This document shows, piece by piece, positions 1 through 32,000 of a DNA stretch of 32,000 nucleotides. The stretch covers positions 98,116-130,115 of the forward strand of contig NZ_BSDI01000004.1 in assembly GCF_027923225.1 (NCBI RefSeq), given 5' to 3'. The translations under genes were made by a program, and so were the position numbers. This DNA is from Phytohabitans aurantiacus. GTDB taxonomy: Bacteria > Actinomycetota > Actinomycetes > Mycobacteriales > Micromonosporaceae. Position 1 is the stretch's first letter. The number at the start of each line of letters is the position of its first letter. The notes under the pieces were generated by a model that saw only the letters and a list, made by a program, of their open reading frames with translations, had not been told where the DNA came from and searched no databases.

Positions 1-594
1 GTCGACGCCCGACGCCGCCAGCTTCGCCGGGTCCGGCGTGATCAGCACGACCTCGTCGCGGCCACCGGTCACCTCGACCGTGCGCACCCCGTCGATGCCG
101 GACAGCTCGGGGATCACCGTCTGGTTGAGCGTGCCGGCCAAGGCGCGCTCGTCGGCTCCGCCACTCGCCGCCAGCACCACCGCCGGCAGGTCGTCGGTGC
201 CGCCCGCGAACACCTCCGGCTCCACGCCCGCCGGCAACCGCGCGCCGAGCCGGCCGAGCGCGCCCTGCAGCTTCGCGACCGCGTCGTCGACATCGGTGCC
301 GAATTCGAAAGCCACCTGTACCGTCGCCGAACCCATTCGGGACGTAGAGGTGACCTTGTCGACGCCGGCTATGCCCTGGACGCCATTCTCGATCGGCTCG
401 GCGACCCGTTCTTCGACGATCTCGGGTGCGGCACCCGGATAGGTGGCCACGATGAACGCCGCGGGAAATTCGAGCGACGGCAAGAGCTGCTGCTTGAGCG
501 AGGGAATGGCGAACGCGCCGAACGCGGTGACCACCACCGCGATCAGGGCGACCAGACTGCGGTTGGCAAGGCTGAGTCTGGCGAGCGACGGCAT
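1..594 (-). CDS. RND-superfamily efflux transporter permease (AcrB/HAE-like), N-terminal 198 codons; gene continues past the left edge
   Basis: Absent from the ORF track because it has no stop in the window. Reverse-complement reading from ATG at 594-592 is open to base 1: MPSLARLSLANRSLVALIAVVVTAFGAFAIPSLKQQLLPSLEFPAAFIVATYPGAAPEIVEERVAEPIENGVQGIAGVDKVTSTS... This is an N-terminal TM helix followed by the first periplasmic loop typical of RND permeases. GC3 is high. The listed + ORF 38-442 is its Ser/Thr/Pro-rich antisense shadow. Confidence 0.7.
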   Translation of the reverse strand, partial: MPSLARLSLANRSLVALIAVVVTAFGAFAIPSLKQQLLPSLEFPAAFIVATYPGAAPEIVEERVAEPIENGVQGIAGVDKVTSTSRMGSATVQVAFEFGTDVDDAVAKLQGALGRLGARLPAGVEPEVFAGGTDDLPAVVLAASGGADERALAGTLNQTVIPELSGIDGVRTVEVTGGRDEVVLITPDPAKLAASGVD

Positions 595-759
595 GGGGTA
601 GCTCACTCCTGAGAAAATTGAGGCGCATGAGGTATGCGGCGACTCACCTTATCGACCGAACCGGCGGCTCGGTGTAGTGCATCCGACCCCTTTCGAATGT
701 CCTGGCAGGTGGTGCGGCATCCTTGACACGGCACCACCACCGCTAGACAGGAGAGCACC

Positions 760-1809
760 ATGTGGCGCGGTCTGATCGAGGCGTACCGTGACCGGCTGCC
801 GGTCACCGATGCCACCCCGGTGATCACGCTCCACGAGGGGAACACGCCGCTCGTACCGGCCCCGACGCTCTCCTCCCGGGTGGGCGCCGACGTCTACCTC
901 AAGGTCGAGGGAGCGAACCCGACCGGATCCTTCAAGGACCGCGGCATGACGGTCGCCGTCTCCAAGGCGGTCGAAAGCGGTGCCAAGGCGATCATCTGCG
1001 CGTCGACCGGCAACACGTCCGCGTCGGCGGCGGCGTACGCGGCACGTGCCGGGCTCACCTGCGCGGTCCTCGTGCCCCAGGGCAAGATCGCGCTGGGCAA
1101 GCTGGCACAGGCGCTCGTCCACGGCGCCCGGCTGCTCCAGGTCAGCGGCAACTTCGACGACTGCCTCGCGCTGGCGTCCAAGCTGTCGTTGGACTACCCG
1201 GTCGCGCTGGTCAACTCGGTCAACCCCGACCGCCTCGCCGGGCAGAAGACCGCCGCCTTCGAGATCATCGAAGCCCTCGGCGACGCGCCCGACATCCACT
1301 GCCTGCCCGTTGGCAACGCCGGCAACATCACCGCGTACTGGATGGGCTACGAGGAGGACTTCGCGGCCGGCAACTCCACCCGCAAGCCGAAGATGTACGG
1401 GTTCCAGGCGTCCGGCGCCGCCCCGATCGTCACCGGGCAGGCCGTCCGCGAGCCGTCGACCATCGCGACCGCGATCCGCATCGGCAACCCGGCGAGCTGG
1501 ACCAAGGCGGTCGACGCGCGCGACGCCTCCGGCGGGCTCATCGAGGCCGTGACCGACCGCGAGATCCTGACCGCGTACCGGCTGCTGGCCCGCGACGTGG
1601 GCGTCTTCGTCGAGCTGGGCAGCGCGGCCAGCGTGGCCGGCCTGCTCCAGCAGGCCGAGGCCGGTCGCATCCCGGCTGGCGGCACCGTCGTCTGCACGGT
1701 GACCGGCCACGGCCTGAAGGACCCCGAGTGGGCCATCTCCACGGCTCCCAGCCCCACGACCATCAAGAACGACGTGCTGGCTGCGGCCAAGTCCCTGGAC
1801 CTAGCGTGA
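760..1809 (+). CDS. thrC: threonine synthase (PLP-dependent)
   Basis: 349-aa ORF with the PLP-lysine motif [13 protein letters not shown], the [14 protein letters not shown] block and the NSVNP...GQKT block typical of short-form ThrC. RBS-like GGAGAG lies 5-10 nt upstream of the ATG. Confidence 0.95.
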
Positions 1810-1841
1810 TCAGGGCGTCCCTCAAGTCGTTAGAGCAACGT

Positions 1842-1917
1842 CAGGGATGAACGGTCCGAGTCGCTGCGCGGTGCTTGCGCACGACGGAGTAGGCGACTCG
1901 GACCGTTCACAGCCCTG
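1842..1917. terminator. long inverted repeat between convergent thrC and hom; candidate bidirectional terminator
   Basis: Perfect 16-bp arms GAACGGTCCGAGTCGC (1849-1864) and GCGACTCGGACCGTTC (1893-1908). They are extended by CAGGG (1842-1846) / CCCTG (1913-1917). The 28-nt loop contains a smaller TGCGC/GCGCA hairpin. Confidence 0.6.
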
Positions 1918-1933
1918 ATCACGAAGGACGGGG

Positions 1934-3235
1934 CTACGTCGTGGCGCCCTCTACTCTCAGGACGCTGGCGATCGAGCGGACGATGTCGAGCGCCTGAAGC
2001 TCGCGGACCGTCGCGGCCAGCGCGGCATCCGGGGCGCCGTGGGTGACGATCACGAGGATCGCGTCGTCGCCCCGGCCCGACTGGCGCACCGTGGCGATCG
2101 AGACATCGTGCTTGGCGAACACGCCGGCCACAGCGGCCAGTACACCAGCGCGGTCGGCCACGTCGAGGCTGATGTGGTAGCGGGTCACCACCTCGCCCAT
2201 CGGCCGGACGGGCAGGTCGGCGTACGCGGACTCGCTCGCTGACCGTACCCCTGCCAGGCGGTTGCGCCCGACGGCGACGATGTCGCCGAGCACGGCGCTC
2301 GCGGTCGGCGCGCCTCCGGCGCCACGGCCGTAGAACATGAGCTGCCCCGCGGCTTCGGCCTCGACGAACACCGCGTTGAACGCGTCGCCGACGCTCGCCA
2401 GCGGATGGGTGCGCGGGATCATCGCCGGGTGCACCCGCACGCTCACGGAGTCACCGGACGGGCCGGAGACGCGCGAGGCGATGCAGAGCAGCTTGATCGT
2501 GCAGCCCATGGCCTTGGCGCTGGCCACGTCGGCGGCGCTGACCTCGGTGATGCCCTCGCGGTGCACGTCGGCGGCGCCCACGCGACTGTGGAACGCCAGG
2601 GACGCGAGGATCGCCGCTTTCGCCGCCGCGTCGAAACCGTCGACGTCGGCGGTGGGGTCGGCTTCGGCGTATCCGAGAGCGGTCGCCTCTTCCAGTGCCT
2701 CGGTGAAGCTGGCGCCGCTGGAATCCATGGACGACAGGATGTAGTTCGTGGTGCCGTTGACGATGCCCGTCACGCGCGTGATCTTGTCGCCGTGCAGCGA
2801 CTCGCGCAGCGGGCGCAACAGCGGGATCGCCCCGGCGACGGCCGCCTCGTAGTACAGGTCGGAGCCGCCCTCGGTAGCCGCGTCGTGCAGCGTGCCGCCG
2901 TCTTCGGCGAGCAGGGCCTTGTTGGCGGTCACGACGCTCTTCCCAGCACGCAGCGCCTCGACCAGCCAGGTGCGTGCCGGCTCGATGCCGCCGACGACCT
3001 CGACGACCACGTCGACGTCGTCGCGCTTGACCAGGCCGAGGGCGTCGGTGGTGAACAGCGCCGGGTCGACGGGCAGATCGCCGCGGTCGCGGGCGAGCCG
3101 GCGAACGGCGATGCCGGCGATCTCGATCGGGGCGCCGATCCGTGCCGTCAGGTCATCCGCCTGCTCGTGCAACAGCCGGACGACCTCGGCGCCGACCGTG
3201 CCGCACCCCAACAGAGCCAAGCGAACAGGTTTCAT
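1934..3235 (-). CDS. hom: homoserine dehydrogenase with C-terminal ACT domain
   Basis: The frame of track ORF 1934-3361 is used, but the start is placed at the internal ATG at 3235 (MKPVRLALLGCGTVGAEVVRLL, a Rossmann N-terminus). This ATG overlaps the lysA stop as ATGA (3232-3235). Homoserine dehydrogenase catalytic-domain motifs are present (NGTTNYILS, EADPTADVDG), as is a C-terminal ACT-like segment. Confidence 0.92.
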   Translation of the reverse strand: MKPVRLALLGCGTVGAEVVRLLHEQADDLTARIGAPIEIAGIAVRRLARDRGDLPVDPALFTTDALGLVKRDDVDVVVEVVGGIEPARTWLVEALRAGKSVVTANKALLAEDGGTLHDAATEGGSDLYYEAAVAGAIPLLRPLRESLHGDKITRVTGIVNGTTNYILSSMDSSGASFTEALEEATALGYAEADPTADVDGFDAAAKAAILASLAFHSRVGAADVHREGITEVSAADVASAKAMGCTIKLLCIASRVSGPSGDSVSVRVHPAMIPRTHPLASVGDAFNAVFVEAEAAGQLMFYGRGAGGAPTASAVLGDIVAVGRNRLAGVRSASESAYADLPVRPMGEVVTRYHISLDVADRAGVLAAVAGVFAKHDVSIATVRQSGRGDDAILVIVTHGAPDAALAATVRELQALDIVRSIASVLRVEGATT

Positions 3236-4617
3236 CCCACATCCAATGCCAACAGGTCGTCCTCGGTCTCCCGCCGGACGATCACCCGAGCCCGCCCGTC
3301 GCGCACGGCGAGCACCGGTGGCCTGGGCACGTGGTTGTAGTTGCTGGCCATGCTCCGGCAATAGGCTCCCGTGCCGGGTACGGCAAGAAGATCTCCGGGC
3401 TGCACGTCGGCGGGCAGGAATTCATCCTTAACAACCACGTCCCCGGACTCGCAATGTTTTCCCACCACCCGAGCGAGGATCGGGCCGGCTTCCGACGTGC
3501 GGGACGCCACGGTCGCCGAGTACGACGCGTCGTAGAGCGCGGTGCGGATGTTGTCGCTCATGCCACCGTCGACGCTCACGTAGGTGCGGATGCCGTCGAC
3601 GTCCTTGACCGTGCCGACCTCGTAGAGCGTGAAGACAGCCGGACCGACGATCGCCCGGCCGGGCTCGATCGACAGGTGCGGCACCGCTAGCTGCAGCGCC
3701 TCACACTCGCCCTCGACGATCTTGGTGAGCCGCTTGGCCAGGTCAGCGGGGGGTGCCGGGTCGTCCTGCGTCGTGTACGCGATGCCGAAACCACCGCCGA
3801 GGTCGAGCTCGGGCAACTCGACGCCGCGCGCCTCGCGGATCTGGGCCTGTAGCCCGAGCACCCGCTTGGCCGATACCTCGAAGCCGCTGGTGTCGAAGAT
3901 CTGCGAGCCGATGTGGGAGTGCAGGCCGCGCAGGTCGAGCACGCCCTCGTCGATGATCTTCAGCGCCGCCTGGACCGCCGACCCGCCGGCGAGCGAGAAC
4001 CCGAACTTCTGGTCTTCGTGGGCGGTCGCGATGAACTCGTGCGTGTGCGCCTCGACACCGACCGTCACCCGGATGAGCACGCTCGGGCGCTTGCCGAACT
4101 CGCGCGCCAGCGCGGTCAGCCGGTCGATCTCGTGGAACGAGTCGACGATGATCCGTCCCACCCCGGCCTCGACCGCACGGGTGAGCTCGGCCACGGACTT
4201 GTTGTTGCCGTGGAAGCCGATCCGCTCGGGCGGCATGCCCGCGGACAGCGCCGTGGCCAGCTCCCCGCCGCTGCACACGTCGAGGTGCAGGCCCTCCTCG
4301 GCGATGATCCGGACGACGGCCCGGCACAGGAACGCCTTGCCCGCGTAGTACACGTCGCAGCCGTCGAACGCCGCCAGGAAGTCACGGCATCGGGCGCGCA
4401 TGTCACCCTCGTCGAGCACGTACGCCGGAGTACCGAACTCCTCCGCCAGGGCCCGGACGCTGAGGTCGCCGACGGCGAGCGCGCCGTCGGCGGCTCGCGC
4501 GACGCCGGTGGGCCACAGGTGCGGCACGAGGGCGTTGACGTCTTCAGGGGTACGCAGCCAGGCGGGCCCCCGGCTGCCAAGGTCGCCGTGCAGCGCCCCC
4601 GCTTCGTGCGCCCTCAT
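3232..4617 (-). CDS. lysA: diaminopimelate decarboxylase
   Basis: 461-aa ORF with the group IV PLP decarboxylase layout (YAGKAF PLP-Lys region, GGGFGIAY, CESGD). Its start ATG at 4617 directly abuts the argS TAG (4618-4620). Confidence 0.95.
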   Translation of the reverse strand: MRAHEAGALHGDLGSRGPAWLRTPEDVNALVPHLWPTGVARAADGALAVGDLSVRALAEEFGTPAYVLDEGDMRARCRDFLAAFDGCDVYYAGKAFLCRAVVRIIAEEGLHLDVCSGGELATALSAGMPPERIGFHGNNKSVAELTRAVEAGVGRIIVDSFHEIDRLTALAREFGKRPSVLIRVTVGVEAHTHEFIATAHEDQKFGFSLAGGSAVQAALKIIDEGVLDLRGLHSHIGSQIFDTSGFEVSAKRVLGLQAQIREARGVELPELDLGGGFGIAYTTQDDPAPPADLAKRLTKIVEGECEALQLAVPHLSIEPGRAIVGPAVFTLYEVGTVKDVDGIRTYVSVDGGMSDNIRTALYDASYSATVASRTSEAGPILARVVGKHCESGDVVVKDEFLPADVQPGDLLAVPGTGAYCRSMASNYNHVPRPPVLAVRDGRARVIVRRETEDDLLALDVG

Positions 4618-6261
4618 CTACATCCTCTCGGGGGCGGAGACGCCCAAAAGATCCAAACCGTTAGCGATCACGGTACGCGTGGCGTCGTTCAGCCACAGCC
4701 TGGTCCGGTGGAGATCACCGATCGGTTCGTCACCCTTGGGGAGGATGCGACAGTTGTCATAGAACCGGTGGTAATTGCCGGACAGGTCTTCCAGGTACCG
4801 GGCGATCCGGTGGGGCTCGCGCAGCTCGGCCGCGGTGGCGACAACGGATGGGTACTCGCCGAGCGCCTTGAGCAGCTCGTTTTCCTTCTCGTGGTCGAGC
4901 AGCTCGGGCCGGAAGGAGTCGGCGTCACCGCGGCTCAGCCCCACCTCGGCCGCGTTGCGGGCGACGCTGGCGGTGCGGGCGGCCACGTACTGCACGTAGT
5001 AGACCGGGTTGTCGCGCGTCGACCGGGTCCACAGCTCGACGTCGATGTCGATCGGCGAGTCAGCTGAGTACCGTGCCAGCGCGTACCGGGCGGCGTCGAC
5101 GCCGATCGCCTCGACCACGTCTTCGAGCGTGACCACGGTGCCGGCCCGCTTGCTCATCCGCACCGGCACGCCGTCGCGTACCAGGTTGACCATCTGCCCG
5201 ATCATGATCTCCAGATGGGTGTCGGGGTCGTCGCCGAAGCACGACACCATCGCCCGCATCCGGCCGATGTATCCGTGGTGGTCGGCGCCCAGCATCATCA
5301 CCACGCGCTCGAAGGCCCGCTCGCGCTTGTCCAGGTAGTAGGCGCAGTCTGCGGCGAAGTAGGTCCATTCGCCGTCGGACTTGCGCAGGACCCGGTCCTT
5401 GTCGTCGCCGAAGTCGGTGGTGCGCAGCCAGATCGCGCCATCGGCCTCGAAGACGTGGCCCTGCTCACGCAGCCGGGTCAACGCGTGGTCGAGCTCACCC
5501 CGGCTGTGCAGGTCGGACTCGCGGAAGTAGAGGTCGAAGTGCACACCGAAGCCGGTCAGCGAGGACTCGATCTCGGCGAGCATCCGCTCGACACCCACGC
5601 TCCGGAACGTCGCCAGGTCGGCGTCGGGGTGGTCGCGCGTGATGCCCTCGGCGATCTCCGCGATGTAGGCGCCCGCGTATCCGTCTTCGGGCGTCGGCTC
5701 GCCCCGCGAGGCGGCCAGCAGCGACTGGGCGAACCGGTCGATCTGCGTGCCCGCGTCGTTCACGTAGTACTCGGTGCCCACCTCGGCTCCGACCGCGCGC
5801 AGCAACCGAGCCAGCGCGTCGCCGAGCGCCGCCCACCGGACGCCACCGATGTGCACGGGACCGGTCGGGTTCGCCGAGACGAACTCCAGGTTGATCTTCT
5901 GGCCGGCGAGCCGCTCGCTGTGCCCGTACTCCTTGCCGGCCTGCACGACCACGCGGGCGAGCTGGCCGGCGGCGGCCGCGTCGAGGCGGATGTTGAGGAA
6001 GCCGGGGCCGGCGATCTCGACCGATTTGATGCCGGGCGTGCGGCCAAGCTGATCGGCGAGGCCGGCGGCCAGGTCGCGGGGTGGTACTCCCGACTTCTTC
6101 GCCAGCTGTAGTGCCAGCGTGGACGCGTAGTCACCATGCTCAGGGTTGCGGGGTCGCTCAACCGCCGTCGACTCCGGTAGCGCGGTCGGGTCGAGCCCAC
6201 GCTCGGCGAAAAGCGCGTGGGCAGCCGCTAATACGGCGTCTGCGAGCTTGGCGGGAGTCAC
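4618..6261 (-). CDS. argS: arginine--tRNA ligase
   Basis: 547-aa ORF with the class I aaRS HIGH-type motif ([11 protein letters not shown]), a KMSKR-like MSKRAGT motif and a C-terminal DALR anticodon-binding region. The start is GTG at 6261. An upstream ATG at 6269 runs into a stop after 3 codons. Confidence 0.94.
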
Positions 6262-6370
6262 CGAGTCATGTTACCGGGGGTACAGTGGGTGCTTCGGCGG
6301 CGACCCTGTCGATCGATGTGTTGCGTCGATCAACCGCCCACCCCTTGACCGACCGACCTGACGAGGCACC

Positions 6371-7222
6371 ATGAGCATCAGTACCCCGGCCGGCGACAAG
6401 CGCCGTCCGTCCGCGGTCAGCACCGGCAAGAAGCCGCCTGCGGGTAAGTCCTCTTCCTCTTCGACCTCCTCGACCTCGACGGCTCGCAAGCCGTCGACCG
6501 CCAGCAAGGCCGCGGGGACCGCGGCCCGTCCTGGCGGCAAGGCCGGTGGTGCCGGCGGTGGCGGCAAGGGTCGCAAGCCGATCACGCCGGTCAAGGTCAG
6601 CCAGGGGCGCAGTTGGGGCCCGATCGCGATGTTCGTCGCCGTCGGCGTGATTGCGGCCGGCATCATCGGGTACGGCTCATGGGCCGCTTTCAAGGGCTCC
6701 CAGCCATGGGAGCAGAAGGCCGCCGACATCGACGGGATCGTCAACTACCGGGACAACCCGGACAAGACACTCACCGAGGCCAACCACGCGTGGGGCCCGC
6801 TGACCTACAAGCTCACCCCGCCGGTCGGCGGCAACCACAACTACAACTGGCAGAACTGCATGGGTGACGTCTACGACGCCCCCATCGCCAACGAGCACGC
6901 GGTGCACGCCATGGAGCACGGCGCGGTCTGGGTCGCGTACAAGAGCGGTCTGGCCGCCGACCAGGTGGAGAAGCTCGCCAGCAAGGTGCGCGGCAACGAG
7001 TACATGCTGATGAGCCCGATCGAGAACCTCGACCACGAGGTCTCGCTCCAGGCGTGGGGCTACCAGCTCAAGGTCGACAGCGTCGACGACGGCCGCATCG
7101 ACCAGTTCATCAGCGCGCTGCGCCAGAACGCCACGGTCGAGGCGGGAGCCACCTGCTCCGGCGGCATCACGGCCACCGGCACCACGCCGCGCGACATCGG
7201 CAAGGACCAGCAGGGCGGCTGA
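6371..7222 (+). CDS. DUF3105 domain membrane protein with low-complexity Lys/Ser/Gly/Pro-rich N-terminus
   Basis: 283 aa. It has a disordered N-terminus (KKPPAGKSSSSSTSSTSTARKPSTASKAAG...), one TM helix (GPIAMFVAVGVIAAGIIGYGSWAAF) and an extracytoplasmic domain with GGNHN...W and HAMEHGAVWV blocks that I recognise as DUF3105. Confidence 0.75.
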   Translation: MSISTPAGDKRRPSAVSTGKKPPAGKSSSSSTSSTSTARKPSTASKAAGTAARPGGKAGGAGGGGKGRKPITPVKVSQGRSWGPIAMFVAVGVIAAGIIGYGSWAAFKGSQPWEQKAADIDGIVNYRDNPDKTLTEANHAWGPLTYKLTPPVGGNHNYNWQNCMGDVYDAPIANEHAVHAMEHGAVWVAYKSGLAADQVEKLASKVRGNEYMLMSPIENLDHEVSLQAWGYQLKVDSVDDGRIDQFISALRQNATVEAGATCSGGITATGTTPRDIGKDQQGG

Positions 7223-7887
7223 TGAGCGTCTCCGTGGAGTCCGACCCCGAGTCGCCGGAGATCGACGACGCGGTTCCGCCAGCCCGCCGGCGCTTCGGTG
7301 TCGCCGGCTGGTTGGCGGCCGGCGTCGCACTGGGCCTCCTCCTGGGCCTCGTGGCCGGGCTACTGATCGTCCCGTCATTCACCCGGCCGGGCGAAGACTC
7401 GGCCGAGGCCGGGTTCGCCCGGGACATGTCGACGCACCACGCCCAGGCCGTCGAGATGGGCATGCTCGCCCACCAGAAGGCCAGCGACAGCGACGTGCGC
7501 ACGCTCGGCGGCGACATCGCGCTGACCCAGCAGGCCCAGATCGGGATGATGCAGGCGTGGCTACGCGAGTGGAAGCTCGGCCCCACCGGTTCGCAGCCGC
7601 GCATGGCGTGGATGCCCGAGGGCAGCGCCGGCCTCGAAAACGGCCTGATGCCGGGTATGGCGACAGACGCCGAGCGCGCTCAATTGCGCAGCGCCACCGG
7701 CAAGGCGTTCGACGTGCTCTTCCTCCAGCTGATGATCAAGCATCACCTCGGCGGCATCCACATGGCCGAAGAGGTGGTCAAGCTGACCGACAACGCCGAG
7801 GTGCTCCGGCTCGCGCAGGGCATGGTCGCCAACCAGCGCAACGAGGTGGCCGCCTTCCAGCAGCTCCTGACGAAGCTCGGTGGATAA
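7222..7887 (+). CDS. DUF305 domain protein (four-helix-bundle, metal-associated family)
   Basis: The start is placed at the ATG at 7222 (MSVSVESDPE...), which overlaps the DUF3105 TGA by 1 nt. It has one TM segment, then duplicated DUF305 motifs: FARDMSTHHAQAVEM and FLQLMIKHHLGGIHMA. The track ORF begins at 7054, but that upstream stretch is Arg/His-rich out-of-context sequence overlapping the previous gene. Confidence 0.78.
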   Translation: MSVSVESDPESPEIDDAVPPARRRFGVAGWLAAGVALGLLLGLVAGLLIVPSFTRPGEDSAEAGFARDMSTHHAQAVEMGMLAHQKASDSDVRTLGGDIALTQQAQIGMMQAWLREWKLGPTGSQPRMAWMPEGSAGLENGLMPGMATDAERAQLRSATGKAFDVLFLQLMIKHHLGGIHMAEEVVKLTDNAEVLRLAQGMVANQRNEVAAFQQLLTKLGG

Positions 7888-7965
7888 AGTCGGATAAATC
7901 GTGACTCTCCGGAGCTTTCTGTTCACCCAGCGCTACCTGTCCGAATCGGACTCGTTGTCCGGGAC

Positions 7966-8625
7966 GTGGGGGTTGTACTTGGTGACGGACGACGATCAAT
8001 CGCAAACTGGTGCCGGCGGTATGCGAGCGGAGGCGACGGCGCGGTAGCCGCCCGCCGCCGGCACGGAGCGCTCACTCGTGAGCAGGAGCTCCGACTCATC
8101 GACATGCTGCGCGACGCGTTCCCCGAAGACTTCGGGTTGGCCGGAAGCCTGTGGACCCGCCAGAGTGTGCTCGGATTGGTCGAGCAGACATACGGCATCC
8201 CGCTCAGCGTGCCCGGCATCGCCCGGTACCTGCGCGCCTGGGGCCTCGCACCGCGGGAACCCGTCGACCGGGCCTGCGCCCTCTGCGCGATGGCGGTCGT
8301 ACAGTGGCAGTCTGACCGGTACCCGGAGATCCTTCAGGCCGCGCAGCTCGAACGCGCCGACCTGTACTGGGCCGGCCGCACCCGCCTGCACGGCGTCTCA
8401 CCCGCGACAGAGGTCGTAGCGGCGGTGTCGACCCGCGGCTGGGTCCGCTTCCTGGTCACCGGCGAAACGGCGCTACCGCGCGAATTCCTGAGCCGGCTAG
8501 CGTCACAGGCAGGCCGGGACGTGCACGTGGTGGTAGACGGCTCATGGGCAACCACCGAATGGCCCCGCCGGATCCCAGACGGCGTGGTGCTACACGCGTT
8601 GCCGACATGCGAACGGGGACGCTGA
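7966..8625 (+). CDS. IS630-family transposase-like protein, truncated/degenerate (HTH region plus remnant DDE region); possibly a pseudogene or domesticated
   Basis: 219 aa with a GTG start. SIANWCRRYASGG...LTREQELRLIDMLRDAFPEDFGLAGSLWTRQSVLGLVEQTYGIPLSVPGIARYLRAWGLAPREP resembles the winged-HTH N-terminal module of IS630/Tc1-type transposases. The C-terminal part (VHVVVDGSWA) resembles a DDE_3 core, but the protein is about 120 aa too short and lacks a clear third acidic residue. A/T-ending codons are more frequent than in neighbouring genes. Confidence 0.5.
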   Translation: MGVVLGDGRRSIANWCRRYASGGDGAVAARRRHGALTREQELRLIDMLRDAFPEDFGLAGSLWTRQSVLGLVEQTYGIPLSVPGIARYLRAWGLAPREPVDRACALCAMAVVQWQSDRYPEILQAAQLERADLYWAGRTRLHGVSPATEVVAAVSTRGWVRFLVTGETALPREFLSRLASQAGRDVHVVVDGSWATTEWPRRIPDGVVLHALPTCERGR

Positions 8626-8675
8626 GTCGGTTCGGCGACGGCGGGGGGAGCCTGCTACTCTTCGTTGGTCGCTGA

Positions 8676-8750
8676 GCCCCCGTAGCTCAGGGGATAGAGC
8701 ACCGCCCTCCGGAGGCGGGAGCGCAGGTTCGAATCCTGCCGGGGGCACCA
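8676..8750 (+). tRNA. tRNA-Arg, anticodon CCG, CCA end encoded
   Basis: Hand-folded cloverleaf. Acceptor stem is GCCCCCG/CGGGGGC and the D arm is GCTC-AGGGGATA-GAGC. The anticodon arm is CCGCC-CTCCGGA-GGCGG (anticodon CCG) and the T arm is GCAGG-TTCGAAT-CCTGC. Discriminator A is followed by CCA. Confidence 0.92.
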
Positions 8751-8756
8751 GCTTTC

Positions 8757-8794
8757 GCGCTCCACGTCCGCTGAGATGCACGGACCTGGAGCGC
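8757..8794 (+). terminator. hairpin immediately downstream of tRNA-Arg
   Basis: 14-bp stem with one mismatch, GCGCTCCACGTCCG (8757-8770) / CGGACCTGGAGCGC (8781-8794), and a 10-nt loop. It is followed by TTGTCATTTCT. Confidence 0.45.
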
Positions 8795-8807
8795 TTGTCA
8801 TTTCTGC

Positions 8808-8825
8808 CTGGGGCTCGAGCCCCAG
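8808..8825. terminator. perfect 18-bp palindrome downstream of the MarR gene
   Basis: CTGGGGC-TCGA-GCCCCAG, 49 nt past the MarR stop codon on the minus strand. Confidence 0.35.
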
Positions 8826-8873
8826 ACCCCACGCCCGGGTGCAGGCTTTAGCGGTACTCCGCCTGGTCGCTTT

Positions 8874-9332
8874 CTAGCCACTGGCGCCATCACGAACGGT
8901 GCGCAGGGCGCCGATCGCGGCCACGTACTTCAGCAGTAGGCGCGCGAACTCGAGTCGCTCCTGCTCCGGCCACTCGCGGGTGATGTACTCGAACGCGGTC
9001 CGCTGGTGCTGCCGGAAACGTTCCAACGTCGCGACGCCCTCAGGGCTGAGCCGCAGCACAGTACGCCGCCCGTCACGCTGAGACGCAGCCCGCGCCAGGT
9101 AGCCGGCGCTGATGCAGTCGGTGACCATGCGGCTTGCGACCGACGGGTCGACCGCGAGGCGTTCAGCCACCACGCCGACGGTGACCTCGCCGTCGGTGCC
9201 GTCCTCGACGATGTTGAGCACGAGCGTGCGGGTCAGGTCTTTGGCCGGTACCGGGTTTTCCACGTCGAGCAGCACGCTGCGGCGCAACCGGGAGAAGGCG
9301 GGACCGACCGCGTCCAGCAAATCTGACATCAC
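8874..9332 (-). CDS. MarR family transcriptional regulator
   Basis: 152 aa. The winged-HTH core TVGVVAERLAVDPSVASRMVTDCISAGYLARAASQRDGRRTVLRLSPEG is typical MarR. The start is GTG at 9332 or the adjacent ATG at 9329. Confidence 0.85.
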   Translation of the reverse strand: MMSDLLDAVGPAFSRLRRSVLLDVENPVPAKDLTRTLVLNIVEDGTDGEVTVGVVAERLAVDPSVASRMVTDCISAGYLARAASQRDGRRTVLRLSPEGVATLERFRQHQRTAFEYITREWPEQERLEFARLLLKYVAAIGALRTVRDGASG

Positions 9333-9363
9333 GCGAGTTTAAGGCATGTGCTAGCGTGCAACC

Positions 9364-9385
9364 ATGTGCATGACAGCATGCACAT
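9364..9385. promoter_or_regulatory. perfect 9-4-9 palindrome in the MarR / NmrA-like divergent intergenic region; candidate MarR operator
   Basis: ATGTGCATG-ACAG-CATGCACAT. A further CATGTGC copy lies at 9345-9351. The region is visibly AT-richer than its flanks. Confidence 0.4.
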
Positions 9386-9469
9386 ATGTAACCCGGATCC
9401 TCCGGGCGGAGTCGTGGCGCGGTGAGCGCCCGCTCGATGGCCTCCTTCACACGAGGAGACAGCAAACCC

Positions 9470-10294
9470 ATGACCACCCTCATCACCGGCGCGCGCGGCA
9501 ATGTCGGCGGCGGCGTCCTGCGGCGCTTGCACGCTGCCGGCCACGCCCTGCGCGCGTCGAGCCGGGAGCCCGGGCGACTGGACGTGCCCGAGGGGATCGA
9601 GACAGTACTGCTCGATCTTGCCGAGCCTGACACGTTCGAGTCTGCCTTGCGGGGCATCACCCAGGTGTTCCTCTACGCCGAGCCTGAAGGCGTCGACGAG
9701 TTCGTCGGCGCCGCCGAGGCGGCCGGCGTCAAGCACATCGTGCTGCTGTCGAGCTCCGCGGCGCTGTCGCCGACCGCGCTGGAAGACCCGCTCGGCCGGC
9801 ACCACATCCTGGTCGAGCGCGCACTACTGGCATCGTCGATCTCGACGACGCTGCTACGACCAGACGCTTTCGCCGGCAACGCGTTTGGCTGGCTGGACGC
9901 GATCCGGTCCGGCGGGCCGGTCGAGCAGGCCTATCCGGACGCCAATGTCGCCCCGGTGCACGAAGACGATATCGCCGATGTCGCGGCCGCGGCGCTGACC
10001 GAAGACTGGCTCGTCGGTCACGCCATCACGCTCACCGGACCGCGGTCGATAAGCCTGCGCGAGCAAATCACCATCGTCGCCGGCCGGCTCGGACGCGACA
10101 TCGCCATCCACGAGCTGACGCGCGCCGAGGCGGAGGAGAAGATGGCTCGATACATGCCAGCCGAGTTTGTCGCATCGCTGCTCGACTTCTGGGCCGGCGC
10201 CGTGGCCGGGCCGGCACCGATCAGTGATGCCGAGTGGGTGACGTGCAAGCCCGCCCGCACGTTCGAACAGTGGGTCGAGGAGCACATCCACTAA
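9470..10294 (+). CDS. NAD(P)H-binding NmrA-like / atypical SDR family protein
   Basis: The start is placed at the ATG at 9470 (MTTLITGARGNVGGGVLRRL, a GxxGxxG Rossmann motif) with GAGGAG about 11 nt upstream. The NmrA-like length and layout fit. The track ORF starts earlier, at 9422. Confidence 0.78.
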   Translation: MTTLITGARGNVGGGVLRRLHAAGHALRASSREPGRLDVPEGIETVLLDLAEPDTFESALRGITQVFLYAEPEGVDEFVGAAEAAGVKHIVLLSSSAALSPTALEDPLGRHHILVERALLASSISTTLLRPDAFAGNAFGWLDAIRSGGPVEQAYPDANVAPVHEDDIADVAAAALTEDWLVGHAITLTGPRSISLREQITIVAGRLGRDIAIHELTRAEAEEKMARYMPAEFVASLLDFWAGAVAGPAPISDAEWVTCKPARTFEQWVEEHIH

Positions 10295-10304
10295 GGATTT
10301 GGTT

Positions 10305-10334
10305 GGGGCCCTTGACCGGCTGGTCAAGGGCCCC
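10305..10334. terminator. bidirectional terminator hairpin between the convergent NmrA-like and S8 peptidase genes
   Basis: Perfect 13-bp stem GGGGCCCTTGACC / GGTCAAGGGCCCC with loop GGCT. Confidence 0.6.
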
Positions 10335-10343
10335 TCTCATCGG

Positions 10344-13300
10344 TCAGTGCAGCAGGTACGCGCGGAGCGTGGTCAGCGTGACCTCGTTACCGGCCTTGTC
10401 CTTCGCCACGGCTCGCAGCGACACGTGCTCGGCGCCGGCCGGATGGTTGACCGTCGTCTTCCACTTCGAGCCACCGCCTTTCACCGCCGCCGGGCTCCAC
10501 GTAGCACCGTCGTCGTAGGACACTTCGACGGTGAGGCTGGTGACACGGCTGGCATGGGAGCCGGCCTGGTGGCTGACTCGCACCGGAATGGTGAATCGTT
10601 CGCCCGCCGGTGCGCTGTACGCACCGTCCAGCGCTGGCGCGTAGTGCACCGTCATCAGGGGAAGAGGCGTCACCGCCTCCGCGGAGTGTGCGGAACGGAA
10701 CGACCATGAGCCGGACACCTTGGTGGATGTCGGGAAGACCCCGGTGCGGTCGAGTTCCGCCTCCAAACGGTACGCGGAATCCTCGCTGGGCAGCGTCGTC
10801 GAGAGAATGCCAGCTACGGGGGAGGTCGCGATGGGTTCCCCATTCCGATACAGGGTGGTCTGGCTCCGCTTCGCCGGGATCTTGCCGCCGATCCCGAACC
10901 GGCCGGGCACGGGGTCGACCATCATGCCGAAGTACGCGCTGAATTCGTCGTCGGCTGTCCGGGTCACGCCGACCGTCGACGCGCTACCGGCTGGGCGGTT
11001 GTAGAACGCCGGGCCGAAGACCGCCGTGTTCCAAATCTGTTGGTACGAACGCCCTGGCCGGTAGACGAGGTCCGATTGGGCGGCGAGGGTCACCGTCTTC
11101 GGAACGTCGATCGGGCCGATGTCGACCATGTCGCTGGACCAGTTCACGTTCGTGCCGGCGAAGTAGTCGATGCGGCGCGCGGGCAGCCGCATGCGGATGT
11201 TTGCGGAGAAGAACGCGTTGTCGGCCAGTGAGCCCATCGCACCGGCGGTGCCGGGCAGCCCGTGCATGTTCTGGTGTACGACGGCCAGGTCGCGGGGACG
11301 GACGTGGCGGGTGAGCCCGGTCGGGACTCCGCCGTCGATGCCGATTCCCACGTTGTACATGTACGGGCTGTCCCAGAAGGAACCGTTGCCGTCCGAACGG
11401 GCCCAGTGGGAAGCGACCAGAGACTTGAAGCCCGCCGAGGTGGCCGCGGGGCCGACCTGTCCGAGGAACAGCCTTTGGGTGCCCTCGTAGGGGAAGTAGT
11501 AATCGAGTCCGTCATCGCCGGGCGCCGTGTAGCTGGCGAGCGACAAGACCGGAGCGGCGCCGGGTTCGGGCACGGTGATGTCGACGGCGGCGGCGGTCCG
11601 GGCGTCGATAACGACCGTGGTGTCGGCCTTCAACCGGATCTGTGGCCGCGCCAGCAGCGAGATGGTTTCCTTCTCGGTGTCCGGGTCGGTCGCGATGAGG
11701 GCACCCACGCTGTAGTCGCCCGCGGGCACGCGCGTGGTGTATCCGTCCGGCGTCATCTGGTACGACACCTGTTCGCCGGTCCACGACGTGACGGCGCTGT
11801 TGTACGCCGTCGCGGTCGCGCCGTGCCGGTCGATCACCCGCACGGTGATGTCGTAGCTTTCCGCCTCGCGGAACACGGAGACCTGCGTCCGCACCGGGGT
11901 GGCACCCACCATCGCGGTGACCTGGCCCGTGTACCGGCCGTCCGGGGCGGCCACCGACGTGTCCACCGTGACGGTGACCGTGGCCGTGCCTCCCGCGGGG
12001 ATCGTCACGGTCGACGGCGACACCGTCAGCATCCCGGCCGGAGCGGCACCGCCGGGGCCGGTCATCGCTCCAGCCACGGTGGCCGAAATCGGTGTGGTAC
12101 CGGTGTTGCGGTAGGTCAGCACCTTGGCCATCGGTGCGTCGTCCTCGTGCGGCCACTCCGGCCGCCCCAGGTTGAGGCTGCCCTGATCCACGACCACGGA
12201 CGCGCTGACCAGAGCGGCCAGGTCTACCCGACCCGCGCCCTGCCCGTCGAGGGCGACCCCATCGAGCCACCGGGAGGTGCTCATCAAAGCGCCCTTGAGT
12301 TCCGAGCCGCTCCACTGTGGATATTTCTGGGCCAGAAGTGCCGCGGCGCCGGCGACGTGCGGTGTCGCCATCGACGTGCCGCTGCGCGCCATGTAGGGCC
12401 CGCTGCCCTCATCAGGCACCAGCGAGGAGCGGGCGGCCACGATGTCGGTACCGGGAGCCGCGATCTCGGGCTTGAGCCCGCCGTCACCCAGCCGGGGACC
12501 ACCGCTGGAGAAGTCCGCGATGGCGTCCTGACGATCGACCGCCGCGACCGAGAGTGCGGCGTCCGCTGTGGACGGTGACTGGACCGTGTGGGGACCGTCG
12601 TTGCCTGACGCGATCACGAAGAGCGTGCCGTACTGCGCGCTGAGCCGGTTGACCGTGTCTTCGACGATGTCGACGCCAGGACTGTCCGGCCCGCCGATGC
12701 TCACGTTTACCACCGAGGCGCCCTGCTCGGCCGCCCACTGCATGCCGGCGATCATCGCCGAGTCGGAGCACCACCTGTCGTCACACACCTTGCCGGCGAG
12801 GATCGTGGCTTCCGGCGCGATGCCCTTGTACCGCCCGCCGGAGGCAGCGCCGTTGCCCGCCATGGTGGACGCCACATGCGTGCCGTGCCCGATCACGTCG
12901 CCTGGCTCCGGCGACTCGGAGAAGTTCTCGCTGGCTCGAATACGACCGGCGAGATCGGGATGGCTCGCGTCGACGCCGGTGTCCAGTACCCCCACCACGA
13001 CGTCACGGCCGGTGAGGCCGGCTTCCCAGGCCGCTGGCGCGCCGATCTGTGCCGCGCTCTGGTCGAGCGCGATCTGCCTGACGCCATCCAGAAGGATCGA
13101 GCGGACGGCGCCCTGGTCGAGCCCGGAACGCAGCTCGGTCCACAGTGCACCGTTGTCGCCCTTGTCGGCGCGCACCGCGAGCGCGTTCACCACGGGGATC
13201 TCGCGAGTCACCGTGGCGCGCTTGTCCGCTAATTGGCGCAGGCTGGAGCGCTTCGCGCCTCCGGCGTGCTGGAGGATGAGCGGCGTCGTGTCGCGGTACC

Positions 13301-13610
13301 CGATCGCGAGCAGCCCGGTCACGTCGAACAGTCGCCGATCCACCCGACCCGCGGCCAGCAGTCCGAGCACATCGGATGGATAGATGTACTGGTGCCCGGC
13401 GCGCCGCTCGGCAGCGAACCCGATCCGGTCTCGCCCCTTGCCGGGCTCGACCGACACCACCTTGTCGCCGCTGAAACGCACGACGTCGCCGGTGACGAGG
13501 GTGACCGTGTCACCCGGTAGGGCGCCGCCCGGTTGTGCTGTGGCGGGCGCGGGACCAGAAAGGACCAGCGTCAGACTCGCCGACGCGGCGAGCCATCGAA
13601 ATGTTCTCAC
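10344..13610 (-). CDS. secreted S8 (subtilisin-like) serine peptidase with a very long C-terminal extension
   Basis: 1088 aa. It has a signal peptide (RTFRWLAASASLTLVLSGPAPATA-QP) and the catalytic triad motifs VGVLDTGVD (Asp), HGTHVASTMAG (His) and SGTSMATPHVAGAAALL (Ser). About 600 aa of beta-rich repeats lie C-terminal to the catalytic domain. The start is GTG at 13610 with no obvious RBS. Confidence 0.9.
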   Translation of the reverse strand: MRTFRWLAASASLTLVLSGPAPATAQPGGALPGDTVTLVTGDVVRFSGDKVVSVEPGKGRDRIGFAAERRAGHQYIYPSDVLGLLAAGRVDRRLFDVTGLLAIGYRDTTPLILQHAGGAKRSSLRQLADKRATVTREIPVVNALAVRADKGDNGALWTELRSGLDQGAVRSILLDGVRQIALDQSAAQIGAPAAWEAGLTGRDVVVGVLDTGVDASHPDLAGRIRASENFSESPEPGDVIGHGTHVASTMAGNGAASGGRYKGIAPEATILAGKVCDDRWCSDSAMIAGMQWAAEQGASVVNVSIGGPDSPGVDIVEDTVNRLSAQYGTLFVIASGNDGPHTVQSPSTADAALSVAAVDRQDAIADFSSGGPRLGDGGLKPEIAAPGTDIVAARSSLVPDEGSGPYMARSGTSMATPHVAGAAALLAQKYPQWSGSELKGALMSTSRWLDGVALDGQGAGRVDLAALVSASVVVDQGSLNLGRPEWPHEDDAPMAKVLTYRNTGTTPISATVAGAMTGPGGAAPAGMLTVSPSTVTIPAGGTATVTVTVDTSVAAPDGRYTGQVTAMVGATPVRTQVSVFREAESYDITVRVIDRHGATATAYNSAVTSWTGEQVSYQMTPDGYTTRVPAGDYSVGALIATDPDTEKETISLLARPQIRLKADTTVVIDARTAAAVDITVPEPGAAPVLSLASYTAPGDDGLDYYFPYEGTQRLFLGQVGPAATSAGFKSLVASHWARSDGNGSFWDSPYMYNVGIGIDGGVPTGLTRHVRPRDLAVVHQNMHGLPGTAGAMGSLADNAFFSANIRMRLPARRIDYFAGTNVNWSSDMVDIGPIDVPKTVTLAAQSDLVYRPGRSYQQIWNTAVFGPAFYNRPAGSASTVGVTRTADDEFSAYFGMMVDPVPGRFGIGGKIPAKRSQTTLYRNGEPIATSPVAGILSTTLPSEDSAYRLEAELDRTGVFPTSTKVSGSWSFRSAHSAEAVTPLPLMTVHYAPALDGAYSAPAGERFTIPVRVSHQAGSHASRVTSLTVEVSYDDGATWSPAAVKGGGSKWKTTVNHPAGAEHVSLRAVAKDKAGNEVTLTTLRAYLLH

Positions 13611-13636
13611 ACAGCCTAGGTGTCAACGAGCCCACC

Positions 13637-14479
13637 TTACGGTTGCATGTCCTGTTCACGTTCGACGGTGGCGTTCCACTCCCGCTTGGTGGCCTGCCAT
13701 CGGTCTTCGTCGTGACCAACCCGCCAGTACCCGGAAAGTGACTGTCCCTGGCGCGCGACGCCACGCTCGACGAAGAGCAACCGGCGCAGTTCCTTCACGA
13801 ACCCGGCCTCGCCGTGCACGAACGCGTGCACGGCGCCGGGCGGGAACTCGAACGCCGACACGGCCCGCACGAGCGCCGCGCCGACCGGGGCGTCGCCCCG
13901 GTGCAGCCAGGTGACCGCGGCATCGCCCGCGGTCTCGAGCTTCTGCTCCTCCTCGGGACCGCTCACCTCGATGAAGACGTGTGCACGCGTGGCCGGCGCC
14001 AGCCGTTCCAGGGACGCCGCTATCGCGGGCAGCGCGCTCTCGTCGCCGACCAGCAGATGCCAATCGCCATCCGGGTTGGGCGCGTAGGCGCCTCCCGGCC
14101 CGGCGAAGCGAACCTCATCGCCGGGGCGTGCCTGCGCCGCCCACGGACCGGCGAGGCCCTCCTCGCCGTGATACACGACGTCGATGGTGAGTTCGCGCCG
14201 CACCTCGTCCCAGCGACGCACGGTGTATGTGCGCATGCTCGGCCATTGCTCGCGCGGACGTTCGGCGCGGATCTGTTCGAGGTCGAACGGCTCGGGATAC
14301 GTCACGCCGCTGGGTGCGAAAAGCAGCTTCACGTAGTGGTCGGTGAACTCCCCCGCGCTGAAATTCGCCAGCCCGGGGCCGCCGAGCACGATGCGCACCA
14401 TATGCGGAGTGATCCGCTCGACAGACTCCACGCGGGCGGTGGTGACACGCGGCGCGCGGCGCCCAGGGCGTTCCGACAT
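13637..14479 (-). CDS. siderophore-interacting protein (SIP/ViuB-type FAD-binding ferric-siderophore reductase family)
   Basis: 280 aa. The N-terminal FAD-binding barrel (RVESVERITPHMVRIVLGG..., RTYTVRRWD) and the C-terminal SIP domain (LLVGDESALPAIAASLE, HAFVHGEAG...LRR) fit the family. Confidence 0.82.
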   Translation of the reverse strand: MSERPGRRAPRVTTARVESVERITPHMVRIVLGGPGLANFSAGEFTDHYVKLLFAPSGVTYPEPFDLEQIRAERPREQWPSMRTYTVRRWDEVRRELTIDVVYHGEEGLAGPWAAQARPGDEVRFAGPGGAYAPNPDGDWHLLVGDESALPAIAASLERLAPATRAHVFIEVSGPEEEQKLETAGDAAVTWLHRGDAPVGAALVRAVSAFEFPPGAVHAFVHGEAGFVKELRRLLFVERGVARQGQSLSGYWRVGHDEDRWQATKREWNATVEREQDMQP

Positions 14480-14488
14480 GATCCGAGC

Positions 14489-15160
14489 TTAGCGAGGGAT
14501 CCGGCCTTCCAGCCCGTCGAGGACGACCTCCAATCCGTACTCGAACTTGTCCTGCCGGATCCCAGCCGGGTCAAGATCCGTGGAGCCGGCTGGCATGAGC
14601 CGCGCGACGAACTCCGCCTCCGTCTGCCCGGAACGCGCGACGGTGGTGAGCCAGGCGGCCTCCGTCGTGCTCATTCCGATCACGTATGAGAGGAGCGTGT
14701 CGATCGCTCGGCTCGGCTCGGGGAAGCCGGCGGCCGCGAAGACAGCGGCGAGCCGCTCCGTGAACGACGTGAGGTTGGGGCCCATGTAGGCGAGGCCCGC
14801 CTGGCCGACCACCGAAGCCAGCCACGGGTGGCGCAGGGCGGTCGCACGGAAGGAGCGCGACGCGTCACCGGCGGCAGCGCGCCATCCGGTACCGCTGGCG
14901 TCCGGCACCGTCACCTCGGCGAAGATCTCGTCCATCGCGAGCTCCATCAGCTCGTCTTTGGTCGCCACATGGCGGTACAGGGAGGTGGCGGCCGTTTTCA
15001 GGCGGGTGCCGAGCTTGCGCATGCTCAGCGCCTCCACGCCTTCCGCGTCGAGCATGACGATCGCCTCGCGCACGATCGCCGCCTGGCTCAGCGCGGGCTG
15101 ATCGGGCTCGGCCTGCTGGCGGGCCCACACGGACGGGATCGGGTTCGTCTTGCCGGCCAT
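14489..15160 (-). CDS. TetR family transcriptional regulator
   Basis: This is the last 223 codons of track ORF 14489-16576. ATG at 15160 is preceded by GGAGGAAG. The TetR HTH is LSMRKLGTRLKTAATSLYRHVATKDELM. The rest of that 695-aa ORF is antisense to the MFS gene. Confidence 0.85.
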   Translation of the reverse strand: MAGKTNPIPSVWARQQAEPDQPALSQAAIVREAIVMLDAEGVEALSMRKLGTRLKTAATSLYRHVATKDELMELAMDEIFAEVTVPDASGTGWRAAAGDASRSFRATALRHPWLASVVGQAGLAYMGPNLTSFTERLAAVFAAAGFPEPSRAIDTLLSYVIGMSTTEAAWLTTVARSGQTEAEFVARLMPAGSTDLDPAGIRQDKFEYGLEVVLDGLEGRIPR

Positions 15161-15178
15161 GACCACTTCCTCCAGGAC

Positions 15179-15272
15179 GCGTACACCGTTCGCCATCAGC
15201 GTACACAAAACCGGGCTTGCGTACAGCGTTCGCGTCTGCGTACAGTGTTCGCAGCAAACGAACGGTGTACGC
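15179..15272. promoter_or_regulatory. array of GCGTACA-containing operator-like repeats in the TetR/MFS divergent intergenic region
   Basis: GCGTACACCGTTCGC (15179-15193), half-site GCGTACAC (15199-15206), GCGTACAGCGTTCGC (15219-15233), GCGTACAGTGTTCGC (15238-15252), and an inverted copy CGAACGGTGTACGC (15259-15272). Direct copies start 20, 20 and 19 bp apart. Each full site is an imperfect palindrome (GCGTAC..GTTCGC). Confidence 0.5.
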
Positions 15273-15287
15273 CCCTGGAGGAAGATC

Positions 15288-16775
15288 ATGGAAACTCGCA
15301 ACCCGCACCGCTGGTGGATCCTCGTCGTGCTATGCCTGAGCAGCCTGGTCCTGGTGGTCGACAGCATGGCGCTGACCGTCGCGGTGCCACACATGACCGA
15401 GGACATCGGCGCGAGCGCGCAGGACATCCAGTGGATCCTCGACTCGTACATCCTCGTGTTCGCCGGACTTCTGCTCACCTCGGGAAGCCTCGGTGACCGG
15501 TTCGGACGCCGAAAAGTCATGATCATCGGCCTGCTGCTCTTCGGAGCGGCGTCACTGGCGGCGATGTTCGTCGCGAACCCCGCCGAGATGATCGCGGTGC
15601 GGATCGCGATGGGCGTCGGTGGCGCCCTGATCATGCCGTCAACACTGTCGATCCTCATCACGGTCTTCCAGGAGGACGAGCGCAACAAGGCGATGGCGGT
15701 GTGGAGCTCCGTGGCGATGCTCGGCCTGGTCGGCAGCCCGGTGCTGGGCGGGGTACTGATCGACCACTTCTCCTGGCAGGCGATCTTCCTGATCAACGTC
15801 CCCGTCGTCGGTCTCGCGCTCCTGGCCGGCCTCACCCTGATGCCCGAGTCGAAGGCTCCCTGGCAGAAGGCCGACCCGCTGGGCGCGGTGCTCTCCGCCG
15901 CCGGCATGACCGCCCTGGTCTGGTGGATCATCGAGATCCCACAGCACGGCGCCTTCGAGGGTCGCTCGCTGGTCACCCTCGGCATCGCCGTGGTCTCGCT
16001 CGTCGGATTCGTGATCTGGGAGAACATCACTCCCGCCCCGATGGTGCCGCTGGTCCTGTTCAAGCACCGCAACTTCAGCGGCGGCTCGCTCTCCCTCGCC
16101 CTCGTGCAGATCGGCAACGGCGGCCTGCTGCTGGTGCTCACCCAGTACCTGCAGTTCGTGCTCGGGTACTCGCCGGTCAAGGCAGGCCTGGCCTTCGTGC
16201 CGCTGGCCGTCGCGGCGCTCGTCGGCAACGGGTTAGGCGCCAAGTTCGCCGCGAAGCTCGGCAACCGCGCCCTGGTACTGGGCGGCATGCTCGTCATGGT
16301 CGCCTCGTTCGCCCTGCTGACCACCGTCTCGGCCGACACCAGCTTCGCGGTCCCCGCCATCGCCCTCGGCCTCCTCGGCTTCGGTGCCGGCGCCGCGATG
16401 CCGGCCGCGGTCAGCGCCCTGATGGCCACCATCCCGGCTGACAAGGCGGGCGTCGGCTCCGCCCTGAACGACACCATCCAGCAGGCCGGCACCGCGCTGG
16501 GCATCGCGATCCTCGGCTCGCTGCTCTCCAGCGGCTTCGCCAGCGAAATGCCCGCCGACGCACCGGAGCAGGCCAAGCGGTCGATCGCCGACGCGCTGGC
16601 GATGGCTCAGGGCGACGCCGGCCTCATCCAGACCGCCCGGGACGCCTTCACCGCCTCGATGTCCACCACGTTCACCCTCAGCGCGATCGGCGTCCTCGCC
16701 GCCGCGATCGTGGCCAGCCTGATCATGCGGGACCGCAAGCCGGCACCCGCCGAGGAGCTTGAGCTCGTCGCTTGA
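15288..16775 (+). CDS. MFS transporter, DHA2 (EmrB/QacA-like, 14-TMS) drug:H+ antiporter family
   Basis: The start is placed at the ATG at 15288 (METRNPHRWWILVVLCLSS...) with GGAGGAAG 4 nt upstream. The MFS motif A-like GSLGDRFGRRKV is present, along with multiple hydrophobic helices and a length of 495 aa. Confidence 0.85.
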   Translation: METRNPHRWWILVVLCLSSLVLVVDSMALTVAVPHMTEDIGASAQDIQWILDSYILVFAGLLLTSGSLGDRFGRRKVMIIGLLLFGAASLAAMFVANPAEMIAVRIAMGVGGALIMPSTLSILITVFQEDERNKAMAVWSSVAMLGLVGSPVLGGVLIDHFSWQAIFLINVPVVGLALLAGLTLMPESKAPWQKADPLGAVLSAAGMTALVWWIIEIPQHGAFEGRSLVTLGIAVVSLVGFVIWENITPAPMVPLVLFKHRNFSGGSLSLALVQIGNGGLLLVLTQYLQFVLGYSPVKAGLAFVPLAVAALVGNGLGAKFAAKLGNRALVLGGMLVMVASFALLTTVSADTSFAVPAIALGLLGFGAGAAMPAAVSALMATIPADKAGVGSALNDTIQQAGTALGIAILGSLLSSGFASEMPADAPEQAKRSIADALAMAQGDAGLIQTARDAFTASMSTTFTLSAIGVLAAAIVASLIMRDRKPAPAEELELVA

Positions 16776-16778
16776 CCG

Positions 16779-18518
16779 TCACGCGGAAGGCCGGTGCTCC
16801 CCGTGGAGTACCGGCCTTTCGCGCTGGCGGCGGGCGACCTCATCCGGGGTACCTTCCGCCGCCACGACGCCGTCGCGTAGCAGTACCACCCGGTCGGCAG
16901 ACCGCACCGTGGCCGGCCGGTGGCTGATGACAAGGAGCGCGCACACCCGCGACACCTCGCGGATGGTGCGGGTGAGTGCCACCTCGTTGACCGGGTCCAG
17001 ATGCGCCGTTGGCTCGTCGAGCAGCACGAGCGCCGGCCGGCCCAGCAGGCACCGCGCGATGGCCAGCCGCTGGCGTTCACCACCCGACAGCAGCCGCCCG
17101 TGCTCCCCGACCTCGGCATCCAAGCCGCGTGGGAGCCGCCTGACCAGATCGGTCAGGTTGGTCATCGCCAGTGCCCACCACAGGTCGTCATCGTCGGCCG
17201 CGGCACCGGAGTAGGTGAGGTTTTCGCGCACGGTACCGGCCAGGACCGTGCACTGCTGCTCGACAAGGCCGATGGCGCCGCGGTACTCGTCGTACGGAAC
17301 GTCGCGGGCGTCCCTGCCACGAAACAACACCTGCCCGCGATCCGGCTCGTAGAACCGCTCGATGACACTGAACACAGTGGACTTACCGGCTCCTGACGGC
17401 CCGATCAGCGACACGTGTCCACGCTCGGGCAGGCTCAGCGACAGTCCACGTAGGAGCGGTCGCGCGGGCTCGTAGCCGAACCACACGTCCCGCAGCTCCA
17501 GCAGATGCGGCGATCGGTTCTCCGGCACCGCCGCGGCCGCGCGGACGGTTACGGGTTCGCGCGGCAGTGCGAGCACCTCGTTGACCCGCTGCAGCGCGCC
17601 GGCACCCTGCTGCACGGCGGTGACCGCTTGAAAGATCGCCCCCACGGGCGTCGTCAGGTAGGTGAGGTACAGCATGAAGGCGACAAGTTCGCCGACCGTG
17701 CTGGCGCCACCGGCCACCCGCGCGCCACCTATCAGCAGGATGATCAGGTAGGACCCGGTGAGCGCCAGGTCGTTGACCGATCCGGCGCCGGCGTCCAGCC
17801 GCGCCATCCGCAGGCGGGCCGCACAGATCCGGCTCGCGTGCCTGAAGATCCGGCCGCTCTCCGCCGGCTCCGCACGGTTGGCGCGTACCGAACGGATGGC
17901 GGACAAGGCGCGCTCCAGGTCGGCCGTCAGTTCGCCATCCGCTCGCTGTGCGTCGGCGGACGCGAGCCGGATCCGCTCGACGACGGCCAGCAACACCGGC
18001 ACCGCCACGCCGATCAGCACGGCGACCACGACAAAGAGCGTCCAGTCCAGCCACAGCATCACCGCTACGAGGCCGGCCAGCCCGATGGTGCCCGACGCCG
18101 CGTTGGTGACGCTCTCCGCGATGAGCATGCGGATCGCGGCGGGATCGGTGGTGATTCGTGAGATCAGGTCACCACCGCGGTACCGGTCGTAGACAGCGAT
18201 CCGCAGCCGCAACACGTGATCGATCAGCGTCTGTCGCAGCTTGAGGGTCATGGCTTCGCTGGCCCGCGCCTGCGCGTACCGGGCCACCCCGAGCGCGACC
18301 GCCTGAAGGAGAAAAAGCACCACGAGCGCACCGACGGGACGGAAGGGAAAAGCGCCATCGGCGGTCGCGTCGACCGTGTGCCGTACCAGCAGCGGCTGCG
18401 CCAGCCCGGCGCCGGTCGCCGCGACGCCGAGCGCGACCGCCAGCGCGAGCCACCGGTAGTGGCCACTCAGCAGGCGCATCATGTCGCGCCAGCCGGCCCG
18501 GTCCAGCGCGCTGGTCAC
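16779..18518 (-). CDS. ABC transporter, fused permease/ATPase (lasso peptide exporter / immunity, D-type)
   Basis: The TMD has about 6 helices. The NBD carries Walker A GPSGAGKST, signature LSGGERQRLAIAR and Walker B LVLLDEPTAHLD. The start is uncertain: GTG at 18518 (2 nt after the B2 stop) or ATG at 18482. The track ORF start at 18671 overlaps the B2 gene and is unlikely. Confidence 0.85.
   Translation of the reverse strand: MTSALDRAGWRDMMRLLSGHYRWLALAVALGVAATGAGLAQPLLVRHTVDATADGAFPFRPVGALVVLFLLQAVALGVARYAQARASEAMTLKLRQTLIDHVLRLRIAVYDRYRGGDLISRITTDPAAIRMLIAESVTNAASGTIGLAGLVAVMLWLDWTLFVVVAVLIGVAVPVLLAVVERIRLASADAQRADGELTADLERALSAIRSVRANRAEPAESGRIFRHASRICAARLRMARLDAGAGSVNDLALTGSYLIILLIGGARVAGGASTVGELVAFMLYLTYLTTPVGAIFQAVTAVQQGAGALQRVNEVLALPREPVTVRAAAAVPENRSPHLLELRDVWFGYEPARPLLRGLSLSLPERGHVSLIGPSGAGKSTVFSVIERFYEPDRGQVLFRGRDARDVPYDEYRGAIGLVEQQCTVLAGTVRENLTYSGAAADDDDLWWALAMTNLTDLVRRLPRGLDAEVGEHGRLLSGGERQRLAIARCLLGRPALVLLDEPTAHLDPVNEVALTRTIREVSRVCALLVISHRPATVRSADRVVLLRDGVVAAEGTPDEVARRQRERPVLHGEHRPSA
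16787..16818 (+). terminator. strong hairpin just past the MFS stop, embedded in the 3' coding end of the convergent ABC gene
   Basis: AAGGCCGGTGCTCC-CCGT-GGAGTACCGGCCTT (14 pairs including one G-U) followed by TC GCG. The MFS stop codon (16773-16775) and the ABC stop codon (16779-16781) are only 3 bp apart. Confidence 0.35.
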
Positions 18519-18520
18519 CG

Positions 18521-18937
18521 CTAGGCCACCGTGAAGAAGGTGCGAAAGTAGTCGGCCGGAAACTCCTCCCCGACCGGCTCCCCGTCGACCTCCACCCAGG
18601 CGTGCGCCGAGAAGGGCGGCAGCCGCCTCGTGCCGACGCACCACGCCGCCCACGTCCCCCGTGCCCGGCACAGCAGCACCACCGCGAGCGATCGGGGCAG
18701 GCAGCCCTCGCGTGCGGCGCAGACGAGGCTCACCGCCATCACCGCCTGCCGGGCGTCGAGCACCTGCTCGCGGGTGGCGGGGCGGGCGCCCCGACGCAAG
18801 CGGGTCAGAAGCCGCCGGATCTGTCGGGGTGGACGCCGTGCCAGTACCCGAGCCGCCGTCACCGCCGCGTGCGCCGCAAGCCGCGTGGGCAGCGGAACCG
18901 ACCGGGGGTTGTGATAGATCGCTTCGGGCATGGACAT
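18521..18937 (-). CDS. lasso peptide biosynthesis B2 protein (transglutaminase-like leader peptidase)
   Basis: This is the last 138 codons of track ORF 18521-20314, starting at ATG 18937 (MSMPEAIYHNPRSVPL...). Cys-His-Asp catalytic context typical of lasso B proteases is present: REGCLPRSLAVVLLCRARG ... FSAHAWVEVDGEPV. Confidence 0.85.
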   Translation of the reverse strand: MSMPEAIYHNPRSVPLPTRLAAHAAVTAARVLARRPPRQIRRLLTRLRRGARPATREQVLDARQAVMAVSLVCAAREGCLPRSLAVVLLCRARGTWAAWCVGTRRLPPFSAHAWVEVDGEPVGEEFPADYFRTFFTVA

Positions 18938-18945
18938 GGCGGCGC

Positions 18946-19203
18946 CTACCGGTCCATCAGGCCGGCGGTGCACAGCTCCGTGACCAGATGGGTCACGTCC
19001 TGCTCCGCGCTGCCTCGATCGATGTCGTACTCCCGGCTGAGCGCCGTCGCGGCCGCGGCCGCGTCGCCGCCCTCCGCGATCGTGCGGACGACGACCGCAC
19101 CCGTCTCGTTGAGGGTAAAGAAGGCGCCGCTGTCCTCGTCCAGCAGAGCCGCACCGTACTCCGTCTCGGTGATCAGTACGCCGTTGCGCAGCTTCAACCC
19201 CAT
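18946..19203 (-). CDS. lasso peptide biosynthesis B1 protein (PqqD-like RiPP recognition element)
   Basis: 85 aa. It has a PqqD-like pattern (GAALLDEDSGAFFTLNETGAVVVRTIAEG...DVTHLVTELCTAGLM). RBS GAGGAGGAG overlaps the stop of the upstream cyclase gene. Confidence 0.85.
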   Translation of the reverse strand: MGLKLRNGVLITETEYGAALLDEDSGAFFTLNETGAVVVRTIAEGGDAAAAATALSREYDIDRGSAEQDVTHLVTELCTAGLMDR

Positions 19204-19212
19204 GACTCCTCC

Positions 19213-21066
19213 TCAGGACGCGAGAGCCGTCCGGTCGGTGACGCGTTCGATCGAGCGCAGCCAGACCTCGGCCGCGATCGTCTGGTGCAGCACCCCGATC
19301 TGCAGGTGCTTCGGCAAAGGGCGCGCGCACAGCTCGCGTACCGCCCGCGCGTCGATGAGGCCGAGCCGGGCCAGGGCCGAGTCGTCCCACAGAGCGAAGA
19401 GCGCGTCGCGGTGCACCCGCAACCCCATCTCCTCCTCGACCATCGCGTTGGCCTTCGTGGCGCGCAGCCGGCTGCTCTCCGGTACCACGCCGAGCATCGC
19501 CTCGCTGATCAGCGGCTTGTACCGCCACGGCGTCACCCGCTGCTCGGGCCGCACCGACAGCGCCGCCGTCACGACGGCGTCGTCGTAGTACGGCGCCGCG
19601 TACCGCACTCCGCGCTCGGCGGCGAGCTGCTGAAGCTGGCGGGTCATCCGGGACAGCAACCCGATGGCGGCGAGTTCGCGGTGCTGGCCGCGATGTGGGC
19701 TGAGCGGTGCCGCCCCGCCGATCTCGGCCCGGAGCAGCGTGCGCACGGCGTCGACGGCGTCGCGGGTGGTCCATGGCGGAAGTCGTGGCTCGCTGCCCCA
19801 GTCGAGCATGGGTTCGGTGATTGGCGGCGGCGCCATCGTCAGGTGCGCGTCGACACCGCGCAACCAGTCGCCGTACGAGTTCGTGGACGCGAGTTGCCGC
19901 AGCACCTGGCCGGCCGGCCACCGATATTTGGCGACGAACCCGCGAATCATCCGGCGCGCGAGAAGCGGTCGCCGGCGCGCGAGCGTGTGCAGGTACGCGG
20001 TGGAGCCGTGCAGAAGCTCGTCGCCGCCGATACCCGTGAGGTGCGCGCTCGATCCCCGGTCGGCGGCGCGCGTGACCACCGCGAGCCAGCGGTTCCGGTC
20101 GACGGTGGTGAAGCAGGGCTCGTCCCACAGGTCGGCCATCTCGTCGACACCGGCGTAGCTGAGCGGCATCTCCTCGCCGGGCACGACATGGTGCTCGATG
20201 CCGAGAGCGGCAACCGTACGGGTGGCCCATTCGACGTCGTCGGCCATGGCGTCGCGCACGTCGACGGTGAAGGCGAGCACCTCGGCGTCGGCGAGCCGCG
20301 CCGCGATCGCACACACCGCTGTGGAGTCGACGCCGCCAAGGTCACACGAGACGAGCCGCTGGCCGCGGGTGCGAACGCCGACCGCCTCGGTGAGGGCGGT
20401 GGCCAACTCCCGCGCACCGTCGGCGAGTGGCACGGTCGGGTCCGGCGGAGACCACCACCGCGCCGAGCGGACCACGCGGTCCTCGCGGATCTCGACATCG
20501 TGTCCGCCCGGAATCTCGGTCACGCCGCGCCACAACGGCTGGCCGGTGACCGGCGGCATGGTCTGCGGGTCCAGCAGGTGCGCCGCCACCCGTGCCGGAT
20601 CGAGATCGGCACCGGTCAGCGCGGCGACCACGTCGGCGCGGTCTGCGATGAGGGTCACCGGTCCCGCCGAACCGACGAAGACCCGGCGCAGTGCGCTCAC
20701 CGTGCCCCGGACGTACAGCTTCCCCCCGACCGAGCCGACCAGGTGATAGCTGCCTGGCCATCGCGGGCGGCCCGTGCCGCGCAGGTGATCGAGCCCGCCG
20801 TCCAGAGCCAGGCGGGCGGCGACCCGCTCGACATCTTCGCTGCGAGTGATGTGCTCACCAATGACAGCGAGGGCGGCCGTGCCGGCGGTGGCGACGGCAA
20901 TATCCCGGTCGGCCCATCGGCCAAGTATCCATGAACGCCCGGATGGGTGGCGGACACAACGAGTGGCGTACGGCTTGATTGATCTGGCGACGGGGTCCGC
21001 GTCCGCTTTATCGGGCAGGACAATGAACCAACTGGCAAGCAGGGAGAGATTCGCAATTGGCGGCAT
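19213..21066 (-). CDS. lasso peptide isopeptide bond-forming cyclase (asparagine synthetase B homologue, C protein)
   Basis: 617 aa. The N-terminus WFIVLPD is typical of lasso cyclases and there is no Cys2 glutaminase nucleophile. A PP-loop-like ATP pyrophosphatase motif SCDLGGVDSTAV is present. RBS GAGGAG lies upstream of ATG 21066. Confidence 0.9.
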   Translation of the reverse strand: MPPIANLSLLASWFIVLPDKADADPVARSIKPYATRCVRHPSGRSWILGRWADRDIAVATAGTAALAVIGEHITRSEDVERVAARLALDGGLDHLRGTGRPRWPGSYHLVGSVGGKLYVRGTVSALRRVFVGSAGPVTLIADRADVVAALTGADLDPARVAAHLLDPQTMPPVTGQPLWRGVTEIPGGHDVEIREDRVVRSARWWSPPDPTVPLADGARELATALTEAVGVRTRGQRLVSCDLGGVDSTAVCAIAARLADAEVLAFTVDVRDAMADDVEWATRTVAALGIEHHVVPGEEMPLSYAGVDEMADLWDEPCFTTVDRNRWLAVVTRAADRGSSAHLTGIGGDELLHGSTAYLHTLARRRPLLARRMIRGFVAKYRWPAGQVLRQLASTNSYGDWLRGVDAHLTMAPPPITEPMLDWGSEPRLPPWTTRDAVDAVRTLLRAEIGGAAPLSPHRGQHRELAAIGLLSRMTRQLQQLAAERGVRYAAPYYDDAVVTAALSVRPEQRVTPWRYKPLISEAMLGVVPESSRLRATKANAMVEEEMGLRVHRDALFALWDDSALARLGLIDARAVRELCARPLPKHLQIGVLHQTIAAEVWLRSIERVTDRTALAS

Positions 21067-21101
21067 TGACTCTCCTCAGTATCGAGCGGGCGAATGGGGA
21101 A

Positions 21102-21129
21102 CCGGGCGGGCAGCGACCTGCCCGCCCGG
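21102..21129 (-). promoter_or_regulatory. perfect 12-bp stem / 4-nt loop hairpin between the lasso precursor and cyclase genes (attenuator / transcript-stabilising element)
   Basis: CCGGGCGGGCAG-CGAC-CTGCCCGCCCGG. It starts 13 nt after the precursor stop codon and ends 36 nt before the cyclase ATG. No U-tract follows it on the minus strand. Confidence 0.55.
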
Positions 21130-21141
21130 CTCACCGGCGCA

Positions 21142-21252
21142 TCAGAGCAGCTGCTTGCCGCCCAGCAGGTCCTTCGGACCCCTGTTGCCGATCCCGGTCT
21201 CGGTGCGGAAGTCACCCTGCTTCGTGAGTGTGGGACGCTCGTACTTGCGCAT
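21142..21252 (-). CDS. lasso peptide precursor (A peptide), 36 aa
   Basis: ATG at 21252 is preceded by GGGAGGAG 8 nt upstream. The translation, verified codon by codon, is MRKYERPTLTKQGDFRTETGIGNRGPKDLLGGKQLL. The leader fits YxxPxLx3Gx5Tx exactly. The gene lies immediately upstream of C-B1-B2-D. The track ORF (89 aa, starting at 21411) includes a non-coding-looking N-terminal extension. Confidence 0.8.
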   Translation of the reverse strand: MRKYERPTLTKQGDFRTETGIGNRGPKDLLGGKQLL

Positions 21253-21478
21253 TTTGTGCTCCTCCCAGCAGTGGTTGATGAGACGGAAACGAATGCGCCG
21301 GGGATCAACCATCCGGCACCGAATCCCCTGCGGCACCAATGGATGTGCGCGTTTAAAATCCGTCCCCTGGAGACGGTAGGTGGGATACCCACGAACAACA
21401 ACCGCCATCAACCAGATTCACGGTTGTGGGTGAATTCGCCAACACCACTTGCGACATCGCTCAATCTATTGTTTTCGA

Positions 21479-21835
21479 TTAGAGCATCGAGACGAGGACC
21501 ACCGCCACAGCGGTCACGAAGGCGGCGGTGCCGTAGCAGGCAGCGGCGATCGCGGTGCCGTGCCGCTGAAGCTGGAGGCCGTCGCGAACCGTATGGCGCA
21601 GGCGGTGTGCGGCGTGCATGAGCCCGAGCCCACATAGGACGATCACGGCGAGCCGAGCCAGCGGGTTGCGCAGCAGCGTGTAGATCTCGGCACTGGACGG
21701 CGGATCGAGCCAACCCAGTGGAAACGCGATGCCGAAGAGGAACAGGAACACCGGCACCGCGAGCGCGGTCACCACTCCGCCGGCACTGAAGAGCAGCCAG
21801 AGGAAGGGCTCCGCGGAGGTGCGGTCGCGACTCAT
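21479..21835 (-). CDS. frdD: fumarate reductase membrane anchor subunit D
   Basis: 118 aa, [30 protein letters not shown]... This aligns by eye with E. coli FrdD ([21 protein letters not shown]...). It has three TM helices. Its ATG overlaps the frdC TGA (ATGA at 21832-21835). Confidence 0.8.
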   Translation of the reverse strand: MSRDRTSAEPFLWLLFSAGGVVTALAVPVFLFLFGIAFPLGWLDPPSSAEIYTLLRNPLARLAVIVLCGLGLMHAAHRLRHTVRDGLQLQRHGTAIAAACYGTAAFVTAVAVVLVSML

Positions 21836-22230
21836 GAGAGCACCAGCAACAGGATCACCGCCGAGACCGCGAACCACGCCACGTACAGCGCTCCGGCGAG
21901 GACCAGGCCGGGCACCCGGTGGCCACGCACCTTCAGCACCATGGCCTGCGGCGTCACCATGAACCAGGTGATCGTGTGCAGGACCGCCAGGGCGAGCGCC
22001 AGCGCGTTGATCGCGACCATCCACGGCCGGGCCGACCAGTCGAGGAAGCGCTCGTACTCGCCGGGACCGGCGCCGACCGCCCGCACCAGCAGGAGCAGGT
22101 AGACCACGAACCACACGACGGCGACGCTCGTCAGCTCACGCAACACGAACAGCAGGTAGGTGCGGCGAGAGGTCCACCAGAGAAGCGGAACCCGCTGCCT
22201 GTGCAGCCGCTGCCAGAGCCCCGTGGTCAT
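21832..22230 (-). CDS. frdC: fumarate reductase membrane anchor subunit C
   Basis: 132 aa, [41 protein letters not shown]... This resembles E. coli FrdC ([31 protein letters not shown] versus LHTITWF). There is an ATGA overlap with frdB at 22227-22230. Confidence 0.8.
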
Positions 22231-22976
22231 CGGACCCACCGGGGCAGCAGGAATGCCTTCACCGCCTCGTTCGCGGCGATGAGCTTGGCGCGCTGGATGG
22301 CGCCGGCCGGATCGACGCCCTTCGGACAGGCCCGGGTGCACTCCCCCACGAACGTGCATCCCCAGACGCCCTCGTCGTCCGACAGCACATCGAGGCGCTC
22401 CTCCTGGCCCTCGTCGCGAGAGTCCAGGTTGTACCGCTGGGCGAGGGCGATCGCGGCCGGGCCGATGAACTTCGAGTCCAGGCCGTAGACCGGGCACGCC
22501 GAATAGCACAGCATGCAGTTGATGCACATGCTGTATCGCTTGTAGTCGTCCATTTCGGACGGTGTCTGCAGCAGCTCCGTGTGCGGGTCGTCGTCGCTCT
22601 CGTCCCGGATGATCCATGGCTGCACGGCACCGAGCTTCTGCATGAAGTCGGTCATCTCGATGACCAGGTCGCGGATCACCGGGAAGTTGCGCAGCGGCTC
22701 GACGGTGATCGGTCCGGGCGCGTGGTCGACGAGGAACGTGCCGCAGCTCAGCTTCGGGTCGCCGTTCACCGTCATGCCGCAGCTGCCGCAGATACCCATC
22801 CGGCAGGACCAGCGGTACGACAGGGTCGGGTCGATCTCCTCCTTGACGTAGTTGAGCGCGTCGAGGACCGCCCAGTCGTCGCGCAGCGGCACGGCGTACT
22901 CCTGGAAGGTCGGCTCGGCCTCGGTCTCCGGCCGGTAGCGGAAGACGCGCAGCGTGATCTCCTTCAACGGCTTCAC
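22227..22976 (-). CDS. frdB: fumarate reductase / succinate dehydrogenase iron-sulfur subunit
   Basis: 249 aa with three Cys clusters: [15 protein letters not shown] (2Fe-2S), [12 protein letters not shown] and [12 protein letters not shown]. There is an ATGA overlap with frdA at 22973-22976. Confidence 0.93.
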
Positions 22977-24721
22977 CTCCCGTACACCCGCTCACCGGGC
23001 GGCCAACGGGTGACGGTGACCGGCTGGTACTCGATCCGGCAGCCGCCGTCGGCCTCGCGGTATGCCATCGAGTGCGCCAGGAACCGCACGTCGTCACGCG
23101 CCGGGAAGTCGGTGCGCTGATGCGCGCCGCGCGACTCCTCGCGGCGCAGCGCGCTGTGCACAATGGACTCGGCTATGTCGAGCATCGCCGCCAATTCGAG
23201 TGCCCCGACGAGCTGTGTGTTGAACGTCCGGCTGCGGTCGCCGACGCCCGCCACCGCGGCACGCTCCTGAAGCTCACGTAGCGTGTCGACGGCTTTGGCG
23301 AGCGTGTCGCTGTCGCGGTAGATGCCGGCCGCGCCCTCCAGGGTGTGCTGCATCGCGGTCCGGATCGCCGCGACGGACTCGCTGCCGTCGCTGGCCAGCA
23401 GCCTTTCCAGCCGGCGGGTCTCGTCGGCGGCCTGCGCGGTCACCGCGGCGCCGATCGGTGGTGCTTCCATCGCATACGCCGCCGCGGCGGCACCGGCCCG
23501 GGCGCCGAAGACGAGGATCTCCGGCAGCGAGTTGGAGCCGAGCCGGTTGGCGCCGTTGATGCTGACGCAGGCGGTCTCACCGGCGGCGAAGAGCCCATCC
23601 AGCGGCGCCGCCGCGAGCACGTCGGTGTGGACCCCACCCATCATGTAATGCACCACTGGGCGCACGGGCACCAGGTCACGCACCGGGTCGATGCGCTCGT
23701 AGTCGCGGCACAGCTCGCGCACCATGGGCAGCTTGGCTTCGATCTTCTCGGCCCCGAGGTGGCGCAGGTCAAGGTGCACCACCGGCCCGTACTGGGTGTC
23801 GATGGTCCGCCCCTTGGCGGCCTCGTGGACGAACGCCTGGGAGAGGCGGTCGCGCGGTCCCAGTTCCATGCTGCGCAGTACCGGCTCGGGTGTGGGCGTG
23901 CCCAGGTCGTAGTCCTGCAGGTACCGGTAGCCGTCCTTGTTGAGCAACCAGCCGCCCTCGGCGCGCGCCGCCTCGGTGATGAGGATGCCGGTGAACGGCA
24001 GGCCGGTGGGGTGGTACTGGACGAACTCCATGTCCTTCAGCGGCGCGCCGGCCCGATAGGCGAGCGCCATCCCGTCTCCGGTGCAGATGTTGGCGTTCGT
24101 GGTGAACGGAAAGACCCGCCCACCCCCGCCGGTGGCGAGCACAACGGCCTTGGCGGCGATCGTCTCGATCCGACCGGTCATCAGCTCGATCGCCACCACC
24201 CCGCAGACCCGCCCGTCGTCGACGAGCAGCCGGGTGGCGTACCACTCGTCGTACCGGGTCACCGGGCGGTACTTCAGGGACGTCTGGAACAGCGTGTGCA
24301 GCAGGTGGAAACCGGTCTTGTCAGCGGCGAACCACGTGCGCATCTTCTTCATGCCGCCGAACGCCCGAACGGCGACATGCCCGTCCGGCGTCCGGCTCCA
24401 CGGACAGCCCCAGTGCTCCAGGCGCAGCAGCTCGGCCCGGGCCTCGTGGACGAAAAGCTCCACCGCGTCCTGGTCGCACAGCCAGTCGCCGCCGGAGACC
24501 GTGTCGTACGCGTGCTCGTCGAAGCTGTCCTCGGCGGCGATGGCGGCCGCGGCCCCGCCCTCGGCGGACACGGTGTGGCTGCGCATCGGGTAGACCTTGC
24601 TGACCACGGCGACGGACAGCCTGGGGTCGGCCTCGGCCACCGCGATCGCGGCGCGCAGGCCGGCACCACCCCCGCCCACGATGACGACGTCGTGCGCTGA
24701 GGCAGCGTCAGGAGCCGTCAT
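22973..24721 (-). CDS. frdA: fumarate reductase (quinol) flavoprotein subunit
   Basis: It is strongly similar by eye to E. coli FrdA: [29 protein letters not shown] (FAD-histidyl site), [47 protein letters not shown]. The start is set at ATG 24721 ([19 protein letters not shown]). The alternative ATG at 24757 would add 12 aa. Confidence 0.92.
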
Positions 24722-24944
24722 GGAGCGAGCCGCACTCGTCGAGGATGACCCTTCCATCGTGGCGGACCGAACGCGTCTGCACGCTGCCGTCGTGGAACTC
24801 GTGCTTGATCATGCGGCAGCCGCAGGCGTAGTACTCGTCGGTGAAGACGAGCCCGTAGTCGTCCGAGTCCCGATAGTGGTCTCCCTCGACCATCCGGCCG
24901 CAGGGTGCGAGTTCACTCGTGAAGTGGATACGTTGACCAACCAT
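24708..24944 (-). CDS. small Cys/His/Asp-rich hypothetical protein (78 aa) overlapping the frdA start
   Basis: ATG at 24944 is preceded by AGGGAG 7 nt upstream. The product is [80 protein letters not shown]3 is high from this ATG onward but low in the 32 upstream codons of the track ORF (24945-25040). I recognise no family. Confidence 0.5.
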
Positions 24945-25035
24945 CGCCCACTCCCTCTTCTCGACGGAGGACGCAACCTTGACGGAGGACGATCCTGTCA
25001 ATATCGTCCCACTGTCTGAGCGAGGCGGGAACCCT

Positions 25036-25072
25036 TTCATTCCAGATCTTGAAACTTCATTCCAGATCTTGA
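25036..25072. repeat. tandem 17-bp direct repeat (20-bp period) in an AT-rich leader upstream of the small-ORF/frd operon
   Basis: TTCATTCCAGATCTTGA occurs at 25036-25052 and again at 25056-25072. On the minus strand each copy reads TCAAGATCTGGAATGAA and contains the near-palindrome TTCNAGATCTNGAA around a BglII site. Confidence 0.7.
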
Positions 25073-25083
25073 TACGAAAAGTG

Positions 25084-26943
25084 TCAGATCGGCCGCAACT
25101 CCAGGTACGAGATCGACGGCATGGGCAGGTCGAGGGTCACCTCAACGCCGCCGCCACGTACGGTCACGTCGCGGTCCGGCTCCAGCAGCGGTATCTGATC
25201 GGCCTCGCCGAGGACCGCCCACTGATCGTCGTCCGGCCACTCTTCGCCGCCGAGCGCGCGCCAGGTCTCGGCCACGTTTCCGTGGGTCGCGTCGACGCGC
25301 AGGTGCCGCAGCGTGTACCGCTCGACGGGCAGACCGGTGATCGTCACCGTCACATCGCGGTCCAAAGTGGAGTCGCCACTGGCCTTGCCGTGGTCGAGCG
25401 TGCCGTTCCACAGCAGAACGCCCACCGTGCCATCGGCTCTTCGGGCGGCCCAGCACTCGACCAGGCCGTCCGCGCCGTCGCCGCGCGACACGGCGGGCAA
25501 CTCGACGTCGCCGAGTCGTTCGGCGAGCGCGAGCGCCCAGTACTTGGGCTTGGCCAGGTTTCCCACGGTGAGCAGGCCGAACCCGCCATGCAGGAGGCGC
25601 TCCGGCCGGCCCAGCTCCTCGAAGTGGTCGGAGGCGACCCAGGGGGCCAGCCCGTCGACCCGCCCGGCCACCGACCGCATGCCGCGCAGCAGGAACGTGG
25701 CCGCGAACACGGTGTCGTTGATGGTGCTGCCGTGGCTGGCGGTGACGCCCCACTCCGTCCACAAGAGAGGGAGATCGGGCCGGCCGGCCGCGGCCGCCAG
25801 CGGGCGCAGGTCGAGCGGCGGACTGCCGTACGTGTGGGTGGAGAGGAAGTCCAGCGGAGCCGCCGTCGCGAGCTGGTCGTCGATCCAGCCGACAGCCGCC
25901 GACGCCGGACCACCCACCTGGATTCCACTGTCGACCAACTTGACCGCGCGCGCCGACACCTCGTACAGGCGCCAGAACTCGTCCGGCGTGCCGGACCAGA
26001 ACACGGAAAGGTTCGCCTCGTTCCACACCTCGAACGGCCAGTGGTCGCGCACCTCGGCAAGCCCGTACCGCTCGACCAGGTGGGCGGTTAGCGCCCCGAC
26101 CAGCTCGCCCCAGCGGTCCCAGTCGCTGGGCGGTGAGATGCACCCCCGGTAGGCGAAGACCGTCTTGTCCGGGTCTCGGGCCAGGTCGCGGGGCATGAAG
26201 GACAGCTCCACGACCGGTCGCATGCCCAGATCCATCACCGTGTCGTAGACCCGGTCGACGCCGCTGAAGTCGAACCGGGATACGCCGTCGACGTTGCGAT
26301 AGACGCCCAGGTCGTCGCAGAGGATGCCGTGCGCCCGCACCGACTCGACGCCAAGCTCGTCGCGCACGCGGCGCAGCGCGGCTCGCAGATCCGCACCGAT
26401 CGGCTGGCCGCCGGTCAGGTCGGCGCACAGCAGGTGGCTCAGGTGCTCGGAGCCGACGACCCGCCGCCACGGCCGGTGCAGCGGGCCCGCGTCTCCGCCG
26501 GCGTCGACCGTCACGTCGACCGTGGCCGGTCCGTCCACTGTGGGCCGCGCCGGCACCGGCGCGCTGAGCGGGCCCATCGCGTTGACCGTGGCCAGCGGGG
26601 CGACCGCGTACCAGTACTCCTTTCCCGGCTCGGCCGTCGTGTCGGCGTAGGCGCCGTGCGGTACCGCCAGCACGTCACCACCGCCGTGGTCGACCAGCTC
26701 GAAGGGCCCGTCCTCGGCGGGTGCCCGGTGTACGGCGTAGCCGATCGCGCCGGGCACCGGATCCCAGGTGAGCGTGACCTGGCCACGGCCGCTGGCAGCG
26801 GACAGGCAGGCCGGAACGGGAAGGTCAGCTGCGGCCACCGGCCCGCCGGCGCGGTCCTGGACCCCGCCGGCGCCCATCAGCTCCGCCCACCGCTGCCGAG
26901 CCCGGTCGATGTGTGTATCAGTCCCGCCAGCTAGCTCAGTCAC
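25084..26943 (-). CDS. GH39-like (clan GH-A) glycoside hydrolase with an N-terminal fibronectin type III-like domain, apparently cytoplasmic
   Basis: 619 aa. There is an FN3-like segment (GQVTLTWDPVPGAIGYAVHRA...GKEYWYAV). The catalytic region has WPFEVWNEANL (an acid/base Glu in an NE motif as in GH39 beta-xylosidases) and FLSTHTYG. No signal peptide is seen. The GTG start at 26943 overlaps the upstream stop (GTGA). The alternative ATG at 26877 is possible, since the first 22 codons have low GC3. Confidence 0.7.
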   Translation of the reverse strand: MTELAGGTDTHIDRARQRWAELMGAGGVQDRAGGPVAAADLPVPACLSAASGRGQVTLTWDPVPGAIGYAVHRAPAEDGPFELVDHGGGDVLAVPHGAYADTTAEPGKEYWYAVAPLATVNAMGPLSAPVPARPTVDGPATVDVTVDAGGDAGPLHRPWRRVVGSEHLSHLLCADLTGGQPIGADLRAALRRVRDELGVESVRAHGILCDDLGVYRNVDGVSRFDFSGVDRVYDTVMDLGMRPVVELSFMPRDLARDPDKTVFAYRGCISPPSDWDRWGELVGALTAHLVERYGLAEVRDHWPFEVWNEANLSVFWSGTPDEFWRLYEVSARAVKLVDSGIQVGGPASAAVGWIDDQLATAAPLDFLSTHTYGSPPLDLRPLAAAAGRPDLPLLWTEWGVTASHGSTINDTVFAATFLLRGMRSVAGRVDGLAPWVASDHFEELGRPERLLHGGFGLLTVGNLAKPKYWALALAERLGDVELPAVSRGDGADGLVECWAARRADGTVGVLLWNGTLDHGKASGDSTLDRDVTVTITGLPVERYTLRHLRVDATHGNVAETWRALGGEEWPDDDQWAVLGEADQIPLLEPDRDVTVRGGGVEVTLDLPMPSISYLELRPI

Positions 26944-28487
26944 AGGGAGAACTCCTCGACGGCGATCACCGGGCGCAGTAGCCGTTCTCCCCCACCGCGG
27001 GTGAACGCGTCGCGCAACACGTCACCGCCGAGCAGGTTGCCCAGAGAGGCCATCACCATGCCCTGGTCCAGTGCCAGGTACCGCTTGGCCACCGTGCCGC
27101 TGCGCACCGCCACCGAGTCGTAGTAGCCACCCGGCCCGTAGACGTCGAACTGTGCGCGCAGCCGGGTCAGCTCGGCCACCGCCTCGGCCGGCGCGTACCG
27201 GGCGGCCAGGAACACCGCGTGCGGGGTGACGACGCCGTCGCCGTACGAGGTGGGCTCGGGCTGGGGTGCCCGGCCGGGGCAGTCACCGAACCCGTAGTCC
27301 ACAGTGGTGCGTTCGCGGTCACTGGTGTATCCCGGCCCGTCCAGGCCCATGGCGTCCACGCCGTACTCCCGGTACTCGGCGAACGGGTCAGCCGCTGGCG
27401 AGAACCCCCAGTGCCCGTACCCCGCCTCGTTCATGCCGTGCTCGATCTGGCCGCGCACGTACACCGGATGGTTGCGCCCCCAGCTCTTCGGTCCCCACCG
27501 CTCCTCGGGGACGAACAGGTTGGGCATCATCGCCTCGAACATGTCGCCGCCCCAGCTCGGCACGAACTGCAGCCCCCGGTACCGGTAGGCGCCCTCGAAG
27601 ACGGGCACGCCGAAGTAGGTGCGCTCCTGCCCGACCGGCAGCATCTCCTGCCACGACCAGTCACAGGTCGCGGGGAACGTGCGCCAAGGCCCGAAGTAGT
27701 GCGCCTGCGGCACCTGGCCGAGCGCGATCGCGACGTACCCGATCATGCGGGTCTCGCTGTTGAAAGCGCCGTAGTGGTGGCACGTGTAGTACACGTCCGG
27801 ACCCCGGCCGGGATAGTTGCCGGCGGTCGAGCAGCCTTCCGGCGGCTCCACCCAGAACCCGCCACGCATCAGACCGGCTGGGAAGTCGGCACCGCGGGCG
27901 GCGGGGTCGTAGTAGAAAGCGAAGTCCATGCCGGACAGCAGGGCGTTGGCTTGTGCCCGCAGCCGCGGGATCGCGTTGCGCGTCACCATCAGCGCGGCCG
28001 CCAGCCACGCATTGTCCACACTGGAGACGAAGGGCTGCACCGGCGCGCCAGAGGTGGGCCAGACGCGGATCAGCTCGTACGTCGCCGGGTCGTACCAGTT
28101 GTAGTACTGGCCGGAGTCGGTGTGGCGCGGCAGCCGGGCGAGACCGTCGAGCGCCCTGCGGACCCGCTCGGTCTGCTCGCGCTCGCCGATCACGTTGAGG
28201 CGGCGGGCGGCGATCGCGGACCAGATGTACGAGCCGATATTGGTGGGCGACGTGTATCGGGCACGGGTGGCCGGGTCGAGCTCGCCACCGATGTTGTCCG
28301 CCGGCAGCCCCGTACTGGGCACCACCATGGCCGCCATCGACCGCCAGGTGTCGGCGGACCAGGCTCGGACCGGCGCGCCGCTCAGCGGGTTCCGTTCGCC
28401 GGCCCGCGCGGCGGTGCCGGCAGCACCGGTACCGGTCAGCGTTAGTGTGATCACCGCCGCGAGGGCGATGCGTCGGGAGTACCTCAT
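26940..28487 (-). CDS. secreted DUF3131 / glucoamylase-like (alpha/alpha)6-barrel protein, related to GH144-type beta-1,2-glucanases
   Basis: 515 aa. The N-terminus MRYSRRIALAAVITLTLTGTGAAGTAARA carries a Tat-like signal (SRR-x-x-L twin-arginine motif). Motifs SPTNIGSYIWS, GQYYNWYD and SSVDNAWLAAAL are ones I associate with the DUF3131/putative glucoamylase family. RBS GGAGGTAAG lies upstream. Confidence 0.6.
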   Translation of the reverse strand: MRYSRRIALAAVITLTLTGTGAAGTAARAGERNPLSGAPVRAWSADTWRSMAAMVVPSTGLPADNIGGELDPATRARYTSPTNIGSYIWSAIAARRLNVIGEREQTERVRRALDGLARLPRHTDSGQYYNWYDPATYELIRVWPTSGAPVQPFVSSVDNAWLAAALMVTRNAIPRLRAQANALLSGMDFAFYYDPAARGADFPAGLMRGGFWVEPPEGCSTAGNYPGRGPDVYYTCHHYGAFNSETRMIGYVAIALGQVPQAHYFGPWRTFPATCDWSWQEMLPVGQERTYFGVPVFEGAYRYRGLQFVPSWGGDMFEAMMPNLFVPEERWGPKSWGRNHPVYVRGQIEHGMNEAGYGHWGFSPAADPFAEYREYGVDAMGLDGPGYTSDRERTTVDYGFGDCPGRAPQPEPTSYGDGVVTPHAVFLAARYAPAEAVAELTRLRAQFDVYGPGGYYDSVAVRSGTVAKRYLALDQGMVMASLGNLLGGDVLRDAFTRGGGERLLRPVIAVEEFSL

Positions 28488-28512
28488 CTGCTTACCTCCG
28501 GGGCGGCCTCAA

Positions 28513-29343
28513 TCACTTGAGGCCCGTGGTGGCGATGCCGCGGACAAAGTGCCGCTGCAGCACCGCGAAGATGACCAGGATGGGCAGGATGATCGTCACT
28601 GACCCGGCCAGCAAAAGGCCGTACTGGGTCTGGTTCTGCCCCACGCTGTAGAGCGCGAGGGCGACGGGCAGGGTGTACTTGTCTTCGGTGGTGGCCACCA
28701 CCAGCGGCCACAGGAAGTTGTTCCAGGAACCCAGGAACGTCAGGATGCCGACCGTGGCGAGCGCCGGTCCGGTCAGCGGCAGCACGATACGCCAGTAGAT
28801 GCGCCACTCGCCGGCTCCGTCGACGCGAGCGGATTCGAGCAGGTCGTCGGGGATGGACAGGATGAACTGGCGCATCAGGAAGACGTTGACCGCCAGGGCG
28901 AGGTTGGGCAGCACCAGACCGGCGAACGTGTTGACCAGACCGAGGTTGCTGACCAGTACGAACTGCGGCACGAAGGTCGCCATCGGCGGAACCATCAGGT
29001 TGCCCAGTACCAGCACGAACAGCGCTCGCCGGCCCAGAAAACGCAGCTTGGCCAGCGCGTATCCGGTGGCCGAGCAGATCAGCAGGTTTCCCACGGTCAC
29101 CAGCACCGCGACGATGACCGAGTTGGTGAAGTACAACGGAAAGTCGAGCCGTTCGAACAGCTCGCGGTAGTTGGCCAGGGTCGGGTCGGCCGGCAGCCAC
29201 GTCGGCGGCGTGCGGCGTACCTCGCCCTCACCCTTGAACGACGACAGCACCATCCACACGAACGGCGCGATCATGATCGCTAGGCCGGCGATCAGCACGG
29301 TGTGCAACACGATCGCGGCGTTTCGGTCCCGTCGACGCTTCAT
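28513..29343 (-). CDS. carbohydrate ABC transporter permease (MalG/CUT1-type)
   Basis: The start is placed at ATG 29343 (MKRRRDRNAAIVLHTVLIAGLAIMIAPFVWMVLSSFK). There are six TM helices and an EAA-like loop (ESARVDGAGEWRIYWRIVLP). Confidence 0.88.
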   Translation of the reverse strand: MKRRRDRNAAIVLHTVLIAGLAIMIAPFVWMVLSSFKGEGEVRRTPPTWLPADPTLANYRELFERLDFPLYFTNSVIVAVLVTVGNLLICSATGYALAKLRFLGRRALFVLVLGNLMVPPMATFVPQFVLVSNLGLVNTFAGLVLPNLALAVNVFLMRQFILSIPDDLLESARVDGAGEWRIYWRIVLPLTGPALATVGILTFLGSWNNFLWPLVVATTEDKYTLPVALALYSVGQNQTQYGLLLAGSVTIILPILVIFAVLQRHFVRGIATTGLK

Positions 29344-29347
29344 CGGC

Positions 29348-30229
29348 TCACCCGACCTCGTCCGAGCGCAGCAGCCGGAACCACAGGATCGACAGCAGTA
29401 CGACGGCGAGGAACAGCACATAGCTCATCGCCGACGCGTAGCCGTAGTTGCCGAACGAGAACTGGCTGTAGACGCTGTACGCCACCGTCGTCGTGCTGCC
29501 GAGCGGCCCACCGCGGGTCATCACGAACGGCTCCTCGAAGACCTGGAGCAGCCCGATCGAGCCGATCACGGTGACGAACAGCAGGGTCGGGCGCAGCGAT
29601 GGCACCGTCACGTGCCAGAACTGCGCCCACCTACTGGCGCCGTCGATGCGGGCGGCCTCGTACAGCTCGCCCGGTATCGCCTGGAGACCGGCCAGGAAAA
29701 TCACCATCTGGAAGCCGATGCCACGCCAGACGATCATCATGATCACCGCCGGCAGTGCGGTGCTGGTATTGGCCAACCAGTTCGGTCCTTCGATGCCGAC
29801 CAACCCGAGCACGCTGTTGAGCAGTCCGGTGTCGGGTTGCAGCAGAAACCGCCACACCACCGAGATCGCCACGATGCTGGTGACCACCGGCAGGTAGTAC
29901 CCGACCCGGAAGATCGCCCGGAACCTCACCAGCCCCGAGTTGAGGCCGAGGGCCGCGGCCATGCCGAGCACCACGGTCAGCGGCAACCCGAGCAGCACCA
30001 CGACGAGCGTGTTGCCGGCCGCCTTGACGAACTGCTCGTCCTGAAACAGCCGGACGTAGTTGTCGAATCCAAGGAAGGTCACGGCGAGCGGGCTGCGCAC
30101 GTCCGCGCTGCGAATGTCGGTGAAGCTCATCGCCAGCGAGGCCAGCACCGGCCCGACGAGAAACACCGCGAACAGCGCCGCGAACGGTAGCGCGAAGCTC
30201 CATCCCACAGCGGACCGGCGCAGCCGCAT
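29348..30229 (-). CDS. carbohydrate ABC transporter permease (MalF/CUT1-type)
   Basis: The start is placed at ATG 30229 (MRLRRSAVGWSFALPFAALFAVFLVGPVL). The EAA loop is YEAARIDGASRWAQFWHVTVP. The first 64 codons of the track ORF are Arg/Pro/Ser-rich and overlap the SBP gene. Confidence 0.88.
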   Translation of the reverse strand: MRLRRSAVGWSFALPFAALFAVFLVGPVLASLAMSFTDIRSADVRSPLAVTFLGFDNYVRLFQDEQFVKAAGNTLVVVLLGLPLTVVLGMAAALGLNSGLVRFRAIFRVGYYLPVVTSIVAISVVWRFLLQPDTGLLNSVLGLVGIEGPNWLANTSTALPAVIMMIVWRGIGFQMVIFLAGLQAIPGELYEAARIDGASRWAQFWHVTVPSLRPTLLFVTVIGSIGLLQVFEEPFVMTRGGPLGSTTTVAYSVYSQFSFGNYGYASAMSYVLFLAVVLLSILWFRLLRSDEVG

Positions 30230-30230
30230 G

Positions 30231-31493
30231 TCAGATCCCGGTGCCGATGGTGGCGGCCTTCTGCTGTATCGCCTTCGCCGCGTCGGCAGCTGTCTCGTCG
30301 GTCTTGACCAGCCGCTCGATCTCCGCGTCGAAGGCGGCCGCGACCTGGTCCCAGGTGCCGATCGCCGGCGGCGACTTGGCGTCGGACAGCTGATCGCCGA
30401 ACGCGGCCAGCATCGGGTCACCGGTGAGCGCCGGGTCGTCCCAGCCCGCCTTCACCGCCGGCAGGTCGCTGGTCGCCTGGTACCACTTGACCTGTGTCTG
30501 CGGCTGGGACAGCCAGGAGACGAACTTCCAGGCACCGTCGCGGTTCTTGGCGTCCTTGAACACGGCCAGGTCGCCGCCGCCGACGAACGAGGTCGCCGCC
30601 TTCCTGCTCGGCATGTGCCAGACGTCGTACTTACCGGCACCGCCCTGGCCCTCGAGGATGCCGATGTGCCATGGCCCAGAGATGAAGGCGCCGATCGAGC
30701 CCTTGACGAAGTCCGGTTCCAGCTGGCCCTGCGGCAGGTCTTTCGGCGCCAGACCCGCGTCGAAGAACGACTCGTAGTAGCCAAGCGCATCGCTCACCTG
30801 CGGACTGTCGAAGGAGAACGCGTCCGCGTTGGTCACTTCGCCGCCGTTCTGCCAGACGAACGGCATCACGGTCTGCCAGGAGCCGGTGCCGCCCGGCTGG
30901 AGCGACACGCCCCACGTCGCGCCGCCCTTCTGCTTGAACGCGGAGATCGCGGCGGTGAGCTCCTCCCAGGTCTTCGGCGGGGCGGTGACACCGGCTTTGG
31001 CCGCGACATCCTTGTTCACATAGAACAGTCGCGTCTCGACATACCAGGGCACGCCGTACGCCTTGCCGTCGACAACCGCCGTATCCCAGGCGCCGGGGAA
31101 GAAGTCGCCTTCTTTCACCAGGTCGGTGGGGAGCTGGTCCAAGCCACCGGTGCGCGCGAACTCACCCATCCAGGTGGTGCCGATCAGGCTCAGGTCGGGC
31201 GTCTGCCCGCCGGCTATCGCGGTGGCTATCTTGTCGTGCGCGCCGTCCCACGGGATCGGCGTCACCTTCACTGTCGCGTCTGGATTTTCCTTCATGAAGT
31301 CCGCGGCGAACGCGGCTAGCTTCTCGCCCTCGGTGCCCATCGCCCACACGGTGATCTCACCGCTGGCCTTGCCCTCGCTGATCGGTTGTGCCGCGTCGTC
31401 CGTGCCGTTGTCGCCGGAGTCCCGGCCGCAGCCGCTGAGTGCCACGGCCGCCACGACGGCCAGTACCGCCGTCGGGCGTGCCCACGTCCTCAT
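30231..31493 (-). CDS. ABC transporter substrate-binding lipoprotein (family 1 sugar-binding)
   Basis: 420 aa. It has a signal peptide with lipobox (VALSGC) and the typical CUT1 solute-binding-protein layout. RBS GAGGAG overlaps the LacI-family stop codon. Confidence 0.88.
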   Translation of the reverse strand: MRTWARPTAVLAVVAAVALSGCGRDSGDNGTDDAAQPISEGKASGEITVWAMGTEGEKLAAFAADFMKENPDATVKVTPIPWDGAHDKIATAIAGGQTPDLSLIGTTWMGEFARTGGLDQLPTDLVKEGDFFPGAWDTAVVDGKAYGVPWYVETRLFYVNKDVAAKAGVTAPPKTWEELTAAISAFKQKGGATWGVSLQPGGTGSWQTVMPFVWQNGGEVTNADAFSFDSPQVSDALGYYESFFDAGLAPKDLPQGQLEPDFVKGSIGAFISGPWHIGILEGQGGAGKYDVWHMPSRKAATSFVGGGDLAVFKDAKNRDGAWKFVSWLSQPQTQVKWYQATSDLPAVKAGWDDPALTGDPMLAAFGDQLSDAKSPPAIGTWDQVAAAFDAEIERLVKTDETAADAAKAIQQKAATIGTGI

Positions 31494-31502
31494 CGCGTCT
31501 CC

Positions 31503-32000
31503 TCAGGTTTTGTGATCGTGCACGCCGCAGCTCGATCGGACGATCAGTTGTGTCGCAAGGGTTTCCCGGCGTACCGGCCCCGCGTTACCCGCGATGCGTT
31601 CCTGCAACCATCGGGCAGCCGTGGCACCGAGCTCACGCATCGGCTGGCGGACCGTGGTCAATCCCGCGTACCGCGCGGCCATCACGTCGTCCCAGCCGGT
31701 AATCACGACGTCTTCCGGCACGGACAGATCCAGCTCCTTGGCCGCCTCCAGCGCACCTAGCGCCGTTTCGTCGTTGCCGCACACCAGTACCTCGGGCCGG
31801 GCCGGCCTGCGCAGCGCCCGGGCCGCCGCTCGCCGTCCCGATTCGACGTCGAAGTCGCAGCGCAGCGGGGCACGCGGTGAACGGCGGCCCGCGGCCCGGA
31901 GCGCGGCGCGGAACGCCTCGTATCGGGCGTGGACGTCGGGCGACCCGGCGGGATCACCCAGGAACCCGAATCTCTCGTACCCGTGCTCGACAAGGTGCCC
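31503..32000 (-). CDS. LacI family transcriptional regulator, C-terminal effector-binding part; gene continues past the right edge
   Basis: The frame is open from base 32000 down to the TGA at 31503-31505. I translated the stretch upstream of the listed 93-aa ORF and found no stop: ...FDVESGRRAAARALRRPARPEVLVCGNDETALGALEAAKELDLSVPEDVVITGWDDV... This is a characteristic LacI/GalR periplasmic-binding-fold motif. Confidence 0.8.
   Translation of the reverse strand, partial: GHLVEHGYERFGFLGDPAGSPDVHARYEAFRAALRAAGRRSPRAPLRCDFDVESGRRAAARALRRPARPEVLVCGNDETALGALEAAKELDLSVPEDVVITGWDDVMAARYAGLTTVRQPMRELGATAARWLQERIAGNAGPVRRETLATQLIVRSSCGVHDHKT

Follow-up and report, generated by a model that had tools for sequence, protein, structure and literature searches.

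In the 32,000-nucleotide stretch of DNA analyzed here (hereafter the window), which comes from Phytohabitans aurantiacus, an actinomycete of soil, five co-directional genes on the minus strand, spanning positions 16779-21252, form an intact A-C-B1-B2-D lasso cluster. With a probability of about 0.87, these genes constitute a self-contained operon for the production of a class II (no disulfides) lasso peptide of the lagmysin family. The sequence hallmarks of split-B actinobacterial lasso systems were found, namely the leader motifs, an Asp at core position 8, a PP-loop cyclase, a PqqD-like recognition element, and a Cys/His protease. The features of the locus are as follows.

16779-18518, minus strand: D, half-size fused ABC exporter (TMD + NBD), 579 aa, GTG start; PF00664 6.7e-33, PF00005 1.2e-29
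18521-18937, minus strand: B2, transglutaminase-like cysteine protease, 138 aa; PF13471 6.1e-27
18946-19203, minus strand: B1, PqqD-like RiPP recognition element (RRE), 85 aa; PF05402 7e-15
19213-21066, minus strand: C, putative lasso cyclase, Asn-synthetase-B homolog, 617 aa; PF00733 3.5e-38
21099-21132, minus strand: perfect 15-bp G+C-rich hairpin with a 4-nt loop and no U tract; RNA fold
21142-21252, minus strand: A, predicted precursor, 36 aa, MRKYERPTLTKQGDFRTETG + IGNRGPKDLLGGKQLL; PF19397, NF033521
Parts of A, minus strand: leader 21193-21252, core 21145-21192, stop 21142-21144; ORF translation
21259-21266, minus strand: GGGAGGAG, Shine-Dalgarno site of A, lying 6 nt ahead of its ATG; seen by direct reading

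The intergenic gaps A/C, C/B1, B1/B2, and B2/D measure 75, 9, 8, and 2 nt, respectively. The initial annotation had already placed the five genes on the minus strand with these coordinates and gaps, and its gene models are borne out by the ORF translations, by the Logan contig L001, and by RefSeq. On L001, which is 99% identical, an independent caller predicted proteins of exactly 36, 617, 85, 138, and 579 aa, and the RefSeq proteins of P. aurantiacus agree with A, B1, B2, and D of the window in length and sequence. The cyclase had no exact match in the contig index, probably owing to a start-codon or strain difference, and the 99% relative P0008 was used for the contig comparison instead. The RefSeq labels are already those of lasso proteins ("keywimysin-related RiPP", "lasso B2 protein", "lasso PqqD chaperone"). 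It had also been claimed that the ribosome-binding sites overlap the upstream stop codons. This held for the C/B1 junction (TGAGGAGGAGTCATG), where the clear B1 site GAGGAGGAG shares bases with the C stop codon, and clear sites were likewise found before A and C, but only weak purine-rich stretches were seen at B1/B2 and B2/D.

The flanks were as first described. The frdABCD genes lie upstream on the same strand, and a gap of 226 nt separates frdD from the operon. Downstream are an MFS gene in convergent and a TetR gene in divergent orientation. Taken in full, the frdD-A intergenic region showed no unusual RNA structure (z = 0.02), and no promoter was found upstream of A by a sigma-70-like scan, which is poorly suited to actinomycetes. 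Horizontal insertion of the cluster was considered; its location differs from that in other genera, and its G+C content (0.70-0.72 vs. 0.66-0.71 nearby) gives no compositional signal. The SIP, TetR, and MFS genes and a CDS for a 1092-aa S8 subtilase (10344-13622) were rejected as cluster members, as none of them is conserved beside homologous clusters. No tailoring-enzyme gene was found within the window, and no flanking gene family recurred in more than 8 of the 80 related loci. Neither a dedicated regulator nor a tailoring enzyme belongs to the five-gene unit, in agreement with the initial annotation.

The product of A matched two independent precursor models, Pfam PF19397/DUF5972 (6.9e-11, 42 bits against a cutoff of 22.6, covering residues 1-28) and NCBIfam NF033521 lasso_leader_L3 (21.4 bits against a cutoff of 19), and RefSeq WP_281892770.1, "keywimysin-related RiPP", has exactly its sequence. 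Its leader carries the motif YxxPxLx3Gx5T-G as Y4-x-x-P7-x-L9-x3-G13-x5-T19-G20. Two reports give YxxPxL and a Thr at position -2 as motifs of actinobacterial lasso precursors (PMC6784204; PMC10368454). The predicted core IGNRGPKDLLGGKQLL has 16 residues, of which D8 is the only acidic one and thus the only possible ring acceptor, so that the predicted ring is I1-D8. The dehydrated core has a computed mass of 1659.978 Da, and its ions are expected at 830.997 ([M+2H]2+) and 554.333 (3+). The first two values reproduce an earlier hand calculation of about 1660.0 Da and an [M+2H]2+ near 831.0. Homologs of the precursor were searched with the 36 aa padded with 5 upstream residues. T(-2), G(-1), and D8 were invariant in all 50 distinct homologous 16-mer precursors, and in every one of them T-G was followed by an aliphatic residue.

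Among the closest characterized relatives is lagmysin, a class II lasso peptide from Streptomyces reportedly first described by Tietz and colleagues in Nat Chem Biol in 2017. Keywimysin is said to have been reported in the same study; the RefSeq name of the window precursor puts it in one family with keywimysin. The core of lagmysin is LAGQGSPDLLGGHSLL, and a published table gives the peptide as class II and unmodified (PMC12427821). The two 16-residue cores align without gaps and are identical at 8 of 16 positions. Both have an aliphatic first residue directly after T-G, Asp8 as the sole acidic residue (hence the assignment of a Leu1-Asp8 ring in lagmysin), and a D-L-L-G-G-x-x-L-L tail; the leader motif is common to both as well, and tailoring genes are absent from both. 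The window core differs in having a basic ring (R4, K7) with Pro6, where lagmysin has Q4, S6, and P7, and in K13-Q14 of the tail, where lagmysin has H13-S14. The hosts differ too, Micromonosporaceae for the window and Streptomyces for lagmysin. In a Streptomyces lavendofoliae locus (L073), the exact lagmysin core lies behind the leader ...KVTG in a cluster of A-C-B1-B2-D order, which fixes the predicted cleavage site of the window precursor by homology. All five genes of the window are collinear with this locus, with identities of 64% for the precursor (tblastn, gapless), 47% for C, 43% for B1, 58% for B2, and 39% for D. By both precursor homology and enzyme order, the predicted cluster is a member of the lagmysin family (PF19397/DUF5972 precursors).

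These comparisons also bear on the start of the core. A start one residue upstream would give the 17-mer GIGNRGPKDLLGGKQLL with a nine-residue Gly1-Asp9 ring (computed mass 1716.9999 Da; 859.507 for the 2+ ion). Nine-membered rings are allowed, and lasso peptides begin most often with Gly. In a published lasso peptide table, most entries have the canonical Gly1 (PMC12427821). However, this start would put the Thr at -1 instead of the conserved -2, lagmysin begins at Leu straight after the same invariant T-G, and the aliphatic residue after T-G is equally invariant among the precursors, so we regard the longer core as very improbable. The Ile-start 16-mer is used below.

The remaining components also matched the families expected of a lasso cluster. 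The families that the initial annotation had proposed for C, B1, and B2 (PF00733, PF05402, and PF13471) were all recovered in the HMM searches, and every motif that it had quoted is present in the translations. C carries WFIVLPD and SCDLGGVDST, and its PP-loop D242-L-G-G-x-D247-S248-T249 is kept in at least 97% of 81 homologs. It is 47-48% identical to cyclases from loci encoding lagmysin-type cores. Against the NCBIfam lasso/macrolactam cyclase models, the scores of C stayed under the cutoffs (NF033561: 244 bits vs. 300). A glutaminase (GATase) domain gave no match in C at E <= 0.01, and no PDB relative of C was detectable by sequence. Our results support the assignment of C as the putative ATP-dependent cyclase forming the I1-D8 isopeptide bond.

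B1 scored 98.3 bits against NF033530 lasso_PqqD_Strm (cutoff 70), and its PDB matches were TfuB1 (6JX3, 1.5e-13) and TbiB1 (5V1U, 0.0019), supporting a role as the leader-binding element. B2 scored 116.8 bits against NF033537 lasso_biosyn_B2 (cutoff 33) and contains GCLPRSLA...AHAWVEVDG. Its catalytic C79 and H112 and the acidic E116 and E124 are all kept in at least 97% of 81 homologs; the candidates for the third, acidic catalytic residue are E124 or D118. No PDB relative of B2 was detectable by sequence, and the matches support B2 as the putative leader-removing peptidase. D contains Walker A (GPSGAGKST), signature (LSGGERQRL), and Walker B (LVLLDEPT) motifs and resembled BmrA, MsbA, and ABCB1-type exporters in the PDB search. 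Its GTG start is backed by RefSeq WP_281892765.1 and the L001 gene call. D probably exports the mature peptide and has a role in self-protection.

The A-C-B1-B2-D layout recurred in all 80 related genome loci, L073 with its lagmysin core among them, and a D homolog followed B2 in nearly all, so that the identification as a lasso cluster made at the outset stands. The five-gene module occupies unrelated chromosomal contexts across genera. The related loci gave 76 precursors with 58 distinct cores. Between Phytohabitans and Streptomyces or Spirillospora, the precursors are 72-79% identical, vs. 39-66% for C, B1, B2, and D. These data weigh on the reading that the locus is a decaying or non-lasso remnant, in which the Asn-synthase homolog has another role and the small ORF occurs by chance. 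The subthreshold NCBIfam scores of the cyclase and the abundance of small ORFs in DNA of 70% G+C would fit such a remnant. However, all ORFs are full length with intact catalytic residues, and the small ORF matches both precursor models, has a strong ribosome-binding site, and is better conserved across genera than the enzymes. Conservation thus effectively refutes this reading, which we consider extremely improbable compared with a functional lasso operon.

A group of uncharacterized precursors with GPKD(L/V/I)LGGKQLL cores from Streptomyces, Spirillospora, Catenuloplanes, and soil metagenomes has 13-14 of 16 core residues in common with the window. For instance, many Streptomyces encode IKNTGPKDVLGGKQLL, Spirillospora encodes VGNKGPKDLLGGKQLL, and Streptomyces sp. 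TRM 70361 encodes IGNKGPRDLLGGKQLL. Their loci have the same five-gene architecture as the window, whereas the flanking genes differ. The metagenome proteins P0004 and P0006 contain exactly the window core behind different leaders. Neither the core IGNRGPKDLLGGKQLL nor the GPKD(L/V/I)LGGKQLL precursors were found in the searchable literature. The initial annotation had left open whether the product had been described; the core is indeed absent from that literature, yet it is a close variant within a known family and already automatically annotated in RefSeq.

None of the enzymes that would make the predicted core is as well conserved across genera as the core itself. One rather unlikely explanation is a conserved target in actinomycetes on which the GPKDxLGGKQLL peptides would act, for example as factors in signaling or development and not as antibiotics in an arms race. 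If so, this family of lasso peptides would have a physiological role and be both widespread and unstudied.

Fusilassin/fuscanodin of Thermobifida fusca (TfuB1/FusE) is biochemically the best-studied split-B actinobacterial system. It has the split B1/B2 and the YxxPxL leader in common with the window, whose B1 matches the TfuB1 structure noted above. Its core, WYTAEWGLELIFVFPRFI, with a Trp1-Glu9 ring, is unrelated to that of the window.

The perfect hairpin lies within the 75-nt gap separating A from C. The surrounding region (21067-21145, minus strand) folds at -43.9 kcal/mol (z = -3.56), and an equally good fold was obtained in 1 of 200 shuffled sequences. The hairpin is likely a processing, stability, or attenuation element raising the precursor-to-enzyme ratio.

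Taken together, these features point to the following pathway. The 36-aa precursor would be translated, with the A-C hairpin probably keeping precursor mRNA above enzyme mRNA, and B1, the RRE, would bind the YxxPxL leader and hand the precursor to B2, which would cut after T19-G20. Using ATP, C would then adenylate the Asp8 side chain and join it to the Ile1 amine during threading of the tail. The product, IGNRGPKDLLGGKQLL, would be a 16-residue lasso with an 8-residue ring and an 8-residue loop plus tail (predicted mass 1659.978 Da), which the ABC half-transporter D would export. We infer the threaded topology and the production of the peptide from the sequence.

The predicted mass would fail to appear if the intact cluster were cryptic or if its product were modified by an enzyme encoded elsewhere, for instance by deimination of Arg4 to citrulline (+0.984 Da) as in citrulassin. 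The citrulassin deiminase is encoded outside its cluster, and an Arg is present in the predicted core of the window. Neither a regulator nor a recognizable promoter was found in the unit, and a large number of the lasso clusters of actinomycetes stay silent under laboratory conditions (PMC6856326). On the other side stand the lack of a tailoring-enzyme gene in the window and the listing of lagmysin as unmodified. We judge this scenario distinctly improbable and favor export of the unmodified 16-mer.

Our results indicate that the cluster is a real and ordinary one, predicted to encode a new peptide of a known, widespread family. Its practical value is modest, knowledge of lasso peptide biosynthesis is unchanged, and automatic annotation already recognizes the genes. 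What is gained is a precise prediction from a rare-actinomycete genus, a basic peptide of 16 residues, closed by an Ile1-Asp8 ring and expected at m/z 830.997 (2+). The predicted peptide falls in a large, mostly uncharacterized lagmysin-like subfamily with an unusually conserved core.

Translation of positions 16779-21252 recovered five minus-strand ORFs, the same set that the initial annotation had proposed as a split-B lasso peptide cluster of the order A-C-B1-B2-D, and the sequence motifs quoted for them were all present. The gaps between the genes measured 75, 9, 8, and 2 nt, as previously given. In Pfam and NCBIfam scans, C, B2, and B1 matched PF00733, PF13471, and PF05402, respectively, the profiles that had been suggested as a check.

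Genes of the lasso peptide cluster and their family matches
21142-21252, minus strand: A, precursor, 36 aa; PF19397/DUF5972 (6.9e-11), NCBIfam NF033521 lasso leader (over cutoff)
19213-21066, minus strand: C, cyclase, 617 aa; PF00733 Asn_synthase (3.5e-38), without a glutaminase domain
18946-19203, minus strand: B1, RRE, 85 aa; PF05402 PqqD, NF033530 "lasso peptide biosynthesis PqqD family chaperone" (98 bits vs cutoff 70)
18521-18937, minus strand: B2, leader peptidase, 138 aa; PF13471, NF033537 "lasso peptide biosynthesis B2 protein" (117 bits vs cutoff 33)
16779-18518, minus strand: D, exporter, 579 aa, GTG start; ABC_membrane and ABC_tran

A strong RBS was read from the sequence 5' of A (GGGAGGAG), and GAGGAG was read 5' of C. 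RBSs had also been described as overlapping the upstream stops, which is clear at the C/B1 junction (TGAGGAGGAGTCATG); at B1/B2 and B2/D, only weak purine runs occur. In L001, a 99%-identical public contig (Logan SRR33230281), an independent gene caller predicted the same five products, unchanged in length and in neighbouring genes. RefSeq proteins of Phytohabitans aurantiacus, a species of the Micromonosporaceae, are identical to A, B1, B2, and D from end to end, which assigns the window to that species. The GenBank submission models the precursor as a hypothetical protein of 56 aa (GLH95722.1, window 21142-21309) and B2 as 136 aa (GLH95719.1). The RefSeq models of 36 and 138 aa are favoured because the RBS position and the family alignment agree with them.

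C scored below the NCBIfam cutoffs (NF033561, 244 bits vs 300; NF033535, 60 bits vs 525), so its assignment as a cyclase leans on its domain, its context, and its orthology to the cyclases of proven clusters. In alignments of 81 homologues, the PP-loop DLGGxDST is kept in C, and Cys79 and His112 are kept in B2. B1 matches two leader-binding proteins of known crystal structure, TfuB1 (6JX3, 1.5e-13) and TbiB1, D resembles BmrA, MsbA, and ABCB1-type exporters, and a PDB sequence search detected no relative of B2 or C. The biochemistry of split-B lasso systems is established and forms the basis of the mechanism proposed here. Judging from homology and conserved catalytic residues, B1 would bind the leader, B2 would cut after Gly20, C would activate the Asp8 side chain with ATP and close an 8-residue ring around the tail, and D would export the product.

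A cyclase-profile scan of 185,579 species-representative genomes gave 201 relatives, and the best 80 of these were kept. Among these best 80, C-B1-B2 are collinear in every locus and a D homologue comes next in nearly all; 76 upstream precursors with 58 distinct cores were recovered. The precursor of L073, a Streptomyces lavendofoliae locus, reads MAYERPTLTKVGDFQKVTG followed by LAGQGSPDLLGGHSLL, the latter being the sequence given for lagmysin, a characterised lasso peptide of class II (PMC12427821). With this exact match, the boundary between leader and core is set for the whole family: T-G, then an aliphatic residue. Among 50 distinct 16-mer precursors, T(-2), G(-1), and D8 never vary, and position 1 is only L, I, V, or A.

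The leader of the window's precursor is M-R-K-Y4-E-R-P7-T-L9-T-K-Q-G13-D-F-R-T-E-T19-G20. It fits the actinobacterial motif YxxPxL with a conserved Thr two residues ahead of the core, as described in two reports (PMC6784204; PMC10368454). The predicted core is IGNRGPKDLLGGKQLL, in which Asp8 is the sole acidic residue, so the macrolactam must join Ile1 and Asp8. The computed monoisotopic mass of the dehydrated core is 1659.978 Da ([M+2H]2+ 830.997; [M+3H]3+ 554.333). The earlier hand calculation agrees with this value, which implies the same core; the alternative 17-mer starting at Gly would have a mass of 1717.000 Da.

Lagmysin aligns with the window's core without gaps at 8/16 identical positions. 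Closer cores, all uncharacterised, include IGNKGPRDLLGGKQLL, VGNKGPKDLLGGKQLL, and LGSRGPKDLLGGKQLL (14/16 each) and IKNTGPKDVLGGKQLL (13/16), which is very common in Streptomyces. Two metagenomic precursors, P0004 and P0006, carry exactly the window's core behind different leaders. Two sister sub-families (loci L019, L023, L024, L030-L032, L047, L055, L065, L068; and L048, L057, L060, L064) have a leader shorter by one residue (x4-T-G), cores of 17-18 aa, and Glu9 in place of Asp8. The cores of one follow the pattern LGTNRGPERVxPLRFSL, and those of the other are strikingly rich in aromatic and basic residues (LGFRAGPERFWFFRRRFF). In Streptomyces lomondensis (L016, 9819-9915), where C, B1, B2, and D are otherwise intact, the precursor core is truncated to 12 aa (LAPTEGPNGSSV); this member may have decayed or diverged.

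Clustering of flanking ORFs within about 4 kb of each of these 80 clusters (the best 80 of 201 relatives) revealed no recurrent family in more than 8 loci. The window's neighbours, namely frdABCD, a convergent MFS gene, a TetR gene, a siderophore-interacting protein, and an S8 subtilase, were not found beside the homologous clusters in the 80 loci except in the near-identical L001. The conserved unit is thus just A-C-B1-B2-D, in agreement with the earlier view that neither a tailoring enzyme nor a dedicated regulator belongs to it. The simplest reading pairs the TetR gene with the MFS gene, from which it diverges. The large subtilase (10344-13622, minus strand, about 1092 aa) is separated from the cluster by roughly 3 kb that hold the siderophore-interacting protein, TetR, and MFS genes; it is not conserved beside the homologous clusters and so is probably unrelated. 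In 8 of the 80 loci (L006, 7563-9605, and seven others), the cluster is flanked by a protein of some 680 aa that bears a PAP2/vanadium-haloperoxidase-like motif (...SGHSTFS...GGIHF...), with nine ORFs in all, seven downstream and two upstream of the cluster, mostly beyond D. It may be an accessory or tailoring gene in those loci; the window lacks it.

The 75-nt A-C spacer contains a perfect 15-bp G+C hairpin (21099-21132, minus strand; -43.9 kcal/mol, z = -3.56) without a U tract. By analogy with other RiPP operons, it may stabilise or partly terminate the precursor transcript and so provide A in excess. On the same strand, frdD precedes the operon by 226 nt, and a sigma-70-like promoter scan, which is poorly suited to actinomycetes, detected none upstream of A. 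The frdD-A spacer as a whole showed no unusual structure (z = 0.02); a small weak hairpin in it, CCGUCUC-CAG-GGGACGG followed by AUUUUAAA (window 21352-21376, minus strand; hairpin with T4 at about 21360-21376), is a weak candidate for the frd terminator, so read-through from frd is conceivable. At the other end, the stops of the convergent MFS gene (TGA, 16773-16775) and D (16779-16781) are 3 nt apart, and an inverted repeat within the 3' end of D, AAGGCCGGT-N14-ACCGGCCTT (window 16773-16820), could serve as a terminator for the MFS transcript.

Our literature search found no paper with the window's core or close variants and no report of a lasso peptide from Phytohabitans. In RefSeq, the precursor already carries the name "keywimysin-related RiPP", B1 and B2 are likewise annotated as proteins of lasso biosynthesis, and the family includes at least one isolated member, lagmysin; the finding is therefore the correct annotation of an ordinary cluster. 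RiPP cores are normally the variable part, and a core more conserved than its enzymes is unusual. Between the Phytohabitans window and loci of Spirillospora and Streptomyces (L033, L054, L075), identity is 72-79% for the precursor and 39-66% for the enzymes (cyclase 49-52%, B1 52-54%, B2 60-66%, D 39-53%), and the core tail D-x-L-G-G-K-Q-L-L is especially conserved across these genera. This pattern in the compared sequences suggests that the mature peptide is strongly constrained.

Follow-up and report, generated by a model that had tools for sequence, protein, structure and literature searches.

Lagmysin is a lasso peptide whose mature sequence is given in a review table as LAGQGSPDLLGGHSLL (PMC12427821), and its N-terminal residue is leucine (PMC9867626). 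In the citrulassins, which have cores of the form LLxxxGNDRLxLSKN, Arg9 is invariant and defining (PMC12971885; PMC9266682) and is converted to citrulline by a distant PAD; the Leu1-Asp8 ring of these peptides is backed by MS/MS and NMR (PMC12971885). A cluster of Streptomyces rimosus has been reported by antiSMASH as 'lagmysin 80%', and in the engineering study of this species that entry names no detected compound, unlike the entries of other clusters (PMC13098539).

A short ORF of Phytohabitans aurantiacus was analysed together with its surroundings, where "the window" denotes the whole stretch of DNA that was analysed, 32,000 nucleotides in length. The ORF very probably encodes the precursor (A) of a lagmysin-type class II lasso peptide, which has no disulfide, and it forms part of a self-contained A-C-B1-B2-D cassette. 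The term "lagmysin-type" is a working definition taken from our alignment and not from a curated source: the leader has the pattern YERPTLTxxG[SD]Fxx(x)TG and is cut off behind this TG, and the core starts with an aliphatic residue, has Asp8 and an 8+8 layout and carries the pattern D-L-L-G-G-x-x-L-L. The sequences show the gene and its family, the full set of enzymes, the conservation of the cleavage register and the purifying selection on the core; the production, the threaded topology, the plug residues and the biological target of the peptide we only infer.

The precursor gene and its cassette

The features of the precursor gene and the cassette are listed below in the order in which they are read on the − strand.

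21267..21333, − strand: conserved non-coding stretch 5' of the precursor gene, found by blastn
21259..21266, − strand: Shine-Dalgarno sequence GGGAGGAG, 6 nt 5' of the precursor ATG, read from the sequence
21142..21252, − strand: precursor gene A, 36 residues and a stop codon
21252..21193, − strand: leader, residues 1-20 of the translation
21192..21145, − strand: core IGNRGPKDLLGGKQLL, 16 residues of the translation
21171..21169, − strand: codon GAC of Asp8 in the precursor core
21144..21142, − strand: stop codon of the precursor
21099..21132, − strand: GC-rich stem-loop in the A-C intergenic spacer, with a 15 bp stem and a 4 nt loop
19213..21066, − strand: predicted lasso cyclase C, an ATP-dependent macrolactam synthetase of 617 residues (Pfam Asn_synthase, E 3.5e-38)
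18946..19203, − strand: B1, a PqqD-type leader-recognition chaperone (RRE) of 85 residues (Pfam PqqD, E 7e-15)
18521..18937, − strand: B2, a transglutaminase-like cysteine leader peptidase of 138 residues (Pfam Transglut_core3, E 6.1e-27)
16779..18518, − strand: D, an ABC exporter of 579 residues in which permease and ATPase are fused, with a GTG start 2 nt past the B2 stop (Pfam ABC_membrane and ABC_tran)

The translation of the precursor gene is MRKYERPTLTKQGDFRTETGIGNRGPKDLLGGKQLL followed by a stop, as an earlier sequence-only reading had given it, and divides into the leader MRKYERPTLTKQGDFRTETG and the core IGNRGPKDLLGGKQLL (window 21252..21142, − strand). With the leader counted as 20 residues, Tyr-17, Pro-14, Leu-12, Gly-8 and Thr-2 are all present where that reading had placed them, so that the precursor carries both the penultimate Thr and the YxxPxL recognition motif looked for in the leader of a lasso cluster. 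Asp8 is the sole acidic residue of the core, again as had been read, and lies within positions 7-9, where the acceptor is sought; the resulting layout is an 8-residue ring, IGNRGPKD, and an 8-residue loop and tail, LLGGKQLL. Since the precursor is matched by Pfam DUF5972 (42 bits, E 6.9e-11, residues 1-28) and by NCBIfam lasso_leader_L3 (21.4 bits, cut-off 19), the predicted gene is judged to be no chance ORF despite the 70% GC of the genome. Homologues of 36 residues hold the equivalent position in the homologous loci L004-L007 and L009. The block GAGAGGAGCA is kept at the Shine-Dalgarno site in the alignment of the closest homologous loci, and AAAGGTGCA is found there in L007.

The cyclase C starts 75 nt past the precursor stop, and all four genes of the enzyme set, namely C, the split B1 RRE and B2, and the exporter D, adjoin the precursor and are co-directional with it, as is looked for in a lasso cluster. 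The top NCBIfam match of C is the albusnodin/ikarugamycin-family macrolactam cyclase (244 bits), which is under the cut-off of 300, and the specific cyclase models of NCBIfam score C under their curated cut-offs, while the Pfam match and the gene context are clear. The identity of C is 74% to Phytohabitans houttuyneae, 72% to KLBMP 9797 and 57% to Catenuloplanes atrovinosus. The best of these matches suggest a host of Micromonosporaceae type, whereas lagmysin comes from a Streptomyces. B1 scores 98.3 bits against NCBIfam lasso_PqqD_Strm (cut-off 70), and B2 scores 116.8 bits against NCBIfam lasso_biosyn_B2 (cut-off 33); in an alignment of 7-8 homologues, Cys79 (GCLxRS) and His112 (AHAWV) of B2 are invariant. 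The 579-residue gene call of D was taken from L001, a Logan contig of run DRR350998 that is 100% identical in DNA to the window over 12.1 kb, and D is kept 3' of B2 in L004-L007 and L009.

The order A-C-B1-B2-D is repeated in Catenuloplanes indicus, C. atrovinosus, Phytohabitans houttuyneae, KLBMP 9797 and a soil metagenome contig, where the homologous cassettes sit among wholly different neighbour genes. Because the five-gene order is constant while the flanks differ, the predicted cassette is regarded as a conserved functional unit. Extra tailoring of the product was considered and ruled out: the window has no PAD, methyltransferase, kinase or acetyltransferase gene, and each homologous locus has other flanking genes. 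As no tailoring enzyme is present, no further modification of the peptide is expected.

The genes on either side of the cassette have housekeeping functions or are unrelated to it. Directly upstream of the cassette lies a frdABCD-type fumarate reductase operon (21479-24757, − strand), consisting of the flavoprotein, the Fe-S subunit and the C and D membrane anchors. It is missing from the flanks of the homologous cassettes and is therefore probably unrelated to the lasso cassette. The downstream flank holds an MFS transporter, a TetR gene and a siderophore-interacting protein, and then, ~3 kb past the cassette, an S8 subtilase of 1088 residues with Fn3-like and Ig-like C-terminal domains (10344-13610, − strand), which is not kept beside the homologous cassettes.

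The blastn matches of the conserved non-coding stretch reach window positions 21328-21333 at 84-86% identity in L003, L005 and L006. The conservation spans about 70-80 nt, whereas the cyclase genes of these loci are only ~77-80% identical, and the alignment shows the shared blocks GGGGATTCGGTG and GATGGTTxATCCCC. The stretch probably comprises the promoter and the 5' UTR or, put more broadly, may hold a promoter, an operator or a 5' UTR element. A sigma-70 consensus scan upstream of the precursor gave no promoter, such a scan being uninformative for a high-GC actinomycete.

At the other end of the gene, the 91 nt around the stem-loop (21060-21150) have an MFE of −46.5 kcal/mol and a z-score of −2.9, and not one of 200 shuffled sequences folds equally well. 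L004, L005, L006 and L007 each carry a similar hairpin, CCGGGCGG...CCGCCCGG, 3' of the precursor gene, in which both the stem and the loop differ in sequence. There is no U-tract 3' of the stem-loop, and the terminator scan made no call there. The stem-loop would act as an attenuator or an mRNA stabiliser that leaves the precursor transcript more abundant than the enzyme transcript, and it may set the ratio of the two.

By homology with established lasso biosynthesis (PMC9266682), B1 would bind the leader through the YxxPxL motif, and B2, a Cys/His peptidase, would cleave after Thr19-Gly20. C would adenylate the side chain of Asp8 and couple it to the alpha-amine of Ile1 around the pre-threaded tail, and this ring closure would give a product with the IGNRGPKD ring and the LLGGKQLL loop and tail, which D would export.

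Conservation of the core and the question of threading

A word-seeded protein search, in which the query was the precursor with 4 upstream codons, gave five near-identical precursors. Searching 1.84 billion representative proteins with a profile gave 48 matches, and a genome scan with the precursor-family alignment gave 80 loci with organism names. The 98 non-redundant precursors from the profile search and the genome scan were aligned with MAFFT, with the YExP anchor as the only imposed motif.

The identical core IGNRGPKDLLGGKQLL is found in Catenuloplanes atrovinosus and in metagenomic contigs with divergent leaders (P0004, P0005). The cores of Phytohabitans (IGAHGPKD...), KLBMP 9797 (LGSRGPKD...) and C. 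indicus (IGNKGPKD...) differ from this one by one or two residues. Between the window and C. atrovinosus, the core codons show 4 synonymous and 0 non-synonymous differences, whereas the leaders show five non-synonymous changes and the cyclases are 57% identical; in L003, an identical precursor lies beside a cyclase gene that is only 77% identical in DNA. The core is thus unchanged while the cyclases and leaders diverge, which amounts to strong purifying selection on the predicted mature peptide. Such selection would imply that the peptide is made and has a specific role.

In the family alignment, position 13 is Lys, His or Arg in 90 of the 98 precursors and position 14 is Gln in 61, and the tail follows the pattern [KHR]13-Q14-x-[LFIV]16. 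A 16-residue core with the 8+8 layout is found in 46 of the 57 tabulated precursors. The conservation of positions 13-16 suggests a structural or functional constraint, and the conserved tail and the fixed 8+8 geometry fit a threaded structure, without proving it. The steric plugs are probably to be sought among Lys13, Gln14, Leu15 and Leu16.

The same tail bears on a different outcome, in which the cluster is intact and gives no stable lasso, being either silent or the source of a product that unthreads to a branched-cyclic form, with Lys, Gln and Leu as weak plugs for an 8-membered ring. The tail LLGGKQLL offers neither an aromatic nor any other very bulky residue as a plug, so that it is uncertain how well the threaded state would withstand heat, and some engineered lassos are sensitive to carboxypeptidase even unheated (bioRxiv 10.1101/2020.11.25.399105). 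Because the S. rimosus study gives no compound for the related cluster, 'lagmysin 80%' (PMC13098539), such lagmysin-like clusters may be silent in the laboratory. However, an unstable product does not sit well with the 8+8 layout and the strong conservation of tail positions 13-16, or with a core that is identical across genera despite cyclases of 57% identity, and we consider this outcome unlikely. The tail of citrulassin A, which also has no aromatics, is reportedly threaded as judged by NMR, which speaks against it as well.

Close variants of the core are also found in Streptomyces. Among the 80 genome loci, 27 (L011-L037) are Streptomyces with cores of the type [IVL]K[ND]xGPKD[VIL]LGGKQLL, such as [IVL]KNTGPKD[VI]LGGKQLL, and S. 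rimosus NRRL WC-3904 is one of them (L032, precursor at 3501-3599). The precursor with the KNT core is very common in this genus and apparently uncharacterised, and in genome papers it goes by 'lagmysin-like' alone. These clusters share with the window GPKD at ring positions 5-8, a near-identical xLGGKQLL tail, the layout and the leader family, and Ile1 is common in them. They differ at ring positions 2-4, which read KNT there and GNR here, in the cyclase, which is ~51% identical, and at position 9, which is Val or Ile in most and Leu in one (L028), whereas it is Leu here.

No open-access paper was found on the core, its sub-motifs or the GPKD/KQLL subgroup, and published RODEO precursor lists may hold such predicted cores; the sole sub-motif with a literature match was DLLGGHSLL, in the review table that lists lagmysin (PMC12427821). 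As a tentative reading of the alignments, the peptides with a GPKD ring and an LGGKQLL tail might form a widespread, strongly conserved and uncharacterised lasso subfamily, in which the conservation of the core across cyclases of ~50-57% identity would reflect a specific conserved target. This reading takes in the Ile1 peptide of the window, the identical Catenuloplanes core and the 27 fetched Streptomyces loci.

The cyclase search gave 355 matches with E <= 1e-30, and more than 100 of the 120 listed matches are metagenome proteins ~51-56% identical to C of the window, mostly from JGI and ENA assemblies (P0013-P0125). Precursors from uncultured Actinomycetota MAGs and from the profile search have cores such as LGGSGPRDxxxxHQxL (P0132-P0170; L038, L040-L042, L052, L066, L071). 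These precursors and metagenome cyclases seem to belong to a large family of environmental lasso peptides, none of them characterised.

The predicted cleavage site and ring

The leaders of the aligned precursors end in Thr-2 and Gly-1 without exception (98 of 98 for each residue). The first core residue is almost always hydrophobic: the six commonest are Leu (57), Ile (23), Met (6), Val (5), Phe (3) and Cys (1), among which Gly does not appear, and Ile is the second most frequent residue 1 of the DUF5972 family. The sequence-only reading had called an Ile1-Asp8 core unusual; within this family, it is typical. Residue 8 is Asp in 81 of the 98 precursors, which, together with the hydrophobic residue 1, supports the 8-membered Ile1-Asp8 macrolactam predicted at the outset.

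The survey also recovered the locus of the lagmysin producer, Streptomyces sp. NRRL S-118 (L045; MIBiG BGC0001645), where the precursor encodes a leader ending in QKVTG and then LAGQGSPDLLGGHSLL, the same sequence as that of mature lagmysin. The mature peptide of this homologue starts after the same TG, and the listed MW of lagmysin, 1516, fits the dehydrated Leu-start form (computed 1515.8 monoisotopic, 1516.7 average). Cleavage after Gly20, which had been proposed from the leader motif, and the predicted Ile1-Asp8 macrolactam are well supported, since Thr-2 and Gly-1 are invariant, L045 displays the lagmysin register and the citrulassins have a Leu1-Asp8 ring. The computed monoisotopic masses are 1659.978 Da for the Ile1 lasso form and 1677.989 Da for the linear core, and the predicted product has a net charge of about +2 (from Arg4, Lys7 and Lys13, offset by the C-terminal carboxylate).

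Lasso peptides classically begin with Gly, and 9-membered rings closed at Asp are common among them. Both points would favour cleavage after Thr19, which would give the core GIGNRGPKDLLGGKQLL with a 9-membered Gly1-Asp9 ring and a computed mass of 1717.000 Da, in agreement with the 1717.0 Da calculated by hand in the earlier reading, and the invariance of Gly20 in the family is equally what one would expect of a first core residue. However, the invariant Thr would then be shifted from its conserved position −2 to −1, at odds with the penultimate-Thr rule (PMC7327761). The lagmysin precursor has the same TG, and the published peptide begins at the Leu past the Gly, with a listed MW that is that of the dehydrated Leu-start form; citrulassin N also has a Leu1-Asp8 ring supported by MS/MS (PMC12971885). 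Cleavage after Thr19 is considered very improbable, and the register with Ile1 as the first core residue is retained.

In a sub-branch of the family (L073, L077, L078, L080-L084, L086, L088, L089), the leader (...SFRKTG) is shorter by one residue and the cores are of the type LGTNRGPE[RK]xxxLRFSL, where a basic residue comes after Glu8. This Glu is likely to be the acceptor in the sub-branch.

Significance and comparison with known lasso peptides

If it is expressed, the peptide would be a cationic, Ile1-initiated addition to the few characterised lasso peptides with a first residue other than Gly, and it would test Lys, Gln and Leu as locks for an 8-membered ring. Provided that the subfamily reading is true, it would then, to our knowledge, be the first lasso peptide to be characterised with an isopeptide at Ile1, and it might possibly offer a new cationic bioactivity. 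The GPKD...LGGKQLL core, which is unusually well conserved in Micromonosporaceae-like strains and in many Streptomyces, is a sensible orphan to express and to screen for bioactivity. The concept of lasso biosynthesis is unchanged by the cluster in the window, and the main yield of the survey is the recognition of a widespread, highly conserved and uncharacterised GPKD/KQLL subgroup.

The sequence-only reading had treated a bulky aliphatic first residue, an Asp8 ring and TG at the leader end as the hallmark of the citrulassin group and had proposed an alignment with cores of that type. These features are present in the window precursor, as are the broad leader family and the 8-membered ring closed at Asp8 that citrulassins also have, and citrulassin-like precursors do occur within the DUF5972 leader family (P0171, with ...SAKTG followed by FLGSHGNDRLILEKN); however, they are family-wide in DUF5972, lagmysin included, and not specific to citrulassins. 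Membership of that group, as a Leu1/Asp8-type lasso related to LLxxxGNDRLxLSKN but devoid of the citrullination site, was rejected because Arg9 is absent, and it is given hardly any credence: residue 9 is Leu instead of the defining Arg (PMC12971885; PMC9266682), which also makes Arg9-type citrullination impossible, as had been foreseen; the core has 16 residues instead of 15 and the tail DLLGGKQLL instead of DRLxLSKN; the window has no PAD gene; and the core is identical to citrulassin A (LLGLAGNDRLVLSKN) at only 2 of 15 positions (Asp8 and Leu10).

In an ungapped alignment, the core is identical to lagmysin at 8 of 16 positions (Gly5, Asp8, Leu9, Leu10, Gly11, Gly12, Leu15 and Leu16), and the core is thus lagmysin-like rather than citrulassin-like. 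By these comparisons, the closest characterised peptide to the predicted product is lagmysin. The precursor of the window shows every feature of the lagmysin-type leader and core as defined above, both in the 98-precursor alignment and in IGNRGPKDLLGGKQLL set against LAGQGSPDLLGGHSLL. The two systems share the leader family YERPTLTKxGDFxxxTG and the cleavage point after TG, and their cores have in common an aliphatic residue 1, the Asp8 acceptor, a length of 16 residues, the 8+8 layout and the tail DLLGGxxLL. The difference at residue 1, Ile here and Leu in lagmysin, is conservative. The rings differ more, since IGNRGPKD is net cationic through Arg4 and Lys7, whereas LAGQGSPD of lagmysin is neutral, and positions 13-14 of the tail are Lys-Gln here and His-Ser in lagmysin.

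The order A, C, B1 and B2 is the same at the lagmysin locus, although L045 stops short of a comparable D gene. In tblastn, the identity to the enzymes of L045 is 47% over 606 residues for C (E 2e-156), 43% for B1 and 57% for B2, which indicates that the predicted biosynthetic enzymes are homologous to those of the lagmysin cluster, though substantially diverged. As judged from the sequences, the peptide of the window is an uncharacterised lagmysin-type relative, and its predicted enzymes, its gene order and the logic of its leader are those of canonical lasso biosynthesis.
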